The notes below the pieces were generated by a model. That model was given only the letters and a program-made list of their open reading frames with translations. It did no database searches and was not told the origin of the DNA. A DNA stretch of 64,000 bases from positions 62,001 through 126,000 of the IMG/VR virus record IMGVR_UViG_3300042387_000948. The stretch is one strand, 5' to 3'. The translations under genes and the position numbers were made by a program. Shown here piece by piece: positions 1-64,000 of the stretch (positions are counted from its first letter, which is position 1; the number at the start of each line of letters is the position of its first letter).

Positions 1-81
1 CGTAGATTAGTTTATGGTTATTCTTTTCTTGTCCGTATAATGAAACTGATAGTAATAATGCTGAAATCAATAATAATTTTT

Positions 82-825
82 TCATATAAATTCTATTTCT
101 TTTGTTTTAAAATTGTAATCAAATGTTACTGGTTTGTTAATGTAGTTATATCCCAATGATAAGTTAGAACCATTTATACAATGTGTTTTACCAAAATGTA
201 CATAACCATAGCCTTCGTGAATGTGTCCGCATAAGTGGAAATCTGGCTCTAAATTCATTATGGTTTCTCTTAAATCCTCACATCCAACATTCATATTATT
301 GTTGGTTCTATCTACTACACCAAATAGAGGACCGTGCGTAACTATGATATTAGCATCCGGCGGAATAGTTCCCCACATCTCTCTACTATCCTCTCCCCTA
401 CTCACATTGAATGCCCAATCTCTACCAAAGCGTGCTGAATATGGTGAACCCCAAATCTTAACTCCCTCAATATCAACCGATTCATTCTCTAAATAGATAA
501 CACCATCGGGTAGATTACCAATCAATTCAGTAACCCATTCCGGCTTACCTTCAACTACTGGTAAATCCCAATCGTTTGTACCATCAAAGTATTGTGCTTT
601 CTTACGATATAGTATTTCGGATTCAAATGAAAGGTCGTGATTTCCAACAATGAACACTTTGTATTTGTATGGTAGATTACCAAACCATTTTACAAATCGT
701 TCGCATTCACTCTTCCTACCCAACGAAGATATATCTCCGCTGTGTATAATGATATCCCCACCCGGCAAATCTGCGGTAAGCTGGTTGTGTTTGTTGTGGG
801 TATCTGAAATGTGTGTTATTCTCAT
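82..825 (-). CDS. Metallophosphoesterase (calcineurin-like, MPPED-type)
   Basis: Motifs SDTH, HSGD, GNHD, THGP, GHIHE; start likely at MRITHISDTH. Confidence 0.9.
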   Translation of the reverse strand: MRITHISDTHNKHNQLTADLPGGDIIIHSGDISSLGRKSECERFVKWFGNLPYKYKVFIVGNHDLSFESEILYRKKAQYFDGTNDWDLPVVEGKPEWVTELIGNLPDGVIYLENESVDIEGVKIWGSPYSARFGRDWAFNVSRGEDSREMWGTIPPDANIIVTHGPLFGVVDRTNNNMNVGCEDLRETIMNLEPDFHLCGHIHEGYGYVHFGKTHCINGSNLSLGYNYINKPVTFDYNFKTKEIEFI

Positions 826-858
826 TGTAAAAAATTTACAAAACATTATTTATTGTAA

Positions 859-890
859 CAAATATACAAAACTTTTTTGATATATCCTAA
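859..890 (-). promoter_or_regulatory. Bacteroidota-type promoter (TTAGG-N19-TATATTTG)
   Basis: Matches the -33/-7 (TAnnTTTG) consensus; same spacing at 11604, 12367, 15328, 15485, 15658, 23470, 34972, 63000. Confidence 0.75.
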
Positions 891-900
891 TTTAACTTAT

Positions 901-1035
901 TAAATATCGTTACCCCACTTCTTGCGTATGTATGCGTAATATCTATCTAACTTTTTGTCATTGTATAGAAAATATACAAAGTATATATCCCACCAAAACT
1001 CAATCTTTTTTGTAACTTTTTTTAAGGTTTCCATT
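901..1035 (-). CDS. Small hypothetical protein (METLKKVTKKIEFWW...)
   Basis: 44-aa ORF read by eye, abutting the next gene in the operon. Confidence 0.55.
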
Positions 1036-1278
1036 TTAGTCAAAGTATAAGGTTGCTATATCATTTTCATCAACAGATGCATATCCTAAATGATTTTCGT
1101 TGTTTATAAACGAATCTGGGTCATTGGGGATGCTAGCATCTCTAACTTCACCATCAACAGATACATACTTAATATTTTCATATTGTATAACCTGTAATGT
1201 TTCTGGATTTTGTAAACCATGTACAACTGGTTCACCTTCTAATCCTAAATTTACTAATTTAAATAATTGCTTTTCCAT
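1036..1278 (-). CDS. Hypothetical protein
   Basis: ORF in tightly packed minus-strand run. Confidence 0.7.
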   Translation of the reverse strand: MEKQLFKLVNLGLEGEPVVHGLQNPETLQVIQYENIKYVSVDGEVRDASIPNDPDSFINNENHLGYASVDENDIATLYFD

Positions 1279-1282
1279 AATT

Positions 1283-1486
1283 TTATTTTAATAATTTTTT
1301 AATTAAGTTTACCCAATATCCAAAATAGAATGTTGGTACTATAAATATTGCCTTAATAAATAACAAAAGTTGAAAAGATATTTGAAATCTAGCATCATCA
1401 TTCCTCTCTAACAATCTATCATTTATCCTCTTTGTTATTGGATATGTGGCAATTATCCATACTATAATAAATATATAGATACCCAT
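1283..1486 (-). CDS. Small membrane protein
   Basis: Two hydrophobic segments. Confidence 0.65.
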   Translation of the reverse strand: MGIYIFIIVWIIATYPITKRINDRLLERNDDARFQISFQLLLFIKAIFIVPTFYFGYWVNLIKKLLK

Positions 1487-1489
1487 AAG

Positions 1490-1813
1490 TTAGAATCTAC
1501 TTGAACGAATGAATGAAATAATTTGCTCTTTAATCAATTCCTTATATACATCTTTACCAACTTCTTCTTCGGTAACTTGCATCACATCAAATGCATAATC
1601 AACTGCATCGGTAACACTATACTCTGAATAGTTTGGGTTTACCTTATCCAACATTTCATCAAAGTTTTTACTTTGAGGATTTAAATAAGAATACTTACCA
1701 TTGTTATATTCATCCATTAAATCAAAGTATTCCATTGGGGGAATCTCATAAATTGCGTTATCCATTTCTTCTTTTGTTAGGTTATTTAATTTAGTTTCTT
1801 TAATCTTACTCAT
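1490..1813 (-). CDS. Hypothetical protein
   Basis: ORF packing. Confidence 0.7.
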   Translation of the reverse strand: MSKIKETKLNNLTKEEMDNAIYEIPPMEYFDLMDEYNNGKYSYLNPQSKNFDEMLDKVNPNYSEYSVTDAVDYAFDVMQVTEEEVGKDVYKELIKEQIISFIRSSRF

Positions 1814-1825
1814 AGTAGTTTAGGT

Positions 1826-2158
1826 TTAATCGAACCATTGGGAACGATGTGTTTTTACATTTTTAATTCCTTCATCTTTATACTTAGGGTCTCCCCCTAA
1901 TTTTTCAGTAGCTTCGGAAATTGCGTTATATTTGGCATCATCTCCAATTCTACCAATTTCTTTTGCGGTTTTTAATTCTTTCGTAGATAATTCACCACCA
2001 TTTGCTAATGCAGCAAATGTTTTAGCATGATAGGTATCTAATGGACGAGTAAATTGTTTTAGGTAATTTGCTTTCGAATCTAAGTACTCAAAGAAGTCAT
2101 TTTCATCCAAACAATTCAGTTCGTTTTGTGTTAGTTCGTTTTCTGGATTATATTTCAT
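1826..2158 (-). CDS. Hypothetical protein
   Basis: ORF packing, ATGA overlap with upstream gene. Confidence 0.7.
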   Translation of the reverse strand: MKYNPENELTQNELNCLDENDFFEYLDSKANYLKQFTRPLDTYHAKTFAALANGGELSTKELKTAKEIGRIGDDAKYNAISEATEKLGGDPKYKDEGIKNVKTHRSQWFD

Positions 2159-2364
2159 TGTATTTCTTCAAAAGGTATTTCAGGTGCCTCATTAACTAAA
2201 TAATAGGTTGTATGGTCTTTGATAATAGTTTCAACACCATAAACTTCTGCTAAGTGTTCTCCCCCAAATTCGTTTACTGCTTTAGTAAACCAACCATCGA
2301 CTGAAAACATTCTCTTAACCACATATACCCTTCCGTTTGCGTGTAAAAATTTCACTCCTTCCAT
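2155..2364 (-). CDS. Hypothetical protein
   Basis: ORF; start probably at MEGVKF. Confidence 0.55.
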   Translation of the reverse strand: MEGVKFLHANGRVYVVKRMFSVDGWFTKAVNEFGGEHLAEVYGVETIIKDHTTYYLVNEAPEIPFEEIQ

Positions 2365-2531
2365 CTCATTTAACCCAATCATCATATGCTGCTTGGTATG
2401 CATCTACTGGTTCGTATCCGTCTCTAATCATTCGTTCTGCCTCATCGACAACTTCCTCTCTCAATCCCCAAGCAGATGCCTCAATACAAATTAATTCTAT
2501 TTGCTGTAAATCTCCTAAAGTAAGTTCCATC

Positions 2532-2795
2532 TTAGAAATTGTTTATATTTTCCGAATAAGTTGTTTTACCTGCGGTTTGTACGGAAATGGTTTCACCTTT
2601 GGTTGTAAAATAATGGTAGTGTCCGTTATCCCAAAAACGATAAACTTTTACACCATCTTTATCAAAAAGGTATTCTACTTCAAATCCATCATCCTTACCA
2701 ATTCTTTCTTTTGATATTGGTTCGTTTGTACAAGCTCCAAAAATCATAGCACCTAATCCAATAAGTACTATGTAAATTGCTAATGTTTTTTTCAT
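2532..2795 (-). CDS. Lipoprotein, DUF4884-like
   Basis: Signal peptide with FGAC lipobox; FEVEYLFDKDGVKVYRFWD motif. Confidence 0.65.
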   Translation of the reverse strand: MKKTLAIYIVLIGLGAMIFGACTNEPISKERIGKDDGFEVEYLFDKDGVKVYRFWDNGHYHYFTTKGETISVQTAGKTTYSENINNF

Positions 2796-2834
2796 ATATC
2801 TAATATAGTAAAAAGTTTTGATATTTCCTAATGT

Positions 2835-3296
2835 TTACCAAGAAGATGAATAATAAATGTCCTGATTGGGATTTGTTTCACCGATTATCTTATCTAACAT
2901 TTCAATAGTGTTTTCAACACCATCGTAATACCACTCATCGTAATCGGTATTTCCAAAGAAGAAACCAGATGTAGATGGTAATAATTCCTCCGCTTTACTA
3001 TGGTCATTCAACACCTCCGTACATATATTTCTAAGTGTTTCTAATTCACTTTTACTAACGGAATACTCCCCACAATTATCTACACCATTCTGAACATTCT
3101 CTACGAACCATCGGTGAATTTGGTTTTGCTTTCGCCAATACCCAACTTCCTCTTCGATGTTGGTAACGTTGGATATATCAATACCATCGTATGGTTTACC
3201 ACCCTTTGTGATAGTAACTTCAAACTGCTCTTCCGGCGCTTGATGTGACCATTGTTTAACGTAGGTCTTACGAGTCAAATACATATCTAATCCCAT
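2835..3296 (-). CDS. Conserved phage hypothetical protein (MGLDMY...YWRK family)
   Basis: MGLDMYL, GYWRKQNQIHRWF, GFFFG, YYSSSW motifs typical of a widespread phage family. Confidence 0.75.
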   Translation of the reverse strand: MGLDMYLTRKTYVKQWSHQAPEEQFEVTITKGGKPYDGIDISNVTNIEEEVGYWRKQNQIHRWFVENVQNGVDNCGEYSVSKSELETLRNICTEVLNDHSKAEELLPSTSGFFFGNTDYDEWYYDGVENTIEMLDKIIGETNPNQDIYYSSSW

Positions 3297-3303
3297 ATCT
3301 TTA

Positions 3304-3855
3304 TTATTTTATAAGTAATACTTTTATTGCTTCTGCTTTTTCTTTTGCTTTCTTAGCTGTTATTCCAAACTGCTCCATCAATGCTCTTTCTAACGATATC
3401 TCACCACCAATATCTTTGTAACGATTTAGGTTTAATGGTAACAATTGCCCATTTTTTATTGTATCAATTACATTTTGAGATTTTAACTCATCAATACCCA
3501 TAATAGCACCTTTGAATGGTTTTCGTAATTTATATAATGATTTTAATTTATCATAATATGTTTCTTTAGATTCTGGATATGTCTTAACATCTCTGGTAAA
3601 AAATGTATAGAAAGGTAATTTGTCTTTTAACGTTTTAATTACGCTTTTCATTTCACCAACAAGTTTAGGATTTGATGGTGCTGCTATAATTCTTATTATG
3701 ATTGGATTTCCATCATTTTCAAATTTAAATACTTGAGACCTACCAACTCTGATGCATTCTCCAAAAATAGTTTCCAACAATGGTAAGGTGTTATTAAATT
3801 CTTCTTTTGCTGCCAATCCATCCAAATAAGGACTTCTATTTACATTAGTATTCAT
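3304..3855 (-). CDS. Hypothetical protein
   Basis: ORF; start probably MNTNVNR to avoid overlap. Confidence 0.65.
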   Translation of the reverse strand: MNTNVNRSPYLDGLAAKEEFNNTLPLLETIFGECIRVGRSQVFKFENDGNPIIIRIIAAPSNPKLVGEMKSVIKTLKDKLPFYTFFTRDVKTYPESKETYYDKLKSLYKLRKPFKGAIMGIDELKSQNVIDTIKNGQLLPLNLNRYKDIGGEISLERALMEQFGITAKKAKEKAEAIKVLLIK

Positions 3856-3859
3856 ATTA

Positions 3860-4120
3860 TTATAAGTAACATTGTTTATGTGTGAGTGCCAATAACTTAA
3901 TAACTCTAATGTTATCACTATCCGCACGAGTAACTGCTCCAACCAAATCGTTAGCACAAACTGCTTCTACGAAACCACCGCCAGGATACGATGTCTTATC
4001 ACGCGTTGCCATAATCGAAACCATCATTTCAATGTTGTGGTCACTTACATTTGGAAACTCTGATTTCCACTCATTAGCGAATTGAATAGCTCGCTCTCTA
4101 TATTTCTCTCTGATATCCAT
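3860..4120 (-). CDS. Hypothetical protein
   Basis: GGFVEAVCANDLVGAVTRAD motif seen in small phage proteins. Confidence 0.7.
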   Translation of the reverse strand: MDIREKYRERAIQFANEWKSEFPNVSDHNIEMMVSIMATRDKTSYPGGGFVEAVCANDLVGAVTRADSDNIRVIKLLALTHKQCYL

Positions 4121-4131
4121 ATATTTGGGGT

Positions 4132-4581
4132 TTAATAATTTTCTTCTTCTTCAGCGTACTCCTCTTCATTATACTCATCATCCTCATCTTCATCATCATC
4201 GTAGAAGTAACCTTGATGCTCACATCTTTCAGGTCCTTTCATATCGTACACCCAACCTTCTACTTTTTCAGTTAAGTTAGGATAAAACACACCTTCAGCA
4301 AAATCACCAGAATGATTATTATTAGCAAATACCAAATCAATAGCAAACAATCTAGCAGCATTATTGTATTCATCACCTTTTAATTCGGAAACAAATCCGT
4401 TCATTTCGGCAAGTAATTCATAGAAATCTTTACCACCAAATACACCATAACCTTCGTAATCATTTTCCGTCCAAATGTTTCCGGCATTATCCGTCATATA
4501 AACTCTAAACGTATCACGATTAGAGAAAGTACTAGCGATACTCTTATTAGTATCCATTGTGTTCCAACTGAAAAGTCCCAT
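4132..4581 (-). CDS. Conserved phage hypothetical protein, acidic C-terminus
   Basis: MGLFSW, YEGYGVFGGKDFYELLA motifs. Confidence 0.75.
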   Translation of the reverse strand: MGLFSWNTMDTNKSIASTFSNRDTFRVYMTDNAGNIWTENDYEGYGVFGGKDFYELLAEMNGFVSELKGDEYNNAARLFAIDLVFANNNHSGDFAEGVFYPNLTEKVEGWVYDMKGPERCEHQGYFYDDDEDEDDEYNEEEYAEEEENY

Positions 4582-4599
4582 AGTTTTATATTTTAAAGA

Positions 4600-4848
4600 T
4601 TAATAACAATATTCTGATTCGTAAAAGGTAACTGACGGATAAACTTTAATCAATGAACAACCGTTGCTTGGTAAGTATTTGGTTAAATACTCATTATATT
4701 CCTCTTCACTATGTAAGGGGAAATCCATACTACCACCTTCGGGAGTGGCAACGTGCATTCTAACACATTTGTAATCGGGAATATACCCAGTTATACGAGC
4801 CGAAATATATTCAGAAAAAGTTTTAAAGGTAAATTCGAAATTATTCAT
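4600..4848 (-). CDS. Hypothetical protein (putative early)
   Basis: ORF directly downstream of class II promoter. Confidence 0.65.
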   Translation of the reverse strand: MNNFEFTFKTFSEYISARITGYIPDYKCVRMHVATPEGGSMDFPLHSEEEYNEYLTKYLPSNGCSLIKVYPSVTFYESEYCY

Positions 4849-4883
4849 ATTAAAGGGGGTTATGTTGAACTCTTATTACTTAA

Positions 4884-4920
4884 TAAAGGTAAGTAAAATA
4901 AATGAGAAAGTCAAGCCTTT
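4884..4920 (-). promoter_or_regulatory. Class II promoter (GCTTG-N20-TAnnTTTA)
   Basis: Identically spaced copies at 4884, 5341, 12822, 29382, 29712, 31948, 32116. Confidence 0.7.
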
Positions 4921-4934
4921 TCTCATTTATTTTT

Positions 4935-5294
4935 TTATAAACCTCTCTCCCTACGGAACATCATATTGTGGTATTCTGCTTCCGAATACTCTACCACTTT
5001 AAGGTAAGGAGCAAACTTGGTTTCGTAGTAACCTCTAAGGTTAGCCATATCAATTAATGAATCAATAAATGACTTACGAACATAAGTCATATCAGATGAA
5101 CCAAACCCCTGGTCTTCCGGCCAATCAGAGTAATCATCGGCAACTTCAGAAAGTGCCTCATAAACTGCATCGCCATATGTGATGATACGTTTTGTAAAAC
5201 GTCCTTCAACGGGGAAAGCGTTTTTAACAACTTCAAACCCTTCTATTAAAGAAGCGGTTTCTAAAACTGAATTAAGATTGAATGGTAAACTCAT
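4935..5294 (-). CDS. Hypothetical protein (putative early)
   Basis: ORF downstream of class II promoter and conserved leader. Confidence 0.7.
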   Translation of the reverse strand: MSLPFNLNSVLETASLIEGFEVVKNAFPVEGRFTKRIITYGDAVYEALSEVADDYSDWPEDQGFGSSDMTYVRKSFIDSLIDMANLRGYYETKFAPYLKVVEYSEAEYHNMMFRRERGL

Positions 5295-5375
5295 AAAAAA
5301 GGGGTTTTAGTGAAGTGATACTAACTCCAGTACCACGTAATAAAGGTACGCAATTTTTATGAATTATACAAGCTT
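5295..5375 (-). promoter_or_regulatory. Class II promoter plus conserved hairpin 5' leader (copy 1)
   Basis: ~44 nt nearly identical to 29666-29709. Confidence 0.7.
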
Positions 5376-5394
5376 TTTGCCAAATATTTTTAAA

Positions 5395-5811
5395 TTATTT
5401 TAAAATATTTTCATCATACCATTCAAATATTTCTTCATCTTTTTTTATGTATCTAAGTGCAATTCCCTTGGTTGATATGTTTACATTTTCTTTGTTTGGA
5501 TATGCCGAATTGCAAAAGCAAAAGGGATTGAACATAAAGTTTAACCCCTCAAACAATCTTATTATTTTAAATCCACACTCACCATTTATAAAATACTTAT
5601 CTAATAAATTGAGTACTTCGGATGGAATTTTGTTTAATTTTTCATTTGATACCAAATATATTCCAGATTTCAACTGCCATTCTGGAAAAACATTTTCACC
5701 CTTTAATATATCTCTTATAGCAAATACACCCACGCCATCTACTTTAGAAGGTCTTATTTCGGTTTTCACATTTTGCGAAAGATGATATATAACTTCTTCT
5801 TCAATATCCAT
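5395..5811 (-). CDS. SET-domain-like protein
   Basis: IRPSKVDGVGVFAIRDILKGE and ALRYIKKDEEI..Y SET motifs. Confidence 0.75.
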   Translation of the reverse strand: MDIEEEVIYHLSQNVKTEIRPSKVDGVGVFAIRDILKGENVFPEWQLKSGIYLVSNEKLNKIPSEVLNLLDKYFINGECGFKIIRLFEGLNFMFNPFCFCNSAYPNKENVNISTKGIALRYIKKDEEIFEWYDENILK

Positions 5812-5813
5812 TT

Positions 5814-7340
5814 TTATTTTTTACTAATTTTACCTTTAGTTAGTGCATCAAAGAATTCAGTATTTTTCATAACTTTAATTCCATTTAGCATATTTTTACG
5901 ATTAACAGAATCAAACTCATCTTTAATACTTTTTGGTGTATATCCATAAGAATCTAAAGTATGTTGTGATACTTCTTTAGTTATATGACCCATCCCCATC
6001 ATAGTCCAACACCAAACCCCCCAATTACCTGCTCCACGATAAAAATCAAAGTTCAACGTAGATGGGCATCTGTGTTTTGCCACGTCTAATATATGTTTTA
6101 CTTTATCGGTTCGTTTTAAATCATACTTACAATACTTCCAAAACTCCGTATCTTCTCTATCACTCATATAGTGTAGTTGAATCAAATCTTTAATATCATC
6201 AAATAACTTATTTAAAAAAGTATTGTGCTGATTTATATTGGTTTCAAAGTTTACATTTTCTTTTGTAGTGGCAAAATTTAATGAAATAGTTGATAGGTAA
6301 TCTAATTGTACGATGGTAGTATGTATGGATGTTGCTTCTAATGGTTCAACAAATCCAGCAGATAATCCCACCGCAACCACATTCTTTACCCAAATGTTTT
6401 CTAATCTACCACAATCAAATTTAATATTACGGATGGGTTCTACATCTTTACCTAATGATTTCCTTAATTCAGCTAATGCTTTCTCTTCGGTAGTAAACAT
6501 ATCCGAATAAACGTACCCACAACCATATCTTTCTTGCGTTGGTATTTTCCACATCCATCCATTTGATAGAGCGTGTGATAGTGTTTCCAACTTAGGAACT
6601 TCGTTTGGTTCGAATTGTTGGATGAATGGCATTGCATTATTTGTTGGTAGGTATTCTGAATAACTTTTCCACCCACCACCCATTGGATTGATTAAAACTC
6701 TAGCAAATCCACTACAATCAATCCACAAATCACCTTCGATAGTTCCTTTGGTAGTTTCTACACTGTCTAACTCACCATTTTGTGTATTTTTGTTTAAGGA
6801 TAGGACTTCACTATCTATTACTCTAACACCATTTTTAAGTGCATATTCTTTCCAATATTTACCCACCGCATGTGCATCAAAGTGATACGAATGGCCCATT
6901 ATACTTCTACCATCGGTTGAAATATAAGATGATAGATTTTTGTTCATAAGATAACCAGATGGAGATGCGTTTGCATAATCACCTAATATATGAGATACTA
7001 ATAAATGAGTATCAATAGTATGATGATTTGTTTCGGACTGTTGTATAGGACTTAGGAATTCAGTACCCACACCATTCCAATCTTTAAATCGTATGCCTAA
7101 CTTTAATGTTGATTTAGTTTTATTTAAGAATTCGGGTTCATTTATACCCCAATTTTTAAAATGATGATTTACTATTTGAGTAAATGTACCAGTTGAACCT
7201 TCACCTGCACCAATTATTGGTATTTTGGATGATTCTATAACTGTGATATCATTTATATTATTACCTGATTGATTAAATCTTGCCACATAACACGCAGCCA
7301 TCCAACCTGCAGTTCCCCCACCTACTATAACAATTTTCAT
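5814..7340 (-). CDS. Flavin-dependent tryptophan halogenase family protein
   Basis: GGGTAG, IGAGEGS, catalytic K in TLKLGIRF, WMWKIP, FVEPLEATSI. Confidence 0.9.
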   Translation of the reverse strand: MKIVIVGGGTAGWMAACYVARFNQSGNNINDITVIESSKIPIIGAGEGSTGTFTQIVNHHFKNWGINEPEFLNKTKSTLKLGIRFKDWNGVGTEFLSPIQQSETNHHTIDTHLLVSHILGDYANASPSGYLMNKNLSSYISTDGRSIMGHSYHFDAHAVGKYWKEYALKNGVRVIDSEVLSLNKNTQNGELDSVETTKGTIEGDLWIDCSGFARVLINPMGGGWKSYSEYLPTNNAMPFIQQFEPNEVPKLETLSHALSNGWMWKIPTQERYGCGYVYSDMFTTEEKALAELRKSLGKDVEPIRNIKFDCGRLENIWVKNVVAVGLSAGFVEPLEATSIHTTIVQLDYLSTISLNFATTKENVNFETNINQHNTFLNKLFDDIKDLIQLHYMSDREDTEFWKYCKYDLKRTDKVKHILDVAKHRCPSTLNFDFYRGAGNWGVWCWTMMGMGHITKEVSQHTLDSYGYTPKSIKDEFDSVNRKNMLNGIKVMKNTEFFDALTKGKISKK

Positions 7341-7343
7341 ATA

Positions 7344-7601
7344 TTAAATTCCGTCTGACGTTATACTTTGATTTTTCATAAATTTGATATAGTCTACTTT
7401 ATCAAATCCACCACCGTCATCTGGGAATAGTAGATTAACTCTTCTATCCATACCAATACCAACTCCTATAAACCCAAAACCCTCACAAATAATACTTTTG
7501 TAATATCCACAAGGTATTTCGGTTATTATTTCATCTATATCAAAATCCCATCCTAATTGGGGATTATGGAGTTCGCAATATTGCTTACTAAATTCAGCCA
7601 T
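7344..7601 (-). CDS. Hypothetical protein
   Basis: ORF packing. Confidence 0.7.
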   Translation of the reverse strand: MAEFSKQYCELHNPQLGWDFDIDEIITEIPCGYYKSIICEGFGFIGVGIGMDRRVNLLFPDDGGGFDKVDYIKFMKNQSITSDGI

Positions 7602-7648
7602 CTTTTTATTTTTTTGTAAATATACAAATAAATATTGGAATATCCTAA

Positions 7649-8194
7649 TTATATTCTAACTACCCAACTCCCATCTTTAAATGTAGCGTCTACTTTATCA
7701 TCAAAAATTTTACCCAAGTTATGTCTAATATTTCCCCAACCATAATCATGCCCACATACAAACCCACCTGGCTTAATTATACTTTTATAATGCGTAATAT
7801 CATAGTAAACACCATCAACGGTATGCAATCCATCAATGTAAACCATATCCCATTGTTGTTGGTTTAGGATTGGGAACGCATTTTCTGATGTATCTCTTAT
7901 TGATTTTATGTTTGATAGGGGTAATGTATTCTTTATAAATTCAGCATATACTTTATCAAATGGTGCATATCCGTTTGAAATAAAATCAAAATCAACATCA
8001 TAATTAACAAAAGGGTCTACCGATACCACTTCTTTAAAGTTTTGGGCAAACATTAAAGTACTTTCACCAACATAACTACCAATTTCAATCATCCTCATTT
8101 CAGATGTTGGTGTTACATTATTTACCCAATCAATCATTTGTTGCAAACCCTCTCTATGTTCAGGAAATCGCATTTGATAAAAATTATCTTTCAT
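7649..8194 (-). CDS. Class I SAM-dependent methyltransferase (Methyltransf_24-like)
   Basis: IEIGSYVGES, YIDGLH, GGFVCGHDY. Confidence 0.85.
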   Translation of the reverse strand: MKDNFYQMRFPEHREGLQQMIDWVNNVTPTSEMRMIEIGSYVGESTLMFAQNFKEVVSVDPFVNYDVDFDFISNGYAPFDKVYAEFIKNTLPLSNIKSIRDTSENAFPILNQQQWDMVYIDGLHTVDGVYYDITHYKSIIKPGGFVCGHDYGWGNIRHNLGKIFDDKVDATFKDGSWVVRI

Positions 8195-8203
8195 AATTAT
8201 TTT

Positions 8204-8659
8204 TTATAGTTTAACTAAGTAATCAGCTGCATAAGTTGCAATTGGACCTAATGTTTTGTATCTAACTTCATAACCCATACCTTCAACCATACCAACCGCC
8301 TGTCTGAACACTTCGTTTGATTTGTATCTTGGGTCTGGGTTCAAGTCCACATCAATCCATCTTGCTTTTGGAATACCAGCAGCTTGTAATGTTTCCGCAG
8401 TTTCAATGGCATACCATACTTCATTTAATAATCTAACTGAACGAGCTGGTTCTCTTCCAACTTTCCATCTACGATATAATACGTGAGCACCTTTACCTCT
8501 ATTATACAGGGCAACCACAACAGCGTATATCGTTTTATCCGAAAAGTTTTGCGAATCGCATCCAATTAAGATATCTACATCGTGGTGTGTTTCTAAGTAT
8601 TCGGCGATGTAGCTCTCTAAGTGAACTTCTTCTCCACAATACAATTTCCTGTAATCCAT
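8204..8659 (-). CDS. RNase H-like YkuK/DUF458 family protein
   Basis: IGCDSQ, RLLNEV, IDVDLN, ATYAAD motifs. Confidence 0.8.
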   Translation of the reverse strand: MDYRKLYCGEEVHLESYIAEYLETHHDVDILIGCDSQNFSDKTIYAVVVALYNRGKGAHVLYRRWKVGREPARSVRLLNEVWYAIETAETLQAAGIPKARWIDVDLNPDPRYKSNEVFRQAVGMVEGMGYEVRYKTLGPIATYAADYLVKL

Positions 8660-8703
8660 AGTTTTATTGTTTAAGTAATCATTTGTTATAACGTTTTAGT
8701 TTA

Positions 8704-8795
8704 TGGTAGAGAGTACCGGATTCGAACCGGTGGACAGGTTTAACCCCATCGGCAGTTTAGCAAACTACTGGTATCAGCCACTCACCCAACTCTCT
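8704..8795 (-). tRNA. tRNA-Ser(GCT)
   Basis: Cloverleaf, long variable arm, encoded CCA. Confidence 0.9.
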
Positions 8796-8804
8796 ATAAA
8801 TATA

Positions 8805-8978
8805 TGGCTGTAGTGGGAGGATTCGAACCATCCACAATGCGATTCAGTTAGTAACATCCGCCGGCCGGCTTGGTGGTCTACCCCATATTACTAACCTATT
8901 TCGTACTCATCACCCCCGAGACAGGAGGGCTTGTCTGCCAAATTAACACACGTGCTAATCATTTTCCAACACACTACA
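8805..8978 (-). ncRNA. Giant tRNA-Asp(GTC)-like RNA with D-loop and variable-arm insertions
   Basis: 7-bp acceptor TGTAGTG/CACTACA plus GCCA, TTCGAAT T-loop, CCCTC-CTGTCTC-GGGGG anticodon arm, ~80 nt structured variable insert. Confidence 0.7.
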
Positions 8979-8985
8979 ATTTTAA

Positions 8986-9074
8986 TGGAAGAGGGAGTAG
9001 GATTCGAACCCACGGACCTGTTACAGTCTCTTGATTTCAAGTCAAGTGCGATAGACCAACTCTGCCATCCCTCC
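8986..9074 (-). tRNA. tRNA-Ser(TGA)
   Basis: Cloverleaf, long variable arm, CCA. Confidence 0.9.
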
Positions 9075-9079
9075 TTATT

Positions 9080-9646
9080 TTACTCTTTTTCTGCTTTTCT
9101 TTCTTCTACTACTTCTAAATATGCCTGATACAAAGAATCCTTATGCTCCATTAATTCATCAATTACACCCTGTCTATAATCTTCAGCTTCTTCATCATCT
9201 TCACTCCAATATTTATCCAAATCCAATTTAATATCCAAATCTTCCATATCATCGTAACCAAATCCAAATACAAATGCTCCCATAGGGTCTAAACATTCAT
9301 CTTCGTATGTACCATATAGAACTACATCTTTATTAATACCACATAATATATATGTCAACTTTTCTAAAAATTGAGTTGGTACACTCCAAGCTGATGTCAT
9401 GTAGATTTGGACTTCGGATTCAAAGTCTTCAGTAACGGCTGATTCTACTTCCAACCACTTTGCACCAATGTTATCATACCACCAATCTAACTTGCTGAAA
9501 TCCACATCTCCATACATTTGTTTGATGATGTGTTCAACATTGGTATAGTACTCATTAGTACCATCGTTAAAGATTTCTTTTAATTTGTCATACGATGGTT
9601 GGTCCAAATTCCCAATCGTAAGTGAGGTACTCATATGATTTGCCAT
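9080..9646 (-). CDS. Hypothetical protein (YubB/DUF1281 ferredoxin-like-domain type) inside tRNA array
   Basis: WWYDNIGAKW and TSAWSVP motifs. Confidence 0.65.
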   Translation of the reverse strand: MANHMSTSLTIGNLDQPSYDKLKEIFNDGTNEYYTNVEHIIKQMYGDVDFSKLDWWYDNIGAKWLEVESAVTEDFESEVQIYMTSAWSVPTQFLEKLTYILCGINKDVVLYGTYEDECLDPMGAFVFGFGYDDMEDLDIKLDLDKYWSEDDEEAEDYRQGVIDELMEHKDSLYQAYLEVVEERKAEKE

Positions 9647-9661
9647 AACTTATATTTTGTT

Positions 9662-9745
9662 TGGTGGGAGTAGAAGGACTCGAACCTCCGAACTCGTAGA
9701 GAAGTGATTTACAGTCACCCGCAATTGCCACTATGCGATACTCCC
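9662..9745 (-). tRNA. tRNA-Tyr(GTA)
   Basis: Cloverleaf, variable arm, CCA. Confidence 0.92.
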
Positions 9746-9749
9746 AAAT

Positions 9750-9857
9750 GTGTGGGTAGGAGTCTCATCCCACACTAGACTTAAGGTTTCGAGTTCTTTT
9801 ACAACTTACTCTGAAAGTTATTCGCCCGCGTGTCCTTCACCTTAAAGCGGGAGCTCC
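9750..9857 (-). ncRNA. Putative structured RNA (nested hairpin)
   Basis: GGAG/CTCC, TTAAGGT/ACCTTAA and ATAACTT/AAGTTGT nested stems. Confidence 0.45.
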
Positions 9858-9860
9858 TTA

Positions 9861-9935
9861 TGGAGCAGGTAGTCAGATTCGAACTGACGTCTCCGGTTTG
9901 GAAGACCAGAGCACTAACCACTGTGCTATACCTGC
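9861..9935 (-). tRNA. tRNA-Gly(TCC)
   Basis: Cloverleaf, U73, CCA. Confidence 0.92.
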
Positions 9936-9940
9936 AAATT

Positions 9941-10153
9941 TCCCCACATTGAGATTCCATGTGAGTAGTTATTTATAGTTTTTCCTTTCAAAAACCCAAT
10001 GCATCTTACTGCTTAAAAAGTCAACACTACTGGGAGGAGATGTGTCGTTCTCCTTTATTCCCACGACACCGGCGTTTAAGGATGTCCGGTCCAATACCCT
10101 ATCCATTGTTAAATGAGTCTTGGATTAAAGACTACCGAGCATCTCTTACTCGT
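9941..10153 (-). ncRNA. Putative ~210 nt multi-stem RNA with pseudoknot
   Basis: GAGTA/TACTC closure, AGTCTT/AAGACT, TGTCGT/ACGACA whose loop GGGA..GGAGA pairs with TCTCCTCCC. Confidence 0.55.
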
Positions 10154-10155
10154 TG

Positions 10156-10229
10156 TGGACCAGGTAGGAATCGAACCTACTACCTTTTGATTATGAGTCA
10201 ACTGCTCTAACCGAGTGAGCTACAAGTCC
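10156..10229 (-). tRNA. tRNA-CAT (Ile2 lysidine-type or elongator Met)
   Basis: Cloverleaf, CTCATAA loop. Confidence 0.85.
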
Positions 10230-10281
10230 ATATCGTTTAATCTAACGATAAAATCTGATATCGTTTCTTTCAACGATAATA

Positions 10282-10393
10282 TGGGTACCGGAGGAGAGAT
10301 TGGTTACTCTCACGCAGTCCTTTTCGGTTACTGCACCACTTCGAATCAGGCACGTCTAATGGTTGTACTTCCCATTCTTTCCGCCACTCCGGC
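10282..10393 (-). ncRNA. Aberrant tRNA-Leu-like RNA
   Basis: Acceptor GCCGGAG/CTCCGGT, hairpin in D-loop, long variable arm, non-canonical T-loop TAACCAAT, weak anticodon stem. Confidence 0.6.
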
Positions 10394-10403
10394 ATATAAT
10401 TTT

Positions 10404-10479
10404 TGGTGGAGGATAACGGATTCGAACCGTTGTCTCCGCCGTGCAAGGGCGGTGCTAAAACCAGCTCAGCTAATCCCCC
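10404..10479 (-). tRNA. tRNA-Ala(TGC)
   Basis: Cloverleaf, G3:U70, CCA. Confidence 0.93.
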
Positions 10480-10481
10480 AA

Positions 10482-10650
10482 ACCGAAACCGCTATTTTCA
10501 TAACGGCTTCTTTTCTCCTTCTCCACTTACCTCTTTCGAGTGGAAGGCAAGATTGTAATGTAACGGCTGTGCGGTTTGTGTCCGAGATTGCTCTCCAGTT
10601 TCCATTTCATTCTTAGCGTCCGTTCCGCCATTCTTTCGAATCGTTACATT
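10482..10650 (-). ncRNA. Putative structured RNA rich in GNRA-capped hairpins
   Basis: AATGTAACG/CGTTACATT closure; ATTC-GAAA-GAAT, GAGA-GCAA-TCTC, CTC-GAAA-GAG, GCCGTTAT-GAAA-ATAGCGGT. Confidence 0.6.
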
Positions 10651-10651
10651 G

Positions 10652-10734
10652 TACTTCGGACTGGAATCGAACCAGCACTCCATAAAGAAACAGCATTTTA
10701 AGTGCTGCGGGTCTACCGATTCCCCCACCGAAGC
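10652..10734 (-). tRNA. tRNA-Leu(TAA)
   Basis: Cloverleaf with variable arm. Confidence 0.9.
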
Positions 10735-10743
10735 GAACTGAAC

Positions 10744-11097
10744 CTACACTTTTGTAAGTTTGGCTTTCTTAAACTTTGTGTGTTTCTGCTTACCACTAAT
10801 AAGAATATCCACACGTTTTGTGAACCTAGCATTCATTACATCTCTTACTACATAAACTCCATTGTGTTTACCGATGCCTGTAATTCGTACTTTAGTTCCA
10901 AATTTGTACTTTCTCTTCAAATCTCTACTAACTGCCACAATTCGGGTTGTTCCTTTCTTAATTCGAAACCCACTTGCCGTTAATCGAGGTGTACTATCTG
11001 TCTGCGATGTTGTTGCAGAATAAGTTGTCACTGTTACTATATCCGTTGCGTTTACTCCGAAACTCAAAAGGATACATACTATGGTCTTTTTTATCAT
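10744..11097 (-). CDS. 3D (Asp-Asp-Asp) domain protein, secreted
   Basis: Signal peptide; TYS..QTD..TASG, VAVSRD, FGTKV, VRD, RVDI. Confidence 0.8.
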   Translation of the reverse strand: MIKKTIVCILLSFGVNATDIVTVTTYSATTSQTDSTPRLTASGFRIKKGTTRIVAVSRDLKRKYKFGTKVRITGIGKHNGVYVVRDVMNARFTKRVDILISGKQKHTKFKKAKLTKV

Positions 11098-11111
11098 ATA
11101 GTTTTATTTAG

Positions 11112-11185
11112 TGACTCCGTTTGGGTTCGAACCAAAGACCTATTCTTTAGAAGAGAATTGCTCTATCCAGCTGAGCTACGGAGCC
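11112..11185 (-). tRNA. tRNA-Arg(TCT)
   Basis: Cloverleaf. Confidence 0.92.
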
Positions 11186-11220
11186 GTTATTTATTCCTAC
11201 TTATAAATCTTTTATATAAC

Positions 11221-11586
11221 TTAAATCTTCATAGAGTCATCATCTTTACTTTCGGATGGTTTCTCTAATTTCAATTCAATTGGCGGATACTTTTTGATAA
11301 TCTCTAACGAATCTTCTGCTGCCCATTTCTCTTTTAATTGAGCACGTTTTTCGATGGTTTTGATATCAGCTTTAAGTTTATCAATTCTATCATTGATTTT
11401 CTTAATCTTTACCCATCTGGTTGCGTAATCTGATGTTGTTACTGTCTCCCATTCAATATCCCTTTGAAGGACTTTGATTTCTTTCTTAATTGTTTCAATT
11501 GCTCCTCTATCGTTTGATAATTGAGGGTCTACACCACCCAACAAACTATTGAAGAACATTGTAATTGATAATACGATTTCTTTCAT
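11221..11586 (-). CDS. Hypothetical coiled-coil protein
   Basis: ORF downstream of promoter 11604-11635. Confidence 0.65.
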   Translation of the reverse strand: MKEIVLSITMFFNSLLGGVDPQLSNDRGAIETIKKEIKVLQRDIEWETVTTSDYATRWVKIKKINDRIDKLKADIKTIEKRAQLKEKWAAEDSLEIIKKYPPIELKLEKPSESKDDDSMKI

Positions 11587-11653
11587 AACTTATTTTGTTT
11601 TTACAAAGATACGCAAAAGTTTTCACATATCCTAATTTTATTTTTACTTTTTG

Positions 11654-11724
11654 ATGCCTTACTAGGATTCGAACCTAGACTAACTCCGCCAAAAGGAGTT
11701 GCGCTACCCTTACGCTATAAGGCA
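11654..11724 (-). tRNA. tRNA-Gln(TTG)
   Basis: Cloverleaf, U1-A72. Confidence 0.9.
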
Positions 11725-11729
11725 ATTCG

Positions 11730-11803
11730 CAGTTCGTACGGGATTCGAACCCGTGGTCTCTTCCGTGACAGGGAAGCATGTTGGGCCTCTACACCAACGA
11801 ACT
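11730..11803 (-). tRNA. tRNA-Asp(GTC)
   Basis: Cloverleaf, G73. Confidence 0.92.
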
Positions 11804-11809
11804 AAAATA

Positions 11810-11992
11810 AAACAAACTTTTTGTGTCCTTCTACACATCATAACCAACTTTCATTGGCGGTTACATTTCGCATTGGGTTAATTACTCCCCACTTATAGTA
11901 ACTCTCTCCTGACCTGTATGACTATTCCGGCTTCAACAGGACCCATTTGGATTTTATATACCGAGGGGTTACACCACAGTCGTTGTTTGTTT
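11810..11992 (-). ncRNA. Putative ~180 nt structured RNA
   Basis: AAACAAAC/GTTTGTTT closure, TGGGT/ACCCA, CCTGT/ACAGG, GTTACT/AGTAAT, CCAAT-GAAA-GTTGG. Confidence 0.55.
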
Positions 11993-11994
11993 TG

Positions 11995-12067
11995 AGCTTT
12001 TGATAGGACTCGAACCTACAACCTGCTGATTACAAATCAGCTGCACTACCAATTGTGCTACAAAAGC
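11995..12067 (-). tRNA. tRNA-Thr(TGT)
   Basis: Cloverleaf. Confidence 0.92.
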
Positions 12068-12071
12068 AATT

Positions 12072-12121
12072 TGTTCGTCTTTCCGAGCTGTCATCGGTTG
12101 ATTATATACAACACCACCGAA
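12072..12121 (-). ncRNA. Small RNA motif (Flavo-1-like)
   Basis: CGGTGG..hairpin..CCGATGACAGCTCGGAAAGACGAAC; resemblance recalled, not searched. Confidence 0.45.
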
Positions 12122-12125
12122 AGTG

Positions 12126-12197
12126 TACTCCCAACGGGAATCGAACCCGTGACTCATCCGTGAAAGGGACGTGACTTAACCGCTTGTCGATAGGAGC
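12126..12197 (-). tRNA. tRNA-Glu(TTC)
   Basis: Cloverleaf. Confidence 0.92.
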
Positions 12198-12202
12198 AGA
12201 TG

Positions 12203-12332
12203 TGCGGATGGGAGGATTCGAACCTCCAGTTACCTCTTCATTGTAACTAATTACAATGGCCAGCCTTTATTTTTGTTATCTCCTTACGTTATGGAGTTCC
12301 CACATTACCATATACTTTAGCTGGTCACCCGC
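12203..12332 (-). ncRNA. tRNA-like RNA with giant D-arm and no anticodon loop
   Basis: Acceptor GCGGGTG/CATCCGC, perfect T-arm GGAGG-TTCGAAT-CCTCC, CCAGC/GCTGG stem enclosing ~55 nt, CATTGTAA-TTAG-TTACAATG hairpin. Confidence 0.65.
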
Positions 12333-12353
12333 TTTTTAATAATTATCAATATT

Positions 12354-12362
12354 TCAAAGAAC
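12354..12362 (-). promoter_or_regulatory. boxA-like antitermination site (GTTCTTTGA)
   Basis: Immediately downstream of promoter 12367-12398; identical at 13875 and 15301. Confidence 0.65.
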
Positions 12363-12417
12363 ACTACAAAAATACGAAACTTTTTTCATATTTCCAAACA
12401 ATTCTTACTATTTAATT

Positions 12418-12492
12418 TGGGGTGTAAGGGCGGTATCGAACCGACTTCCCTGGCTCCACAAACCAGTACATCACCTTAATGCTTCAAACACC
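12418..12492 (-). tRNA. tRNA-His(GTG)
   Basis: Cloverleaf with G-1:C73, CCA. Confidence 0.88.
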
Positions 12493-12499
12493 ATTTTAA

Positions 12500-12778
12500 T
12501 TAGAAGCGGGATTCCGCCGCCCAATCTTCATTTACTAAATACCAATATTCTTCTCTTAAATAAATAATATCGTAACTACCATTACTATCAATCGAAACTA
12601 TATTTTTCTTAACCAACGAACCCAATGCCCCACGAAGAACTTTGGTAGAGATTCCCAATTCTGAACTCAAATCATTTACATCCACATCAGAGAAACCTGG
12701 TTCAGCATACAAACCACCAATAAAGGTAGTAAGGGTTTTGGTTTCCAATTCAGTCAAATTCAATTCGTTAATCATCAT
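12500..12778 (-). CDS. Winged helix-turn-helix protein
   Basis: DVNDLSSELGISTKVLRGALGSLVKKNIV HTH pattern; class II promoter upstream. Confidence 0.65.
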   Translation of the reverse strand: MMINELNLTELETKTLTTFIGGLYAEPGFSDVDVNDLSSELGISTKVLRGALGSLVKKNIVSIDSNGSYDIIYLREEYWYLVNEDWAAESRF

Positions 12779-12899
12779 ATCTTTAGGTGGAGGGAGGGGA
12801 GTTTGTCTCTCAACCACGTATTAAAGGTACGCAATTTTAATGAAATAAACAAGCCTTTTGTAAAATATTTTTAAATTATTTTTAAATTATTTTTAAAGT

Positions 12900-12967
12900 T
12901 GCGTGTACGAGGTTCGAACTCATTTGGCTTTCCTTATGAGAGATAGCTCTTTTCCACTAAGCCACGC
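12900..12967 (-). pseudogene. Degenerate tRNA-CAT-like sequence
   Basis: CTCATAA loop and TTCGAAC T-loop but only ~5-bp acceptor and weak stems. Confidence 0.5.
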
Positions 12968-12973
12968 AATGAT

Positions 12974-13048
12974 TGGTGTGATTGAAGGGAATCGAACCCT
13001 TATTGAATGCACCACAAACATTTGTCCTACCATTAGACGACAATCACC
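12974..13048 (-). tRNA. tRNA-His(GTG), second copy (A73)
   Basis: Cloverleaf, CCA. Confidence 0.82.
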
Positions 13049-13049
13049 G

Positions 13050-13120
13050 AGGCGAGTACAGGATTCGAACCTGTGTAAGAGCTTTTGCAGAGCTCCATAT
13101 AACCACTCTAACAACTCGCC
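13050..13120 (-). tRNA. tRNA-Cys(GCA)
   Basis: Cloverleaf, U73. Confidence 0.88.
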
Positions 13121-13125
13121 TTATG

Positions 13126-13197
13126 TAGTTCCGGAGAGAATCGAACTCCCATCAATTGGTTCGTAGCCAATCATTTTATCCGTTAAACTACGGAACT
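13126..13197 (-). tRNA. tRNA-Arg(ACG)
   Basis: Cloverleaf. Confidence 0.9.
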
Positions 13198-13203
13198 ATT
13201 TTG

Positions 13204-13274
13204 CACACCCACTAGGATTCGAACCCAGAACAACGCTTTTGGAGAGCGGCATGATACCATTTCACTATGGATGC
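13204..13274 (-). tRNA. tRNA-Trp(CCA)
   Basis: Cloverleaf. Confidence 0.85.
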
Positions 13275-13295
13275 GGATAATACTAAATCGTATTG

Positions 13296-13373
13296 TTGGC
13301 AAGAGGGGATTCGAACCCATATTTTCAACCAATTACCTTACTCCAACTTATCAGATTGGGTGGATACTTGCCA
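13296..13373 (-). ncRNA. D-armless tRNA-Ile(GAT)-like RNA
   Basis: Acceptor TGGCAAG/CTTGCCA, CCAAT-CTGATAA-GTTGG anticodon arm, TTCGAAT T-loop, 7-nt connector instead of D-arm, 22-nt variable region. Confidence 0.7.
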
Positions 13374-13382
13374 ATGTTAATG

Positions 13383-13460
13383 TGGTAGGGTAAGAGGGAT
13401 TTGAACCCCCATGATGTCTACAACCCAAATGTAGCGGCTTACCAGTTAGCCCATTACCCT
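13383..13460 (-). tRNA. tRNA-Pro(TGG)
   Basis: Cloverleaf, CCA. Confidence 0.87.
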
Positions 13461-13466
13461 ATATTG

Positions 13467-13540
13467 TTCCCCCGGCGTGATTCGAACACGCGACCCCCTA
13501 TTTAAAAGATAGGTGCATCTACCAGCTGAGCTACGAGAGA
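13467..13540 (-). tRNA. tRNA-Lys(TTT)
   Basis: Cloverleaf. Confidence 0.87.
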
Positions 13541-13589
13541 ATTTGTTTGTCATACTTGTCACTTTCCATAGTATAAATTGTTTAATTGT

Positions 13590-13666
13590 TGGTGGAGCAG
13601 ACAGGTATCGAACCTGTTCCTCTGGATTTTCAGTCCAGCGCAATGAACCTCATCTGCCACTACTCC
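13590..13666 (-). tRNA. tRNA-Phe(GAA)
   Basis: Cloverleaf, CCA. Confidence 0.9.
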
Positions 13667-13704
13667 CTATTCCGATTTTGATATGTAGCATCGGGAACTA
13701 CCTG

Positions 13705-13778
13705 TGTCCATAGTAGGACTCGAACCTACACAAACTGGTTTCTAAGACCAGTGCGGTTGCCAATTACGCCATACGGAC
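13705..13778 (-). tRNA. tRNA-Leu(TAG), short variable loop
   Basis: Cloverleaf, CTTAGAA loop, 5-nt variable loop. Confidence 0.85.
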
Positions 13779-13786
13779 ATTTAATG

Positions 13787-13859
13787 TAGTGAGTGAGGGA
13801 CTCGAACCCCCAACATCCGCCATGTAAAGACGGCGCTCTACCAATTGAGCTAACCCACT
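13787..13859 (-). tRNA. tRNA-Val(TAC)
   Basis: Cloverleaf. Confidence 0.92.
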
Positions 13860-13874
13860 ATTTTTACCACGATG

Positions 13875-13883
13875 TCAAAGAAC
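13875..13883 (-). promoter_or_regulatory. boxA-like antitermination site (GTTCTTTGA)
   Basis: Follows the first tRNA downstream of the attenuator. Confidence 0.65.
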
Positions 13884-13889
13884 TCTATT

Positions 13890-13962
13890 GAGGGGAGGGA
13901 GAATTACGATATCTCGACCTGATGATTAACAGTCATCTGCTCTGCCTCTGAGCTACCACCCC
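13890..13962 (-). tRNA. tRNA-Asn(GTT), atypical T-loop ATCGTAA
   Basis: Cloverleaf. Confidence 0.85.
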
Positions 13963-13969
13963 TTAAAAC

Positions 13970-14007
13970 AAAAAAACCCCTAACCGATTTTGATTTCAGT
14001 TAGGGGT
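13970..14007 (-). terminator. Intrinsic terminator of candidate attenuator
   Basis: ACCCCTAACTGA-loop-TCGGTTAGGGGT followed by T-run, ending 7 nt before tRNA-Asn. Confidence 0.85.
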
Positions 14008-14032
14008 CTTTTAACCTTTATATGTAGTTTGG

Positions 14033-14167
14033 TTATTCCACTTCTACATTTTGTACCCCTAACGTTATTTCAATTCTCTTCGAATTAAAATCACACACAC
14101 CAATCCCAGCCCACAACATATTCGTTGCCGGTTGATAATTGGGTGTATGTAGGTTAAGAGTTTTCAT
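14033..14167 (-). CDS. Candidate attenuator leader peptide (44 aa, all 20 amino acids)
   Basis: MKTLNLHTPNYQPATNMLWAGIGVCDFNSKRIEITLGVQNVEVE; overlaps antiterminator arm 14055-14063. Confidence 0.75.
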   Translation of the reverse strand: MKTLNLHTPNYQPATNMLWAGIGVCDFNSKRIEITLGVQNVEVE

Positions 14168-14180
14168 TCTATTTCTTTTA

Positions 14181-14189
14181 TATAAGTAT
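14181..14189 (-). promoter_or_regulatory. Putative phage late-type promoter motif ATAYTTATA
   Basis: Same motif upstream of genes at 16189, 25201, 34447, 35596, 36110, 42087, 43911, 46400, 63058. Confidence 0.6.
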
Positions 14190-14299
14190 GTATTATTTAA
14201 TTTTTCAGTTTTTCCACATCTTTTAGTGTTATGGGAGACCGAAATCTCCCACTCCACAGTGTAATAAAAATCAAGATATGAAAACAACTCACGTTGTAG

Positions 14300-14370
14300 A
14301 GCGGTGGGATGGAATTGAACCATCTCCTTCGACCTGGACGGCCGATGTGCTACCGTAACACTTCCTCCGC
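14300..14370 (-). tRNA. Aberrant tRNA-Gly(TCC)-like (G33)
   Basis: GCG acceptor plus U73, loop CGTCCAG, A:A mismatch at 5:68. Confidence 0.7.
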
Positions 14371-14375
14371 TTGTG

Positions 14376-14445
14376 AGCGGAACTAAGGAATCGAACCCCA
14401 ACTTCTCTACGGATGTAGAGCGTGCTACCTTTACACTAATACCGC
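14376..14445 (-). tRNA. Aberrant tRNA-Gly(TCC)-like (6-nt loop)
   Basis: GCG acceptor plus U73, loop CATCCG, U:U mismatch at 5:68. Confidence 0.65.
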
Positions 14446-14449
14446 TTTT

Positions 14450-15290
14450 AGTGGTTACGGATGAGAATACTCACGTAAGCGAACCAGCTTTTGAAACCTT
14501 ATGTTTTAGTTTCGTTTCCACTACCTTTTGAGTAGTACCGATTCAATGCGGGTTAGTAATGCCAACCACTCATAAAGTTACAAACTACTCTCTCCCTAAT
14601 CCGTTTCTTCTACTCTGCCGAGCAAACTCACACTTGCGGTGTTAGAAATTTTTCAAAAGAATCACATTCATCTTGCGGATGTTTGTGGCAAGGAACAACT
14701 CCCTACTATGTACGCACCTTTCGTTCGTAACTGATGGACACTTTTGCTCTTTTTGTTTAAGTTTGCACTACCAGCAAATTGAGTTTTGGTTGTAGATTTA
14801 TTCAAGTAGTGGTCCACCCATCAGCTTCCCCACCTTTTGAACGAAGAAATACTGAACTACTCGATGTGTTATCCCTAACACCATATTTCAAGTCATCTTC
14901 ATAACTCCTACCTTGGTAGGTGAAGAGTAAGGATAATAACAGCACCACCTGTACTTTATCTTACCTTTCGGTTTTAAGATTACTCTAATATTGAATCACG
15001 CAATGATAAGGAGAGATTAAGTCCTTACTTCTTACAATAACTCTATGGATTATTCTTATTGGTATCCCTACCTCAACCGAACTATCTACATTAGCCCAGT
15101 CATCTCACCACCCTCTTTACAGTGTTACCCTCAATACTAAAGGTGAAATGATATTCCACTTGCTTACTCGAGCTCCTTACGAAGCCGCAAACCACTTAAC
15201 CAAATGATTCACTTTATCCTACTTTCGTAGTTTATTTCACGACCATAAGCGGCCGATTGAATACTATGTGAAACAAGTTCACTATGTACT
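14450..15290 (-). ncRNA. Large ornate ncRNA, probable GOLLD RNA
   Basis: ~840 nt without a long ORF, many GNRA hairpins and AGTA/GAA loop-E-like motifs, own promoter and boxA, adjacent to tRNAs; size and context fit GOLLD. Confidence 0.65.
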
Positions 15291-15300
15291 CTAATATCTT

Positions 15301-15309
15301 TCAAAGAAC
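15301..15309 (-). promoter_or_regulatory. boxA-like antitermination site (GTTCTTTGA)
   Basis: Between promoter 15328-15359 and the large ncRNA. Confidence 0.65.
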
Positions 15310-15319
15310 TTTTTCTTTA

Positions 15320-15517
15320 TTGTTTATCAAAGATACGAAACTTTTTTCGTATTTCCTAATAATTTCTTAATTATTTTTTCAAATTAGTAAATGGTATCCG
15401 GCTTTATAGTTTACCACTTATGGTTGGACTTCACACATTCGGTTTTATTAGATGTTGGCTTCAACCATTTCCTAATTTGTTTATCAAAGATACGAAACTT
15501 TTTTCGTATTTCCTAAT
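15320..15517. repeat. Duplicated ~40 bp promoter unit (15320-15360; 15477-15517)
   Basis: TTGTTTATCAAAGATACGAAACTTTTTTCGTATTTCCTAAT direct repeat with internal inverted repeat. Confidence 0.8.
15381..15478 (-). ncRNA. Putative ~98 nt small RNA with own promoter
   Basis: Terminal stem AAATTAG-G-AAATGGT/ACCATTT-A-CTAATTT starting right after promoter 15485-15516. Confidence 0.5.
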
Positions 15518-15549
15518 ATTTTGTAAATTACTTTCAAAATATTTTTTAG

Positions 15550-15621
15550 TAACGGGGGACAGAATCGAACTATCGTAAACCTGGCTTATGAGACCGGTGG
15601 GTGACCAACAACCTCCCCGCG
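15550..15621 (-). tRNA. tRNA-Met(CAT), initiator-like, shortened D-arm
   Basis: CGCGGGG 5' end with C1:U72 mismatch, CTCATAA loop. Confidence 0.75.
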
Positions 15622-15707
15622 ATGTATAAAAAAAGAAACGTTTTTCTTTATCGTTTACAAAGATACGAAATCTTTTTGATAAATCCAAACGTTTCTTAAT
15701 CTTTTTT

Positions 15708-16166
15708 TTACTTCTTTCCTATTTTGTAAGATAAACCCAGTCCTAATGTGAAATCACTACCTACTAAGTTACCAATTGTCCACAAATTAAGTGTGCTTCC
15801 TGGTCTTAATGGGTTGTACATTAAAAATGCATTCGGTTTGTTTCCACCTGCAGTTGGTTGAACACCAAATCCTACAATTGCTTTATCTTCTTTCAATTGT
15901 CTTAACACACCAAACTTCATATTGGAAGAGATTGTTCCAGTAGCAGTATTAACTCCCGGAGGAAGTACAATTCCGCTTGAGTTTTGGTCTTTAATTTCAG
16001 TATAAGGAAGTCCAGCGAAGAAACCCCATCCTTTTTTCATGTATCCACCGGTAATATAACCATCCGATGGTCCACCTTTTCTAGTTCCGGTTAAGAACCA
16101 TTCTTGTGCGTTTGAAACGATACTCATTCCGAATAACATTACAAACAATAACATTAACTTTTTCAT
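15708..16166 (-). CDS. Secreted/outer-membrane beta-barrel-like protein
   Basis: Signal peptide ending SNA-Q; C-terminal LGLGLSYKI beta-signal-like. Confidence 0.6.
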   Translation of the reverse strand: MKKLMLLFVMLFGMSIVSNAQEWFLTGTRKGGPSDGYITGGYMKKGWGFFAGLPYTEIKDQNSSGIVLPPGVNTATGTISSNMKFGVLRQLKEDKAIVGFGVQPTAGGNKPNAFLMYNPLRPGSTLNLWTIGNLVGSDFTLGLGLSYKIGKK

Positions 16167-16212
16167 AATTGTTTTTTAGTTTACTTAATATAAATATATA
16201 CTAATTTTTTTT

Positions 16213-16434
16213 TCATAACCCATATACTGGTTTGATAGATTCTTCTCTATTTAAAGTGATGTTTCTATCCATTCGTATATCTTTATTACTTAGAGTCCAG
16301 ATTTCTCCATCATCCATTCCGCAAGTAAAGTATAAATCGTGCTCCTGAGAGTAATCTATACACATAAATGCAAATCCTTTCATTCCGTCCTTTACCCTAA
16401 CTATGGGTATGGTTGGATTCAATTGTATTATCAT
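16213..16434 (-). CDS. Hypothetical protein
   Basis: MIIQLNPTIP...DYSQEHDL phage-type motif; start trimmed. Confidence 0.65.
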   Translation of the reverse strand: MIIQLNPTIPIVRVKDGMKGFAFMCIDYSQEHDLYFTCGMDDGEIWTLSNKDIRMDRNITLNREESIKPVYGL

Positions 16435-17068
16435 TCTTTTGTATTTTAGGGAACAATATTTGCTCCATAAAGTAACGTGCTCTTTCTTCACCTATCTTTG
16501 CTTTCAATGCTCCAAAGGTTCTAGGGTTTGATGCTTGAACTTCACAATAACGATTTTGGATATCAATAACTTTATTAATATCACTCGCCTCTTCTTTTAA
16601 ATATAACCCATCCTTCAAAAACGTTTTGTACTTTTCTAATGACCAACTGCAAAACCTCATAAACTCACTATCAGATTCAGGTTTAATCATAATAAATTTA
16701 TCCGAAAAAACAGTTGCCCATTGAGGTAGTGGTTTTCTCCCATTAAAATCTATATCCTCATCAAAGTTATACTCCTTAATGCCAGGTGATAAGTCCATAT
16801 AAACACCAGTTACACCCGATTTAGTAGTTATGACATCAAAACCATATATGGGTTCTGGTGATGTTGGATTTGGGAATGTGGTAACGTGTAGTACCTCAAT
16901 TGCCCTATCACCATATCTTTCAACGTGTGCCATTCTATACACATCAGATTCAAAACGATGATTCACCCACCCAAAATCTTCAGTAGGTAATACTTTACAA
17001 CCCGGTGCGTGTTTCATTATAGAAAGAAACCTATCGGCTAACTCATCCAAATATTCGGTGTAGTTCAT
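16397..17068 (-). CDS. pcyA: Ferredoxin-dependent bilin reductase, PcyA/PcyX family
   Basis: RMAHVE, LHVTTFP, PIYGFDV, DLSP, LPQWATVFS, QNRYC..Q..NPRT, FMEQILFP. Confidence 0.85.
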   Translation of the reverse strand: MNYTEYLDELADRFLSIMKHAPGCKVLPTEDFGWVNHRFESDVYRMAHVERYGDRAIEVLHVTTFPNPTSPEPIYGFDVITTKSGVTGVYMDLSPGIKEYNFDEDIDFNGRKPLPQWATVFSDKFIMIKPESDSEFMRFCSWSLEKYKTFLKDGLYLKEEASDINKVIDIQNRYCEVQASNPRTFGALKAKIGEERARYFMEQILFPKIQKNDNTIESNHTHS

Positions 17069-17555
17069 CTAATATCTTTATGTTGTAATCCAATGCTTTG
17101 TTTGCTTCATCAGCCCACTCATCTTTTTGGATTGCTCTAATACTTCCAGCTGCCTCTCTCATATCCTCAAACTCATACATTCTACCACTACCCGGCGTTT
17201 TCTCTTTCATCATCTGTCCACCAAACATAATAGCTAGGTAGTTAAGATATATGTGTGGTTGTTGTTCTTCTGCCGTTAATGTGTTTAGGTAATCACAATA
17301 TTCAGCAGTACTTAATAATAATGGAATTGTATCCTCACCTACCAATTCAATAATATCTGCTTCAACTAAATCCTTTCTATTCAAAGATGGATGCGGTAGT
17401 GGATTCTTTTCTAATGTGTAGAAAATTGCGTCTTGTTGTGTTAAGTAGTTTGCATACTCTTCGTTATTTAACTCACCTCTAAACATCTTTTGATTGAATG
17501 GCATTTTTTCTGCCAATGAATGTTTTTCTGCTATTGCTTCTTTTAATGGTAACAT
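17043..17555 (-). CDS. Heme oxygenase (biliverdin-producing)
   Basis: LKEAIAEKHSLAE (proximal His), HIYLNYLAIMFGGQ. Confidence 0.85.
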   Translation of the reverse strand: MLPLKEAIAEKHSLAEKMPFNQKMFRGELNNEEYANYLTQQDAIFYTLEKNPLPHPSLNRKDLVEADIIELVGEDTIPLLLSTAEYCDYLNTLTAEEQQPHIYLNYLAIMFGGQMMKEKTPGSGRMYEFEDMREAAGSIRAIQKDEWADEANKALDYNIKILDELHRIFG

Positions 17556-17557
17556 AT

Positions 17558-17800
17558 TTATATTGTTTTAGTTATTTTAATCATTATACCAGCACGTCCG
17601 GCTGATATGTGGTACTTATTCTCTCTATTATCATTTATCCAACCATAACTTTTAAATCGATATAGTATTACCTCTTTGTTTTCAAACCACGCGTGGATAC
17701 AATTGGTTGCGTAATCGATGTGGGGGTCTCTAATAAATCCCAACTTCCAACTTTCAACAAATTCCGATTCTAATTCATCGGTATCAATTGTAATTACCAT
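17558..17800 (-). CDS. Hypothetical protein
   Basis: ORF packing. Confidence 0.65.
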   Translation of the reverse strand: MVITIDTDELESEFVESWKLGFIRDPHIDYATNCIHAWFENKEVILYRFKSYGWINDNRENKYHISAGRAGIMIKITKTI

Positions 17801-18303
17801 AATTCATCGTCAACTACACTCATTGTAACAGGCATCTTTGCCGTTGCTTTGGATAGAAATCTTTTTTTGTTTGGGTTTATAGGTTGTCCCAACGAACCAC
17901 TCAAATGCGAAAACGAGTGGGATGGTGCAGTATTAACTACTTTAGTAATCCCCACCCCCATCTTTTTTGCGTTTTGTATTGCTTCCAATAAATTAAAATA
18001 TGAATCTATAAGAGGTAATCCTAATATAGTATTCCTAATTGTTTCAATAAAAATTGGTATGCTACTTATATCTTTTTTAGTTATAATTTCAGTACTTTGG
18101 TTTTTATTATGTACATCTTCAACATACATTTTCCAAACTTTAGTACTTATAACAATTCTAAATAGGGGTGTATGGTCAAACTTATCACATAGATGAAATT
18201 GAAATGTTGTATCATCCTGTTTGATAACATCTCCAAAATTCATCTCAACCCCAAACATCACTACCCTCTCACCAACAATATGATTTACATTGGTAATATT
18301 CAT
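17794..18303 (-). CDS. Hypothetical protein
   Basis: ORF packing. Confidence 0.65.
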   Translation of the reverse strand: MNITNVNHIVGERVVMFGVEMNFGDVIKQDDTTFQFHLCDKFDHTPLFRIVISTKVWKMYVEDVHNKNQSTEIITKKDISSIPIFIETIRNTILGLPLIDSYFNLLEAIQNAKKMGVGITKVVNTAPSHSFSHLSGSLGQPINPNKKRFLSKATAKMPVTMSVVDDELW

Positions 18304-19250
18304 AACGCTTTTATTCTATTGTAATAAATATCAAATTCTGCTCGTAACTCATCCGTAACTCCATTATTGAAATTACCATCAGTTACTAATGGTATAACCT
18401 TTGAGAAAAATCCAGAACTTCTTAAATGGTCTACTTTATCCCTAACTCTGAAGTGTTCATTGAACATAGTAGTTCCTAATACTTCCTTACCATTATCACT
18501 AACTCTACCCGTATCGTGCTCCCTTACATATGTTAAAATACGTTTTAGAGATGCATGTCCTAATCCCAAATAATCCAAACTACCTAAGAACTCCAAATCA
18601 TCTACAAAGTTAGAAGTTACTGTGATTTTATCTTTCACTCTTCTAACGGATTCAGTTCTCATTACATAGGTATGATAGATACACATTATGTTTGATTTAG
18701 CACAATGTATTAAGGATGTCCATTGTTTTGGATATGGATGAAAATCTTTATAGAATGCCCAAGGTTTATCCCAAGGATGATTATTTGGTATTGTATATCC
18801 TGCCCAATCATCTCTAGATGGTTCACATTCGGTTGGTGCTATTGTTTCTACCAATCTATTTAATCCACCTTCCCCAAATAGAATGGATGAACCATATGAA
18901 AACTCTAACTCCCGGTTTGTATGGTATAAGTTAGATAGGTATTCTAATGAATCTTCTGCAAGAATATCATCATCATCCAATCTCACCATCAATTCACCCT
19001 TTGCTAAATCGGGTGCCATCAACCAAGAATCACCAAACAAATCATAGGATTGATATGATGTAAGATATAGTATCCTCTTATCAGGGTTCATAGATTTGAA
19101 ATGCCTATAAGCATCAAAGTTCATATTAGTTGCACCATCATCAAATATCAGTACCTCCCAATCAGTATGGGTTTGTAGATGGATTGATGCCAATGCTTCT
19201 TTTAGGAACTCTGGTCTATTATATGTTCTTACAACAACCGTAACCTTCAT
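18300..19250 (-). CDS. Glycosyltransferase family 2
   Basis: VVRTYNR, IFDDG, RLDDDD. Confidence 0.85.
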   Translation of the reverse strand: MKVTVVVRTYNRPEFLKEALASIHLQTHTDWEVLIFDDGATNMNFDAYRHFKSMNPDKRILYLTSYQSYDLFGDSWLMAPDLAKGELMVRLDDDDILAEDSLEYLSNLYHTNRELEFSYGSSILFGEGGLNRLVETIAPTECEPSRDDWAGYTIPNNHPWDKPWAFYKDFHPYPKQWTSLIHCAKSNIMCIYHTYVMRTESVRRVKDKITVTSNFVDDLEFLGSLDYLGLGHASLKRILTYVREHDTGRVSDNGKEVLGTTMFNEHFRVRDKVDHLRSSGFFSKVIPLVTDGNFNNGVTDELRAEFDIYYNRIKAL

Positions 19251-19265
19251 TATTATTCTTTTAAA

Positions 19266-19499
19266 TTAATCTACACTAATGTAGTGAGTTGGTGCTTTAT
19301 GCTCTCTAGCTTTGGCAATCAACTTCCACTCTTCGATTTCAGCTATTGCTTCCTCTTCAGTTAAATAGGATGCAGTTACTCCATCTCCATCGAAATCTTC
19401 TTTCCATCCTCCGAAAAATCCGGTCTTACTTTGTGGTGTGTACCAAACACTACCATCAAATTCAGTTGTTACTTTAATTCTGTATGATACGTTACTCAT
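19266..19499 (-). CDS. Hypothetical protein
   Basis: ORF. Confidence 0.65.
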   Translation of the reverse strand: MSNVSYRIKVTTEFDGSVWYTPQSKTGFFGGWKEDFDGDGVTASYLTEEEAIAEIEEWKLIAKAREHKAPTHYISVD

Positions 19500-19641
19500 T
19501 TTTCTTTCTTTTTATATCTTCCTTTATAACCCATTCCACTTTCATTCATATCTGCCCATTTAATTGCCACCCACATAATACCAAATGGGATTGGAATTAT
19601 CACACCCAATCCAACTATAAGGTATAACAATTGGGTTAGCA

Positions 19642-20037
19642 TTATTTATATATTTTAAGTGTGTACTCACTATTTAGAGTTTTGAACTGAATTTCATCTG
19701 CAGTTTCCTCAATGATTTCAGTTACAACAGTTGTCATCCAAGTATACCCACCATGTGCAAAATCTATTAGTAAACTTCTACCAATTGCTGGTTTTGGATA
19801 TTCACCTTTATACTGCCCATTTTCTTTCCACTCAATCCATTGTACTCTATTACCTCTATGTTTAACACCATCATGTCTTTCCAAATAGTATTTCCACCTT
19901 TCCCCACCATGCTCTTCACAATAAAGTTGACCCGTAAGTCCTTCACTAATAATTCGGCTACAAGTATGACAGAGTGTAGCCCCTCTTCCTCCGTTTAATT
20001 TGTGTATTGGTTTTAGCATAAATTGTTTTTTAATCAT
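19642..20037 (-). CDS. Hypothetical protein with CxxC motif
   Basis: KLNGGRGATLCHTC; WMTTVVTEI. Confidence 0.65.
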   Translation of the reverse strand: MIKKQFMLKPIHKLNGGRGATLCHTCSRIISEGLTGQLYCEEHGGERWKYYLERHDGVKHRGNRVQWIEWKENGQYKGEYPKPAIGRSLLIDFAHGGYTWMTTVVTEIIEETADEIQFKTLNSEYTLKIYK

Positions 20038-20261
20038 CGAATAGCCAGAACATCAGTCTTACTAATGCTGCTACTAATATAAATATAGAAATTCCAAAAG
20101 TTATTAACACATAAATACATATAACTTTTATTCCTCATCCAAAAAATCTTCACCTTTATAATCAGGATGATTTTTTTTCATATGCTCAATACCCGCCATC
20201 CATAATATACTAACGGGAAATACCATTAAAAATACACATAAAATTACTGTTATCGTTTCCA

Positions 20262-20600
20262 TCATTTCCAAAATATTTGAATTGTTAAAATCATACTTGC
20301 TAATAGTAAACAAACTAAAGTTTTTGCTGTAAGTGGTTCTTTAAATAGTATTATACTCAACGTAACAAAAACTATGATACCCACACCAAAACCAATCAAC
20401 CGAGATGGCCATAATTCACCATCAAAAGCATCTACCAAATGTTGAACTGATTTCATATAAAACCAAGTTGATGGTATTGATGATAGTATTAATATAATTG
20501 GGTACTTATCATACCAACCATACTTTACCCCACCCTGCATTTGTAAGAATGAAAAAAGTTGTCCCAAAAATGCCCACAATACTCCATATATTAAACTCAT
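20262..20600 (-). CDS. Small multi-pass membrane protein (DMT/SMR-like)
   Basis: Four hydrophobic helices, FKEPLT motif. Confidence 0.6.
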   Translation of the reverse strand: MSLIYGVLWAFLGQLFSFLQMQGGVKYGWYDKYPIILILSSIPSTWFYMKSVQHLVDAFDGELWPSRLIGFGVGIIVFVTLSIILFKEPLTAKTLVCLLLASMILTIQIFWK

Positions 20601-21358
20601 ATCTTATGTTTATACCCCAATGTTATCATAGCTTCATCCATATGCCCATTCATATAATGCTGTAATGCTAGATGTGATTGAGGGTCTGCTATATCAGGTA
20701 TCCCTATACCATTTGGGTCTTTTACTAATTCTTTATGTTTGGATTCAAATAGTATTCGTGAATCGTGTAACATCTCTACACCATTTTCCCACATTGCTCT
20801 ACCCAATACCCAATCATCAATTTGGTAATCCAATGGTTCTTCTACAATTCTCATTTTATCTAATGCAATTTTCATAGAATCTTTGGATACCATATACCCA
20901 CACCCACTTGCTATGTATCCCAATTTAGGTTGTACTTTGAATCTCATAAATCTATGTGGATTCCAACCATCACAAGGATGTACACAACCCATATAATCTA
21001 TCTTACCATAGTCTTGGAAGTTGTGATGCATCATTGTATCGAATCTAATCGGTGCAACAAATGAATCCGAATCAATTCTGAAGTAGTATTCATAATCGGT
21101 TTCTTCCAAAATCCATTTGATAGGTAAACGAATTGATTTATCCCACAATCCCATCTTTGTATCTTCTGCTCTAAAGTAAATGAAATCTCCATCTAACTTC
21201 CATTCAGTTTCTAAATCCGGTTTACCAATTGCAATTAATATATGATACCCTAACTTCTTTAACTCCGGAATCCAAGTCCTATAACACTCCTTCCAATTCT
21301 CATCGTAAGGGGATATCATAGTTCCCGTAACCATTATCATTATCTTATCTTTGTTCAT
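20597..21358 (-). CDS. Glycosyltransferase (GT31/galactosyltransferase-like)
   Basis: FRIDSDSFV, ASGCGY, DDWVLG. Confidence 0.7.
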   Translation of the reverse strand: MNKDKIMIMVTGTMISPYDENWKECYRTWIPELKKLGYHILIAIGKPDLETEWKLDGDFIYFRAEDTKMGLWDKSIRLPIKWILEETDYEYYFRIDSDSFVAPIRFDTMMHHNFQDYGKIDYMGCVHPCDGWNPHRFMRFKVQPKLGYIASGCGYMVSKDSMKIALDKMRIVEEPLDYQIDDWVLGRAMWENGVEMLHDSRILFESKHKELVKDPNGIGIPDIADPQSHLALQHYMNGHMDEAMITLGYKHKI

Positions 21359-22608
21359 CGTCCAAATCCAATCTTTGGTTTCTCATCTTCACTTTTAAAT
21401 TCTTCCTCATCCACATTGTAGATTTCAGTTAGTGTCATTTCTTTTGTTGCGTTCTCTTCCTTACCCAAATGCTTCAACAATGCATTTGCATCATCCATAG
21501 GTAGAGCATCGAACTTATGTTCGGCAATCAATCTACCCTTTCTCAATAGTGCTGAATCAATCTTCGCCTTATCCATATTAAATGTAGCAACTACCTGAAT
21601 CTTTAAGATATCACTTAGGATACCATCGGTAATGTTTAGAATATTAGATACACCATTCGAACCATTGATATTTCTATCCGTAATTACATTCTCCGCATCC
21701 TCAATGAAGAGAACCGAATTAGAATTTTGGATTAAAAATGGTGTCATCTCCGGCGATGTAATAAAATCTGCTAGGTATGGTGGAATGAATAGAACTTGCT
21801 TATCTTTAATTTTTGATGCCAAATACTTTAAGTAGTGGGTCTTACCTCCACCCGGCACTCCGTGCAATAGAACCAATCCCTTACCATTTGGTTCGTTTAG
21901 TTGTTTGATAATCTTTTCGTGGACTGGTTTGAAATCCTTACCATAGTTCAAATCAATATCCAACTTCTGCTTTGGTAACTCAAACGTTTGAGTATCATAT
22001 CCTCTTTGTGTTTGGATAACTAATGCCACATTATTTGCTTCCTGCTTCTTTGATGTAGTTAGAGCAACGATTGAATCCGTTACCTCTTTGTATATACTTT
22101 CAGCAATGTTACCTGTTAGGGAAACATATATTTCGTTCTTACCAATCTTTGCTTTGTTCTTTGGAAAATCTACCAAATAGTCCTGAACTGTTAGAAGTAA
22201 AACACCTCCTTCGGATTCCATCTCATACACTAAAGTAGAAAAGAATTCACCTTTAGTAACATAATCCTTTGTATGCAGTTTGGTAAACTTACTTTTAGAT
22301 ACCCACCCCTGCATTGCAGTTTGAGTTATAGTTAATCCATCACCCACTCTGAAATGTTGTGATATCAATTCACCAGTCTTTTGATGAATGTATGTACCAT
22401 ATGGAAAATCATCCGTATCCGATAATCTATAATATTGAGTTACAATAGATGATGTGGCTGGGTCTTGGTAACGCTTGTATCCATTTGTTCTCCTTCCACT
22501 GGAATTTCTTGCTTCCTCAATTTCAAATACCACCTCTCTATACAATTCTTCACCTAACGCTTCTTTAAGTTCTTCGTTACTTTTAAGCTTAATTCTTTCC
22601 TTTGCCAT
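21355..22608 (-). CDS. AAA+ ATPase
   Basis: GVPGGGKT, LFIEDAE, DSALLRKGR. Confidence 0.9.
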   Translation of the reverse strand: MAKERIKLKSNEELKEALGEELYREVVFEIEEARNSSGRRTNGYKRYQDPATSSIVTQYYRLSDTDDFPYGTYIHQKTGELISQHFRVGDGLTITQTAMQGWVSKSKFTKLHTKDYVTKGEFFSTLVYEMESEGGVLLLTVQDYLVDFPKNKAKIGKNEIYVSLTGNIAESIYKEVTDSIVALTTSKKQEANNVALVIQTQRGYDTQTFELPKQKLDIDLNYGKDFKPVHEKIIKQLNEPNGKGLVLLHGVPGGGKTHYLKYLASKIKDKQVLFIPPYLADFITSPEMTPFLIQNSNSVLFIEDAENVITDRNINGSNGVSNILNITDGILSDILKIQVVATFNMDKAKIDSALLRKGRLIAEHKFDALPMDDANALLKHLGKEENATKEMTLTEIYNVDEEEFKSEDEKPKIGFGR

Positions 22609-22611
22609 ATT

Positions 22612-23196
22612 TTATATGTTTGCTAATACCCAATGCATAAATTTTCTATGTCCCTGTCCCCATAAGTGAATTCCATCGCCAGAATCACTTCTATTAATTG
22701 TATCCGTCATAGGAACAATTGTAGCTCCCTTTATATCAGTTACGATTCTCTTTTGTAAATCAATGTATCGATTACGGCATTTTGTTTCAACATCGTTTGG
22801 ATATGATGTTTGTGTTATGACCATTTGTGGATTGTATCCAACTACCACAATAGGTTCTGCTCCCATATACTTTGCCATATTTACCATCTGTTGGATGTTT
22901 TCTATCGTTTCATCTTCTCTAACGCTTGAGAATGAATCATTGATACCACCATAGATGATTACCTTTGTGTATCTATCCGTTTTGTGGGAATATTGTTTCA
23001 GTTGTGATAGCATCCATTTAGTACGTTTTCCACCTTTTGAAATGTTATCGTATTTCATCTGCAACATTCTACCTAATTGATGTTGCCAACCACCACTATA
23101 TGCGGTTAGAGAATCACCAACAAATAGGATTCTCTCTTCTCTTTGTATAAACCCCATAAGGAATACACATAATAGTACTATAAGAATTACTTTCAT
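22612..23196 (-). CDS. SGNH/GDSL hydrolase, secreted
   Basis: GDSLT, GGIND, DGIH. Confidence 0.85.
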   Translation of the reverse strand: MKVILIVLLCVFLMGFIQREERILFVGDSLTAYSGGWQHQLGRMLQMKYDNISKGGKRTKWMLSQLKQYSHKTDRYTKVIIYGGINDSFSSVREDETIENIQQMVNMAKYMGAEPIVVVGYNPQMVITQTSYPNDVETKCRNRYIDLQKRIVTDIKGATIVPMTDTINRSDSGDGIHLWGQGHRKFMHWVLANI

Positions 23197-23502
23197 TTTT
23201 GTAACTTTTTGATTATTGCTTCCTTCTCTTTAATATCGTTTTTTAAATGTATTACACCAACCATCTGAATTGCTATACAAATTAATAAACCTATCAGAAC
23301 CCAAATTAAGGTATTATCCCTATCGAATTTACTTCCGTTTTCTTCCATTTGTCTTATCGTATTTTCTTTTTTCATCGAACACCATCCAAAGCATCACACA
23401 AATTAGTACCAAAGATAGTACTCCATAGATTTGTGCTTCTAATATAAATTGTTCTTCAGAAATCATATACAAATATACAAAAAAGATTTCACTTTTCCAA
23501 AT

Positions 23503-23541
23503 AAAAAACCTCCTAATTTTTGGTTATTATTAGAAGGTCTT
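23503..23541 (-). terminator. Intrinsic terminator
   Basis: ACCTTCTAAT..ATTAGGAGGT followed by T-run. Confidence 0.6.
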
Positions 23542-23564
23542 ACGCACGGCATGCAAGGTTTTTG

Positions 23565-23903
23565 TTATCTAGGTCTTCTTCTTAAAAATCCCGGCTGAAT
23601 GCTGTTCCTTTCTTGTTCTTTTTGCCATCTTCTTACGATTTGCATTCTTCTTCTCTCTCTTAGTTTGTGCCATATTCTCCAACGGTTTAGGTTTCTGATT
23701 TGATTTTCAGTAACCATAAATATAATCAAATTTGCATTACGTTGAATATCGGCCTCTCTTAATTGACGGGATTGCATTGCATCAATAATTGGTTGTGGAT
23801 TTTGTACCCACTTATCAGATGTTGTTGGAAATTGCGGTGTCTGTCCCCATACCCCAACACTCACTAACAAACACATTACCACTAATAATTTTTTCATAAT
23901 CAT
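23565..23903 (-). CDS. Secreted hypothetical protein, Arg-rich
   Basis: Signal peptide. Confidence 0.6.
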   Translation of the reverse strand: MIMKKLLVVMCLLVSVGVWGQTPQFPTTSDKWVQNPQPIIDAMQSRQLREADIQRNANLIIFMVTENQIRNLNRWRIWHKLRERRRMQIVRRWQKEQERNSIQPGFLRRRPR

Positions 23904-23930
23904 TTTGTTTAAGTTTATTAATAACTATCC

Positions 23931-24137
23931 TTACCTACCACCAATCCAATCATCCCAACTCTTTTTTGAGACAAATTCCCCATTTCTATCCACATTAACG
24001 GAAATTAACTTAACCATATACACAAATGGCCAAAGAACAAACCAACATATTAGAGATACTACAACCGATATCGATAGGATTAGAACCAACATTCCAACTA
24101 CCACTTTAATCAATAACCATTTGAATAACTTTTTCAT
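23931..24137 (-). CDS. Small membrane protein
   Basis: Long hydrophobic segment. Confidence 0.55.
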   Translation of the reverse strand: MKKLFKWLLIKVVVGMLVLILSISVVVSLICWFVLWPFVYMVKLISVNVDRNGEFVSKKSWDDWIGGR

Positions 24138-24784
24138 CCTTCGTAATTTTTTTGGGCTTTATCCCAATCCAAGCACTCAAAAAATGAATCTATCCACCCG
24201 CTCCTATTACTCTTATGTTTTAGGTAATACGAATGTTCCCACAAATCGCATCCTATGATTGGTATGTATTGGTTATTAGGAAACATTAAAGGATTGTCTT
24301 GATTTTGGGTTGTTATTATGGATAACTCTCCTCCATTATCCTTCACTAACCAAACCCAACCTGAACCAAATCTTTTTAGACCTTCCTCTCTAAACTTCTC
24401 TATAAAGGATTCCATACTTCCCCATTTTTTACCAATAGAAAGAGATAGATTTCCTTTGGGTGTGGTTTTATTAGGAGTCAATAACCTAAAGAAGAAATTG
24501 TGATTCCATATCCCACCCCCATTATTGCGGATTCCACTCTCATACGAACGGATATCACCTAATACTTCCTCCAGAGACCTTTGAGAAGCCGGTGTTCCAT
24601 CGATTAGAGAATTGTAGGTTTCCACATACTTCTTCAGATGCTTTGTGTGATGTTCCCTCATTGTCTCCTCATCGATGATGGGTTCTAAGGCATTATACTC
24701 GTAAGGTAGTGGTATTAAGTGTTGAGCGGAATTCTTTCCGTGTATCTCAACTAAATCCTTAAAACTCATCATTCCGCTTTCCAT
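24134..24784 (-). CDS. sod: Fe/Mn superoxide dismutase
   Basis: LPYEYNALEP, HHTKH, NNGGGIWNH, FGSGWVWL, NQD, DLWEHSYY. Confidence 0.93.
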   Translation of the reverse strand: MESGMMSFKDLVEIHGKNSAQHLIPLPYEYNALEPIIDEETMREHHTKHLKKYVETYNSLIDGTPASQRSLEEVLGDIRSYESGIRNNGGGIWNHNFFFRLLTPNKTTPKGNLSLSIGKKWGSMESFIEKFREEGLKRFGSGWVWLVKDNGGELSIITTQNQDNPLMFPNNQYIPIIGCDLWEHSYYLKHKSNRSGWIDSFFECLDWDKAQKNYEG

Positions 24785-25068
24785 TGGGTTTCCAAAGAAT
24801 TATATATGTTTTCGTATTCTTGAGCTCCTAAAGGATTGTACTCTCTAAAGGTTTCTCTCACTTTAACGTATTTACTCAACTCCATTCGGTTGTTGATTAG
24901 TTCTACGTTTTGATTGTTTACCAACGTTTGTAAGGAATCCACCTGCTTTGCGGTATGTGTCCCCTCTAATTTTGCTAATCGTTCGTTACGTTTTCCATCT
25001 TGCCACACTACGATGAACATCAATCCTGCCATTACGAACGGCATTAAGTAATCGGTTACTTTCTCCAT
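24769..25068 (-). CDS. Membrane-anchored coiled-coil protein
   Basis: N-terminal TM segment. Confidence 0.6.
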   Translation of the reverse strand: MEKVTDYLMPFVMAGLMFIVVWQDGKRNERLAKLEGTHTAKQVDSLQTLVNNQNVELINNRMELSKYVKVRETFREYNPLGAQEYENIYNSLETQWKAE

Positions 25069-25407
25069 TATCTAAAATTTTTGTAGTATTCATACATACC
25101 CATCCCAAATGCGATGAAAGAGGCATATATCTTTATCATTAATATTTTCATATACATCAACTAACCCCCCACCCAACCGAGTGGCTTTGTAGCTTGTACA
25201 TATAAATATAGTACTATCAAAAATTTTTTCCTTTCGACTCATCCCCCAAAGGGATTCGTTCGTTAATCTCCGAATAAGTTTACTGATACGAATTTCGAAC
25301 CACCTCTATCATTATTAACCCATAGTGTTAATTCACCTGTTTTAGGATTGAACATTTTCTTATTTGATGGCGTTGCTTCGTGCTGAATGGATTGTGAAAG
25401 AATCAAA

Positions 25408-25776
25408 TCATTTAGCCTTCTTAGGTCTTCCTCTTGTCTTTCTTCGAACATCTTCTTTAGGTCTATTAATGTATTCGGTTAATAATTTGATTCGATGGCA
25501 CATTTCGTATTCTTCAAACTCCAATGCCCATTCCATCAATTTACCAATCCCGTCCATTACATCTTCTTTCTTCAACTTACAATCTAATACCGTCCTACCT
25601 CTAGGTTGTATGATATTGATTCGGATAACTTCTATGGTATCCAAATTTTTGTATATTAGTTCTTCGGAAGCAGAAAGCGTTTCGGCAACCATTAAAGCAC
25701 GATTGTCCTTCATAAAACTTTCCACCTCCGAAGAGGGGATACTTAACTCCATTACCTGGCGTTCTTCATCCTCCAT
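25408..25776 (-). CDS. Hypothetical protein with UVR-like helix pair
   Basis: ALEFEEYEMCHRIK. Confidence 0.6.
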   Translation of the reverse strand: MEDEERQVMELSIPSSEVESFMKDNRALMVAETLSASEELIYKNLDTIEVIRINIIQPRGRTVLDCKLKKEDVMDGIGKLMEWALEFEEYEMCHRIKLLTEYINRPKEDVRRKTRGRPKKAK

Positions 25777-25779
25777 ATA

Positions 25780-26055
25780 TTAATAAATAGGTAATACACT
25801 TAAAATACACTCATATAAACCTTCGTTGGAATTTTGGTATGGTTTGATACCCACAATCTTCCAATTCATTTTCTCAAAGTGTAACTTACCACCAACAGTG
25901 TAGCAAGGTCCTCCTTCGAAATCAAATAGAGTTGTACTTCCATCCCTACCTTTGGATTGACGTACCATTTGTGATTCACCCATAACTCTCAACCTTTGAA
26001 AGTCCACTCTTTGAATTGAACGGTCTAAGCCGTATCTACTTTTTACAATTTCCAT
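25780..26055 (-). CDS. Hypothetical protein
   Basis: SRYG..DFEGGP phage motif. Confidence 0.65.
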   Translation of the reverse strand: MEIVKSRYGLDRSIQRVDFQRLRVMGESQMVRQSKGRDGSTTLFDFEGGPCYTVGGKLHFEKMNWKIVGIKPYQNSNEGLYECILSVLPIY

Positions 26056-26083
26056 TGTTGTTTTGGTTTGGTTAATAAATAAA

Positions 26084-26575
26084 TTAAAATAAGCGTTCTA
26101 GTCCTTTTGTTGAAGCTCGTTTAAGTTTGATTGCCATCTCACTTTTGGTCATCACTTCTTTGACCTGTTTTTTGTACCACCAATAAATATCTTCGGTTGT
26201 GCCTTTTCCTCTTTTTCTCTCCATTGCCTTCTCCCACAAATCCTTTTCAAATTCTTTCTTCAGTTCACCCTGCAACTTCCATAGGATTTTTTGCTCCTGC
26301 GAACCTGCTTCCAACATCAACTTTACGGCTTTAATTCTCTTCATTCTTCCCGCCTCCAATGCTTCGTAAATGCGGTTCTTTTCATCCGTTCCTTTATAGT
26401 TCTTATATGTTAGGTCATACGTTCGTTGTGCTTCAGCTTTGGTATCTTCAGCCTCCTTAAACATATACGAATACTCAAAGTCTCCGTTACGGATTTTAAG
26501 TAATAGAGGAGCATCTTCATTTAATGGCTTATTGGGTCTACCCTTTGTGTACCATCTATATTTGTTATATCCCAT
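26084..26575 (-). CDS. Hypothetical protein
   Basis: ORF. Confidence 0.7.
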   Translation of the reverse strand: MGYNKYRWYTKGRPNKPLNEDAPLLLKIRNGDFEYSYMFKEAEDTKAEAQRTYDLTYKNYKGTDEKNRIYEALEAGRMKRIKAVKLMLEAGSQEQKILWKLQGELKKEFEKDLWEKAMERKRGKGTTEDIYWWYKKQVKEVMTKSEMAIKLKRASTKGLERLF

Positions 26576-26958
26576 TATTGTACGATTTCAATTCTAACTG
26601 AACCATCTTCATTAAACCAACCCTTTAATCTATAAGGTCTATTATCCGCATCTGATGCCGATTCCAAGTATCCTTCGATATGTGGTGCATCACCATGTCC
26701 ATTCTTTTGATGGGTTCTGAATGATAATTGTGTTTCATAAATTTTACCATTATCAATTCCAAATTCATCATTTTCTGATTGGATTAGTTTTCGAAACCCC
26801 TTAACAACCATATGTCCAGCTGCACGTAACTCACCAACTTTACGAATGTACATATCCTGCACATTGGAATCTTTTGCTTTCAAAGACATTCGGTTTTTCC
26901 GAAGTTGTTTAACCTTGTCTTTGGAATAAGTTGCTCTACCTAAACCTTTTACTTTCAT
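26575..26958 (-). CDS. Hypothetical protein
   Basis: ORF downstream of promoter at 26988. Confidence 0.65.
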   Translation of the reverse strand: MKVKGLGRATYSKDKVKQLRKNRMSLKAKDSNVQDMYIRKVGELRAAGHMVVKGFRKLIQSENDEFGIDNGKIYETQLSFRTHQKNGHGDAPHIEGYLESASDADNRPYRLKGWFNEDGSVRIEIVQ

Positions 26959-27143
26959 CGTTTATGATTTTATGATTTTATGTTTTACAAATATACAAAA
27001 AAGATTCCGTAATTCCTACGATTTGTTTGAAATGATTTTCTTTTGAGCCTCCGTTAGCATTTTCTTAGGAGCTTCCTTTTCTTTTTGTTCTGGTAGATTG
27101 TAGTTCTTAACTAACTTCTCCATCCAATCATCTTGCTTTGCCA

Positions 27144-27809
27144 TTAACTTAAATTGTTTTTAGTGATAGCGTGCATAAACTCTTCTCTAACTAAGTTGTT
27201 CTTTTCTAAGAATGCTCCGCTGAATTTATTTGTTGTCATCATTGAATCTGGATGTTGGATACCTCTCATACCACAACATAAGTGATGCCCACTAATTGAA
27301 ACTGCCACATCATCGCACTCTAACTTATCAGTTACGAATTTGTGGATTTGTGCAGTAAGTGATTCCTGCATTTGAGGTCTACGAGAGAACCAATCTACGA
27401 TACGATTTAATTTAGATAGTCCAATCACCTTACTCTTTGGAATATAAGCAATTGCTGCGTATCCGTAAAATGGTAGGTTGTGATGTGCACACATTGAGTT
27501 TACCTTAATGCCTGTTTGGATTACAATACCATCGTAACTATCCTCATTTGGGAATGTGGTAATACAGGGTGCTTCACTCATACTACCTCTAACCAAGTCA
27601 TCAACCCAAGCCTTTGCTACCCGCTTTGGAGTATCAATCGTTTGTGGGTCTTTGGTGTAATCAAAACCCAATGCCTTTAGAAACTCACCATAGTAATGGG
27701 ATGCGTTAAACAACATCGTTTCCTTTTCTTCGGGAGTTACTATCTGATTTTCGTTTGCTTTACTTAACATTCTCATATGCTTTTGGTGATGGTAAACCAC
27801 TGTACTCAC
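27144..27809 (-). CDS. folE: GTP cyclohydrolase I
   Basis: TPKRVAK, SMCAHH, GLSKLNR, RPQMQE, HLCCGMRG; true start may be ~27770. Confidence 0.92.
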   Translation of the reverse strand: MSTVVYHHQKHMRMLSKANENQIVTPEEKETMLFNASHYYGEFLKALGFDYTKDPQTIDTPKRVAKAWVDDLVRGSMSEAPCITTFPNEDSYDGIVIQTGIKVNSMCAHHNLPFYGYAAIAYIPKSKVIGLSKLNRIVDWFSRRPQMQESLTAQIHKFVTDKLECDDVAVSISGHHLCCGMRGIQHPDSMMTTNKFSGAFLEKNNLVREEFMHAITKNNLS

Positions 27810-27966
27810 AATGTAGTTCTTCCGATTGTTGGTTATCGGTATTTAACTTCTCCTCTAATGAATTTACTTTCACCAAAGACGTAACTGCTACTCTAAATGC
27901 TACCATCGATATTCCAATGATTGAACCAACTACTAAAATAGCCAAAAAAAATACTAATATTTCCAT
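27760..27966 (-). CDS. Small membrane protein
   Basis: TM segment, CEYSGLPSP motif. Confidence 0.6.
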   Translation of the reverse strand: MEILVFFLAILVVGSIIGISMVAFRVAVTSLVKVNSLEEKLNTDNQQSEELHCEYSGLPSPKAYENVK

Positions 27967-28152
27967 GTGTTTTTATTTAGATTTATATTACATAGTTGCA
28001 CACTTCAATACTAAAAAGCATAAAGCGAATCCAACTATAAAAAGTACTAATGGTGTTTTAATTTCTTTCATAATTTTTTAATATTTTGGGTTAATAAGAA
28101 AGGTGGGAGGAATGAACCCCCCACCTGTTTGGTATGGCTAACCCCCCAACCA

Positions 28153-29343
28153 TTACCAAACAATACTTTCAGAATCATCAGTTGGTTCAGAGAATAACGC
28201 CTCATCAGCTTTATCATCCTTCACATACTTCTGAACTAATTGAGTAATATAAGTTCTTTCAGAATCCACACCACCATCCGTAGAGAAGAATGGGAAAACC
28301 GAAATCTCAGCTGCTTCGAACAAATTGAAACCATCATAAATCAACCCAGCAAACTCCACACTAGCACGAGTGGAAATCATATTAGTTAATTTACCAGTCT
28401 CACCTTTAGAAATCTCACGAGTGTGGTGAGCAATTTCAGCCACAGCTGTCAAATCTTCATCGGAAACTTCTGGATACATATACTTTAACAATCCAAATTC
28501 CTGCTCCTGATTCAGAACATCCATTTCGATGATGGTGAATCGGTCTAAGATGGCACGGTCCATAACACGCGTTGATGTATATTCAGTACCAATGTTGGCA
28601 GTAGCGATGAAAGTTACACCTTCAGCCACATTAACGATTGGAGAACCTTCCGCCTCATCCAAACGTAAGTAACGTTGGCCCTGGTCTAAAACTGTCATTA
28701 AGATATTCCAAGCATCAGGATGTGCTCTACTCAACTCATCTAATAAGATAACTGCGTTTGGAGTTTTGATTGCTTTAACGAATGCCGAGTCAGAGAAGAA
28801 TGTACCCTGCTTAGAATCAAAGTGAGTGTTACCAATTAAGGTTGCTCTAGCATCCTGCGTAGCTCCTAAGTTGAAGTAGTAATCAGGACGATTTAATCCC
28901 TTAACCAAAGCCTTAGCGGCCATAGTTTTACCACAACCAGCAGGTCCGGTCATCATAATGTTCTTCGCACGAACTGCGGAACGAATAAGGTACTTCCATT
29001 TCAAATCAGTCATTACGATTGATTCGGGCTTCAACTCCACCGATTTGTTGTGGATGAAGTTCTTAATATCTTCGTGAGTCTTTTTCACCTCAACATTAAC
29101 CTCCGCGTTAGTTTTTAACGGAGCAACTAAATTAGAGTATTCACTCATTGGTACTGAACGATAAGAGATTTTGCCTCCCTTACCAACAACCTGGCGGAGA
29201 GCTTTACCAGCTTCGTAAGCGTTCTTACGAGTTACAGTACCTACACCTAATGTACCAACCTTCTTACCGGCGGTATTAATCATTTTGAATGAGTTACCAA
29301 ATTTTTGTACTTTGAAAACAAGGGGGGATTTTTCAGATTTCAT
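28153..29343 (-). CDS. MoxR/CbbQ-type AAA+ ATPase
   Basis: GPAGCGKT, LLDELSR, ATAN, MDRAILDRF, STR. Confidence 0.9.
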   Translation of the reverse strand: MKSEKSPLVFKVQKFGNSFKMINTAGKKVGTLGVGTVTRKNAYEAGKALRQVVGKGGKISYRSVPMSEYSNLVAPLKTNAEVNVEVKKTHEDIKNFIHNKSVELKPESIVMTDLKWKYLIRSAVRAKNIMMTGPAGCGKTMAAKALVKGLNRPDYYFNLGATQDARATLIGNTHFDSKQGTFFSDSAFVKAIKTPNAVILLDELSRAHPDAWNILMTVLDQGQRYLRLDEAEGSPIVNVAEGVTFIATANIGTEYTSTRVMDRAILDRFTIIEMDVLNQEQEFGLLKYMYPEVSDEDLTAVAEIAHHTREISKGETGKLTNMISTRASVEFAGLIYDGFNLFEAAEISVFPFFSTDGGVDSERTYITQLVQKYVKDDKADEALFSEPTDDSESIVW

Positions 29344-29416
29344 AACAATTGGGGTTAAATGTGTGTTTCTTAATTATATATTAAAGATAAGTAAAATTAT
29401 TGAGAATGTCAAGCCT

Positions 29417-29665
29417 TTATCGATTTATTTTTGGATATTTTTTAACGATTGAAACAAGCTTTTTTACTCTGGTGTAAAGTGTAGAATCCAACTCTTTACG
29501 AGCTACCAAAAGTAACTCATCGTAAAGGTATCCATCGTACAAACCACATAACATATTAGTAAGATTAAAGCTAGCATCTATAAAAACTTCATTATAAATG
29601 TTTCCTACCTCACGTAGAGTTTCTACGTTCATATTAGCATGTCTATCAAATCGGATGTAACTCAT
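29417..29665 (-). CDS. Hypothetical protein (putative early)
   Basis: ORF behind conserved leader and class II promoter. Confidence 0.65.
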   Translation of the reverse strand: MSYIRFDRHANMNVETLREVGNIYNEVFIDASFNLTNMLCGLYDGYLYDELLLVARKELDSTLYTRVKKLVSIVKKYPKINR

Positions 29666-29745
29666 AAAAAAGGGGTTTTAGTGAAGTGGTACTAACTCCA
29701 GCACCACGTATTAAAGGTAAGTAAAATAAATGAGAATTACAAGCT
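29666..29745 (-). promoter_or_regulatory. Class II promoter plus conserved hairpin 5' leader (copy 2)
   Basis: Near-identical to 5295-5338. Confidence 0.7.
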
Positions 29746-29765
29746 AATCCCCATTTATTTTTTAA

Positions 29766-31922
29766 TTATTTTTCCATAAATAATCCGTTCATAGTCTTTG
29801 TTACTTCTACCACATTCGTAACGTTGATGTATTTGGCGGCTTTTCCGTAACAACTTCTAAACACTCTACCAGAAGCAGATTGCTCTCCTAAGTTGTGCTC
29901 AGCCACAAAGTAAGAAAGAACTTTGATTCCCATTCCGGCAATCTTATCTACCATCTTTTTAGTGTGGTTGGCTGCTGCCATACCAGAGTAATCCATCCCA
30001 CGTCCACCGAAGTATGGTTCACCATCTGAAATGTTTAAGAAGTAAGAATCTGAATCAGTTCCGGTTGCAACCATTTCTTTCATCAGAGCCTCAAAACACA
30101 ATCCTTCAGGAGTAGTACCTCCGGCAGTTAATGCTGGGAATAAGGTTTTAACTTTCATAAACTTATCAACACGCGAATCGTAAGCAACAACCACATAAGG
30201 AAGTTCTGAATTAGAAGTGGTACGGAATGTAACCTGAATGTTAAGGTTAGAAATCATATCCACTGCTTTACACAATGCTACTACGTTGGTCAAAGTTTTT
30301 CTCCACTTATCACCATGCATTGAACCAGACGCATCAACCGAAATATGTAGGTTAGCTTTCTTATAAGCATCAATCTCTTTAGTGAAGAAAACGTTTTCGT
30401 TTCCAAATCCTAATGAAGAAACCATTCGTTTATCCATTCTACCAACCTTTTGACGATTGAAGATTGTTTCTCTACTTTCAGAACGAGTTTGTAATCTCTT
30501 ACCTAAAACAGTACCCAAACGAATCCCTTCCTCAACTTCAGTTTGGTAAGAGTTATGTAATTTATAAGAACGTAAATCAGCATCCCACATTCTATTTGTA
30601 AGTGGGAATTCATCAGTTTCCATAAGTGCTTTAGTCATTTTCTTAACTAAGATACACTCAATACCTTTTTGAACTACACCCCAATGGTTTTTTACATCCT
30701 GCCCAACCACTTTGGTTTCAGCGCCTGATTGCTCAATGGTATCTAATGTAGATTGCTCCGTTTTAGTAACAGTTGCTTTCTTAACATTACCATCCATAAA
30801 ATCTTTTTGCTTTTGAATTTTCTTCTCAAGCATTTTCTTCTGCTTATCTGATAATTCAGTAGGAGTACCACCTTTGGATTTTGAAGTAGAACCAGAAGCA
30901 GTTGAGTTAGATTCTTTAGATTTTGATTCTGAATAAGAACCACCATTTGAACTACCTTCAGCTTCCATATCAGAACCCATCCCATCACCATCTCCATCTC
31001 CATCCATATCACCACTCATTTGGGTTTGTCCGTTCTCATCACCTTCACCTTCAGAACCTTCACCATTTGAACCACCCTGCTCTTCTCCTTCTTGTCCCTC
31101 ACCACTCTCACCTTCACCATCATCACCACTTTGTGAGTTCGATGGAGTTACATCAGGTAAAGCGTTAAGAATCAATTTGAAGATATCAACCGCAACTACC
31201 AACGCATCTTCCGTAGATTTCAAACGAGAGATGTTATTAAGGTTAGCCACCTTAGAGATTGCCGGAAGAGCTTTCAATCCGTTCAACTTTGTGTATTTGG
31301 ATTGTAAGTTAATCAAACGGAACATATAAGAATCAATAGTTTCTTCAGTAAATGATTCCGATTGGATACCTTTATCAATTAAAGGGTCATTGAAGTACTT
31401 ATCATACATAGCACGATAGTAATCTCTATAACCCGGAGCCGAATTGTAAATAAATTGGTCAATACGTCTATCTTCTACCCAATTAAGGATATCTTTGATA
31501 GTGCGAAGAAAGGTCACATCTTTTTGGTTGGACAATGTTTCCAACTCACGATAATCGGTAATCTTACTGATTTCAGCCGATAAATTTTGTAGGGCTTTGA
31601 AGTTAGATAACTTAATGTGAGAACCTTCGTGCAATGCCAAACCAACTGCCACGTCAAATTCGGCAGGGTCAGTAATTTTAGAAGAAATAGTAACCGTCTC
31701 ACCATCCGTATAAGAATCACCTTTAGTGGAGAAACGAACTGGAATGTTCTTACCAGTTACAATAGAAACGAAGTTGGAAATCGCTCTACGATTGGCTGCC
31801 AACTTATAAAGGTTTTTAGAAAGAATCTCTTTTTCAGATAAGAATTCATCTTCAAATTCAGAGGTAGTGGTGAATGGTTTCAACCACCAAGAAGAGTTTC
31901 CGTAAGAAGTGTATTTTGTCAT
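29766..31922 (-). CDS. CobT-like protein: N-terminal HExxH domain, acidic linker, C-terminal vWA
   Basis: LHEGSH, NWVEDRRI, DASGSM MIDAS, GGTTPE, ISDGEP. Confidence 0.85.
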   Translation of the reverse strand: MTKYTSYGNSSWWLKPFTTTSEFEDEFLSEKEILSKNLYKLAANRRAISNFVSIVTGKNIPVRFSTKGDSYTDGETVTISSKITDPAEFDVAVGLALHEGSHIKLSNFKALQNLSAEISKITDYRELETLSNQKDVTFLRTIKDILNWVEDRRIDQFIYNSAPGYRDYYRAMYDKYFNDPLIDKGIQSESFTEETIDSYMFRLINLQSKYTKLNGLKALPAISKVANLNNISRLKSTEDALVVAVDIFKLILNALPDVTPSNSQSGDDGEGESGEGQEGEEQGGSNGEGSEGEGDENGQTQMSGDMDGDGDGDGMGSDMEAEGSSNGGSYSESKSKESNSTASGSTSKSKGGTPTELSDKQKKMLEKKIQKQKDFMDGNVKKATVTKTEQSTLDTIEQSGAETKVVGQDVKNHWGVVQKGIECILVKKMTKALMETDEFPLTNRMWDADLRSYKLHNSYQTEVEEGIRLGTVLGKRLQTRSESRETIFNRQKVGRMDKRMVSSLGFGNENVFFTKEIDAYKKANLHISVDASGSMHGDKWRKTLTNVVALCKAVDMISNLNIQVTFRTTSNSELPYVVVAYDSRVDKFMKVKTLFPALTAGGTTPEGLCFEALMKEMVATGTDSDSYFLNISDGEPYFGGRGMDYSGMAAANHTKKMVDKIAGMGIKVLSYFVAEHNLGEQSASGRVFRSCYGKAAKYINVTNVVEVTKTMNGLFMEK

Positions 31923-32376
31923 AATGGGGTTATCTTTAAGTACATAGTAAAACTACGAAAAAAAATTGATATATACAAGCCTTTTGTGAAATATATTTTT
32001 AATATCCCAAAATCTGGCATTGTAGTAAATAAGTGTTAAGGATTTCAGCTTCCTCAATTTGCTGGTCAGTTACCGGTTGGTCATTCATAAGACAATATTG
32101 ATTTTTATTACATAGTAAAGATATGTAATTCCAATCAAAATGTCAAGCCTTTTGTGATATTTATTTTTATTCGAATTCGTTTTCGTAGTTATCCAAAGGG
32201 AAAGATGAGTCCATTTCCTCGTATAAGAAATTTAACTCCTTCACAGCCCCCTCAATTGCTCCCCAGTCTTCGAATGAAATGCCATCTTCCAACATTGCAA
32301 TAATATCGGAGATTCTTTCTGTTGTAGTCATTTTATTAGCCATTATATTTTCAATTAAATATAGGTTTTTTTTATT

Positions 32377-32787
32377 TTACTTCAACCAACCAATTTTTTG
32401 TCCTGCTTTCTTTCTACGTTCCCACTCTGCTTCCGAACCGGGAAATCTCCAAGCCCAAACTAACCAAAAGCACATAAATAACCAAATACCAATTAATGCG
32501 GCTGGTTTAGTAATAGTGAATAGTATGATTGTATAACTTACAATACAACTAATCAACATTATATACTTTACTTTTGTTGGATAAATACTCTTCTCTTCCC
32601 ATCGGATTAAATGTGGGGAGAATGTTGGGTGGGTATGTAACCACTCATTCAATGCAGGTGAACTCTTAGCGAATGCCCAAGCAGCCAATATAACGAATGT
32701 GGTCATTGGTACACCGGGAACTATTGCTCCAATGTAAGCGCAACCTACAAATAACAGGCCTAATGCCCTCCATAACCATTTTTTCAT
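32377..32787 (-). CDS. ybaN: YbaN/DUF454 family inner membrane protein
   Basis: IGAIVPGVPMTTFVILAAWAFAKSSP..WL..HPTF. Confidence 0.85.
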   Translation of the reverse strand: MKKWLWRALGLLFVGCAYIGAIVPGVPMTTFVILAAWAFAKSSPALNEWLHTHPTFSPHLIRWEEKSIYPTKVKYIMLISCIVSYTIILFTITKPAALIGIWLFMCFWLVWAWRFPGSEAEWERRKKAGQKIGWLK

Positions 32788-33155
32788 AACTACTTATTTT
32801 ACGATAAACTATCCCACTTATCCTTTCTTTGTGGTTTCTTTGAGATAGGTTTGGGCTTATTACCCATTTTACTTTTAGATGCTTTACGTTGTTGGTTTTC
32901 TTCTTCCTCCATTTCATCAAACATCATCTTTTTCAGATATGCCTTTTCATTCTTCATACTCAAAAGTATTATCTTCCTTGTCCTCTGTATTTCTTTGGTT
33001 TCTCTTCGTACTTACTATACGATTTTTTTGCTTTACCCTTTCCTCTCTTTCCGAAAGTTACTTTTTTGTTGCTGTTACCAACTGAACTTTTAGCCTTTGC
33101 CATTTGTTGTTACATTTAATATAAAATTCACAACGTAACCTATTGAAATAACTTA

Positions 33156-34010
33156 TTAAATAATATTTGCTTTTTTTAATGCTCTAGCATTTTGTACCCA
33201 TTTTTTACCAATTGAATTTTGAAGTGGTTTTCTTAGAAATCCATCTATTGATTTTTGAATATCTTGCGATATATTTGTATCAACAAACTCATCAACACCT
33301 GCTTTTTTATTCTTAAATTTAGCTTGGTATTTTTTATATTCCGTATTATCTACAATTACAAAATTACCTTTGAATAAAGATTGAAATGCTCCCAAATTAT
33401 TTTGACATGCTTTCCATATTTCAGATACCAATGATTCTGGTAAAGTTCTATCTCTGGTTTTGTTTCTTTCTTGCGCTATTTGTAATGATGTGTTTACAAA
33501 TACCATATAGCAATCATATCCTAAAGATTCAGCGTGTTCTTTTTTCTTTTTGATTTTAGAAAGTTCATCACCTGTTCCATCAATAATCATACCCAATCTA
33601 CCGGCTTCATAAAAAGCTTGTTGTTGTTTGGTTATGTTCTTTGCCTGATTACGAATTGAATTTGGATTTGTTTCACCGGCAATAGTGTTCCATAAATCAG
33701 ATTGTTGGTCTATTTTTCCTAAATCTTTTGGATTGATGCCATTCTTTGCTAATGCTGCTTCAAATGCCGAATCTGAATTTACAATCTTTAAACCACCTGA
33801 AGATACAGATGCTAATGTTTTTTTACCAACACCGAATATCTCCTTTGCTATATAAGATTTACCACTACCCGGCCCACCTGCCATAAATACACATTTAAGA
33901 ATACCAGGGTCATCAACACCTTCGGTAATCATATCAATGTAAAGTTGTTTTTTGATTTCTTTCAGTTCTTTATCTAACTGTAAAATCTCCTCATTCAAAC
34001 TTTTCTTCAT
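33156..34010 (-). CDS. P-loop kinase (zeta-toxin/AAA_33-like)
   Basis: AGGPGSGKS, VNSD, IDGTG, RN..RDR. Confidence 0.8.
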   Translation of the reverse strand: MKKSLNEEILQLDKELKEIKKQLYIDMITEGVDDPGILKCVFMAGGPGSGKSYIAKEIFGVGKKTLASVSSGGLKIVNSDSAFEAALAKNGINPKDLGKIDQQSDLWNTIAGETNPNSIRNQAKNITKQQQAFYEAGRLGMIIDGTGDELSKIKKKKEHAESLGYDCYMVFVNTSLQIAQERNKTRDRTLPESLVSEIWKACQNNLGAFQSLFKGNFVIVDNTEYKKYQAKFKNKKAGVDEFVDTNISQDIQKSIDGFLRKPLQNSIGKKWVQNARALKKANII

Positions 34011-34118
34011 TATTTCTTTTTCTTCTTCTTTACTACTATTGTTTTTTTAGCTTCCTTAATTGTAGGATTGCTATTTAGTAACATTTTGACGAATAAAATA
34101 AGTTTATCGAACATTCTA

Positions 34119-34424
34119 TTATTGTTTAGTAGATGGCTTTCTACCTTTGCGTACCGGAGATTTTCCTTTAGCTGCATCAGTTACATCCTTTACTTGCTTC
34201 ACAACTTCTTTTGCTGCGGTAACTACATCTGCAACTTCTTCTTTAACTCTTTTAGCTCTTGCTTTTGTTTCTTTTACTACTTCCTTAACTTCCTCTACTT
34301 TTTCTTCGATTACATCTGGAATTCCATTTCCATCTACATCTTTGATTTTGCCTGATTTAGTTAGGAAATATGTAACCAATGCTGCTACTAATATAATCCC
34401 AACTACGATAATTAATCCTGTCAT
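34119..34424 (-). CDS. Membrane-anchored protein
   Basis: N-terminal TM, DVDGNGIPD, K/E-rich helix. Confidence 0.7.
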   Translation of the reverse strand: MTGLIIVVGIILVAALVTYFLTKSGKIKDVDGNGIPDVIEEKVEEVKEVVKETKARAKRVKEEVADVVTAAKEVVKQVKDVTDAAKGKSPVRKGRKPSTKQ

Positions 34425-34474
34425 AATTGTTTTTTGTTTTGTTAAATATAAATATAATTGTTTTTGTTTTTACA

Positions 34475-34732
34475 CTATTCCTCACCATATAGGGAGTACT
34501 TTGTTACTGGTTTTTCAACCCTAACTTCTTGCGTTCTAATAATCTCAACTGTCCCTTTTCTCGCATCCAAAAAGAATTGCGTTTCTCCATTGTTTTGGAA
34601 ATGATATTCTAATGCATCCGTTAGGGATTCCAAAGTAATAGATGGTGAACCAACGGGAGACCATCTATCCCCCGGCGGTACACGCTTTAATACTACTTCT
34701 TTGGTTTCTTCTATTTTAGTTTCAACCGCCAT
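34475..34732 (-). CDS. Hypothetical protein
   Basis: RVPPGDRW motif. Confidence 0.7.
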   Translation of the reverse strand: MAVETKIEETKEVVLKRVPPGDRWSPVGSPSITLESLTDALEYHFQNNGETQFFLDARKGTVEIIRTQEVRVEKPVTKYSLYGEE

Positions 34733-34944
34733 TATTCAATAACTCTAATGATTCTACTTTCTTTTGCTCCACTTACTTTGTACTCAATTTGTACACCCGC
34801 TTCAGTAAAGTCTTCAACAACTCTTGCTTCTGCTTCAGTAACGGATTGTGCATCTACTAAATAGATTTCTTTGTTTTTCTTTTCTTTGCCATTCTTTTGC
34901 ATGGCAACTACAACTTCTACTGTTACTTCAAAAAATTTGCTCAT
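34732..34944 (-). CDS. DUF4494-like protein (Bacteroidota-type)
   Basis: NGKEKK..EIYLVDAQSVTEAEAR. Confidence 0.75.
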   Translation of the reverse strand: MSKFFEVTVEVVVAMQKNGKEKKNKEIYLVDAQSVTEAEARVVEDFTEAGVQIEYKVSGAKESRIIRVIE

Positions 34945-35003
34945 ATTGATTTATTTTAGTTTATAATGTTACAAATATACGAATAATATTTTAGATTTCC
35001 AAA

Positions 35004-35564
35004 TTAGTACTCATAATCTTTTCGTGGACCTGTAAGATTTCCATTGATTAGGAACGAACAATTGAAGCATAACATACGCAAATTATCATATTCGAAGTTC
35101 TTTCTATTTCCATCTAAAAAGTCCAACACAAGCGGAACTTTGTGGTCTGTTACTCTTCTTTCTTCAAATCCACAATTGTTACACTTCTCCAACATATAAC
35201 CATGCGATAGGATTCTACGTTTTAATTTCCATATAGGATAGTTTGGATGTTTACCAGATAGGATATCATCTAAATTGTTATGACCCGGCATACCAACTCC
35301 CTTACGAATACCATACCCAGACGGATTCTTCAGTACATCAAATATCCCATACATTCTTGCGTATTTTTTGTAGGTGTTATAAGATACACCTAAAAAACGA
35401 GCAGCTTCCATTGCGGAACGTGCTCTCTTTTGAACCTCTTTGATTTCGGATTCTAATAGTGGTTTTGCACCAACACCCCTCTTACGATTGGTTGGTATAA
35501 AATAATGATTTTTTTTCTTTGGATTGTAGTTCGAAAACCCGTCATCCTCCAATTCTTCTTCCAT
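35004..35564 (-). CDS. HTH plus HNH-like (possibly inactive) protein
   Basis: EAARFLGVSYNTYKK; CNNCG..LDFLDGN..N..DNLRMLCFNC. Confidence 0.7.
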   Translation of the reverse strand: MEEELEDDGFSNYNPKKKNHYFIPTNRKRGVGAKPLLESEIKEVQKRARSAMEAARFLGVSYNTYKKYARMYGIFDVLKNPSGYGIRKGVGMPGHNNLDDILSGKHPNYPIWKLKRRILSHGYMLEKCNNCGFEERRVTDHKVPLVLDFLDGNRKNFEYDNLRMLCFNCSFLINGNLTGPRKDYEY

Positions 35565-35621
35565 AACTAAATTGATATACTAATTTATTCTTTTATATAA
35601 GTATATCATTTTTATTTTTTC

Positions 35622-36086
35622 TTACAATTTATCTATATCTTTTAGATAATTTATTAGCTTGGAAAATGATTGAGTTGGATTATCTGATGTTGTATTGATT
35701 TCAAAGAAGTTTTCCTCCGGCGTTTCGTAATCTGATATTGTGGGTACTAACTTCTTCTTTGTAGTGTACACATATATCTCCACTATATTTTCACCAATTT
35801 GTGCCTTAAATCCCTCTCTTAATTCTTTATATGGAGTTACCATTGAAACGACTACATCTGAACCCGAATTGTGTATATATTCTGCGATTAGTTGTGTATC
35901 CTTTATGTTTTCTATTTGTCCTACTTCGGATTGGTCTTGATTATCGGTGAGTTCTCTTACAATATCACCATCGATTTGAAATACATCCTTTCTCCAATTT
36001 CGTTTTTCCGTTTGAAGAAATTCTTTTAATTTAGTAGCTAATACAGTTTTACCTGCGCCTGTGTTTCCTGTGAACCAGTATATCAT
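35622..36086 (-). CDS. Adenylyl-sulfate kinase-like (CysC-like)
   Basis: WFTGNTGAGKT, IDGDIVR, VTPY, YETPE. Confidence 0.75.
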   Translation of the reverse strand: MIYWFTGNTGAGKTVLATKLKEFLQTEKRNWRKDVFQIDGDIVRELTDNQDQSEVGQIENIKDTQLIAEYIHNSGSDVVVSMVTPYKELREGFKAQIGENIVEIYVYTTKKKLVPTISDYETPEENFFEINTTSDNPTQSFSKLINYLKDIDKL

Positions 36087-36135
36087 AACTTGTCTTTATT
36101 TATAACAATTATAAGTATTCTCTTTTTAAATTATT

Positions 36136-37734
36136 CTATCTAAAACTAAGTCCAGCACCACTAAATGATATGTTACTACCACCAACTACTAAATTTGGAG
36201 CTACGGTGTATATTGGAGAAGTTGATGATTGTATCTGAAATGCACTATATAATATATATTGAAATGAACCTAATAAACTTCTGGTATTTGAATAATCATT
36301 AGTTAATTCCGTAGTGTACATATCAGCTGATGCGAATAGTTGTAATTGTAATTTAGTATATTCAGGTGTTGATGTTGGGTATTTTTGTAAATATAAGGCA
36401 GCAACTCCGGCTACTTGAGGTGATGCCATTGATGTACCACTAATATTAACTTGTTTAAAGGATGCGTTTAAATGATATGTTTGTCCACTAAACGAATTGG
36501 TATTTGAACATGCACTCATAATATCAGTACCAGGTGCCCAAATATTAACGCCTGGTCCAGTTTCCGAATAAGTTGCCCTTTGGTCAAATGTTGCATCATA
36601 TACCGTACTATCCATAGAACCTACCATAAATGCTCTATCACTATATGGGGATGAACCTCTATGATAATAAATTGTACCATTATTAGTAACTACAAAATTA
36701 TTATAATCAATCCCATCAGATACATCTATTTTTGTTGCTCTATTACCAGCTGCTATACAAACTATAATACCAGCATCAATCATTTCTTCAACATCAGTAT
36801 CTACCGAACCAACTCTTACATTACATGAATACGTTAGAATTGGTGCTCCTGATGTTGAATTTAATCCGTATGTAGAATATCTATAAGATTCGTTTCCAGT
36901 TGTATTTGCATCAGTATATGATACTCCTCTATAAGTTAAAGATGTTACTGTACCATAAAATGCACGATATCCCCAACTCATATTAACTACAGTTGGTCTA
37001 CTACCTGCTTTAGAAGTATGCCAAGTTTTAATAGCATCAAATGCGTAAGTAATACTGATACCAGTACCACTATCACCACTTCCTTCCAATCCACTTAACT
37101 TTTGAGAATATACTCTTGCGTTCTTTGCCCAACCATATGTTTTACCACAAGCTATACCAGCGCAGTGTGTACCATGTCCATCATAATCTCTATAATGATT
37201 TGCATCTTGTGTGAATGCTCCACCACTATACGCACCCCAATCTAATTGTTGAACCCTTGTGTTGTTATTGACATCCGTAAATTCAGGATGGTCTATTTGC
37301 AATCCACTATCCTGAATAACTACATCTACACCAGTTCCATCTAATGTATAATCGTAGTTTAATGCGGTAGTTGTACCAGTACCATAAACGTTTGTTGTAT
37401 TTGATGAACGAATTAAACCCCAATTTGTAAATGCTCCACTATCTGATGTAGTTTTGGTAAAGTCTGCAATTTGAGTTGCACTAAACCCCATTATGATATC
37501 ATCCCTATGTTCGGGTGGTATCTCTACACAAAATACTCTTTCATCTTGTCTTACCAATTCTGCTTCTTCATCTGTCAGCAAATACCAACATTGACGAAGA
37601 GAACCAGGTCTTTCATTTGTAAACTCTACCTTACGATTTGGAATGTATAGAAGACCATCATTTTCGGTCTCCATATCTTCCCAAAATCCATCGTAATCAA
37701 CTCCGGCTTTTAATGCAACATTATATTCTTTCAT
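36136..37734 (-). CDS. Subtilisin-like S8 serine peptidase
   Basis: VIQDSG, HGTHCAG, AAGN, GTSMASP. Confidence 0.9.
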   Translation of the reverse strand: MKEYNVALKAGVDYDGFWEDMETENDGLLYIPNRKVEFTNERPGSLRQCWYLLTDEEAELVRQDERVFCVEIPPEHRDDIIMGFSATQIADFTKTTSDSGAFTNWGLIRSSNTTNVYGTGTTTALNYDYTLDGTGVDVVIQDSGLQIDHPEFTDVNNNTRVQQLDWGAYSGGAFTQDANHYRDYDGHGTHCAGIACGKTYGWAKNARVYSQKLSGLEGSGDSGTGISITYAFDAIKTWHTSKAGSRPTVVNMSWGYRAFYGTVTSLTYRGVSYTDANTTGNESYRYSTYGLNSTSGAPILTYSCNVRVGSVDTDVEEMIDAGIIVCIAAGNRATKIDVSDGIDYNNFVVTNNGTIYYHRGSSPYSDRAFMVGSMDSTVYDATFDQRATYSETGPGVNIWAPGTDIMSACSNTNSFSGQTYHLNASFKQVNISGTSMASPQVAGVAALYLQKYPTSTPEYTKLQLQLFASADMYTTELTNDYSNTRSLLGSFQYILYSAFQIQSSTSPIYTVAPNLVVGGSNISFSGAGLSFR

Positions 37735-37759
37735 TGGTTAATTAGTTGTTTTCCAATAA

Positions 37760-38446
37760 TTAAAAAGCACGAATGGCACGAACCCAAAACGTAGTACTTT
37801 TATCATGATTAGCTTGTACTCCATTTGCAAAATTTTGTGATGATGCTCTTGCATTATTTGGATGTAACTCCGTAGAACTCCAATAAATTTGCTCAGCAAA
37901 CCCACCTACTACACTTTTTTGTTGATATAGTAAGTTTAATTCATATTTACTTGGTAGATACCAATCACCAAAATTTCCACCATTATAAAACGCACATATT
38001 TCAGCTGCGTAGCTTCCAGTTTGATAAACGGTTGTGATACTTGTAGTATTTCGTATTCCAGCATTAATACCATCAAATGGTGCATTTGCTGCAGCATAAC
38101 CACCATTATACCAAGACACTCCAGTAGATTGGTCAAATGTTGCTGATATTAATCCATGCTTACCACCATCATATACATAAAATACAGTTCCACCACCATA
38201 CGATTCTCCGATATAGTGTGTAACACCCGTTCCACCGATTATTAAACTTCCAGTTATATTCAACGAACCAGTTATTCTTTGATTTCCATAGAATACATTT
38301 GCCGATGATGTTACTGCGAATAAATTATAGTTTTGTATTTGCTGTGATGATGATACCATTCCTGCTGCACCTGGCGCAGATACTATTATTGTTGTTGCGG
38401 TCATTGAACCACTTATATCTATTGAACCAGATAATACTAATGCCAT
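37760..38446 (-). CDS. Fibre-type protein with DUF1566 (Lcl) C-terminal domain
   Basis: DWYLPSKYEL, YWSSTE, VRAIRAF. Confidence 0.75.
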   Translation of the reverse strand: MALVLSGSIDISGSMTATTIIVSAPGAAGMVSSSQQIQNYNLFAVTSSANVFYGNQRITGSLNITGSLIIGGTGVTHYIGESYGGGTVFYVYDGGKHGLISATFDQSTGVSWYNGGYAAANAPFDGINAGIRNTTSITTVYQTGSYAAEICAFYNGGNFGDWYLPSKYELNLLYQQKSVVGGFAEQIYWSSTELHPNNARASSQNFANGVQANHDKSTTFWVRAIRAF

Positions 38447-38469
38447 TTTTTATTGTTTTATACTCTTTA

Positions 38470-39738
38470 TTAGTTATTCTCCAATGCTTCAATTCTTGCA
38501 ATTAAACCATCTATGATAGCTTGTTGCTCCTGAATTGCTTTTGTTAATACAGGTATTAAGAATTTCTCATTTACTCTCAATGGGTTATCTATTTCAGTTT
38601 CACCAACAAATATAGAATCTGCTCCAAAACTTTCAACTGCTTCAGGAACTATTGTTTGTATTTCTTGTGCTACAAATCCTAACATATCCTTTCCATTTTC
38701 CGATGGAACAAAATCATCAATCCAATTAAATTTAACAGGATTTAATGCTAACACCGAATTTAAACTTCCACTTATAGATGAAATATTTTGTTTTAATCTA
38801 GCATCAGATGCGTTATAAATGTTTGTACCAGATGCAGCACCTATGTTACCACTACCATCGATAGTCATTCTAACCGATGCTTCACTAGCATTATCACCAT
38901 TTAATGTATGGAATGTTAAAGAACCATTACAAGTGTTAGCTCCCGTACTATCCAATACACCTTTTATGATAGCAAATTCTTTTGGATTACCATTATTTGC
39001 CGATGCTAAAAATCCAATTCTACCTCTAGCACCCGTTGCATTACTATCAACAGCACCAAACTGTATTCCAGCCGCTGAATTACCTTGTCCTCCAACTAGT
39101 CTTATTGTACTACCTCCATGATTTTGAGGTCCAGAAACTGCGGTGGAGAAGAATGTAGTATTTCCTGTTAAATAAGAAGTACCTGATTTAAAATCTCCAT
39201 TTACGTCTAATTTATATCCCGGAGTTGTAGTTCCAACCCCCATACTTCCAGCAGAATTAATTGTAACTTTAGGTGTTCCAGTTGAATCCCCATTAGTATA
39301 AATTTGTAATGCCCCATCATTTGCAGTAATAGATGCTTGGGCAGATGATGTATTATAAAAATCAATGATTCCACCACGAGCTGCTCCAACCAATCTTAAT
39401 ATACCATAACCATTTGTAGTTGTATTACTTACAGTAAGTTGAGGTGTTACATTTGTTCCAGTAGCACTTGTCACATTTAAAGAACCACTAATACCTTGAT
39501 TACCAAAGAATGTATTTACAGAACCAGTTCTAGCAAATGTGAAATAGTTTTGTATTTGCTGTGATGATGAAACAATTGCTGCCCCTTTTAAAGATGCCGT
39601 ATATGCCATCAATGGTGCTAATTCCGTTATTTGTGCCGAAGATGATACCATCCCCCCTCCACCCGGTGAGGATACTAATATAGTTGTTGCGGTCATTGAA
39701 CCACTTATGTCTACTGAACCTGATAATATTAAAGGCAT
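38470..39738 (-). CDS. Tail fibre protein with intramolecular chaperone (peptidase S74)
   Basis: SDARLKQNI, GFVAQE, PVLTKAIQE C-terminal coiled coil. Confidence 0.85.
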   Translation of the reverse strand: MPLILSGSVDISGSMTATTILVSSPGGGGMVSSSAQITELAPLMAYTASLKGAAIVSSSQQIQNYFTFARTGSVNTFFGNQGISGSLNVTSATGTNVTPQLTVSNTTTNGYGILRLVGAARGGIIDFYNTSSAQASITANDGALQIYTNGDSTGTPKVTINSAGSMGVGTTTPGYKLDVNGDFKSGTSYLTGNTTFFSTAVSGPQNHGGSTIRLVGGQGNSAAGIQFGAVDSNATGARGRIGFLASANNGNPKEFAIIKGVLDSTGANTCNGSLTFHTLNGDNASEASVRMTIDGSGNIGAASGTNIYNASDARLKQNISSISGSLNSVLALNPVKFNWIDDFVPSENGKDMLGFVAQEIQTIVPEAVESFGADSIFVGETEIDNPLRVNEKFLIPVLTKAIQEQQAIIDGLIARIEALENN

Positions 39739-39759
39739 ATTTGTATTGTTTTATTCTTT

Positions 39760-42054
39760 TTATACTATTCTAATTACTATGAAGTTTCCGTTTCTATACA
39801 ATCCACCTAATGGTACTCCACCAGCTGCTGCTGCCGTGTCATCTACAAAATTCAAACTTTGTGAAACTTGCTGAAGTATTACATAACCATTTTGTATTGT
39901 GTGAGATGAACCACTTGCTAATAATGAGCCACTTATTGTTTGAGTACCATAGAATATATTTGCAGATGATGTTACCGCAAATAGATTATAGTTTTGTATT
40001 TGTTGTGAAGATGATACAATTGCTACCGATTTCAATGATGAAGTATATGCTTGCAATCCAGCTATCTCACCCAATTGATTTGATGAAGAAACGATTGTTG
40101 CCGATTTTAGTGATGCAGTATATGCTTCAATACCAGCTATCTCACCTTTTATAGAACCCGTACCATTATATAGGTTGGAGTTCAATGCAAATACATCATA
40201 GTTTTGAACTTGCGTTGATGAAGATACAATTGCTGCAGTTTTTAATGATGCCGTATATTCTTCAATGCTATTTAATTCGATTCTAGTTGATGCGGAAATT
40301 GCGTTTAATCCAGCATTACCCAATACTTCCGTACCAATTATTAAAGAGTTTTGTAAATATACCGAACCAGTAAATTCATGCGTATCCGTAGATTGGTCAC
40401 CAAATATGTTAGAACCAGATGTTACTAATACTGAAGATGATATGTATTGTACGTTTAATTTGTTTACATTCAAATCTCCAATAATTTGAACATTAGTACC
40501 ACTTACACTTATTGCTGCTTTTAATGATGATGTATATGCTTCTATACCAGCTATCTCACCTTTGATTGAACCAGTAGATGTGTATAAGTTAGAATTAAGA
40601 GCAAATAAATCATAGTTTTGTACTTGCGTTGAAGAACTAACTATTGCCTGTGCTTTTAGTGATGCTGTATATGCTTCTATACCAGCTATTTCACCTTTTA
40701 TTGAACCAGTTCCATTGTATAAATCGGAGTTTAGTGCAAATAAATCATAGTTTTGTATTTGTGTTGAAGAACTTACTATTGCTTGTCCTTTTAAAGATGC
40801 GGTGTATTGTTGTAATCCTGCTATCTCACCCAATTGGTTCGATGATGATACTATTGTACTATTCTTTATTGAAGCAGTTAAAGCCATTAACTCATTTGTG
40901 ATTCCTATAATAGAACCACTATGTAATTCTAATGAACGAGTTGCCTGATATAATTGATATAATTGTTCATCGGTTGCATATGTACTATCCAATGCCGCAG
41001 TGAATGCCATCAAACCATTTGTGATTCCTATAAGAGAACCGGTTGAAATGTATAAATTGGAATTAAGAGCAAATAAATCGTAGTTCTGAACTTGTGTTGA
41101 AGAACTTACTATTGCTGCCGATTTAAGTGATGCGGTGTATTCTTCTATACCAGCTATCTCACCTTTTATTGAACCAGTTGCAATATACAATACCGAATTT
41201 AATGCGAATAAATCGTAGTTTTGTATTTGAGTTGAAGAACTTACTATTGCTGCTGCTTTTAGGGATGCTGTATATTCTTCCAAACCTCCAATTTCTCCTC
41301 TAAATGAACCAGTCACTTGAGATAATGTGAAGTTTCTACTATCTTGCGAAGCAGTAAATGCTAATAAAGATGCAGTTTGTAATTGTATTGAAGCAGTTGC
41401 CTGTTGTAAAGATGCAGTTGCTTGATTTATTGAACCAGTTACAATCGATAATACAAAATTTCTATCAGCTTGTGATGCTGTAAATGTTTGTAGTGATTGT
41501 GTTGCTTGATTTATTGAACCAGTTACAATACCTAAAACAAAATTTCTACTATCTTGTGAAGCGGTAAATGCTTGTAAAGATGCAGTAGCTTGTTGTAATC
41601 TATTTATTGTATTTGCATCAAGATTTAGTAAAGTTACACCATTATAAATTAAAGAACCAGATACATTAATTGAACCTGTAAATTCGTGCTTATCACCAGT
41701 ATCATCACCAAATTTAGTTGAACCAGATGCGTAAATTACAGATGCAGTTGTAATTTCAGTATGAAACTCCTCTGCCGTAATTCTACCAGCTACAACTAAA
41801 TTACCACCAACACTTGCGTTTCCAGTTACCGATAAAGTTGATTGGATTGTTTGAGGTCCTTTGAATGTATTACCAGCTGAACCAGTATGTGCGTTGTATG
41901 CATTTACAAACTTACTAAAATCCTCAACTATCATTTGAGTAGTAGTTCCAGCAACAACAATTGGTATTACGGATTTTAAATCATTTATCCCATATCCCAC
42001 CGAACCAGATACTCGTTGGATTAAAGGTAATTCGGTTATTTTTTTATTCGCCAT
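39760..42054 (-). CDS. Repeat-rich fibre/structural protein
   Basis: Multiple GEIAGIEAYTASLK..IVSSSTQVQNYDLFALNS repeats; FGD..D.HEFTGS motif twice. Confidence 0.8.
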   Translation of the reverse strand: MANKKITELPLIQRVSGSVGYGINDLKSVIPIVVAGTTTQMIVEDFSKFVNAYNAHTGSAGNTFKGPQTIQSTLSVTGNASVGGNLVVAGRITAEEFHTEITTASVIYASGSTKFGDDTGDKHEFTGSINVSGSLIYNGVTLLNLDANTINRLQQATASLQAFTASQDSRNFVLGIVTGSINQATQSLQTFTASQADRNFVLSIVTGSINQATASLQQATASIQLQTASLLAFTASQDSRNFTLSQVTGSFRGEIGGLEEYTASLKAAAIVSSSTQIQNYDLFALNSVLYIATGSIKGEIAGIEEYTASLKSAAIVSSSTQVQNYDLFALNSNLYISTGSLIGITNGLMAFTAALDSTYATDEQLYQLYQATRSLELHSGSIIGITNELMALTASIKNSTIVSSSNQLGEIAGLQQYTASLKGQAIVSSSTQIQNYDLFALNSDLYNGTGSIKGEIAGIEAYTASLKAQAIVSSSTQVQNYDLFALNSNLYTSTGSIKGEIAGIEAYTSSLKAAISVSGTNVQIIGDLNVNKLNVQYISSSVLVTSGSNIFGDQSTDTHEFTGSVYLQNSLIIGTEVLGNAGLNAISASTRIELNSIEEYTASLKTAAIVSSSTQVQNYDVFALNSNLYNGTGSIKGEIAGIEAYTASLKSATIVSSSNQLGEIAGLQAYTSSLKSVAIVSSSQQIQNYNLFAVTSSANIFYGTQTISGSLLASGSSHTIQNGYVILQQVSQSLNFVDDTAAAAGGVPLGGLYRNGNFIVIRIV

Positions 42055-42122
42055 TATATAAAATTCTTATGTATAGTTCTTCACTATATAAATATAAGAA
42101 TTTTAACAAAAAGGTTTGAGAA

Positions 42123-42665
42123 TTATTTTGGTTTTCCAAACATCATTTTAGTGTGTATAGTACCACCAATCTTTCTATCGTATGTACCATCACCATTCCA
42201 CTTAATTTCTTTGTTAGGTAGGGCTTTACGAACTACTTTCTCATCCATTACAGGTTGTAATCCCTTAGCCATTAGGATATCTTTCATCTTACCAGATACC
42301 TCTACAAAGTATCCACTACCTTTTAATTTATCCACTTGGTGATTTACTGCTGCCGATTTTCCTGCTGAAGAACCATCATGTCCTAATGCTACAAACTTCT
42401 TACCAGCGGGTTTATGTTTTGCTACTGTTGCCGCATCTATCTCATCATCACCATCCACATCTATTACATCAAAGAAATCACCCTCCGAAGGTAAATCATC
42501 TTTATCTTTCACATTAGAGTGTCCACCAATTGGAGCATAAGCAGTTGAAATCAAATCATATATTTGTTGTTTGAAATCCGGCAACTCTGAACGCATTATC
42601 GGTGTCCATTTGTTTGTTGGAATATTAATATCTCTCTCAAAAAGTAAATCTTTTAACTTTATCAT
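42123..42665 (-). CDS. Putative virion internal protein (MIKL..E N-terminus)
   Basis: MIKLKDLLFE. Confidence 0.65.
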   Translation of the reverse strand: MIKLKDLLFERDINIPTNKWTPIMRSELPDFKQQIYDLISTAYAPIGGHSNVKDKDDLPSEGDFFDVIDVDGDDEIDAATVAKHKPAGKKFVALGHDGSSAGKSAAVNHQVDKLKGSGYFVEVSGKMKDILMAKGLQPVMDEKVVRKALPNKEIKWNGDGTYDRKIGGTIHTKMMFGKPK

Positions 42666-42669
42666 ACTA

Positions 42670-43206
42670 TTAAATATTATCAATTATATAATCCATAGTA
42701 TCATCTTTACCTTTTAATTCTTTCCAATGTTTAGAACCAATAAAAGTAGAATATAAACTATTCATATTTCCGTTTGCTTCAACTTCCCAAGGTAGTTTCA
42801 TATATGTTTGGATATCGGATTTCATCAACTTACCATAATCCTTTGCTGTGATATACTCCTTACCTTTCCATAGAATAGCAGTATAATCTTTGTTTGGTAG
42901 TAACTCATTTTTCGATACCTGTTTAACATGAGTTAATTCGTGTATCATAGATTGGATAATTCTCTTATAGGATTGATTCGGATTAAAATGTAAGTAAAAC
43001 TTATTCCCATCCACCGAATTTGAGTTTAGGGATATATCACCAATCATCCCCGCTTTATCCTTTTTCTTTATTATTATCTTTGCAGTAAAATTGTACTTAT
43101 CCATCATAAAAGAAACCACCGATTTAACCATTAAGGATTCGTGTGGTTTCATTTTTAGAGATGTACCAAATAGGTCTTCACTCAATATGGATTTTAACTT
43201 TATCAC
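42670..43206 (-). CDS. HExxH metallopeptidase-like protein (MIKL..E N-terminus)
   Basis: IHELTHVKQ, LPWEVEA. Confidence 0.75.
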   Translation of the reverse strand: MIKLKSILSEDLFGTSLKMKPHESLMVKSVVSFMMDKYNFTAKIIIKKKDKAGMIGDISLNSNSVDGNKFYLHFNPNQSYKRIIQSMIHELTHVKQVSKNELLPNKDYTAILWKGKEYITAKDYGKLMKSDIQTYMKLPWEVEANGNMNSLYSTFIGSKHWKELKGKDDTMDYIIDNI

Positions 43207-43604
43207 TATCTTATTTTATTTAAATCCTTTAATATAGAATTTACTTCACTATTATCAAAATTATGTTCCGATGATATTTGTGACCTACTTATAGTTTTCC
43301 ATATGGGAGTTCCATTTATATTAATATCGGATACTATATCGTTTTTATTTCTACACCCATTGTAATCACAATACTTCCCATTGTACAAAATACAAACGTG
43401 AACCATTGCTTCCGTTTCAGGTTCTATTATAGCTACATACTTACCCCTATTTCCTAAATACTTATTTAGTGCATCGGCAAATGTATAACATCCCCCACTC
43501 ATATACCAATCCGTCCAATTAGTATCACTTCTATATTGTTCCAACACATCATCCAAATCTGATACGGATTTTACACCCTCCATCAAATCAATTAACTTAA
43601 TCAT
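43206..43604 (-). CDS. Hypothetical protein (MIKL..E N-terminus), possible Cys-His-Asp triad
   Basis: GGCYTFA, VHV, CDYNG. Confidence 0.6.
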   Translation of the reverse strand: MIKLIDLMEGVKSVSDLDDVLEQYRSDTNWTDWYMSGGCYTFADALNKYLGNRGKYVAIIEPETEAMVHVCILYNGKYCDYNGCRNKNDIVSDININGTPIWKTISRSQISSEHNFDNSEVNSILKDLNKIR

Positions 43605-43894
43605 TATCCAATGTAGCAATTAAGTTCGTATCCGTTTTTCATTCCGTATACCTGAATGTGTAGTTGTTTGTTTGATGGTTTTCCACCTTTGGTTAATTCA
43701 ACCGATACTTTGTTTGTTTTTCCTTCCGATGGTTTGCGAGGTCCCATTCCAATCTTTGTAAATGAATCATCTTCATCTACCAAATATCCTTTTTTCAAAG
43801 CGTATTCTTTAGCAGTTTGAATTGCTTCCGTATAAGATTTGTGATATACTTTGAAATCGGTTGCTTCAGTTAATATTTGAGTTAATTTTATCAT
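43604..43894 (-). CDS. Hypothetical protein (MIKL..E N-terminus)
   Basis: LHIQVYGM..YELNCYI. Confidence 0.7.
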   Translation of the reverse strand: MIKLTQILTEATDFKVYHKSYTEAIQTAKEYALKKGYLVDEDDSFTKIGMGPRKPSEGKTNKVSVELTKGGKPSNKQLHIQVYGMKNGYELNCYIG

Positions 43895-43938
43895 ATCTTT
43901 GGTTATATAATATAAATATAAACTTTTTAATTTAACTA

Positions 43939-44472
43939 CTAGTCGTGCTTTATGTGCTGAATCTTTTGCTTTACGTTCGGATATTTCTTTAATCGGGTTC
44001 GAACTGCATGAATGTTTTTGAGTGAATCATCGATAAAGAACACATCATCGTATCCCTCATCTCTAATTTGTTGTTCTATCCAATCTGCTTTCTTTTCAGG
44101 ATTGTTATCACCTAAAGCGATTACATGAACACCTTTGATACCACTTTGGCGAATAAAATCGTAGACCGGTTTGTAAGAACTTCGGGCGGTTAGGATATAA
44201 ACACCTCTATCACCTTTATCCTTTTCGGTCATTCTTTTTAGGAGTTCAAATACCCCTTTGATAATTTTTGGATTTTTAACTTTCTCAAAATCAGAGAAGT
44301 CATATACATCACCCGGTCTTGCATTATAAGTTGCGTATTGTGCGGGTGTTAATTTGGATTTATTTCCGTTTGAGTGTGTAATGTAAATAAATGAGTTTGT
44401 AAATACTAAAGTATCATCAAAATCGTACACACGTAATTTCTTGCTTTCTAAAAATAGGGTTCTACTTATCAT
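43939..44472 (-). CDS. HAD-family phosphatase
   Basis: YDFDDTL, LTAR, K, FIDDS. Confidence 0.8.
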   Translation of the reverse strand: MISRTLFLESKKLRVYDFDDTLVFTNSFIYITHSNGNKSKLTPAQYATYNARPGDVYDFSDFEKVKNPKIIKGVFELLKRMTEKDKGDRGVYILTARSSYKPVYDFIRQSGIKGVHVIALGDNNPEKKADWIEQQIRDEGYDDVFFIDDSLKNIHAVRTRLKKYPNVKQKIQHIKHD

Positions 44473-44525
44473 ATAGTAAAGGTAAGTAATTTATTTAACA
44501 TTACCAAATATTTTATCGATTATTT

Positions 44526-44837
44526 TTAACCGTTTAATATTTTTTTACTACCAACTTTAGCTAATTTTTGATTCTCCGCAGTTAGGTATTCTACTTTAAC
44601 ACTTAATTCGGCTACCTTAGCAGTCATCTCAATAATCATTTTACGAAGTTCATCTTTTTCAGCAGATGACGAAGATAATAATGCTTCTAACTTTGAAATT
44701 CTATCTCTGCAATCGTGTCTGATAAAATCTTCATCTTTTTGTCTATTATCTGCTTTTCTTTCGTAGAATCTCCAAGCCGATGCTCCACCTAAGACTGTGA
44801 TTGCTGTAATTAGTACCGAGTATATGTTATTATCCAT
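44526..44837 (-). CDS. Membrane-anchored coiled-coil protein
   Basis: N-terminal TM then heptad repeats. Confidence 0.65.
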   Translation of the reverse strand: MDNNIYSVLITAITVLGGASAWRFYERKADNRQKDEDFIRHDCRDRISKLEALLSSSSAEKDELRKMIIEMTAKVAELSVKVEYLTAENQKLAKVGSKKILNG

Positions 44838-46372
44838 TATTTTTTTAGTAATTTCATTGCCATTTGTTGCATTCCCAATAACCCAGAAGATACAAACTTC
44901 TCTTGGTTAGAACCACTTAATGCATCATATACAGTTGCGATTGCAGATGCGGAAAATACATCAACTCTCATTTTCTTACCACTCTTCGGGTCTACTACTA
45001 TATTGTTTTGATGAGTCTTTGCAATATTTTTGATTTGAGATATGATTTCAGGTTCGGTAGCTTCGTTTACCGATTGTTCTTTTTTTAGTTTACCTAAAGT
45101 TCTTTGTTTTAGTATTTTTTTTAAATCTGCAATTAATTTCTCATTACCCTCATATCTACTAAGGTTTATAATCATATCAGTTATTGCATCTTTAGAATAG
45201 TTATCTAAGTTTTCGTTTACCGATTCGTTTTGTGTTTTTGCATAATCTTCAACGTGTTTTTTTACAAAACTAGGTAATTTTTTATCGTAAAATGTTATCC
45301 TACCACTATCGGAAACATGAGCTATTTTTTTGTAATCACCGAATTCTTCTTCAGCACGATTCCAAAATATAGTACCACTACCCATACTACCTGCTCCAAT
45401 ATCATATTTAGAACCAAATTTTTTGTTTACATTATATTCGTTTACCGATTCATATTTAATCATATCAGGATTAAACTTTTCAAAATTCTTTCTTGCCCAC
45501 TTTACAGCTTCTTCATATGAATTGAATTTAATCCTATCCTGTTTGAATCCCTTTTGTTTATTTAGGTAATCAATATAAACTTTTTCTTCTTTTATTTCTT
45601 CTTTCTTACCATCAGTACCATCCATTGTATCGTGTACTGAATTTAATTGGTCTACTGCTAATGTGATTTGAGAGTACATCCACGAATCTAAGTTCTGTCC
45701 TTGTCCCATTCTTTCCAAAATCATATTTGCATAATCGGCAATTCTTTCCAAATCACCCATTGCCATTTCTTTCAATCCCTCTAATGTTTCTTCGGAATCT
45801 TCTCCTTCTTTGATTGGCTCTTCTTCAGTTTGTGGTAATGCTGCTGCAACGTGCTCTACACCTTTATCATCAACATATTCCTCTACCGTTGCTAACTTTG
45901 TATAATATTGTGGGTCTTCGAATAAATGGTCTAATGTGATTTCTTTAGCCATCTCTCTATCCGTTGTGTGTTCCATTTCGGTTTGGATACCTTTCTTAAA
46001 CTCTGCTACTAGCATATCAACACTCATTCCGTGCTTCTCTGCAATATCATTAAGAGTCATTCCTTTTGCTAAACCACCGGGAATTTGGTCTTCTCCTTCT
46101 TTAATAACACCTTCAATTCTTAATCTATCAGTAACATCGGTAACTTCATCATATCCAGAGTTTCTTAATGCATCTTCAACATCTCTCCTATCTGCTTTAG
46201 GGTCTTTTAACAATATAGTTCCAATTTTTTTACGAGTGAATGAACCACCCTTATCCCAAATTGCCATAATTGCCTTATAGTGCCAATCATTTGTAGTTAC
46301 TTCTTTTATGTTTTCTCTAACTACTGAACGGATTTCCTCCTTCATTTGTTTTTCTGATATCTTTTGTCCCAT
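44837..46372 (-). CDS. Multidomain putative virion protein (DUF5661-like EMEHT module)
   Basis: GIQTEMEHT..AKEITLDHL.EDPQYY; repeated IKE/SVNE linkers. Confidence 0.7.
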   Translation of the reverse strand: MGQKISEKQMKEEIRSVVRENIKEVTTNDWHYKAIMAIWDKGGSFTRKKIGTILLKDPKADRRDVEDALRNSGYDEVTDVTDRLRIEGVIKEGEDQIPGGLAKGMTLNDIAEKHGMSVDMLVAEFKKGIQTEMEHTTDREMAKEITLDHLFEDPQYYTKLATVEEYVDDKGVEHVAAALPQTEEEPIKEGEDSEETLEGLKEMAMGDLERIADYANMILERMGQGQNLDSWMYSQITLAVDQLNSVHDTMDGTDGKKEEIKEEKVYIDYLNKQKGFKQDRIKFNSYEEAVKWARKNFEKFNPDMIKYESVNEYNVNKKFGSKYDIGAGSMGSGTIFWNRAEEEFGDYKKIAHVSDSGRITFYDKKLPSFVKKHVEDYAKTQNESVNENLDNYSKDAITDMIINLSRYEGNEKLIADLKKILKQRTLGKLKKEQSVNEATEPEIISQIKNIAKTHQNNIVVDPKSGKKMRVDVFSASAIATVYDALSGSNQEKFVSSGLLGMQQMAMKLLKK

Positions 46373-46414
46373 TGTACGAATTTTACCTAATTTTATAGAT
46401 ATAAATATAAAAAT

Positions 46415-47308
46415 TTAATTATTCGATTGATTTTCGATAAGTTTTGCTACAAATTTCTTTACCTCTTCCTGTCCCAATTGATGCGCAGCATCATAAAACT
46501 CTTTCTTTTTATCAATTGGTTTAATTTTATCCGAATATGATGGAGTTCTATTGAAATAATCTTCGGTAATATACACCCCATCCAACACAAATTGCCTAAT
46601 ACCAGCTCCCAACTTATTACCCACTGTTGCTGCTGCCATTCCATATGTATCTTCAGGTCCATAACCTTTAAATGATTCAGGTATACCAACCAATTCCCAA
46701 AATGATTTAGAGTATAGAGTATGCATACCACATCCAAATTTAATTGTTTCTATTTCTCTCGCGGTTACAGCTTTTATTTCTTGAACCAATGTGTTATCAG
46801 CAATTTCTTTGGAATCCATTGCATAACCATATGGTTTATCTTTGTAATCCGAATGACATAAATCTTCCCAACTATCATCCCACCATTTTGGAAGTGATGG
46901 TGATACTATATATGTACCATCTAATTGATATGATATATTTAATTGATACTTTAACATATGTTCGTGCATCAAAATATCATTATCTACAAATATAAATTGG
47001 TCATAATCTAATTTGTAACTTTCTCTTTTTTGTTGTGTAGTTCCCCAACAGGATGTATCTAATATTACTTCGTTTATATTTTTAACACCATTGAATAATA
47101 CACCAAATCTTGCAACAAAATATCCTTGCTTCAATTCACTATTATCCCAATCAGTTAGCTCTGGATTTAAGTTTAGAGTTACTTTAAGTGTCACATCATC
47201 ATCCCCATCCAAATATTGAAGTGCTTTGTGATATTGTTGCATAAATCGTTCAAACATCTCTAATTCGGATGGCATTACGTGTATGCAAACTAATGTTCTT
47301 TTTTTCAT
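46415..47308 (-). CDS. Glycosyltransferase-like protein
   Basis: FVDND, YGPED. Confidence 0.65.
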   Translation of the reverse strand: MKKRTLVCIHVMPSELEMFERFMQQYHKALQYLDGDDDVTLKVTLNLNPELTDWDNSELKQGYFVARFGVLFNGVKNINEVILDTSCWGTTQQKRESYKLDYDQFIFVDNDILMHEHMLKYQLNISYQLDGTYIVSPSLPKWWDDSWEDLCHSDYKDKPYGYAMDSKEIADNTLVQEIKAVTAREIETIKFGCGMHTLYSKSFWELVGIPESFKGYGPEDTYGMAAATVGNKLGAGIRQFVLDGVYITEDYFNRTPSYSDKIKPIDKKKEFYDAAHQLGQEEVKKFVAKLIENQSNN

Positions 47309-47309
47309 T

Positions 47310-48542
47310 TTAAAATACGTTTTTAAACAATGGTTTAATCATGTCCTTTGTTGTTAATTTATATATTTCTATTTCAAATATATCCCAATCAAATGTACCA
47401 ACTGAATCATTTTGTTGTATTACAAATGGTAAATTCATAATAAATTGTTGATAATGTTCTTGCGTTAATTTAGAACCATCAAATCTAACTACCACATCTC
47501 CAAATAATTCATCATTTACTGAATAAACTTTTTCAGATATATCAAACATAGTTTCTTTACTTTCATTTTGGATGTAAGAATCGTACTCACAATCCACATA
47601 TATTCTATCACACCAAGGTTCTAATATAGAAAGTAATTGTGGTGTACAATTTACAATTACAAATGTAGTATCATATCTTTTTGGTACTATTGGTAGCATA
47701 TTATCATCATGCAATACATTGGTATGCCATTTTCTCCACCACTCTCTGAACTTATTCTCTCTTAATTTTGTATATTCTACCGAATCTTTAGGTTTGTACC
47801 ATATAGTTCCATCCGGTAATGGTATCTCTCTTTCAATTTCAATACCATCTTTAAATCTACTACCTCTACAAGTCATATGATATACAAATGCATCTCTACT
47901 TTGTACCAATTTATAACCAGCTAAATCCATCCGATTGAATATATCAGAATCTTCCAACTCCATAGGTGCAAATAATAAATCATGTCCACCAATTGATGTA
48001 AAATCTTCTTTATATAGCATCCATGGTGCAAAGATACCATATGTTACTAACCCTTCATTTTGAGTTTCTAATGTAGCAACAAAGTGTGTAAATGCATCTT
48101 CTTTTGCAAAAAATTCATCAACTTCCAATCCAAAGTTCATTACATACTTTTCAGGTCCCGGTGGGTGAAGTGGTGGTTCTATACGAGTAGCACTTACCAC
48201 AGTCATTGGTTTTAGATGCTTTAACATATTACCAACATAGTTTTCAGTAACTACCATATCCGAATGTAGAATTGTAACTATTGGTGTTGTTGCCAACTTA
48301 ATACCAACATCATATAGAACTGTATGCCCAACTCTATCCGATGATTCATTACGATATTTTGTATAGTGTTCTGCCTCTAACGAGTTTATCCACTCCCAAG
48401 TACCATCGGTTGATGCATCATCTAATATAATAATGTGGTGGTATGTTCCGTAATGTTTTTCAATACTACTAACTGCCTGCTTTAAATAAGGTAAGTTATT
48501 TCTACAAGGTATAATAAAACTTATTGGTTGGTTCTTTGTCAT
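47310..48542 (-). CDS. Glycosyltransferase family 2
   Basis: IIPCRNN, DDASTDG, HSD, EDSD. Confidence 0.88.
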   Translation of the reverse strand: MTKNQPISFIIPCRNNLPYLKQAVSSIEKHYGTYHHIIILDDASTDGTWEWINSLEAEHYTKYRNESSDRVGHTVLYDVGIKLATTPIVTILHSDMVVTENYVGNMLKHLKPMTVVSATRIEPPLHPPGPEKYVMNFGLEVDEFFAKEDAFTHFVATLETQNEGLVTYGIFAPWMLYKEDFTSIGGHDLLFAPMELEDSDIFNRMDLAGYKLVQSRDAFVYHMTCRGSRFKDGIEIEREIPLPDGTIWYKPKDSVEYTKLRENKFREWWRKWHTNVLHDDNMLPIVPKRYDTTFVIVNCTPQLLSILEPWCDRIYVDCEYDSYIQNESKETMFDISEKVYSVNDELFGDVVVRFDGSKLTQEHYQQFIMNLPFVIQQNDSVGTFDWDIFEIEIYKLTTKDMIKPLFKNVF

Positions 48543-49291
48543 TTCTTAATATAATTTCCTACTTTTGTTACTCCTTTATGCTGTACTACTATCGTAGCAC
48601 ATTCGTTTGCGTATAATATTGCTTTACCAATATCACCACTCCTACACCACTCAACTACTAAACCTGATATGAATGTATCACCAGCTCCACTATTATCTCT
48701 AACCTCCACTTCCTTTACATTGTATTCGGTTTCCATATACTTACATCCCTTTCCACTCATAGTTACAATTAACTTATCGTAGAACTCTTTGAAGTACTGT
48801 CCAGCTGCTATGTTGTTTGCATATTCGTATTCATTTATCTTAATGAATTTTGCATCTAACATATACTCATTAACAATCTTTTTGGTATCTATAAAAACTG
48901 CTGAATGTGATTTACAAATAAACTGAATATCTTCGTATGTTAATAACCCTTTATTGTAGTCCGATATAATAACTGCATCATAATCTCCAAACTTAATCTT
49001 ATCCAAATTTTTAATTCTTGGGATAGATGATGTTTCGGAATCTATTCGTATAATTTGGTGATTTGTCTTTTCTTCTACATATCGGGTTTTAGTTACCGGA
49101 TTCTCATTGGTAACTAAATGAACGTCCACTTCCAATGATTCTATATTTTCAAATACATTAGCTGCCATACCACCCGTCCGTGTCTCCCTTTTGGGGATAA
49201 ACACAGGAACGGGTGCTTCAGGGCAAAGTCTATCCGCTTTACCATAAACATAGACATCAATACAACTATCTCCTATAACTAATATATTCAT
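48539..49291 (-). CDS. PfkB-family sugar kinase, RfaE/HldE domain I-like
   Basis: RLCPEAPVP, GGMAANV, SDYNKG, DNSGAGDTF. Confidence 0.88.
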   Translation of the reverse strand: MNILVIGDSCIDVYVYGKADRLCPEAPVPVFIPKRETRTGGMAANVFENIESLEVDVHLVTNENPVTKTRYVEEKTNHQIIRIDSETSSIPRIKNLDKIKFGDYDAVIISDYNKGLLTYEDIQFICKSHSAVFIDTKKIVNEYMLDAKFIKINEYEYANNIAAGQYFKEFYDKLIVTMSGKGCKYMETEYNVKEVEVRDNSGAGDTFISGLVVEWCRSGDIGKAILYANECATIVVQHKGVTKVGNYIKK

Positions 49292-49292
49292 A

Positions 49293-49697
49293 TTACCAAC
49301 TAATTTCCCAATCTTTGAATTCTGCTGCTAAGCAATCAATTTTGTAATCTTTTCTACCACCATTCACCTCTTGGATTTTGTTCTTAGCTACGTTACGAAT
49401 ACCATTTAATCCGTGCGTTAATTCCAAATTGTTACCATCTCTAATACCTTTACGATAGTTGGATTCATTATGCCAAATGTGTAAGTTCATTTGTGAAAGA
49501 ACTACAACTGCTCTAATAGTTTCGGCAGTTACAGCTTCGGTACTCTCATCCAAATACAATTGAATATCATGTACAATTGCTGCAATCTCTTCAGCGTATT
49601 CTGCTTTGTGGTCTGTAATGAATACTTCTTTTAATTGAACAATAGATAATCTATCAATCAATTCACTTAATGTTGGTAAATATTTTCTCTCTTCCAT
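49293..49697 (-). CDS. Hypothetical protein (DUF4254-like)
   Basis: LIDRLSIVQLK, N..IWHNE. Confidence 0.6.
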   Translation of the reverse strand: MEERKYLPTLSELIDRLSIVQLKEVFITDHKAEYAEEIAAIVHDIQLYLDESTEAVTAETIRAVVVLSQMNLHIWHNESNYRKGIRDGNNLELTHGLNGIRNVAKNKIQEVNGGRKDYKIDCLAAEFKDWEISW

Positions 49698-49698
49698 A

Positions 49699-50643
49699 TT
49701 ATAAATTTGTAAAATTTTTGTTGTTGTATTTAATAATTACTTTGTATGCTTCTAACAATTGTTTGATACCATAATCCAAATCGTAGATAGGTTTCCAACC
49801 TCTACTTTCTAACTTATCATTTGATACAATGTAGTTTCTCTTATCAAAATCTTCTTTGAAATCATCTTCCTTAATAACCAAAGATGGTATATGTGATTTA
49901 ATCTTTTCTGCCAATTCCAACTTTGATAAGTTAGCAGTTGATAATCCTACGTTGAATGCCTCACCCTTACAAGCATCATAATTCTCAATGATGAATTGGA
50001 ATGTTCTAGCTATGTCCTGAACGTGAATGTAGTTTCTCTTAAAGTGTCCTTCAAACAACACTAAATAACCATCTACTGCACTTTTATAAACAAAATCGTT
50101 TACTAACAAATCCTGTCTCATTCGAGGTGATACACCAAACACCGTTGCCAATCTTAATGATACACCATTTCCATTTGCCAATAAAGCGTTCTCCGCATTA
50201 CATTTTGTTTCTGCGTATAATGATAATGGATTAAATGGTGAGTCTTCGGTAATGATTGAATCAGATGAACCATATTGTGAATTGGTATTAGGTAAGATTA
50301 ACTTTTGGTTATCTCTTAGGACTTCAATCACATCAACTACCTGCTGATAGTTTACCGCTATCGTTAAATCAGGATTTGCTTTACATGCAGGCATTCCTAC
50401 GATTGCAGCCAATGGAATAATCACATCATGCTCCCCTACTAACTTTTGTAGTAATTCTTTGTTTCTTACATCACCCATCTCAAACTTAAAACCTTCTCTC
50501 TTAAAAAGGTGTAATAATGATAGTTGTTTGTAAGATAAATTATCCAATACCGTTACTGAATAACCTTCATTTAATAGGTGCTCCGTTAATGTAGAACCTA
50601 AATACCCAGCACCGCCGGTAATTAAAACTTTTTCTTTACTCAT
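49699..50643 (-). CDS. NAD-dependent epimerase/dehydratase
   Basis: TGGAGYLG, YAETK. Confidence 0.9.
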   Translation of the reverse strand: MSKEKVLITGGAGYLGSTLTEHLLNEGYSVTVLDNLSYKQLSLLHLFKREGFKFEMGDVRNKELLQKLVGEHDVIIPLAAIVGMPACKANPDLTIAVNYQQVVDVIEVLRDNQKLILPNTNSQYGSSDSIITEDSPFNPLSLYAETKCNAENALLANGNGVSLRLATVFGVSPRMRQDLLVNDFVYKSAVDGYLVLFEGHFKRNYIHVQDIARTFQFIIENYDACKGEAFNVGLSTANLSKLELAEKIKSHIPSLVIKEDDFKEDFDKRNYIVSNDKLESRGWKPIYDLDYGIKQLLEAYKVIIKYNNKNFTNL

Positions 50644-51617
50644 CCTAATCTATTTTTTATATCGTTATATACCACTTCTAATCCTTCTCTTAATGAAGTC
50701 TTTGCTTCCCAACCCAATTCTTCTTTTACTAAATTACAATCACACCACTGTCCCCAAATTACTGTGTTCTTTGTTGTATCGTATTCGATTTGAATATCCT
50801 TACCACTAATTGCAACAACAGTCTCTGCTATATCTGATATGGTACATCTCTCACCCTTTCCAACATTGTAAGGTCCAACTAATTGTTTTTCATCCAATGC
50901 TTCAACCATTTTTTGAATACAATCTAATGCATCCTCAATAAAACAATATGAACGGGTTTCGGTTCCAGTTCCCCAAATTCTAAATGGTACTTCGGGATAC
51001 TTCACACCTCTATGTGAGAATACAGGAATAACCGAACCAGTTTCTAATTGGAAATCCTGATTTGGTCCGTAGATACCAATAAATCTTGCAATTGCTACAT
51101 TTAACCAATCATACTCAACTACCGCAGATTCGATTGCTTTTTCACCAATCAACTTTGCCCAACCATATGTTAGTTCGGGATTAGCAGGATATGCATCCGA
51201 TTCTTTAATCATTGGTGAATCTGCTATTGTTTGCAATTCCTTTGGATAAATGTGTGCTGATGATGCGTAAAAGTATTTAGTGATTTTGTTTTCAATAATA
51301 CCCCTCAATACATTACTATCCATTTTCATATTAGCGTTCATCACTTCATATGGTTTAGATAGATATGTACCAATACCACCCACTTTAGATGCCAAATGAA
51401 TTACAATATCTTTATCTTTGAATAGATGTGCTACCTGATTATAATCAGTTAAATCATAATAAACTAATTTTATATCAGATTTTACCTCTTCTAAAAATTC
51501 AGTTTTACCTCTTTCCAAATTATCGATTACCGTAACATCGTAACCTTCTTTAACTAATCTTTTTGTAAGGTGGGAGCCGATAAAACCAGCCCCACCCGTA
51601 ATTAAAACTTTTTTCAT
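50640..51617 (-). CDS. NAD-dependent epimerase (GDP-mannose epimerase-like)
   Basis: TGGAGFIG, YGWAK. Confidence 0.88.
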   Translation of the reverse strand: MKKVLITGGAGFIGSHLTKRLVKEGYDVTVIDNLERGKTEFLEEVKSDIKLVYYDLTDYNQVAHLFKDKDIVIHLASKVGGIGTYLSKPYEVMNANMKMDSNVLRGIIENKITKYFYASSAHIYPKELQTIADSPMIKESDAYPANPELTYGWAKLIGEKAIESAVVEYDWLNVAIARFIGIYGPNQDFQLETGSVIPVFSHRGVKYPEVPFRIWGTGTETRSYCFIEDALDCIQKMVEALDEKQLVGPYNVGKGERCTISDIAETVVAISGKDIQIEYDTTKNTVIWGQWCDCNLVKEELGWEAKTSLREGLEVVYNDIKNRLG

Positions 51618-52570
51618 TATAATCTTGCTGTTTCTTTATTGTTAAGATACCATTCAATAGTTTGTTTTAAACCATCCTCTAAAGTTGTGTTTGGAACATA
51701 ACCAAATGTTTCTTTAAATTTAGTCATATCGTAAAATCTCTTAGGTTGTCCATCTGGTCTAGTTGTATCCCAAACAATCTCACCTTCATATCCCACAATC
51801 TTAGCAATTGATTCGTTCAATTCTTTAATAGATGTCTCAACACCAGTTCCTAAATTGAAAGGACCTGTTTCATTACAATCCATAGCATCAATGATTGCTC
51901 TAACAGTATCACCTACATATAAGAACTCTCTTGTTGCTACACCAGTTCCCCACACCTCAACAGTAGGTGAATTTGATTCTTTAGCTGCAATGAACTTTCT
52001 AATCAATGCAGGAATAACGTGCGAATTCTCTAAGTGGAAATTATCATATGGTCCGTAAAGATTTGCTGGTAATAATACCGTTGTATTGAAACCATATTGT
52101 TCTCTATATGCCCAACCACCAATCACTAAGTTTTTCTTAGCCAATGAATAACCATAAGAATTCATATCAGGCAATCCGTTCCAAAAATCATCTTCCGAAA
52201 ATGGTACTGGAATATCTTTTGGATATCCACATCCTGCTGCTAATGATACTAACTTCTCAACACCATTGATGTAAGAGTAATGATTAAGCAACACGCTCAT
52301 CATTGCGTTCTTATAAAAGAATTCAGCCGGTCTTGCTTTGTTAGCCGCAATACCACCAACCAAACCAGCAATATGTAATACCACATTTGGTTTGTTAATT
52401 TCAAAGTAACTTTTTACATCCTCTTCATTTGTAAAATCAACACGAGATGATGTTGGTGTTAAAAGGTTTGTAAATCCTTTTGATTGCAATTGTTCTACTA
52501 AATTTTTACCTACGAAACCACTAGCTCCGGTAATTAAAATCTTTTTGTCTTTAAATTGTTCTATGTTCAT
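51617..52570 (-). CDS. fcl: GDP-L-fucose synthase
   Basis: VGGIAAN, CGYP, YSLAK, NLYGPYDNF..SHVIPALI, WGTG..REFLYV. Confidence 0.88.
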   Translation of the reverse strand: MNIEQFKDKKILITGASGFVGKNLVEQLQSKGFTNLLTPTSSRVDFTNEEDVKSYFEINKPNVVLHIAGLVGGIAANKARPAEFFYKNAMMSVLLNHYSYINGVEKLVSLAAGCGYPKDIPVPFSEDDFWNGLPDMNSYGYSLAKKNLVIGGWAYREQYGFNTTVLLPANLYGPYDNFHLENSHVIPALIRKFIAAKESNSPTVEVWGTGVATREFLYVGDTVRAIIDAMDCNETGPFNLGTGVETSIKELNESIAKIVGYEGEIVWDTTRPDGQPKRFYDMTKFKETFGYVPNTTLEDGLKQTIEWYLNNKETARL

Positions 52571-52581
52571 AATTGTTGTTT

Positions 52582-53310
52582 TTATAATGTACTAGCATAA
52601 AGGTCAGATGCTGCAAATAATTGAAAATTGGTATATCCATATGTCTTCAATAACTCCACAATATCATCACGCTTATACCCAAATTGAGTTGTGTTTTTAT
52701 CATCAAATTCTAATAATATTGATGGTTTAAATTTGTTTAAAGTTTTTTCTCCACCTTTTAATATACTTAATTCGGCTCCTTCGGTGTCTATTTTGATTAC
52801 ATCTACGCTTTCTAATTTTTGTTTTTCAAAAAATTCATCAATAGTTGTACAATAAACACTTTGTGTAGTAAACTCTCCACTTTTATCATCATAGATGAAT
52901 CTAGATGGGTCATTACCTAAAGTTGCTAAACCACTATCCGTAGTATCAACTGGTATTTTTAGTTCTAATTCTTTTGATTCATGCCAAACTCCCATATTAA
53001 AACACTCTACCCTATCTTTTAAATTGTTCAACTCAACGTTGTGAACAAGTGCCGCAAATGCTAATGGATTTGGTTCGAATGCATAACATTTGAGGGTGGG
53101 ATTTAGTAATGGTAAAAATATAAAACTGCCTGTATTAGAACCAATATCTAAAAAATTAATTTGTTCTCTATTGAATATAATGTGATTGTAAAACTGATTA
53201 ATTAATTGCTCATCATAGATAGAACCATTTCTAGATGCTCCCCAAATTGATTTACACTTATCGGATAATAATATTTCATTCCCTAAGAATGATGATTTAA
53301 AGTGATTCAT
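52582..53310 (-). CDS. FkbM-family methyltransferase
   Basis: LDIGSNTG, FEP, KIDTEGAE. Confidence 0.88.
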   Translation of the reverse strand: MNHFKSSFLGNEILLSDKCKSIWGASRNGSIYDEQLINQFYNHIIFNREQINFLDIGSNTGSFIFLPLLNPTLKCYAFEPNPLAFAALVHNVELNNLKDRVECFNMGVWHESKELELKIPVDTTDSGLATLGNDPSRFIYDDKSGEFTTQSVYCTTIDEFFEKQKLESVDVIKIDTEGAELSILKGGEKTLNKFKPSILLEFDDKNTTQFGYKRDDIVELLKTYGYTNFQLFAASDLYASTL

Positions 53311-54226
53311 ATTTTTTTATTTTTTCAAAAATCGTATTTACCTCATACTCTTGCACTTTTTCATAGGCAGCATTTATAATGGGGGTGTACATATGGTGAT
53401 TGTTAATAATGTGGTATAATTTATAGTATAAATCTTCCAAACTATACCAATATATAAAATGTTGATTGGGTGTAAACCATTTTTCAATTACATTCCATTC
53501 ATCATATTTAACCAACACTAATGTTTTACACATCATTGACTCTATGATTCTTGGTTTAAATTGTGGTATGTATCCACTTTCTAAACTTTTAAAAGCTTCA
53601 TTGTCTTCCCAATTTGGATACTTCTTTATAAATTGAAAATGGGTTTCATTTATTGGAGCTAAATTCATAGCAATTGAAACTTTTGATTTACTTAATAAAT
53701 CCCATTTAACCGAACTGTGTATATTGTTATGCGTTGGTTCATATGGTGGTGGATACTTACCCTCAACTGCGCTAAATATGTATTTGTAATCACGCATAAT
53801 ATCAATAATAGCAAAATGTTCAGCTCCAAGTAAATGCCCCATATACATTACATCATTTGTTTTAGGATGTGAGTAATCAATATGTTCAAATGATTTTTTA
53901 TTAAATGGAAATGGTATTGGTATGAATTTTGTTTTGGAAGTTTTGTTCATCCAATCAGCGGTATATGGACATATTGTATATATGTGAGTAAAATACTCCT
54001 GCTCCTCATTACAACTTTCCGTACCACAATAAGCACATGGTGCTTCTAAATTCATATAAACTCTCTTATCGTAATTTTTGTATTGTTCTTTAAGAGAATC
54101 ATTTACAGAGGTTGAATACCCCTGAAATAAAACTTCGGTTTGAGAATCATCATTATATTGCTCCAAGTTATAATAACTATTTATCATATCTTGATATTCC
54201 CCACTATATTCTGTAACTATTTTCAT
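53297..54226 (-). CDS. Glycosyltransferase (Glyco_trans_1_2-like)
   Basis: SKVSIAMN, KPRIIE, WFTPNQHFI. Confidence 0.65.
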   Translation of the reverse strand: MKIVTEYSGEYQDMINSYYNLEQYNDDSQTEVLFQGYSTSVNDSLKEQYKNYDKRVYMNLEAPCAYCGTESCNEEQEYFTHIYTICPYTADWMNKTSKTKFIPIPFPFNKKSFEHIDYSHPKTNDVMYMGHLLGAEHFAIIDIMRDYKYIFSAVEGKYPPPYEPTHNNIHSSVKWDLLSKSKVSIAMNLAPINETHFQFIKKYPNWEDNEAFKSLESGYIPQFKPRIIESMMCKTLVLVKYDEWNVIEKWFTPNQHFIYWYSLEDLYYKLYHIINNHHMYTPIINAAYEKVQEYEVNTIFEKIKKYESL

Positions 54227-54227
54227 A

Positions 54228-54929
54228 TTATTTTGCAAAAAACATTCCGTAGTTTACCCTACGTTCTGGGTTTATTAATTTATCCAATTCCAATTCATCC
54301 AACGTATAAAATTCTTTTGGATATTCTAAATAAGGGTCTCCTTTGTCCGAAAATGTTGCTTTTGGAAATACATCGCCTTCATCAAACCAACCGATTACAC
54401 CAAATTGAGTATAACCTATACTTTGTAAATGGTTTAATATTTTGTATAAACTATCTTTTTCTTCCTCATGCCACTCAAAGCAAATATCATTAGCTTTTTG
54501 AGTTAATCCACTCAATACCGTATACTCATATCCCTCCACATCAATCTTAATCAAATCAGGCATACCATATCTTTCAATCATAGAATCAATTGTTATTGAT
54601 TCTACTTTAACAGGCGGTGCCCAACTTACTGAATTTTGTGGAAGATTCTTACTACCTTGGGTAAATCGAGAATTGTTCATAAATTCAGTTGATGCCGTAG
54701 ATACTCCAGTTGTAGCATGTGAGATATAAAAATCAATTTCGTCACCTTCAACATTAGATACTAAATTGTTTAGTAATAAAAAGTTGTAATTTAATGAGAA
54801 GTTTCTTTTTAATACACCACATAAATTAGGATTTGCTTCTACCGCAATCACACTTGCATTTGGATATTTACCAAAACAAACTTCAGTAAATTCTCCTTCA
54901 TTGTAACCTATATCAAATATTAAATTCAT
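54228..54929 (-). CDS. FkbM-family methyltransferase
   Basis: FDIGYNEG, VEAN, KIDVEGYE. Confidence 0.88.
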   Translation of the reverse strand: MNLIFDIGYNEGEFTEVCFGKYPNASVIAVEANPNLCGVLKRNFSLNYNFLLLNNLVSNVEGDEIDFYISHATTGVSTASTEFMNNSRFTQGSKNLPQNSVSWAPPVKVESITIDSMIERYGMPDLIKIDVEGYEYTVLSGLTQKANDICFEWHEEEKDSLYKILNHLQSIGYTQFGVIGWFDEGDVFPKATFSDKGDPYLEYPKEFYTLDELELDKLINPERRVNYGMFFAK

Positions 54930-54940
54930 AATTTATTTTG

Positions 54941-55801
54941 TTAAACTTGTACAAACTCCATTGGATAAAACTTATGCCTTTTCAAACCAGGTTCATCTGG
55001 GTGGTAGTATTCAGGAGCTACTACTATTTTATTTGGATTTGAATTTACATATGCTGCCCACCATCCAAAACTACTAGCGTGCGAAAGTATATTATGGTCA
55101 CATAACATAATTCTACAAAAATCATCTATTTGTGGTTGACCTTCGGAAAACAAAAACTCATCTCCTTTAAAGAAGTTTTTACACCACTCTACATCAGTTG
55201 AATTATCTTCATCGAACCTCTGCCCTCCAGTGAATACTAAAAACTTTACCCTCTTACCATCAAATACTTTTTTAGCATTATTAAAGTATTGTTCATACAT
55301 CCCACCCGGTTCAAATGCTTGTATCAAACCAGTCTGACCATTAGTCATATTATCTCCTCTCCTAACATGAACACTTACTATTTCATAACCTTCGTTTTCA
55401 GATTTAATCTTATTTATGAACTCTCTATTTTGTTCAACTAATTCCGATTTAGGTGTTAGTTCTTTTTTAATTTGCTCTTCAAATCCTTCAAAGTAAAAAG
55501 TACTCTGAAAGAAACCTTCTATTGTACTACCATCGGGTATTTCAAAAAAGGTAGAATCGTATTTGTTCCAATTTGGTTCGGAATACATATATTGAATGTT
55601 AGATATATTTTCATCATCCAAATACCCAGCTTCTATATTAAATTGGTCTAACAAACAAGTCTGTCCATGCCAATTCATTGTTTGTGGGTTTGGTATTACT
55701 ACTTCATATCCGTTCCGTAAACCTAATCCTTTTAATGCAGCATATTGAAATAACTGATTACCTAATCTACCCAATTCTCCTAATTTGTGAAAAGTTATCA
55801 T
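54941..55801 (-). CDS. Alpha-1,2-fucosyltransferase (GT11)
   Basis: GRLGNQLFQYA, HVRRGD, SSFGWWAA. Confidence 0.9.
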   Translation of the reverse strand: MITFHKLGELGRLGNQLFQYAALKGLGLRNGYEVVIPNPQTMNWHGQTCLLDQFNIEAGYLDDENISNIQYMYSEPNWNKYDSTFFEIPDGSTIEGFFQSTFYFEGFEEQIKKELTPKSELVEQNREFINKIKSENEGYEIVSVHVRRGDNMTNGQTGLIQAFEPGGMYEQYFNNAKKVFDGKRVKFLVFTGGQRFDEDNSTDVEWCKNFFKGDEFLFSEGQPQIDDFCRIMLCDHNILSHASSFGWWAAYVNSNPNKIVVAPEYYHPDEPGLKRHKFYPMEFVQV

Positions 55802-56871
55802 TCTATAATATTTTTAAAAAATTCATTATATTTAGCAACTACCGATTCTTCCGAATTAAATTGTTTTACATAATCCAAATCCATATGGTAGTTATCATTG
55901 TAAAGAATCTCATACAATGCCTTTGCATATTCTTCCGTCCCATCAACTACATATCCATTTTTGCCATCCATCACAATATCTGTTGATATATTAGTTGCAA
56001 ATGATACTAATGGTGTTTCATTCTTAATACATTCAACTGCCATCATAGGGCCGGCATCTGCTAAAGTAGTTAAAGCAAATACATCTGCATTTTTATATAC
56101 TTTTGATAATTCTTTTCTATTTGGTATAAATCCTAAATACTCTACTTTAAATTGAGTATCAATTTCTATTTCCTTACCAATATATTTTATTATAATATCA
56201 TTTGGATTATCTACCATTTTATATAACCACTCTAATACATTTTCAAAATAGCTTTTTCCTTTTCTAAATGTCTTTGGTTGAGTAGTACCCCATAATATTG
56301 TTTTTATTTGATTAATTGGTTTTTTATATTCTATATCAACATCAATTTCTTCAAATGGAAACGGAATAACTTCACACTTAATATTATTTAATAAGCTATT
56401 TTCTAAAACTGATTTCGAATATGATGAACCTACGATTATGGTAGAATCTAAAGATTCATATAAATTTTTTCTTTGTTGAATAATCTCCCCATTCATGTCA
56501 TCTTCTATTTCAGGATAGTGTATTGATGGTGTATTTCCAAATACCCAATGAGTCATTGTTATTATGGCAAATTTACTATTAAATTTCTCACATATCATTT
56601 TTATAATAAAATTTGAAAAATCGTTTCCTGATAAAAATAATAATTTATGTTTTGGTAATACATCTATTAATTCATTGATATTTTTTGCAGATGGTTCTAT
56701 AAATGGTAAAAAATCATCAGCATCAACCTCTATATTAGTATATCTAAACATTGGTAATACTTTTAATCGTATTCCTTTAACATTTTTTAAAGTTTTATAT
56801 AAAATATAGTTTCCACTTACAGAATCACCATAATCTAATATACCACATACTAACAAAACATCACATTCCAT
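55798..56871 (-). CDS. Glycosyltransferase family 4-like
   Basis: RKG, YKNADVF, ECI..TP, DGKNGY. Confidence 0.75.
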   Translation of the reverse strand: MECDVLLVCGILDYGDSVSGNYILYKTLKNVKGIRLKVLPMFRYTNIEVDADDFLPFIEPSAKNINELIDVLPKHKLLFLSGNDFSNFIIKMICEKFNSKFAIITMTHWVFGNTPSIHYPEIEDDMNGEIIQQRKNLYESLDSTIIVGSSYSKSVLENSLLNNIKCEVIPFPFEEIDVDIEYKKPINQIKTILWGTTQPKTFRKGKSYFENVLEWLYKMVDNPNDIIIKYIGKEIEIDTQFKVEYLGFIPNRKELSKVYKNADVFALTTLADAGPMMAVECIKNETPLVSFATNISTDIVMDGKNGYVVDGTEEYAKALYEILYNDNYHMDLDYVKQFNSEESVVAKYNEFFKNIIE

Positions 56872-57631
56872 ATGGCGTAAATTTTATAAGTTTAGATTGT
56901 AGTTTTTTCATAAATGTAATTTCAACATCAGTTCCTCTTTTAGTGTATGTTCTATCGGTTATATTAAAATAACTTATTGTATCATCTACTATTTCTGAAT
57001 TATTTTCTATCCATTGAATTCCGCTTGGTAATTCAAATTGTTCTAATATTTTTTTCTTTTCTCCGTTTGCTGTTAGTGTAAATTGAGGTAACATCCTATC
57101 AGTTAAATCCTTTGCAGGCGCTCCTCCGTAAATATGGTTTGCTTCCATATCTTTTGTAATAACACTACCAACTAAAGCCATAGCACCATCTTCAATTGTT
57201 ACTGGGGATACTATACAATGTCCTACTAACCAAACATCATTTCCAATTACCATTGGTTTTGTGATTTCGGTATAATTACATCCAGCCAATGGGTCACCCC
57301 ATCTAGCATGCGACCATAATTGAGAGTACGCACCCACACCAAAGTTATTTCCAATCGTCATTCCACCAATACTATCAATAATAGTACCTTGTCCAATCCA
57401 AGCATTATGACCTATTTTCATTGGGTTGTATCCGTGAAAATTACAATGATGGTGAACTTTACAATAATCACCTATTTCAAAATCATCTAATATAATTTGA
57501 ACAGAATCTCCAATATATGTATTATCACCAATAACTACTCGTTTAGCATTACCATTTAATCCTCTAATAATTGCTGTTGGTGAAATTACAACATTTTTAC
57601 CCAATATTATTTCGTCAGCTTGTATGTTCAT
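56861..57631 (-). CDS. Hexapeptide-repeat acyltransferase
   Basis: Left-handed beta-helix repeats, GSVITKD..GGAPAK. Confidence 0.85.
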   Translation of the reverse strand: MNIQADEIILGKNVVISPTAIIRGLNGNAKRVVIGDNTYIGDSVQIILDDFEIGDYCKVHHHCNFHGYNPMKIGHNAWIGQGTIIDSIGGMTIGNNFGVGAYSQLWSHARWGDPLAGCNYTEITKPMVIGNDVWLVGHCIVSPVTIEDGAMALVGSVITKDMEANHIYGGAPAKDLTDRMLPQFTLTANGEKKKILEQFELPSGIQWIENNSEIVDDTISYFNITDRTYTKRGTDVEITFMKKLQSKLIKFTPYGM

Positions 57632-58257
57632 TATTCTATAACTTTATTATTTTTGAATACCGTAAATTCAGTTAAATCTCTATAACCATTTAGTTCACCT
57701 TGGTCTGAATTGTGTATTGCTAAGTTTTGGAACATTGCCAATCCATGTGCTGCTTGTTGTGGAGTCATATACATATTCCAACCATTGAATGTGATATCAT
57801 CCTCTTTGTAATACTTTTCACTTCTACCTTCATATCTAGCTTTCTTAAACCAATCAGCTGCCTCAACGTTATCCGTTAGAATCATACCACCTTTCCAAAT
57901 TGGTAATATCTTTTTGATGTGGAATGATAATCCCATAAATGTTCCGGGCATGTACATATCCTTTGTTAATCTCTTAGCCGCATCCCAAATTGGATATGGT
58001 TTTAATTGGTATGCACCTACCCAATGATTCGTTTCAGGTCTCTTATCAAAGATAACTTCACCACCAGCATGTATGATTGATTGTGGTACTGATAGATATG
58101 TTTTAGATGGGATGGTTACTTCTTTAACTTCATTGTACTTACACATTAGAAACAATGCATTAGTACAACTATCAATTGAAATTGCGTAAGGAGCGCCGGT
58201 ATATGCAGCTATTTCCTCTTCGAACATTCTTACTACTTTATATGGATTGTGTAACAT
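57631..58257 (-). CDS. DegT/DnrJ-family PLP aminotransferase (short form)
   Basis: DSCTNAL, DAA, SFHIKK..GG. Confidence 0.8.
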   Translation of the reverse strand: MLHNPYKVVRMFEEEIAAYTGAPYAISIDSCTNALFLMCKYNEVKEVTIPSKTYLSVPQSIIHAGGEVIFDKRPETNHWVGAYQLKPYPIWDAAKRLTKDMYMPGTFMGLSFHIKKILPIWKGGMILTDNVEAADWFKKARYEGRSEKYYKEDDITFNGWNMYMTPQQAAHGLAMFQNLAIHNSDQGELNGYRDLTEFTVFKNNKVIE

Positions 58258-58258
58258 A

Positions 58259-58471
58259 TTATTCTTCTTCTTTAATTATTTCAATGCAAAGTATATTTTT
58301 ATCGTTTACCATTACCAATCTACCATCCTTTGTTTCAAATTTAGTAAACTGCCCTTGCTTAATGGATTCCGTATCTACGTTATTGAATGTCCGTTTCTCA
58401 CCTCCCACAAAGTGTAGTATTTGAGAAACATATTTTCCTTTTTTTGTAATTGAACTTTTTAAGTTTGTCAT
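58259..58471 (-). CDS. Small hypothetical protein
   Basis: ORF between cluster genes. Confidence 0.6.
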   Translation of the reverse strand: MTNLKSSITKKGKYVSQILHFVGGEKRTFNNVDTESIKQGQFTKFETKDGRLVMVNDKNILCIEIIKEEE

Positions 58472-58857
58472 CATTTTTTGAATATTACATATGCTTCTTT
58501 GAATCCACAAGACTTAAAAAGATTCATACTTGCTTCATTACCTAACTTAACTTTACCTTCGGCGGATGGCCATATCTTCATACTTTCCTCAATCATAAAC
58601 TTACCAACTCCCCTCTTTTGGAATGCTGGGTGTACACATATACGAATATCATCATCAATCACACCAATATATCCAACAGGTGCATTATCAATTAATGCTA
58701 TTTTATAATATTTGTAATGAACAGTCATATATGCTTCCTGCATATCTTCGGTGATGTAAGTTGATTTAATAAAACCATCCTTAACTCTTTCATCATTACG
58801 GAGATTTCTAACAAACTCCCAATACTTTTTTGTACAATCTACTAATTCCATACACAT
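58471..58857 (-). CDS. GNAT N-acetyltransferase
   Basis: VHPAFQKRGVG, N.AS..LF..CGF. Confidence 0.85.
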   Translation of the reverse strand: MCMELVDCTKKYWEFVRNLRNDERVKDGFIKSTYITEDMQEAYMTVHYKYYKIALIDNAPVGYIGVIDDDIRICVHPAFQKRGVGKFMIEESMKIWPSAEGKVKLGNEASMNLFKSCGFKEAYVIFKK

Positions 58858-59618
58858 ACTTTTTGAATATCCTGCCCACCTCTATAATTCCAAAATGCTT
58901 GTAAGTAACCTCTTTCCGTTGGCATATCCATCATTGGTGTCAAACAAGTTCCAATATCAACATAAGAGTTTTCAGGAAATTCTTTGAACAATTCATAGAT
59001 TGCCAAATTTGAGAATGTTGAAGCTGAAAATAAGAATAGGTGGTTTTTTATGTTATTATCTCTTATCCAGCTTTTGATGTCTTCAATCTTGCCATAATCG
59101 TTAATCATTGCGTTGTATCCAACTCTAAAATCTTTTATAACAAATGGTAGTTTATCTAAGTTAGCATTTTCATTACATACCATTACTACATTCTTACTAT
59201 AAAAAATAGGTAGGGTTTGAAATATGAATTGAGGATAGTTTCCGTTTACCCATAAATTTGCCCAACTTAAACTCTCATCATCTCCACCATGTAAATCAAT
59301 CTGCCAATCAAATGCTTCCTTACCAACACAACAACTACAACTAATACCTTTGTAGTAATTTGGTTGTTTGTGTTGATATGCTTCTATTAATTTTTGTTGA
59401 TAGAATCCATGCTCTTTTGGGTCATAGTGTTTGAAATCAGGAGCTTGATAAACTCCACCTTGCTTTTCATCCCCAATCTGAATTAGATTTGAGTCTAATA
59501 CCAACTCTTTATTTTGTAAAATATATAATTCACCATCCGAATATCTAGCGAAAGCAAAATGCTCATCGTTTCGTATCATTTCGGTGAATTTGGAAAAATG
59601 CTCTCTAAAGTTCTTCAT
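58842..59618 (-). CDS. Hypothetical protein (GT-D-like)
   Basis: ARYSDGE, DIG motifs. Confidence 0.55.
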   Translation of the reverse strand: MKNFREHFSKFTEMIRNDEHFAFARYSDGELYILQNKELVLDSNLIQIGDEKQGGVYQAPDFKHYDPKEHGFYQQKLIEAYQHKQPNYYKGISCSCCVGKEAFDWQIDLHGGDDESLSWANLWVNGNYPQFIFQTLPIFYSKNVVMVCNENANLDKLPFVIKDFRVGYNAMINDYGKIEDIKSWIRDNNIKNHLFLFSASTFSNLAIYELFKEFPENSYVDIGTCLTPMMDMPTERGYLQAFWNYRGGQDIQKVCVWN

Positions 59619-60603
59619 CTAATATCTTTTTAATTTTTTGTGCAGCTTTACCATCGCCATACGGACAAGTTGTGTAAAGATAAGGTTTTTTTATCAAATT
59701 TCCAAATAAAATCCCTAATTTATTTGGTTCACCACATAAATGTAAATGGCCTGTTTCAATTCCTTCCGGTCTTTCGGTAGTTAATCTACATACAATAACC
59801 TTTTTATTAAAGAATGTACCTTCTTCTTGTAACCCACCACTATCACTTATTACCAAACTACACTCTCTTAGTATTTTCATAGTTTCATCATGCGATAATG
59901 GCTCTACTACACTTACATTTTTAAGTAAGTTTTTGTACTTTTGTACATTTGGATTTGGATGTATTGGTAAGATAAATTCGTAATCTGAATATTCAGTTGC
60001 TAACTTATCAATTTCCTTAAACCACTCTTTCATTATGTGGTGGTTTTCTCTACGATGTAATGTAACTAATATCTTTTTACCATAGGTTGGTGCTTCATAC
60101 TTAGTTAGATTATCCAATACCGTATTTCCTGTCACATAAATTGCACCATTCACACTCTCATCTCTTAGATTCATCTCCGAGCGTTTAGTTGGTGCGAAGT
60201 TTACATCGGAAATCCGTGCAATCATTTGACGATATGCTTCTTCAGGATATGGGTGTTTTAGATTGTGGCTTCTCAACCCAGCTTCCATATAATAGATTTT
60301 GAGTTCTCTATTAAATGCTGCCAATGCACAAGCAAAAGCAGATGCAGTGTCTCCTTGCACCAAAACACCTCTAAAATCTCCATTTGGAAATTGTAATAAG
60401 CAATCACTTACTACACTATCTAAACGATTTGAGTTATCGGATATTTTTATTCGATAATCTACTTGTACATCTTTAAGTAAATCTATATGTTGACCTGTAA
60501 ACAATAAACGATATTCGTTCTTATTCATCAAATCAATTAGTGGTTTTACTTTTAACCATTCAGGTCTAGTACCAAAACATATTAAAATTGGTTTATTTTT
60601 CAT
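59605..60603 (-). CDS. wecB: UDP-N-acetylglucosamine 2-epimerase (non-hydrolysing)
   Basis: GTRPE, TGQH, QGDT, EAGLRS, HRREN, DSGG.QEE, TERPE, YGDG. Confidence 0.92.
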   Translation of the reverse strand: MKNKPILICFGTRPEWLKVKPLIDLMNKNEYRLLFTGQHIDLLKDVQVDYRIKISDNSNRLDSVVSDCLLQFPNGDFRGVLVQGDTASAFACALAAFNRELKIYYMEAGLRSHNLKHPYPEEAYRQMIARISDVNFAPTKRSEMNLRDESVNGAIYVTGNTVLDNLTKYEAPTYGKKILVTLHRRENHHIMKEWFKEIDKLATEYSDYEFILPIHPNPNVQKYKNLLKNVSVVEPLSHDETMKILRECSLVISDSGGLQEEGTFFNKKVIVCRLTTERPEGIETGHLHLCGEPNKLGILFGNLIKKPYLYTTCPYGDGKAAQKIKKILDEEL

Positions 60604-61363
60604 TTACTAATTTCCAGCCTTTTTTACGTTGATTGTGGAAATACTCATTCATTAATTCTTTGAATGGTATTCCATCTATACTTCTTTGATTTGATTCCCA
60701 TAATGAGTTAGCATCACCCCCATAAGTTGGACCTTTAGTGCTACCCCACAATTCTATATCTGAACGAGGGTGTGGTGGTACAAATGTTTTAATACCAGCA
60801 TACTTTTGTAGCATATAAGAAAAGTGCATATCCTCACCGCAAGTGTTATATTTTGGGTCAGGTAACTCTCTGAAGAAATGTGATAACCACTCTTTCTTAA
60901 AGAACCAACTATGCCCTACTAAATCAACTTCTACTTTCTTATCATTGTTACCCAAATCAGGCCAACCAAAACGTAAGTAGTGTTCGTAATAAGATGAATG
61001 TTCTGGTGGTAATGGATTTGGATATAGTAACCCAACAGTTCCCATCAACCCTTCCTCTTCTTGCATTGTGTTCATACAATTTTCCAACCATTTCTTACCA
61101 GGAATAGTATCATCATCAAACACACAAACATAAGGATTTCTTGCATTTATGGCAAAACCAAATCTTGCCCAAACTCCAAAGTTGTAATTACAATAGGCAA
61201 CGGGAACTTCCGTACCAATATCGTAATTAATCAAATCATTATCACCAGGATTGTTATACCATACTAATATCTCATCGGGTGGCAGTGTTTGATTTTTGAG
61301 AGCTTCCATTTGTTCATTTAGATTCTCCCCTCTTTTGTAACCATTTAATATAACTGTTATCAT
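60593..61363 (-). CDS. Glycosyltransferase (GT2-like)
   Basis: FDDD, GED. Confidence 0.75.
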   Translation of the reverse strand: MITVILNGYKRGENLNEQMEALKNQTLPPDEILVWYNNPGDNDLINYDIGTEVPVAYCNYNFGVWARFGFAINARNPYVCVFDDDTIPGKKWLENCMNTMQEEEGLMGTVGLLYPNPLPPEHSSYYEHYLRFGWPDLGNNDKKVEVDLVGHSWFFKKEWLSHFFRELPDPKYNTCGEDMHFSYMLQKYAGIKTFVPPHPRSDIELWGSTKGPTYGGDANSLWESNQRSIDGIPFKELMNEYFHNQRKKGWKLVNEK

Positions 61364-62352
61364 AAGTGTTTTTTTATTCTTTCTGTCCAAACTTTTAATG
61401 AATAGTTTTCTTCGTAGTTTCTTTTTGCCAAAGTACTACAACTATTATAAAAATCTTTATCTTTTGCCAATAATCCAGCCATTGATTTAGCCTTATCTAT
61501 ATTCTTAATATCAATCGATAATACTGAATGACATAATCTTTGTGTATCAACTTCTTCATTACCAATACAAGGTATTCCAAAGTATGCACAATTAAGTGAA
61601 AATGTACCGGCTGCTACCGTTGGCATTAGATGTACTGCGTATTTGTAAGTTGATAATTCTCTCATCCAATCATTCCATATAAGTCTTGGTAAATGATTTA
61701 ATCCATCCATATACTCTTCGTTCTCTCTTTTAGCGTGAGAATCTTGCACCCAAATTGGTACATCAAACTTTTGAGCTACCATATAACTTTCAAACCCACC
61801 ATACCATCTTGCGAAGTTACCTCCAATGATTACCTTATCTTCTTTAGTAGGTACTATATCTTTGACGTAATCATCTATCATAAGTGAATAGATACTTTGT
61901 ACTTCTTTGGTAGGAAATAACCCCTTATAGTAGGGAATATCGGATTCGTTATGGGCAAATATACTATCACATTCGGATAACATATTGTAGAATCCAATTT
62001 GGTCTGAAATTTCATAATCATTCCACCACCAATGCGGTCCTTCTTGCACATAGTGTACTTTATGATTTCCTTTTTCTTTTATTCTCTGAACGATGGATTG
62101 TTGTAATAATTCTGAAATTGGATTGACTCCGTTTACCAATCTACTCCCCTCCGAACTTAAAAAAGTTTTACCTTTTGGAAATATAATAAATACATGGTCA
62201 TAGTTTGTTAGGTTTTTATCCACACCAAACAAATGAATGTTATAGTGGTCAGCATCTAAAGCGTGCATCCAAGCAAACTCCGTTCTCATATTTGGATGAT
62301 TTTCTGGCACTTTACCAACAAAACCCATTTCAGTTAAGAATGCTATTCTCAT
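61360..62352 (-). CDS. Glycosyltransferase-like protein
   Basis: C-terminal AAGTFSLNCAYFGIPCIG; cluster context. Confidence 0.6.
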   Translation of the reverse strand: MRIAFLTEMGFVGKVPENHPNMRTEFAWMHALDADHYNIHLFGVDKNLTNYDHVFIIFPKGKTFLSSEGSRLVNGVNPISELLQQSIVQRIKEKGNHKVHYVQEGPHWWWNDYEISDQIGFYNMLSECDSIFAHNESDIPYYKGLFPTKEVQSIYSLMIDDYVKDIVPTKEDKVIIGGNFARWYGGFESYMVAQKFDVPIWVQDSHAKRENEEYMDGLNHLPRLIWNDWMRELSTYKYAVHLMPTVAAGTFSLNCAYFGIPCIGNEEVDTQRLCHSVLSIDIKNIDKAKSMAGLLAKDKDFYNSCSTLAKRNYEENYSLKVWTERIKKHL

Positions 62353-62981
62353 AGTGTATCGTAATATGCGTTTTGTTTTTCCTGTCTTTCAATTTCTTTG
62401 GGATGATATAGACAGTAATCCTCTTCAGCGGGTAATACTGAAAGTGTGTTATACCCTTTGATTCTTTCGTGTACTTTACCATCCCACTCTATTTCCGATG
62501 TTCTTCGATATAATCTAGTCTGATAATCTGGGAAATTTACCCAACCCTTTTCACTTACATTCCATCCCCATTTTTTAATATGTTTAGGAGTCAATCCACC
62601 AACTGTATTAATACGTGGTACAAAGAAAAGGTCAACATCTTTATTATATTCCAATAAATCGTGTAAATTTTCTATCAAATATTCTGATGGTATTTCATCT
62701 GCATCAATTTGGAAAATGAATATTCCGTTTGCATTATCTTTTAGATTGTTTTTAAAAGATGCAAAATCGTTGTTAAGTGGGTATGATATAACCCTAATGT
62801 TTGTGTTATGTAATTGAGATATAATTAATAAATACTGCTTTACAGCATCGGTAACAGAATCCTCATCATATTGGATTAATATTTCATCATCCGTTTGTAT
62901 TCTTGGATGTAGGAAATTTATTAATTTTGTAATTTCTTCTAACTCATTACAAACAGTAATAGCATAGGTAATATTTATCAT
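62349..62981 (-). CDS. Glycosyltransferase family 2
   Basis: VCNE, IDADE, PDYQ.R, VHE. Confidence 0.85.
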   Translation of the reverse strand: MINITYAITVCNELEEITKLINFLHPRIQTDDEILIQYDEDSVTDAVKQYLLIISQLHNTNIRVISYPLNNDFASFKNNLKDNANGIFIFQIDADEIPSEYLIENLHDLLEYNKDVDLFFVPRINTVGGLTPKHIKKWGWNVSEKGWVNFPDYQTRLYRRTSEIEWDGKVHERIKGYNTLSVLPAEEDYCLYHPKEIERQEKQNAYYDTL

Positions 62982-63087
62982 AACTTATTTTGTATTTTAC
63001 AAAGATACGAATAATTTTTCAATTATCCAAACATCTTTTGTTTTTTATATATGTATATATAAATATAAAGTTTTTGAATAAAACATA

Positions 63088-63122
63088 AAAAAATGGGTAA
63101 CTTTTTTCAAAATTACCCATCT
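63088..63122 (-). terminator. Intrinsic terminator
   Basis: ATGGGTAA..TTACCCAT followed by T-run. Confidence 0.65.
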
Positions 63123-63140
63123 TATTTTTCTTATGTTATT

Positions 63141-64000
63141 TTAGTAGAACGGATTCCAATCTAATCCATCATACACATACGGTTTTGGTGTTGGTGAACC
63201 ACTCATAATCAAACTACCAGTTACCGATGGAGTTGGTTTATTACCTACATATTGTGTTAATACTAAAATATTATTTATGTGTAAAGAACCTGATGCTTCT
63301 AAATAAAATACGTTAGGAGATATTACCGCACCACCTGCACCTTCTACATATGTAAAAACACCCCCATTAGTTGTACCGATTGTAGCAACAGACGTACCAG
63401 AACTACCAGAAGTACCGCTTGTACCAGATGTTCCACTTGTACCAGGTAATCCACTAGTTCCATTAAATCCAGATGAACCGGATGTACCATCCGAACCAAA
63501 CCCATTTGTACCATTTGTACCATTTAAACCAGATGTACCAGATGTACCATTACTACCAATACCATTAGTACCATTTGTTCCAGATGAACCGGATGTACCA
63601 GAAGTACCAGCTGCACCAAAAAATCCATTTATACCAGATGAACCTGAAGTTCCTGATGTACCAGTAGAACCAGTTCCACCAGTCACACCACTACTACCAG
63701 ATGTACCAGATGTACCAGATGTACCAGATGTACCAGTAGAACCAGTTCCACTTGTTCCAGAAGTTCCACTTGTTCCAGAAGTACCAGCTCCGCTTGTTCC
63801 AGAAGTTCCACTTGTTCCAGAAGTTCCAGAAGTTCCAAAGTTAGTACCATCTAATCCACTAGTACCACTTGTTCCAGACGTTCCTCGTGTACCACTACTT
63901 CCAGAAGAACCAGAAGTTCCAGAAGTTCCAGAAGTTCCAGAAGTACCGGCAGTACCAGAAGTTCCAGAAGTACCGGCAGTGCCAGCAGTACCCGTTGTAC
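63141..64000 (-). CDS. Gly-Thr-Ser (GTS) collagen-like repeat protein, 5'-partial
   Basis: G-X-Y triplet repeats continue to the window edge. Confidence 0.8.
   Translation of the reverse strand, partial: TTGTAGTAGTSGTSGTAGTSGTSGTSGTSGSSGSSGTRGTSGTSGTSGLDGTNFGTSGTSGTSGTSGTSGAGTSGTSGTSGTSGTGSTGTSGTSGTSGTSGSSGVTGGTGSTGTSGTSGSSGINGFFGAAGTSGTSGSSGTNGTNGIGSNGTSGTSGLNGTNGTNGFGSDGTSGSSGFNGTSGLPGTSGTSGTSGTSGSSGTSVATIGTTNGGVFTYVEGAGGAVISPNVFYLEASGSLHINNILVLTQYVGNKPTPSVTGSLIMSGSPTPKPYVYDGLDWNPFY

Follow-up and report, generated by a model that had tools for sequence, protein, structure and literature searches.

A conserved giant tRNA-like RNA, almost certainly not used for decoding, in Cytophagales bacteria and their lake phages

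The stretch of DNA analysed here (the window) comprises 64,000 nt of the virus record IMGVR_UViG_3300042387_000948, positions 62,001 to 126,000, and contains an array of 25 tRNA genes. Within this array a 174-nt element lies on the minus strand at 8805–8978, 7 nt after tRNA-Ser(tga) and 9 nt before tRNA-Ser(gct), while a canonical tRNA-Asp is found at 11729–11803. The element folds as a cloverleaf with an encoded CCA, a GUC anticodon arm, a T-loop, a hairpin in the D-loop and a large variable domain, as an earlier note made from the sequence alone had described. It is not called by ARAGORN, and it has no match in Rfam 15, even at E values up to 10; the same was true of ten diverse members of the family to which it belongs. 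A model of this family (R1) scores the element at 150.4 bits, and it is the only copy in the 207-kb genome.

The 5′ strand of the acceptor stem (8972–8978) is UGUAGUG, with U1, G2 and U3 near-invariant in the family, and it pairs with CACUACA in the 3′ segment (8805–8815), which also carries the discriminator G73 and the CCA. All seven pairs form in all copies and pairs 3–7 covary, while U1:A72 is present in 135/142 phage and 127/127 cellular copies and G2:C71 in 142/143 and 125/127, respectively. G73 is found in 143/143 phage and 127/127 cellular copies, and the next base is C in every bounded phage copy (142/142 and 53/53) and in 129/129 cellular copies, although the full CCA is encoded in only a minority. 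U8, G9 and the 5′ strand of the D-stem, UUGG, follow at 8966–8971; U8 and G9 are invariant, and the D-stem pairs 10:25 and 11:24 covary (UA/AU/GC and UA/CG). The D-loop hairpin (8942–8959) reads AUUAGCA-CGUG-UGUUAAU and is an optional decoration specific to phages, present in 46% of phage and 0% of cellular copies, with 35 distinct sequences, a median hairpin energy of −6.4 kcal/mol and visible compensatory variants. The 3′ part of the D-loop, with G18 and G19 (UUGGCAG), and the D-stem 3′ strand ACAA occupy 8931–8941, in which GGCA is near-invariant and the motif GAAUUGGYAGAC resembles that of tRNA-Leu.

The anticodon arm (8913–8929) is CCCUC-CUGUCUC-GGGGG, and its stem covaries (CCCUC/GRGGG, CCCAC/GUGGG, CCGUA/UACGG and others). 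The variable domain (8834–8912) is 79 nt long, and consists of the closing stems V1a (GAUG/CAUU) and V1b (CGA/UCG), an internal loop (AAUAG/UGAA), a long stem V2 of 11–12 bp (8885–8895 with 8847–8857) and a tip of two elements; V1a, V1b and V2 all have pairs changed on both sides, and the length of the domain ranges from 20 to 98 nt in phages and from 25 to 137 nt in cells. Tip hairpin 1 (8872–8884), GGGGUAGACCACC, contains the conserved GACCAC, which is present in 95% of phage and 35% of cellular copies but is invariant in sequence, so that its pairing cannot be tested by covariation. It also contains GAC, the complement of the GUC anticodon; both are invariant, so a pairing between the two is untestable by covariation, and short forms without the hairpin keep the same anticodon loop, which argues against such pairing as the reason for loop conservation. 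The second tip element (8860–8869) is a perfect 10-nt palindrome, GCCGGCCGGC. The T-arm (8816–8833) is GGAUGG-UUCGAAU-CCUCC, with a T-loop conserved in the family as GUUCRANYC.

The description in the earlier note therefore holds, with five corrections. The D-loop hairpin is realistically 7 bp with a CGUG loop, rather than 8 bp with a 2-nt loop. The T-stem is not fully regular, having 5 bp plus one bulged U in its 5′ strand, as in 27 of the first 103 phage copies. Position 37 is U rather than a purine. The second small tip hairpin is the palindrome described above, whose own hairpin is weak (−4.0 kcal/mol) while its self-duplex is strong (−26.9 kcal/mol). Lastly, the body has a type II, tRNA-Leu-like frame, meaning that the variable domain is an enlarged long arm and not an insertion into a tRNA-Asp; "tRNA-Asp-like", as the note called it, describes only the anticodon loop and the discriminator.

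The single-sequence fold is unremarkable (minimum free energy z = −0.02) and uninformative, but homologues settle the structure. We found 195 phage loci (143 unique) and 127 unique bacterial copies. On an alignment of 52 sequences, 96.6% of cells are paired, against 43–51% when partners are slid, the covariation score is 0.464 against 0.06–0.09, 25 of 41 pairs change on both sides, and 0 of 500 shuffles reach the observed values. The inference of the earlier note that this is a maintained tRNA mimic rather than a decaying gene is thus strongly supported, by compensatory changes across more than 250 distinct homologues and by the systematic loss of decoding features while the core of the L-shape and both functional ends stay fixed, although these data do not decide between the decoy, scaffold and amino-acid carrier roles that the note offered. 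Position 37 is a pyrimidine in 142/142 phage and 126/127 cellular copies and U33 is present in only 77–78%, although the window copy retains it. Of 459 ordinary tRNAs from the same loci, by contrast, 458 have U33 and 457 have a purine at 37, and 16 co-resident canonical tRNA-Asp genes have A37. U35, C36 and C38 are near-invariant, G34 is present in 100% of phage and 83% of cellular copies, and searches with the variable domain alone recovered no anticodon other than GUC in phages.

The family is primarily cellular, and phages appear to have copied and elaborated it. Bona fide copies occur in about 105 of 151 Cytophagales genomes, often in tandem arrays and alongside canonical tRNA-Asp; a raw tally of 128/151 overcounts, as hits of 82–87 nt at 52–56 bits are ordinary tRNA-Leu genes and not short family members. 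In five complete genomes the copy number runs parallel to that of canonical tRNA-Asp (7/7, 7/7, 6/4, 5/2 and 2/1), but this does not generalise clearly across the order and, without a tRNA-Glu control, may reflect lineage-specific tandem amplification. What distinguishes the phage copies, besides the D-loop hairpin, is a perfect palindrome of 8–12 nt at the tip (92% against 20% of cellular copies). A perfect palindrome of at least 8 nt follows GACCAC in 91/96 phage copies, with about 20 distinct sequences, against 7.6% in shuffles and 6/53 in the D-loop hairpin control, and only 4/44 cellular copies have one there. Unconstrained homodimer cofolding was uninformative, as it swaps every stem between the two molecules and does the same with control tRNAs. 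The isolated tips, however, favour the self-duplex over the hairpin by a median ddG of −16.1 kcal/mol, against −5.9 kcal/mol for the control hairpins. The phage RNAs are therefore probably dimers, although this remains a thermodynamic and comparative inference.

Taken together, the element is best explained as a phage-borne, elaborated copy of a bacterial tRNA-like RNA that does not decode. In the absence of evidence on expression or transcript ends, we infer that it is cut out of the array transcript by the ordinary tRNA machinery (RNase P, 3′ trimming and CCA completion) and folds into an L-shape, and that the pyrimidine at 37, the dispensable U33, the frequent T-stem bulge and the large variable domain keep it out of ribosomal decoding. 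The conservation of U1:A72, G2:C71, G73 and C74 at one end and of U35, C36, Y37 and C38 at the other suggests that a host protein reads both ends. Aspartyl-tRNA synthetase (AspRS) is the best candidate, because all five strong aspartate determinants (G73, G34, U35, C36 and C38; PMC9976931) and the minor G2:C71 are invariant in the phage copies; on this reading the RNA may be an AspRS ligand or an aspartyl carrier outside translation, and the phage versions, most likely acting as two-fold symmetric homodimers, may either supply the function of the host RNA during infection or saturate its partner. This reading is tentative, and somewhat less likely than not as a whole. The replacement of G34 by A, C or U in 17% of cellular copies, for example in four tandem copies with CUAUCCC, is not predicted by a strict AspRS identity, G10 (a determinant in bacteria) is not conserved, position 10 being U, A or G, and 1:72 is U:A rather than the G:C typical of bacterial tRNA-Asp. 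Class II AspRS probably approaches from the side of the variable arm, with which a giant arm might clash. No conserved partner protein was found next to the gene: the small flanking ORFs of different phage groups are unannotated and unrelated (hhalign probability below 2%), and no AspRS is encoded in the 207-kb phage genome. More speculatively, and improbable on present evidence, this could be a new class of aminoacylatable carrier RNA excluded from translation, a type II tRNA derivative conserved across an order of bacteria, charged by AspRS or SerRS and used outside the ribosome, which phages turned into a homodimer possibly matched to the homodimeric class II synthetase; it would then be the first natural dimeric tRNA mimic.

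Other explanations are each less likely. The tRNA body may only provide processing and stability to a variable domain that does the work, as a protein-binding or guide-like module or, in small phages, as a packaging-related RNA comparable in spirit to phi29 pRNA. The tip is indeed the most variable part between copies, even within one tandem array, it carries the conserved GACCAC and palindrome in phages, and in 37 small-phage loci the gene lies about 415 nt upstream of the large terminase gene, with the portal gene about 2.9 kb downstream. However, short members with a plain variable arm (93–104 nt) keep the same acceptor end and anticodon loop, whose invariance a mere scaffold would not need, the gene sits in tRNA arrays and not near packaging genes in large phages, and a two-fold dimer does not obviously match a 12-fold portal, making this reading unlikely. 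A decoy for a tRNA-targeting host factor, such as an anticodon nuclease or another defence or toxin enzyme aimed at the acidic-box (NUC) tRNAs, is more doubtful still. Small phages carry the element as their only tRNA-like gene, its loop differs from that of canonical tRNA-Asp only at position 37, which could make it an uncleavable competitor, and phage tRNAs may in other cases evade tRNA-cleaving defences; yet a counter-defence does not explain a family that is primarily chromosomal in the bacteria themselves and often amplified, the strict acceptor end is not needed for such a decoy, and no defence gene is linked to it.

Recognition by SerRS is about as doubtful as the decoy. A tRNA-Leu-like type II frame with G73 in place of A73 is the classic switch from leucine to serine identity (PMC9976931), and SerRS, which ignores the anticodon, would charge such an RNA as it does tRNA-Sec and allo-tRNAs; G2:C71, R4:Y69 and a large variable arm are also present, and in phage arrays the gene usually sits next to tRNA-Ser genes. 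On the other hand, C72, C11:G24 and G30:C40 of the bacterial serine set are lacking, since A72 is invariant, 11:24 is mostly U:A and 30:40 is U:G or U:A, and SerRS would not explain the near-invariant U35-C36-Y37-C38 loop. A carrier for tRNA-dependent asparagine formation, charged by AspRS and amidated by GatCAB, is improbable. U1:A72 is the stated GatCAB determinant and the G1:C72/U20a antideterminants are absent, the gene is divergent from an AsnC-like regulator about 140 nt away in 10/16 bacterial loci, complete genomes with the RNA have GatB although they also have GlnRS, and AsnRS was found in the two MAGs tested. The prediction that asnB would be missing nevertheless failed, as AsnB is above its cut-off in 136/151 genomes of the order, and GatB is in 126/151 genomes of the phylum against about 15 with the RNA, so that co-occurrence is uninformative. 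The AsnC-like hit is below the curated cut-off and is followed by the SUF operon, so the synteny may concern Fe-S assembly or be mere inheritance, and cellular loci without this gene show no common neighbour. Least likely of all is a decoding tRNA-Asp with a very long variable arm, or one whose insertions are spliced out. The GUC anticodon, the intact cloverleaf, the place in a tRNA array and the ARAGORN calls of the 93-nt short forms as tRNA-Asp speak for it. Against this stand the pyrimidine at 37 in about 99.6% of copies, the loss of U33 in about 22%, the bulged T-stems and the coexistence of canonical tRNA-Asp; excision would still leave Y37, the variable domain is conserved and covaries in its own right, no group I intron or other Rfam match was found, and the hosts are bacteria.

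tRNA mimics with known roles (tmRNA, plant-virus tRNA-like ends and Y RNAs) are few, and this family, missed by ARAGORN and Rfam and hence unannotated in hundreds of genomes, is apparently unstudied. Literature searches found no description of it, with the possible exception of the csRNA DNAVirus_1850 of Fremin et al., 2023 (PMC10690425), which may overlap with it, being described as found 27 times in IMG/VR and as overlapping an ARAGORN tRNA-Asp call at only one site, which is the behaviour of this family; that paper gives no function, no cellular distribution and no analysis of positions 33 and 37 or of the palindrome. With type II tRNAs (tRNA-Leu, tRNA-Ser and tRNA-Sec) and allo-tRNAs (PMC5389517) the RNA shares a cloverleaf with a long variable arm, a 3-bp D-stem, the tRNA-Leu-like D-loop, the A15:U48 Levitt pair, G18G19 and the T-loop, as well as the G73 of tRNA-Ser and tRNA-Sec, and ordinary tRNA-Leu genes are the best non-family hits of model R1. 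It differs in a variable domain of 25–137 nt with its own junctions, against roughly 13–21 nt, in the pyrimidine at 37 and dispensable U33, and, from allo-tRNAs and tRNA-Sec, in its normal 7/5 acceptor/T arrangement. With canonical bacterial tRNA-Asp it shares G73, G2:C71, G34-U35-C36 and C38, and its loop departs from the CUGUCAC of the co-resident tRNA-Asp only at position 37, but the type II frame, U1:A72, the unconserved G10 and the giant variable domain set it apart, and in cells position 34 is not always G.

Aminoacyl carriers that probably work outside decoding, such as the S. aureus tRNA-Gly for peptidoglycan and the B. cereus tRNA-Other, offer a parallel in concept, that of a tRNA-shaped RNA keeping synthetase recognition while disfavouring EF-Tu and ribosome use, although they are likely to be of normal size, and neither charging nor an acceptor enzyme is shown for the far larger RNA described here. 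tmRNA and the bacterial Y RNA YrlA (PMC4201824) are likewise larger non-coding RNAs that mimic tRNA and are also carried by phages, and phage tmRNA genes lie right beside this RNA in two loci, but never on it. tmRNA lacks an anticodon arm and has a coding tag and G3:U70, in YrlA the 5′ and 3′ ends lie in a Ro-binding stem rather than an acceptor stem, and neither Rfam model matches. The palindrome is reminiscent of self-pairing RNAs, perhaps including the HIV-1 dimerisation initiation site, phi29 pRNA and the GOLLD/ROOL multimers, in which a short self-complementary or loop–loop sequence at the tip of a helix may hold identical RNAs together. GOLLD is encoded in the same phages, but here the palindrome of 8–12 nt sits on a tRNA-shaped body and is specific to the phage copies.

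A 174-nt sequence lies on the minus strand at window 8805-8978, 7 nt downstream of tRNA-Ser(tga) and 9 nt upstream of tRNA-Ser(gct), inside a 25-gene tRNA array (8704-14445) that ends beside a GOLLD RNA. All of the elements listed in the earlier note, which had read this sequence as a giant tRNA-Asp-like RNA with two structured insertions, are present: a 7-bp acceptor stem with G73-CCA, a D-arm whose loop carries an extra hairpin, an anticodon arm with the loop CUGUCUC, a 79-nt variable domain and a T-arm. Some details require correction, as the D-loop hairpin, which the note had drawn with a two-base GT loop, is 7 bp plus a CGUG loop, the T-stem has a bulged U, and position 37 is U. ARAGORN and Rfam 15 do not call the element, even at E up to 10, and its folding energy is no better than that of shuffled sequences (z = -0.02). 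On its own, therefore, the sequence proves little.

Homologues show that this is a real structured RNA. The 207-kb IMG/VR virus record has no close GenBank relative, but searches with exact and degenerate DNA patterns found the element in many other viral contigs, giving 195 loci and 143 unique sequences once the boundaries had been defined. On an alignment of 52 unique sequences, the RNAalifold consensus is a cloverleaf plus a branched variable domain, in which 25 of 41 pairs keep pairing through changes on both sides. Of all cells, 96.6% are paired, against 43-51% when the partners are slid, while the covariation score is 0.464 against 0.06-0.09, and none of 500 shuffles reaches the observed values. 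Every helix has double changes, including the two closing stems and the long stem of the variable domain. A covariance model of the family (R1) finds one copy in the phage genome, at 150 bits.

The element is almost certainly not used for decoding. As two of the search patterns contained the anticodon loop, the search was repeated with patterns taken only from the variable domain, and these still recovered only GUC anticodons, within the loops CUGUCUC, UCGUCUC, CCGUCUC, UUGUCUC, CAGUCCC and CUGUCCC. Across 142 phage sequences position 37 is always a pyrimidine, and position 33 is U in only 109. In 459 ordinary tRNAs from the same loci, by contrast, U33 occurs in 458 and a purine at position 37 in 457, and all 16 co-resident canonical tRNA-Asp genes have A37. 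A quarter of the phage copies, including that of the window, have a bulged U in the T-stem. A canonical tRNA-Asp always accompanies the element in the arrays (window 11729-11803). From this systematic absence of decoding features we infer that the RNA is excluded from the ribosome.

Both ends of the molecule are strongly constrained. While acceptor pairs 3-7 covary freely, G73, the following C74, G2:C71 and the 1:72 pair (U:A, rarely A:U, never G:C) are fixed, as are U8, G9, A14, A15, G18G19, the T-loop, and G34, U35, C36 and C38. We infer that the RNA undergoes tRNA-type maturation and that a host protein recognises it.

The variable domain ends in a conserved hairpin (GGGKWGACCAC) followed, 2-3 nt later, by a perfect palindrome. 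A palindrome of at least 8 nt is found in 91 of 96 unique sequences, with about 20 different sequences, and the central tetranucleotide is always self-complementary (GGCC, UGCA, CAUG, GCGC, CCGG, CUAG and others). Shuffled segments give 7.6%, and the D-loop hairpin, used as an internal control, gives 6 of 53. In one copy, at locus L030 (1474-1643, minus strand), the D-loop hairpin is itself a perfect 20-nt palindrome (GAUUGACACGCGUGUCAAUC), unlike most D-loop hairpins. Taken alone the tip folds poorly, with a median hairpin of -1.55 kcal/mol and 11 of 34 variants forming none, yet it pairs strongly with a second copy (mostly -12 to -27 kcal/mol, median gain -16.1), whereas the D-loop hairpins are stable alone (-6.4) and gain only -5.9. 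A loop has no reason to be self-complementary in a plain hairpin, and hence intermolecular pairing, i.e. a homodimer, is inferred for the phage form on thermodynamic and comparative grounds only.

In large phages (100-330-kb contigs) the gene lies in tRNA arrays, usually right after tRNA-Ser(tga). GOLLD accompanies it in 6 of 11 loci scanned and a phage tmRNA in 5, sometimes immediately downstream. In the window, GOLLD (Rfam RF02032, 284.6 bits; 14458-14864, minus strand) directly abuts the tRNA array, and GOLLD also lies near the giant RNA in viral loci L003, L015, L017, L020, L023, L033 and L030. Phage-encoded tmRNA genes with tag peptides occur at L003:5143-5517, L008:1511-1856, L017:960-1369, L020:1840-2225, L023:11150-11551 and L033:1028-1383, and in L003 and L008 they lie immediately downstream of the giant RNA, in the order tRNA-Ser(tga), giant RNA, tmRNA. 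These lake phages therefore carry GOLLD, tmRNA, a full tRNA set and the giant tRNA-like RNA together. Two odd tRNA-like genes lie next to GOLLD in the window (14299-14445, minus strand), one a tRNA-Gly(tcc) with G33 (loop CGUCCAG, 43 bits) and the other a gene of unassigned type for which ARAGORN reports a two-base anticodon 'tc' (35 bits), and there is a second, weak tRNA-His at 12418-12491 (33 bits). The array is flanked by ORFs matching a tryptophan halogenase family (phrog_2928, E = 2e-100; 5814-7340, minus strand), a DNA methyltransferase (phrog_2675; 7649-8194, minus strand) and a ferredoxin oxidoreductase-type auxiliary gene (phrog_7278; 16397-17068, minus strand).

In 37 loci of smaller phages the element is the only tRNA-like gene, and there it lies about 415 nt upstream of the large terminase gene, with an exonuclease gene upstream and the portal gene downstream. 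The small ORFs flanking it in different phage groups are unrelated to one another and unannotated. Short members of 93-104 nt with a plain variable arm (L027:1229-1321, L031:244-336, L043:7348-7440 and L065:4043-4146) keep the same ends and the CUGUCUC loop. Related small phages carry either a 93-nt or a 160-nt version (L049, L057) at the same locus, so the variable domain changes quickly between close relatives. The phage from which the window derives is widespread in lakes, its array region being found in 14 lake metagenome studies.

The family is cellular. Three Bacteroidota MAG contigs carried copies, and we therefore searched the order of the Algoriphagus MAG (Cytophagales) with model R1. 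Hits at E up to 1e-6 were obtained in 128 of 151 genomes, but 23 of those have only weak hits, in the range where ordinary tRNA-Leu genes score. Bona fide members (E up to 4e-14, 84-157 bits, 107-212 nt, whole model covered) therefore occur in about 105 of 151 genomes, on chromosomal contigs and often as tandem arrays of 2-7 copies about 190 nt apart. Phylum-wide, only about 15 of 151 genomes have it. Among 127 unique cellular copies collected from about 93 genomes, U1:A72 is present in 127/127, G2:C71 in 125, U3:A70 in 123 and G73 in 127. C74 follows G73 in 129/129 cellular copies. The loop fits YNNUCYC in 126/127, while G34 is present in only 83% (the rest A, C or U) and U33 in 78%. ARAGORN calls none of them. 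Canonical tRNA-Asp genes coexist with these copies, and some Cytophagales genomes carry seven tandem canonical tRNA-Asp genes at 114-nt spacing (genomes G071:C1:3113272-3113988 and G150:C1:4194487-4195201) as well as seven tandem giant RNAs (G071:C1:3545330-3546434 and G150:C1:3754740-3755848), although this parallel in copy number is anecdotal and does not clearly generalise across the order.

The RNA has been copied into the phages of these bacteria, and the phage copies are elaborated in comparison with the cellular ones. A D-loop hairpin is present in 46% of phage against 0% of cellular copies, the GACCAC hairpin in 95% against 35%, a palindrome of at least 8 nt in the variable domain in 92% against 20%, and G34 in 100% against 83%. 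In 10 of 16 bacterial loci the gene is divergent, about 140 nt away, from an AsnC-like Lrp-family regulator (L275:8485-8955, plus strand, and relatives), whose best hit is AsnC at 2e-47, although this is below the curated cut-off. The regulator is followed by the SUF operon (sufB, sufC, sufS, sufE, SufT, bacilliredoxin), which could mean amino-acid- or Fe-S-responsive control of the RNA, or only inherited gene order. The large arrays lie elsewhere, with no common neighbour.

Of the proteins that might recognise the RNA, AspRS is the best fit. Aspartate identity rests on five strong determinants (G73, G34, U35, C36, C38), with G2:C71 as a minor one (PMC9976931), and all six are invariant in the phage copies, although G10 and G1:C72 are not kept and the phage encodes no AspRS. 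SerRS is a further candidate, since G73, G2:C71, R4:Y69 and a large variable arm are listed for bacterial serine identity, and a change from A73 to G73 switches leucine identity to serine (PMC9976931). However, C72, C11:G24 and G30:C40 are not matched, and SerRS would not explain the conserved loop. An intron reading does not rescue a decoding role, as excising the extra parts would still leave U37. The possibility of an Asp-to-Asn carrier was tested because U1:A72 is the stated determinant of the amidotransferase GatCAB, because the five RNA-positive complete Cytophagales genomes have GatB even though they also have GlnRS, and because two MAGs of the order have AsnRS and GatB. This idea gained no support, with AsnB above its cut-off in 136/151 genomes of the order and GatB present in 126/151 sampled genomes of the phylum, far more than carry the RNA.

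No paper describing the family was found, although one catalogue entry, csRNA DNAVirus_1850 (PMC10690425), may overlap with it. Ordinary tRNA-Leu genes are the best non-family hits of model R1, which, together with the D-loop GAAUUGGYAGAC and the 3-bp D-stem, shows that the frame is type II and that the giant domain is an expanded long variable arm.

What the first reader, a model, noticed from the sequence alone, without database searches (positions are those of the whole stretch)
12354..15309. Three rrn-type boxA sites in the phage RNA operons
Seen: GTTCTTTGA at 15309-15301 (just after a promoter, before the large ncRNA), 13883-13875 (right after the first tRNA past the attenuator) and 12362-12354 (just after a promoter, before a tRNA-like RNA). 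Known: this resembles the boxA of rRNA operons bound by NusB-NusE. Inference: the phage recruits host rRNA antitermination to transcribe long untranslated RNA operons without Rho termination. The copy placed after the attenuator would commit only transcripts that passed the checkpoint.
Basis: partly seen in the sequence, partly recalled or inferred. Interest (0 to 1): 0.62.

Follow-up and report, generated by a model that had tools for sequence, protein, structure and literature searches.

The report
Phage copies host rRNA antitermination signal
A 207-kb lake phage of Bacteroidota places faithful copies of its host's ribosomal-RNA "boxA" signal in front of its own untranslated RNA genes (the giant GOLLD RNA, a tRNA array, a tRNA-like RNA and a tmRNA). 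This most likely lets host RNA polymerase transcribe them without stopping early, and the same signal turns up in the tRNA arrays of many other environmental phages.

Summary
GTTCTTTGA lies on the sense (-) strand at 15309-15301, 13883-13875 and 12362-12354.

As a bare 9-mer it is only marginally above chance (3 found, 0.8 expected). The context is decisive:
- **Host match.** I fetched about 80 Bacteroidota rrn operons. Their 16S leaders carry GTTC[T/A]TT[G/A]A followed by ATATTGA. Their 16S-23S spacers, after the spacer tRNAs, carry GTTC[A/T]TTGACATATTG.
- **Genome-wide scan.** Matrices built only from these host sites were scanned over the whole phage genome. The best leader-type hit is 15309. 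The best two spacer-type hits are 13883 and 12362. None of 150 simulated genomes reaches either top score.
- **Matching forms.** The promoter-proximal phage copies have the leader form. The copy after tRNA-Asn has the spacer form.
- **Fourth copy.** One more copy lies outside the window, directly before the phage tmRNA.
- **Conservation and specificity.** The core is invariant before GOLLD in seven related phages with divergent flanks. It follows none of about 17 promoters that precede protein genes.
- **Spread.** The spacer-type 16-mer lies within 300 nt of a same-strand tRNA in 32 of 80 other viral contigs (reversed control 0 of 40).

The large RNA is GOLLD.

Nus-factor recruitment is a well-supported inference but is untested. 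The "attenuator checkpoint" idea is not supported. I found no earlier report of this use.

The parts
15328..15335 (-). -7 box (TATCTTTG) of promoter P3, Bacteroidota sigma-A type. The predicted transcription start is about 15323.
   Evidence: Sequence. The TAnnTTTG box lies at -12 to -5 in Flavobacterium (PMC9723704). This is one of about 20 near-identical promoter modules in the genome. The start is predicted, not measured.
15301..15309 (-). boxA copy 1, leader type (GTTCTTTGA followed by AAGATATT and preceded by an A-rich tract). It lies at +15 to +23 of the GOLLD transcript.
   Evidence: It is the best hit of the host rrn-leader matrix in the whole genome: 23.9 bits, with 0 of 150 simulated genomes reaching it. 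It is conserved 400-436 nt before the Rfam GOLLD domain in all 8 genomes.
14458..15300 (-). GOLLD RNA. The conserved 3' domain is 14864-14458. The variable 5' domain is inferred to run from about 15300.
   Evidence: Rfam RF02032 at 284.6 bits against a cut-off of 150. The 5' hairpin is homologous in L010. The fold has z = -3.5.
14299..14445 (-). Two tRNA genes directly after GOLLD: one with an odd anticodon loop, and tRNA-Gly(TCC).
   Evidence: ARAGORN and Rfam.
14033..14167 (-). Conserved 44-codon ORF between the tRNAs.
   Evidence: Translation is conserved in L009 and L010. The whole spacer 14298-13963 folds with z = -8.7.
13971..14012 (-). Strong intrinsic terminator (17 pairs, then a T7 run), ending 8 nt before tRNA-Asn.
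   Evidence: It is conserved in L009 and L010. No TAnnTTTG box lies between it and tRNA-Asn.
13890..13962 (-). tRNA-Asn(GTT), the first tRNA after the terminator.
13875..13883 (-). boxA copy 2, spacer (ITS) type. GTTCTTTGACAT is identical to the first 12 bases of the host 16S-23S spacer element. It lies 6 nt after tRNA-Asn and 15 nt before tRNA-Val.
   Evidence: It is the best hit of the host ITS matrix in the genome: 21.5 bits, with 0 of 150 simulations reaching it. It is conserved in L009 and L010.
12974..13859 (-). Array of ten tRNA genes (Val, Leu, Phe, Lys, Pro, Trp, Arg, Cys, His and others) downstream of boxA copy 2.
12367..12374 (-). -7 box (TATTTTTG) of promoter P4, with a TTTGG -33 element upstream. 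The predicted start is 12362.
   Evidence: Box position from PMC9723704.
12354..12362 (-). boxA copy 3, leader type. GTTCTTTGAAATATTGA differs from the commonest host leader form by one A. It lies at the very 5' end of the predicted transcript.
   Evidence: It is the second-best ITS-matrix hit (16.4 bits) and scores 12.4 bits on the leader matrix. Its homologue in L010 sits 5 nt after a -7 box. The region is unpaired in the fold.
12204..12332 (-). A roughly 130-nt tRNA-like RNA with an acceptor stem, a T arm and large insertions. It is the first gene of the P4 unit. tRNA-Glu, tRNA-Thr and further tRNAs mixed with small ORFs follow, down to 8704.
   Evidence: Fold. Only a weak tRNA match, 17.7 bits over 12260-12203. 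Downstream tRNAs.

Best explanation
The three sites, plus a fourth before the tmRNA gene at genome position 159420 outside the window, are phage copies of the boxA element of Bacteroidota ribosomal RNA operons.

**Proposed mechanism**
1. Host sigma-A RNA polymerase starts at TAnnTTTG promoters.
2. As soon as the boxA RNA leaves the polymerase, it is bound by host NusB and ribosomal protein S10 (NusE).
3. With NusG, NusA and their partners, this converts the polymerase into an rrn-type antitermination complex.
4. That complex carries transcription through long, untranslated and therefore Rho-sensitive RNA operons: GOLLD plus tRNAs, the tRNA-like RNA plus tRNAs, and the tmRNA.
5. It possibly also carries transcription through the intrinsic terminator at 14012-13971.
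6. The copy after tRNA-Asn plays the part of the host's spacer boxA, which lies after the spacer tRNAs and renews the complex within a long operon.

**Shown here**
- Sequence identity with the host rrn element, in both its leader and spacer forms.
- Position, strand and conservation of the sites.
- Restriction to RNA genes.
- Spread among other phages.

**Inferred**
- NusB-S10 binding.
- Resistance to Rho.
- Read-through of the terminator.
- The transcription start sites.
For: **1. The host element exists and is specific to rrn.**
- 41 of 68 Bacteroidota 16S leaders have GTTC[T/A]TT[G/A]A, mostly followed by ATATTGA. It lies 20-65 nt after a TAnnTTTG promoter in the clear cases and about 90-180 nt before the 16S gene.
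- 43 of 52 spacers have GTTC[A/T]TTGACATATTG.
- In complete host genomes the 16-mer occurs only in rrn spacers, about 90-100 nt after tRNA-Ala: 7 of 7 copies in one genome and 2 of 2 in another.

**2. Host-only matrices find the phage sites.**
- The leader matrix's top hit in 207 kb on both strands is 15309, at 23.9 bits.
- The ITS matrix's top hits are 13883 (21.5 bits) and 12362 (16.4 bits).
- None of 150 Markov-simulated genomes reaches either top score.
- The form matches the context: leader form after promoters, spacer form after a tRNA.

**3. The motif is specific to RNA genes.**
- The other five exact 9-mers lie inside long ORFs.
- Of 22 promoter-like sites on the coding strand, boxA follows only those before RNA genes. 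P3, with an atypical -33 element, is missed by that pattern and also carries boxA.
- The only RNA genes in the genome are the window's cluster and the tmRNA.
- The tmRNA gene is preceded by TATATTTG, 5 nt, then GTTCTTTAA.

**4. The motif is conserved.**
- In seven related phages the neighbouring protein is 72-97% identical. There GTTCTTT is invariant before GOLLD while the flanks average 68% identity, and the promoter-to-motif distance varies from 18 to 58 nt.
- It lies 5 nt before the tmRNA in four relatives and 17-19 nt before tRNA-Leu.
- Across all fetched relatives there are 31 sense copies against 5 antisense.
- Twenty related loci without RNA genes have essentially none.

**5. The motif is widespread.**
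- The spacer-type 16-mer is in at least 115 IMG/VR contigs. Of 80 read, none holds rRNA and 32 have a same-strand tRNA or tmRNA within 300 nt.
- The reversed control gives 40 hits, none near a tRNA (Fisher p = 3e-7).
- The leader-type 17-mer gives 20 of 80.

**6. The factors fit.**
- The phage genome has no NusB, NusG or S10 match, while the Bacteroides thetaiotaomicron control has all three.

**7. There is precedent.**
- The E. coli boxA is UGCUCUUUAACA. The B. subtilis form AUGAUCUUUGAAA binds NusB.
- boxA also precedes suhB and untranslated CRISPR arrays (PMC13753749; PMC5725501).
Against: - There is no experimental evidence for NusB-S10 binding to the Bacteroidota element, in host or phage. 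Its assignment as boxA rests on sequence and position.
- Transcription starts are predicted only. At 12362 the predicted start is the first base of the motif, so a start 1-2 nt further downstream would truncate it.
- In E. coli, rrn antitermination works well on Rho-dependent terminators but less clearly on intrinsic ones (my own knowledge). Read-through of 14012-13971 is therefore uncertain.
- Two short promoter-driven RNAs (P1 at 15665, P2 at 15492) lack an intact motif.
- GOLLD-bearing phages of Streptococcus and Acinetobacter and a 642-kb uncultured phage show no boxA-like word, so boxA is not a general need of GOLLD.
Confidence: 0.72

Rival explanations
1. The sites do recruit the host Nus complex, but its main service is not protection from Rho. 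It acts instead as a co-transcriptional RNA chaperone or processing platform, as proposed for rRNA. It would help the roughly 850-nt GOLLD RNA, the tmRNA and the tRNAs to fold and be cut correctly.
For: - The motif sits immediately 5' of each structured RNA: 5 nt before the tmRNA, 15-21 nt before tRNAs, and about 10 nt before the first GOLLD hairpin.
- It follows the RNA 5' end rather than the promoter when the spacing changes.
- Even the 380-nt tmRNA unit has it.
- In E. coli, boxA mutations affect ribosome quality as well as yield (PMC10250234).
Against: - It cannot be distinguished from antitermination by sequence, and the two functions are not exclusive.
- Short RNA units (P1, P2) lack the motif, which fits a length-dependent need such as Rho avoidance.
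Confidence: 0.12
2. The motif acts as a decoy. Abundant phage leader RNAs titrate NusB-S10 away from host rrn operons, which shuts down host ribosome synthesis as part of host takeover.
For: - There are several copies on what are probably strongly transcribed units with consensus promoters.
- The element is rrn-specific in hosts.
- The phage carries its own translation-related RNAs: 25 tRNAs and a tmRNA.
Against: - A decoy would not need the leader-versus-spacer placement.
- It would not need to sit in front of every long RNA unit and nowhere else.
- The leaders are removed by RNase P and are probably short-lived.
- There is no direct evidence.
Confidence: 0.06
3. The motif works on DNA or as an RNA processing signal unrelated to Nus factors. 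Examples are a promoter-proximal element, the binding site of a phage regulator, or a nuclease recognition site.
For: Several copies lie 4-7 nt after a -7 box.
Against: - Copies after tRNAs (13883; L019 position 405; many IMG/VR contigs) have no promoter nearby.
- The distance to the promoter varies from 4 to 58 nt.
- The word does not fit the -7 or -33 consensus with a partner box at the proper spacing (inspection).
- Identity with the host rrn element in two forms would be unexplained.
Confidence: 0.06
4. The sites are chance matches in AT-rich non-coding DNA, or non-functional remnants of captured host rrn DNA.
For: - The bare 9-mer is only marginally enriched: 3 found against 0.8 expected, and 3 of 100 shuffles reach 3.
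- One-mismatch variants are common.
Against: - The extended matches exceed all 150 simulated genomes.
- The core is invariant across relatives with diverged flanks.
- The association with tRNAs is strong in other viral contigs, against 0 of 40 for the control.
- Similarity to rrn is limited to about 20 nt, and the adjacent tRNA is Asn, not the spacer's Ile or Ala.
Confidence: 0.03

Closest known systems
boxA of bacterial rRNA operons (rrn antitermination complex: NusB, NusE/S10, NusA, NusG, SuhB, S4)
   Same: - The core word is the same as in Bacteroidota rrn operons, and close to E. coli UGCUCUUUAACA and B. subtilis AUGAUCUUUGAAA.
- The layout is the same: one copy just after the promoter in the leader, and one inside the operon after tRNA genes.
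- It lies on untranslated RNA, and no boxB or N protein is needed.
   Different: - It sits in a virus, ahead of GOLLD, tRNA arrays, a tRNA-like RNA and a tmRNA rather than 16S and 23S rRNA.
- Some copies lie at +1 to +4 of the transcript.
- There is no leader-trailer helix.
- Binding and function are untested in Bacteroidota.
nut sites of lambdoid phages (boxA plus boxB, phage N protein)
   Same: A phage uses a boxA RNA to load host NusB-S10 and make host polymerase termination-resistant.
   Different: - Lambda boxA is a weakened variant that needs the boxB hairpin and N, and it serves protein-coding early operons.
- Here the boxA is the full host rrn form.
- No shared hairpin follows the copies.
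- The operons encode stable RNAs.
boxA upstream of CRISPR arrays and suhB in Gammaproteobacteria
   Same: boxA is used outside rrn to protect a long untranslated transcript from Rho, or to regulate a gene (PMC13753749; PMC5725501).
   Different: Those are cellular genes of Proteobacteria. This is a viral set of stable-RNA operons in Bacteroidota phages, and it has the two-copy rrn layout.
GOLLD RNA loci of phages and prophages near tRNA islands
   Same: The large RNA is a GOLLD member next to tRNAs, as described for the family (PMC12286853).
   Different: - No transcription signal of this kind is reported for GOLLD in the papers I could search.
- GOLLD phages of Streptococcus and Acinetobacter lack a boxA-like word.

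Membership tests
rrn-type boxA (NusB-S10 loading element) | Sequence matches the boxA of the host clade's rrn operons | tested here: met
   Matrices from 41 leader and 44 spacer sites of Bacteroidota rrn operons rank 15309, 13883 and 12362 as the top hits in the 207-kb genome. None of 150 simulated genomes reaches either top score.
rrn-type boxA (NusB-S10 loading element) | Lies on the transcribed strand in an untranslated leader, downstream of a promoter and upstream of a stable RNA | tested here: met
   All copies are on the sense strand, outside ORFs, and 4-18 nt after TAnnTTTG boxes or between tRNAs. Promoters and starts are predicted, not mapped.
rrn-type boxA (NusB-S10 loading element) | A second copy inside the operon after tRNA genes, as in the 16S-23S spacer | tested here: met
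   13883 lies 6 nt after tRNA-Asn and has the spacer form GTTCTTTGACAT. Host spacer copies lie about 90-100 nt after tRNA-Ala.
rrn-type boxA (NusB-S10 loading element) | Conserved among relatives while the flanks diverge | tested here: met
   GTTCTTT is invariant in 7 genomes with 68% mean column identity in the flanks. Positions are conserved before GOLLD, the tmRNA and tRNA-Leu.
rrn-type boxA (NusB-S10 loading element) | Single-stranded in the nascent RNA | tested here: inconclusive
   The site is unpaired in the fold of the P4 leader. At 15309 a weak hairpin with the upstream A-tract is predicted (-2.7 kcal/mol), no better than shuffles.
rrn-type boxA (NusB-S10 loading element) | Host supplies NusB, S10 and NusG | tested here: inconclusive
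   The phage has none of the three. The Bacteroides thetaiotaomicron control genome has all three. The actual host is unknown.
rrn-type boxA (NusB-S10 loading element) | Bound by NusB-S10 | not testable with these tools
   Needs a binding assay. The complex tool takes proteins only.
rrn-type boxA (NusB-S10 loading element) | Confers resistance to Rho-dependent termination | not testable with these tools
   Needs reporter or transcript mapping.
lambdoid nut site | boxB hairpin a few nt after boxA, shared by the sites | tested here: not met
   The sequences 3' of the three copies differ: a GOLLD 5' hairpin, tRNA-Val after 15 nt, and 21 unpaired A/U-rich nt before the tRNA-like stem.
lambdoid nut site | Phage-encoded N-like protein | not tested
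   N proteins are too short and diverse for the searches I ran.
GOLLD RNA (RF02032) | Match to the covariance model above the curated threshold | tested here: met
   284.6 bits against a gathering score of 150, covering model positions 1-416 of 416. Relatives score 289-316 bits.
leader-peptide transcription attenuator | Short ORF, terminator, and a conserved alternative pairing that excludes the terminator | tested here: inconclusive
   A conserved 44-codon ORF and a terminator are present. An ORF-internal GTTAGGGG repeats the terminator's 3' arm and could pair with its 5' arm. L009 has a mismatch there without compensation, and only 3 sequences are available.

The most novel reading that the evidence does not exclude
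Co-option of the host's rrn antitermination signal is a general strategy of Bacteroidota phages for all their stable RNA genes: tRNA arrays, tmRNA and the GOLLD nanocage RNA.
- The Bacteroidota signal would be a bipartite element, GTTCWTTRA plus TATTGR, not yet described.
- Heavy transcription of these leaders might in addition drain NusB-S10 from host rrn operons. The same 20 nt would then both secure phage RNA synthesis and help shut down host ribosome production.
Probability: 0.3. Interest if true: 0.75.

Novelty: new variant of a known kind. Interest (0 to 1): 0.62.

Why it matters
- **A new use by phages.** Phage use of boxA is textbook only for lambda-like nut sites, which need the phage N protein and serve protein-coding operons. 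Here a virus appears to take over the host's N-independent rRNA antitermination system for its own untranslated RNAs. Dozens of unrelated environmental phage contigs show the same motif next to tRNAs.
- **Phage tRNA arrays.** If true, this explains how long phage tRNA arrays escape Rho.
- **GOLLD.** It gives a first handle on how GOLLD, an RNA of unknown function that forms a 14-mer cage, is expressed.
- **Bacteroidota boxA.** It defines the Bacteroidota boxA, which has not been characterised. It also points to a second conserved half, TATTGR.
- **Annotation.** It offers a simple sequence marker for stable-RNA transcription units in Bacteroidota phage genomes, and possibly for their host phylum.

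Tried and rejected
- **Read laying.** Nothing was laid, so I have no transcript evidence beyond word shares. Six lake metatranscriptomes hold 10-14% of the stretch's words, and 14 lake DNA runs hold at least 86%.
- **Cultured phages.** Megablast of the region against cultured phages found only a 41-nt tRNA match.
- **Literature.** A search for the word itself returned only primers. Searches for boxA together with GOLLD or phage tRNA arrays found nothing relevant.
- **Promoter element.** I considered the word as a -7 or -33 promoter element and rejected it. It does not fit TAnnTTTG, and no partner box lies at the right spacing.
- **Part of GOLLD.** Rejected. The same word precedes tRNAs and the tmRNA. 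GOLLD phages of Streptococcus and Acinetobacter and a 642-kb uncultured phage have no such word.
- **Phage-encoded Nus factors.** None were found.
- **A-tract hairpin.** A hairpin between the A-tract and the motif is weak and no better than shuffles.
- **E. coli-type boxA.** The 14-mer in viral contigs gave only 1 of 80 hits near tRNAs. I cannot say that the strategy extends to Proteobacteria phages.
- **T versus A at core position 5 as a host-family marker.** Not pursued. Single hosts and single phages carry both forms.
- **Relatives via the 105-aa ORF.** Loci L020-L040 lack the motif, but they also lack RNA genes. They serve as a negative control, not as counter-evidence.

Full report
**1. 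What is there**

The window is bases 62001-126000 of a 207,029-bp virus record. It has 34% G+C, is rated complete, and has nearly all genes on the - strand.

The exact word GTTCTTTGA occurs three times in the window, all on the - strand, at 15309-15301, 13883-13875 and 12362-12354. As a bare 9-mer this is weak. Shuffles expect 0.8 copies, and 3 of 100 shuffles reach three. The whole genome holds eight copies. The other five lie inside open frames of 146-3076 codons.

The region is a cluster of RNA genes:
- 25 tRNAs lie between 14445 and 8704.
- The 'large ncRNA' is a GOLLD RNA. Rfam RF02032 scores 284.6 bits over 14864-14458, and a variable 5' domain reaches back to about 15300.

Four near-identical promoters of the Bacteroidota type (TTTG, about 19 nt, TAnnTTTG) lie at 15665, 15492, 15335 and 12374. 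About 17 more copies of the same consensus precede protein genes elsewhere in the genome. The TAnnTTTG box occupies -12 to -5 in Flavobacterium (PMC9723704). The predicted starts are therefore 15323 and 12362. That puts motif copy 1 at +15 and copy 3 at +1.

Copy 2 lies 6 nt after tRNA-Asn and 15 nt before tRNA-Val.

**2. Comparison with host rRNA operons**

I fetched 80 Bacteroidota loci through a 16S probe site and cut out leaders and 16S-23S spacers.

- **Leaders.** 41 of 68 carry GTTC[T/A]TT[G/A]A about 90-180 nt before the 16S gene. The word is usually preceded by an A-rich tract and followed by 1-3 bases and ATATTGA. In the clear cases it lies 20-65 nt after a TAnnTTTG promoter.
- **Spacers.** 43 of 52 carry GTTC[A/T]TTGACATATTG.
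- **Clade variants.** Flavobacteriaceae mostly have A at the fifth base. Sphingobacteriales, Bacteroidales, Marinilabiliales and others have T.
- **Specificity in hosts.** In five host genomes the exact 16-mer occurs only in rrn spacers, about 90-100 nt after tRNA-Ala. It is in 7 of 7 operons of one genome and 2 of 2 of another.

This element has the position and two-copy layout of the E. coli boxA. It resembles E. coli UGCUCUUUAACA and the NusB-binding B. subtilis AUGAUCUUUGAAA (PMC13753749). I therefore take it to be the Bacteroidota boxA. That assignment is by homology, not experiment.

**3. An unbiased test**

I built position matrices of 29 columns from the host sites only and scanned them over both strands of the whole phage genome.

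| Matrix | Rank | Site | Score (bits) |
|---|---|---|---|
| Leader | 1 | 15309 | 23.9 |
| ITS | 1 | 13883 | 21.5 |
| ITS | 2 | 12362 | 16.4 |
| ITS | 3 | genome 159420 (outside the window) | 14.0 |

None of 150 Markov-1 simulated genomes reached 23.9 or 21.5.

The forms fit their contexts:
- Copy 1 (A-tract, GTTCTTTGA, AAGATATT) and copy 3 (GTTCTTTGAAATATTGA) look like host leaders.
- Copy 2 (GTTCTTTGACAT...) shares the first 12 bases of the host spacer element.

The hit at genome 159420 is TATATTTG, 5 nt, GTTCTTTAA, 5 nt, and then a tmRNA gene at 159406-159027. This tmRNA is the only RNA gene outside the window.

So every long promoter-driven RNA unit of the phage begins with the element, and none of the promoters before protein genes has it. 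Two short units lack an intact copy: P1 with a 70-nt tRNA-like RNA, and P2 with a roughly 100-nt RNA. P1 has a degenerate one.

**4. Conservation**

Relatives were found through the 152-aa ORF upstream (L009-L019, 72-97% identity). All have GOLLD and most have a tmRNA.

- The motif lies 400-436 nt before the Rfam GOLLD domain in all eight genomes.
- It lies 5 nt before the tmRNA in four relatives.
- It lies 17-19 nt before a promoter-driven tRNA-Leu in five.
- It lies after a tRNA in L009, L010 and L019.
- In the alignment before GOLLD, GTTCTTT is invariant while the flanks average 68% identity.
- In L010, 58 nt of unrelated sequence separate the promoter and the motif, against 18 nt here. The motif therefore stays with the RNA 5' end, not with the promoter.
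- Over all related loci there are 31 sense copies against 5 antisense.
- Twenty loci that share only the 105-aa ORF and contain no RNA genes have essentially none.

**5. Spread**

- The spacer-type 16-mer hits at least 115 IMG/VR contigs. Of the 80 read, none contains rRNA, 53 contain same-strand tRNAs, and 32 have one within 300 nt, often 8-30 nt.
- The leader-type 17-mer gives 20 of 80.
- The reversed 16-mer has 40 hits in the whole collection, and none lies in a locus with a same-strand tRNA (Fisher p = 3e-7).
- An E. coli-type 14-mer gave 1 of 80.
- GOLLD phages of Streptococcus and Acinetobacter and a 642-kb uncultured phage have no boxA-like word near GOLLD.

The habit is therefore clear for Bacteroidota phages and unproven elsewhere.

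**6. Mechanism**

The phage encodes no NusB, NusG or S10. A Bacteroides control genome has all three. The promoters are host sigma-A type.

The best explanation is that nascent boxA RNA loads host NusB-S10 onto host polymerase, as in rrn operons, and gives a complex that resists Rho on RNA that no ribosome protects. The internal copy after tRNA-Asn would renew the complex, as the spacer copy does in rrn operons.

An intrinsic terminator (14012-13971; 17 pairs, then T7) lies 8 nt before tRNA-Asn with no promoter in between. The downstream array therefore depends on read-through. Whether the Nus complex provides that read-through is open.

The rivals are not all exclusive of this explanation: a chaperone or processing role for the same complex, a decoy that starves host rrn operons of NusB-S10, a Nus-independent DNA or RNA signal, and chance. 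The last two fit the data poorly.

**7. The 'attenuator'**

Between tRNA-Gly and the terminator lies a 44-codon ORF (14167-14033). Its protein sequence is conserved in L009 and L010. The 336-nt spacer folds far better than shuffles, with z = -8.7.

The ORF contains GTTAGGGG, identical to the terminator's 3' arm, so it could pair with the 5' arm as an antiterminator. L009 has an uncompensated mismatch there, and only three sequences are available. An attenuator is possible but not shown.

The host spacer layout explains the position.

**8. Novelty**

boxA, rrn antitermination, lambda nut sites, and boxA before suhB and CRISPR arrays are all known. In the papers I could search, I found no report of the following:
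- boxA in phage tRNA, GOLLD or tmRNA operons.
- The Bacteroidota boxA itself.

I rate this as a new variant of a known kind.

**9. Limits**

- All promoters and starts are predicted.
- Host identity is inferred only from the promoter type and the boxA form.

Noticed in passing
window 14458-15300 (-): The 'large ncRNA' is a GOLLD RNA (RF02032, 284.6 bits), followed directly by two tRNAs. GOLLD is present in all seven related phages examined. It is also present in cultured Streptococcus agalactiae phages, an Acinetobacter phage and two uncultured phages larger than 630 kb.
   Followed up: yes
genome 159027-159433 (-), outside the window (window coordinate about 97,000): A phage-encoded tmRNA (Rfam 99.6 bits) has an unusually long predicted tag that ends in AVAA. 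It is preceded by a consensus promoter and a GTTCTTTAA boxA variant 5 nt before the gene. The same arrangement occurs in four relatives.
   Followed up: partly
window 13963-14298 (-): A conserved 44-codon ORF (14167-14033) sits inside a very stable structured spacer (z = -8.7) and ends in a strong terminator. The ORF contains an 8-nt copy of the terminator's 3' arm, which gives a possible attenuator geometry. Covariation is not shown.
   Followed up: partly
window 12204-12332 (-): A roughly 130-nt tRNA-like RNA has an acceptor stem and T arm but large insertions. ARAGORN does not call it, and Rfam gives only a 17.7-bit partial tRNA match. Its identity is unknown.
   Followed up: partly
window 15383-15670 (-): The promoter module is triplicated (P1, P2, P3; nearly identical about 40-nt upstream parts). 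P1 drives a roughly 70-nt tRNA-like sequence with a CAT anticodon-like loop (15620-15552). P2 drives a roughly 100-nt RNA (15481-15385). Neither matches Rfam, and neither folds better than shuffles. P1 carries a degenerate copy of the boxA leader.
   Followed up: partly
window 13296-13372 (-); 14375-14445 (-): A further tRNA-like stretch in the array (13296-13372) is not called by ARAGORN. One called tRNA (14375-14445) has an abnormal anticodon loop, reported with a two-base anticodon.
   Followed up: no
whole genome, - strand (e.g. window 23477, 34979, 63007): About 17-20 copies of one strong consensus promoter (TTTGG, then about 19 nt, then TAT[AC]TTTG) precede genes throughout the phage. 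This suggests heavy reliance on host sigma-A polymerase.
   Followed up: partly
host loci L041-L120: In Bacteroidota rrn operons the boxA core is followed at a short, variable distance by a second conserved word, TATTG[AG]. The phage copies and their relatives also keep it. This suggests a bipartite element, and the role of the second half is unknown.
   Followed up: partly
L464 (IMGVR_UViG_3300025736_000014): This is a single viral contig in which an E. coli-type boxA 14-mer lies 23 nt from a same-strand tRNA, in a cluster of six tRNAs. It may be an analogous case in a Proteobacteria phage.
   Followed up: no
window 5814-7340 (-) and 16397-17068 (-): These ORFs match PHROG families annotated as tryptophan halogenase (E = 2e-100) and ferredoxin oxidoreductase (E = 2e-23). 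Both are auxiliary metabolic genes flanking the RNA cluster.
   Followed up: no
   Followed up: no

Follow-up and report, generated by a model that had tools for sequence, protein, structure and literature searches.

An all-amino-acid leader ORF within a predicted transcription attenuator upstream of a phage tRNA array

The phage DNA analyzed here, a 64,000-nucleotide stretch of the IMG/VR record IMGVR_UViG_3300042387_000948 (hereafter the window), carries on its minus strand a block of about 20 tRNA genes that runs from tRNA-Asn(GTT) down to position 8704. Between tRNA-Asn and the next tRNA gene upstream lie a 44-codon ORF, a repeated 9-nt arm and an intrinsic terminator (Table 1), exactly as a first-pass annotation of the sequence had described them. 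The arm GTTAGGGGT occurs only twice on the minus strand of the whole window, once near the end of the ORF (arm A) and once as the 3′ arm of the terminator (arm C), while the complementary ACCCCTAAC (arm B) occurs once. The terminator is the best terminator-like site between 8000 and 16500 (17 pairs), and its T-run ends only 7 nt before tRNA-Asn. The first-pass annotation had, however, taken tRNA-Asn to be the first tRNA of the array; it is the first after the terminator, but not of the locus, since tRNA-Gly(tcc), an aberrant tRNA-like gene and a full-length GOLLD RNA (RF02032; 284.6 bits against a gathering threshold of 150, E 3.7e-81, model positions 1-416 of 416) lie upstream on the same strand. 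The same order, with a full-length GOLLD RNA, was seen in the related loci L002, L003 and L005 (relatives are designated by L numbers).

Table 1. Positions of the leader, its RNA arms and neighboring features in the window.
Feature	Position	Strand	Details
Promoter-like repeats upstream of GOLLD	15311..15707	-	Three copies of a 67-nt repeat carrying a TTTG ... TAnnTTTG motif; motif starts at 15665, 15492 and 15335
Upstream RNA genes	14299..14864	-	GOLLD RNA (14458-14864), aberrant tRNA-like gene (14375-14445), tRNA-Gly(tcc) (14299-14370)
Conserved 24-mer and UUCG-capped hairpin	14233..14283	-	24-mer 14283-14260; hairpin 14250-14233
A/U-rich stretch	14168..14215	-	Probable ribosome loading region; contains ATACTTATA (14189-14181)
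Leader ORF	14033..14167	-	44 codons; ATG at 14167, TAA at 14035-14033
Arm Z	14153..14161	-	ACTCTTAAC, codons 3-5; pairs with arm A
Two hairpins inside the ORF	14067..14149	-	About 14149-14092 and 14091-14067; enclosed by Z:A
Arm A	14055..14063	-	GTTAGGGGT, codons 35-38; pairs with Z or with B
Inner helper hairpin of the antiterminator	14022..14049	-	ATGTAG (14049-14044) / CTACAT (14027-14022); leader stop codon in its loop
Arm B	13999..14007	-	ACCCCTAAC; shared by antiterminator (A:B) and terminator (B:C)
Intrinsic terminator	13970..14012	-	Extended stem 14012-13971; arm C (GTTAGGGGT) 13984-13976; run of seven T 13976-13970
tRNA-Asn(GTT)	13890..13962	-	First gene after the terminator
Promoter-like repeat inside the array	12350..12416	-	Motif at 12374; a further copy at 11587-11653

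To ask whether this arrangement is conserved, we collected related sequences using a DNA motif about 90 nt upstream and a peptide-profile search, which together yielded 59 unique leader-terminator DNAs and 152 unique peptides of 30-54 residues. A terminator was found in 57 of 58 relatives, the 58th being cut at the locus end, and tRNA-Asn follows it in every relative with enough sequence, at the head of an array of 15-25 tRNAs with roughly one per amino acid. The 24-mer between tRNA-Gly and the leader is unique in the window and was found exactly in 69 metagenome loci, and the adjacent hairpin shows compensatory changes. In contrast, searches of cultured phages found no relative: blastn and megablast of the region matched only tRNAs, and tblastn of the peptide found nothing. 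An exact three-arm DNA pattern found only the window's own contig among viral contigs, and a scan of GTDB gave only a 1.6-kb contig binned with a Cyanobium MAG, which is too weak to name a host. It should be noted that all examples form one homologous family, so the properties described below are a conserved trait of one lineage rather than repeated independent invention.

The duplicated arm is kept in these relatives and covaries with the terminator. A contiguous A:B helix of 8 bp or more is present in 58 of 59 unique relatives, with only the L002 type having one mismatch (A-C). Since a full-length MAFFT alignment misplaced arm A of a subfamily with 30-codon ORFs, sequences were re-aligned from arm A onward; over 54 distinct sequences, the A:B helix is paired in 99.3% of cells, with compensatory changes in 3 of 8 pairs, a level reached in 0/500 shuffles. 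The B:C helix of the terminator is 100% paired, also with 3 compensatory pairs. The exchanges include GGGG/CCCC to GAGG/CCTC, to GGGT/ACCC and, in L091, to GTCAGGG/CCCTGAC. We considered the possibility that this is a plain constitutive terminator separating the GOLLD/tRNA-Gly transcript from the array, the rest being chance or a remnant of duplication. The terminator is indeed strong, and promoter-like repeats exist further down the array. However, no promoter-like repeat lies between the terminator and the next 11 tRNAs, the T-run and tRNA-Asn are only 7 nt apart, and arms A and Z (see below) covary with the terminator over 59 unique sequences, making this explanation very improbable.

Interestingly, folding revealed a fourth arm that the first-pass annotation had missed. 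Arm Z pairs with arm A and would act as an anti-antiterminator, equivalent to segment 1 of the trp attenuator, giving a full 1:2 / 2:3 / 3:4 layout. The Z:A helix encloses two hairpins to form a predicted three-way junction, and an equivalent two-hairpin junction is predicted in L002, L003, L010 and L011. The whole spacer folds at -106.9 kcal/mol (z = -8.7 against shuffles). RNAalifold on a cross-family MAFFT alignment of the 5′ part gave no structure, because the Z arm is shifted by 1 nt between subfamilies and the inner region is full of indels; we therefore used anchored counting and per-sequence folding. By anchored counting, core positions of Z:A are paired in 53-57 of 57, with G-C to A-U and U-A to C-G exchanges, and L091 shows a four-way compensatory change in Z, A, B and C. 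Staged folding of the 59 relatives gave Z:A in 59/59 before B is made, A:B in 47/59 once B is made, and Z:A plus B:C in 50/59 at full length. In 9 of 59 relatives, however, the full-length MFE keeps A:B.

Translation of the ORF is inferred. Its ATG is invariant in 59/59 relatives and the frame stays open at 30-54 codons in 152 variants despite indels, while the other two frames hold up to 8 stops (1 or more in all but one case). The region upstream of the ATG is unpaired in the predicted fold and is A-rich without a Shine-Dalgarno sequence, resembling the phage's own genes, of which only 2 of 51 have one. These data argue against a structured non-coding RNA switch (riboswitch, T-box-like tRNA sensor or protein-binding leader) in which the reading frame is incidental. 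Terminator/antiterminator switches without ORFs are common and the spacer is very strongly structured, but an Rfam scan of 8000-16000 at E up to 1 found only GOLLD, tRNAs and chance hits, with no T-box or other match in 13963-14298, and the amino acid property described below is defined only in this reading frame. We consider this alternative unlikely.

It is also conceivable that the ORF encodes a functional micro-protein with its own terminator, the arm duplications tuning mRNA stability or translation and the amino acid content being a side effect. In support of this, gene callers predict it as a hypothetical protein in many metagenomes, and the N-terminal motif (Met1, His7, Pro13, Trp19) is invariant. 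Conserved residues such as His7-Thr8 and Trp19 also lie in RNA stems, so that peptide conservation and RNA conservation cannot be separated, a caveat on the explanation favored below. However, no Pfam or PHROG family matches, the C-terminal half is not alignable between subfamilies, and arm A is conserved and covaries even in the 30-codon subfamily, where it lies outside the ORF. The gene sits inside a non-coding RNA operon, and no known constraint on protein function demands one copy of every amino acid. A micro-protein is thus a rather remote possibility.

In the leader of the window, all 20 amino acids are present by codon 33, the first 15 codons are all distinct, 31 of the first 36 are distinct, and four Leu and three Thr codons are used. 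Only 2 of 730 ATG-ORFs in the window have all 20 amino acids in their first 33 codons, as do 0.07% of 33-residue windows of this phage's proteins, and no 36-codon window of the phage's genes has 31 or more distinct codons. Composition-matched, stop-free shuffles of the ORF give p = 0.017. The family makes the case much stronger than one sequence could: 127 of 152 unique peptides contain all 20 amino acids and 21 contain 19, where random draws with the family's own composition give a mean of 5 and a flat composition a mean of 21. The full set is reached as early as residue 28-30, which only 0.03% of 30-residue windows of the phage's proteins achieve. His occurs exactly once in 144 peptides, Tyr in 140 and Cys in 119. 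Single-copy residues (Cys, Tyr, Asp, Gln and others) change position but are rarely lost; the sole Cys sits at 11 different positions, and Asp, Arg and Glu likewise move. The first-pass annotation had proposed a pan-codon element, but synonymous diversity is only marginally, and not clearly, above expectation (median P 0.18). The signal is therefore pan-amino-acid rather than pan-codon.

The position of these residues is also compatible with a role for stalled ribosomes. In 57 of 59 leaders every amino acid type first appears upstream of arm A, and in 44 of 59 all types are clear of a stalled ribosome's leading edge. In the window, the first Glu (codon 33) lies so close to A that a ribosome stalled there would cover part of it; 13 of 59 leaders have one such blind type. 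The stop codon lies -11 to +29 nt from the end of arm A. Leader content does not mirror array content: we tested whether amino acids missing from a leader match tRNAs missing from its array, and they do not (L025, L016). The L025 array, for example, lacks Val, Tyr, Phe, Lys, Pro, Cys and Asp tRNAs, yet its leader has those residues.

The first-pass annotation had called the ATACTTATA motif promoter-like. It is present and conserved in close relatives, but related words are not enriched in the window (46 found against 51 expected) and its assignment as a promoter is unsupported. A sigma-70 promoter scan was uninformative (13 hits against 24 expected). The recognizable promoter-like repeats lie upstream of GOLLD and inside the array, at 12374 and 11611, with no such motif between GOLLD and the leader. 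The upstream copies are the likely transcription starts feeding the leader, while the internal copies fit the earlier remark that internal promoters exist further down; the attenuator would therefore solely control the tRNAs from 13962 to about 12418.

In the absence of expression, ribosome-profiling or termination data, the explanation we favor, with moderate confidence, is a ribosome-mediated transcription attenuator placed in front of the phage's near-complete set of tRNA genes. In this inferred scheme, RNA polymerase, probably coming from the promoters upstream of GOLLD, transcribes the leader. With no ribosome on the leader, Z pairs with A, leaving B free to pair with C, and transcription stops before tRNA-Asn. 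A ribosome that translates smoothly passes over A and stops just before to 29 nt beyond it, blocking A:B or letting Z:A re-form behind it, so that termination again follows. A ribosome that stalls anywhere between Z and A, because the aminoacyl-tRNA for that codon is missing, would keep Z and the internal hairpins apart and leave A free to pair with B, allowing read-through into the tRNA genes. Because each amino acid appears upstream of A, loss of any single tRNA species or amino acid would induce the phage's own tRNA set, in a homeostatic or counter-defense loop.

An alternative is that the same switch, driven by leader translation, senses overall translation capacity (ribosome availability, or the coupling between ribosome and polymerase), the varied codons serving to make translation time independent of any single tRNA. 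Consistent with this, each amino acid occurs only about once, giving low sensitivity to partial depletion of any one, synonymous codon diversity is not clearly selected, and leader content does not track array content. A leader meant to be insensitive should nevertheless avoid rare residues, whereas Trp, Cys, His, Tyr and Met are retained almost without exception and lost copies are replaced elsewhere. Together with a completeness rate far above even the flat-composition null and the location of the amino acid types upstream of arm A, this leads us to regard the alternative as unlikely.

The layout resembles that of the leader-peptide attenuators of amino acid biosynthesis operons (trp, his, leu, thr, ilv, phe; the Yanofsky model), where a short translated leader typically precedes mutually exclusive 1:2, 2:3 and 3:4 helices, the last being an intrinsic terminator directly before the regulated genes, the leader stop codon lies close to segment 2, and ribosome position decides which helix forms. 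Here, however, there is no run of codons for one amino acid; every amino acid is present, mostly once. As classical attenuators need codon runs for sensitivity, only severe depletion would be sensed. The regulated genes would be tRNAs rather than biosynthetic enzymes, the element is phage-encoded and embedded in a non-coding RNA operon, and segments 1 (codons 3-5) and 2 enclose a three-way junction that holds most of the ORF. T-box riboswitches (RF00230) also couple a terminator/antiterminator decision to tRNA charging, but they bind one specific uncharged tRNA directly, through a specifier loop and the T-box sequence, and have no ORF, whereas this element has a conserved ORF and would read all tRNAs through the ribosome. 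In the leader ORFs of antibiotic-resistance genes (ermC, cat, vmlR, msrD/mef; for example PMC9226507, PMC4335068), a stalled ribosome likewise remodels downstream RNA to switch on the gene, in response to translation trouble in general rather than to one amino acid. Those leaders respond to drug-bound ribosomes at specific peptide motifs, nothing in them requires all 20 amino acids, and their outputs are proteins. Lastly, GOLLD next to a phage tRNA island is a known arrangement, and phage tRNAs are proposed or shown to replace host tRNAs that are depleted or cleaved by defense nucleases (10.1101/2024.12.08.627333; PMC10264068; PMC11464382), but we found no report of a regulatory leader controlling transcription of such an array.

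It remains possible, although we would not put it at better than even, that the virus carries a universal aminoacyl-tRNA sensor, in which a leader peptide holding one copy of every amino acid reads the charged-tRNA pool through the ribosome. When any one species is missing, through starvation, phage-induced decay of host tRNA or host anticodon nucleases (a link that is inference only), it would release transcription of a complete replacement tRNA set. We have not found such feedback control of tRNA supply by attenuation described for any tRNA genes. The element would also provide a compact natural part (about 200 nt) that reports any translation-elongation defect, and the presence of all 20 amino acids is a simple criterion to search for similar sensors elsewhere.

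Why large phages carry near-complete tRNA sets, and when they use them, has been debated for decades, with codon compensation, replacement of degraded host tRNAs and escape from tRNA-cleaving defense systems among the proposed reasons (PMC10264068, PMC11464382). A leader that samples all 20 amino acids and gates the array would mean that the phage itself measures tRNA sufficiency and responds to it. It would extend the classic attenuation paradigm from one amino acid and its own pathway to any amino acid and the tRNA pool, and would be a first example of tRNA genes controlled by a leader peptide.

The 336-nt spacer between tRNA-Gly(tcc) and tRNA-Asn holds exactly what the first-pass annotation had described: a 44-codon ORF on the minus strand, in which all 20 amino acids are present by codon 33 and in which 15 of the first 15 and 31 of the first 36 codons are distinct. 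The word GTTAGGGGT occurs once within the ORF (arm A) and once downstream (arm C), these being the only two copies on that strand of the whole window, while its complement ACCCCTAAC (arm B) occurs once. An inner stem, ATGTAG/CTACAT, surrounds the stop codon, and the strongest terminator-like site of the region follows, with its run of seven T ending 7 nt before tRNA-Asn. The context needs one correction, since tRNA-Asn had been taken for the first tRNA of the array. An Rfam scan finds a full-length GOLLD RNA (RF02032, 284.6 bits) upstream, followed by an aberrant tRNA-like gene and tRNA-Gly, so that tRNA-Asn is the first tRNA after the element but not the first tRNA of the locus. No Rfam family matches the spacer itself. 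The aberrant tRNA-like gene, which follows GOLLD directly, is conserved in relatives; it has an Rfam tRNA score of 35 bits, and ARAGORN reports a two-base 'tc' anticodon, or a four-base 'ttag' in two loci (L030 and L044).

Coordinates of the leader, its RNA arms and neighboring features, with selected features of related loci (L numbers)
Feature	Position	Strand	Remark
Ferredoxin-dependent bilin reductase gene	16397-17068	-	Pfam PF05996, E 1.6e-18
67-nt repeats upstream of GOLLD	15311-15707	-	three in tandem; motifs at 15665, 15492, 15335 (157 and 173 nt apart)
GOLLD RNA	14458-14864	-	probably extending to about 15330
Aberrant tRNA-like gene	14375-14445	-	
tRNA-Gly(tcc)	14299-14370	-	
Spacer	13963-14298	-	
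24-nt motif and UUCG-capped hairpin	14233-14283	-	
Leader ORF	14033-14167	-	ATG at 14167, TAA at 14035-14033
Arm Z, ACUCUUAAC	14161-14153	-	codons 3-5
Arm A, GTTAGGGGT	14063-14055	-	
Arm B, ACCCCTAAC	14007-13999	-	
Arm C, GTTAGGGGT	13984-13976	-	
tRNA-Asn	13890-13962	-	
tRNA-His(GTG), two genes	12974-13047 and 12418-12491	-	separated by a 480-nt gap
67-nt repeat inside the array	12350-12416	-	motif at 12374
67-nt repeat inside the array	11587-11653	-	motif at 11611
Aberrant tRNA-like gene, L002	12965-13035		
Aberrant tRNA-like gene, L003	15054-15125		
Aberrant tRNA-like gene, L020	5268-5339		
tmRNA, L084	1087-1442		
tmRNA, L086	583-993		
tmRNA, L091	988-1350		
tmRNA, L092	949-1311		
Hit in Cyanobium MAG, L094 (CAYNGR010000338.1)	1108-1200		
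Promoter-like motif, leader and terminator of Cellulophaga phage phi40:1, L095 (KC821612.1)	549-700		

Taken alone, the single-sequence observation is unusual but not decisive. Only 2 of 730 ATG-ORFs in the window reach all 20 amino acids within 33 codons, as do 0.07% of 33-residue windows of the phage's proteins, and composition-matched, stop-free shuffles of the ORF give p = 0.017. Since such an ORF could be met by luck in a scan of 64 kb, the test had to be comparative. The neighboring bilin-reductase-like gene, an auxiliary metabolic gene usually discussed for cyanophages and conserved next to the GOLLD-tRNA locus in the relatives, led to the window's own contig (a 207-kb viral contig) and to three related phages with the same order: GOLLD, odd tRNA(s), spacer, tRNA-Asn and array. 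We then used as a probe a conserved 24-nt motif about 90 nt upstream of the ORF, because it is blind to the properties of the ORF. It found 7 viral loci (including the window's own contig) and 69 metagenome loci, mostly from freshwater samples, and is almost perfectly conserved in these 76 loci. Every one of the 58 unique downstream sequences has an ATG-ORF at the same place, and a terminator directly before tRNA-Asn was found in 57 of the 58, the remaining locus being cut short at its end. The 24-nt motif is unique in the window and is followed by a UUCG-capped hairpin with compensatory changes; its start can pair with a stretch 3′ of the hairpin, and it might be a processing site, a protein site or a 5′ stabiliser. 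A peptide-pattern scan added subfamilies that lack the 24-mer. Four relatives that lack it (L084, L086, L091 and L092) carry a phage-encoded tmRNA about 1.5-2.5 kb upstream of the leader; these phages therefore combine tmRNA, a tRNA array and the all-amino-acid leader. A profile search of 5.8 billion proteins gave 169 hits, all unnamed and without a Pfam domain.

The all-amino-acid property is a family trait. Of 152 unique leader peptides (30-54 residues), 127 contain all 20 amino acids, 21 contain 19 and 4 contain 17-18. Some reach the full set by residue 28-30 (for example the peptides P0069, P0119 and P0024), the chance of which in this phage's proteome is 0.03% per 30-residue window. Random peptides drawn with the family's own pooled composition give a mean of 5 complete peptides out of 152 (maximum 11 in 500 trials), while a perfectly flat composition gives a mean of 21 (maximum 35). 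The property is therefore coverage of every type, and not merely an even composition. Rare residues are typically present exactly once (His in 144 peptides, Tyr in 140, Cys in 119 and Trp in 111), and the sole copy moves between positions: Cys is found at 11 different positions, Tyr at 9, and Asp, Arg and Glu at 10 or more each. In the long subfamily, peptides that lack Cys at both positions 10 and 20 have it at 17, 29 or 35 in seven of eight cases. It should be noted that all members form one homologous family, connected through intermediates down to about 35% identity; this is strong conservation with turnover inside one lineage rather than independent invention.

The first-pass annotation had proposed that the leader is diverse at the level of codons. 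However, synonymous codon diversity, given the peptide, is only marginally above what the phage's codon usage predicts (median P 0.18; 11 of 52 below 0.05), and the accurate description is therefore pan-amino-acid, not pan-codon. The leaders also use somewhat rare codons. G-ending codons in four-codon boxes make up 20-44% of such codons in most leaders, compared to 9.5% in the phage's genes, which may reflect RNA-structure constraints; all four-box tRNAs of the array have U at the wobble position.

The ORF looks translated. The ATG is invariant in 59 of 59 unique DNA sequences, and the frame stays open across length changes from 30 to 54 codons, including 3-, 6- and 27-nt indels, whereas the other two frames carry up to 8 stops, with 1 or more in all but one case. 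The phage's 51 long genes almost never have a Shine-Dalgarno sequence (2 of 51) and have A-rich upstream regions; the region upstream of the leader looks the same and is unpaired in the predicted fold. Conserved peptide positions nevertheless coincide with RNA stems, and coding and structural constraints cannot be separated.

The spacer is far more structured than shuffled controls (-106.9 kcal/mol, z = -8.7). Folding revealed a fourth arm that the first-pass annotation had not noticed, Z, which pairs with A and closes a three-way junction containing most of the ORF. The layout is the classical four-segment one, Z:A corresponding to 1:2, A:B to 2:3 (the antiterminator) and B:C to 3:4 (the terminator). 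On an alignment of 59 sequences (54 distinct), A:B is 99.3% paired, three of eight pairs have compensatory changes (36 cells), and 0 of 500 shuffles score as high. B:C is 100% paired, also with three compensatory pairs; the antiterminator is thus as well supported as the terminator. The arms change together: GGGG/CCCC/GGGG becomes GAGG/CCUC/GAGG, or GGGU/ACCC/GGGU, and in the relative L091 all four arms carry the matching change (Z CUUGAC, A GUCAGGG, B CCCUGAC, C GUCGGGG). Only the type represented by the relative L002 has a mismatch in A:B. Staged folding of all 59 sequences gave Z:A in 59 of 59 when only the segment from the ATG to A exists, A:B in 47 of 59 once B is added, and Z:A plus the terminator in 50 of 59 at full length; in the other nine, relatives with weaker terminators, the full-length MFE keeps A:B. 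Interestingly, in the 30-codon subfamily the ORF stops at nt 90 and arm A starts at nt 92, arm A being therefore conserved and covarying even outside the coding sequence.

The geometry fits a stalling sensor. In 57 of 59 leaders every amino-acid type is first seen upstream of arm A, and in 44 of 59 all types lie far enough upstream that a ribosome stalled on them would not reach A. In 13 a single type is borderline; in the window this type is Glu at codon 33. The part of the ORF from A to the stop adds no new types. The stop lies between 11 nt before and 29 nt after the end of A, and B starts 27-47 nt after the stop. The content of the leader does not, however, mirror that of the array, as seen in the related loci L025 and L016.

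The 67-nt repeat carries TTTG ... TAnnTTTG, which appears to be the promoter form of Bacteroidota. It occurs three times upstream of GOLLD and twice inside the array, but not between GOLLD and the leader. About 470 nt of non-coding sequence between GOLLD and the nearest repeat could be the variable 5′ half of this RNA. As no repeat lies between GOLLD and the leader, the leader is probably read as part of a GOLLD-tRNA transcript, and the proposed attenuator would alone control the eleven tRNAs from 13962 down to about 12418, which fits the remark of the first-pass annotation about internal promoters. Of the two tRNA-His(GTG) genes, the downstream copy scores poorly (33 bits) and sits just before an internal promoter-like repeat; the window's array has no tRNA-Ile, which the relatives do have. 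The ATACTTATA motif, described earlier as promoter-like, is conserved in close relatives, but nothing shows that it is a promoter. The lack of Shine-Dalgarno sequences and the promoter form point to Bacteroidota, without resolving the host; the only hit among GTDB species genomes is a 1.6-kb contig binned into an uncultured Cyanobium MAG, which is probably a phage fragment and gives weak or no evidence about the host.

By its inferred mechanism, the element would work like trp/his-type attenuators, and it fulfils their structural criteria with the exception of the defining codon run, which is replaced by one copy of each amino acid. Its output would be tRNAs. It has no T-box match in the Rfam scan. 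We found no description of such an element in full-text literature searches for leader peptides, attenuators or stalling sensors linked to phage or tRNA arrays. A cultured Cellulophaga phage (phi40:1) has a similarly built but shorter leader before its tRNA array: a TAtaTTTG promoter-like motif is followed by a 25-codon ORF starting MKT, with only 12 amino-acid types, and then by a terminator. The word GGGGAGG inside this ORF, a copy of the terminator's 3′ arm, can pair with the terminator's 5′ arm.

In the absence of experimental data, the most likely mechanism can be inferred by analogy with the Yanofsky model. With no ribosome on the leader, Z:A would form first, B would pair with C, and transcription would terminate. 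With a ribosome running to the stop, A would be covered, or recaptured by Z behind the ribosome, the inner helper hairpin would be melted, and transcription would again terminate. A ribosome stalled between Z and A for want of any aminoacyl-tRNA would leave A free to pair with B, giving read-through into tRNA-Asn and the array. One codon per amino acid implies sensitivity mainly to severe loss of a tRNA species. Although this link is speculation, such a sensitivity would suit tRNA-cleaving defence systems or phage-induced decay of host tRNA (PMC10264068, PMC11464382).
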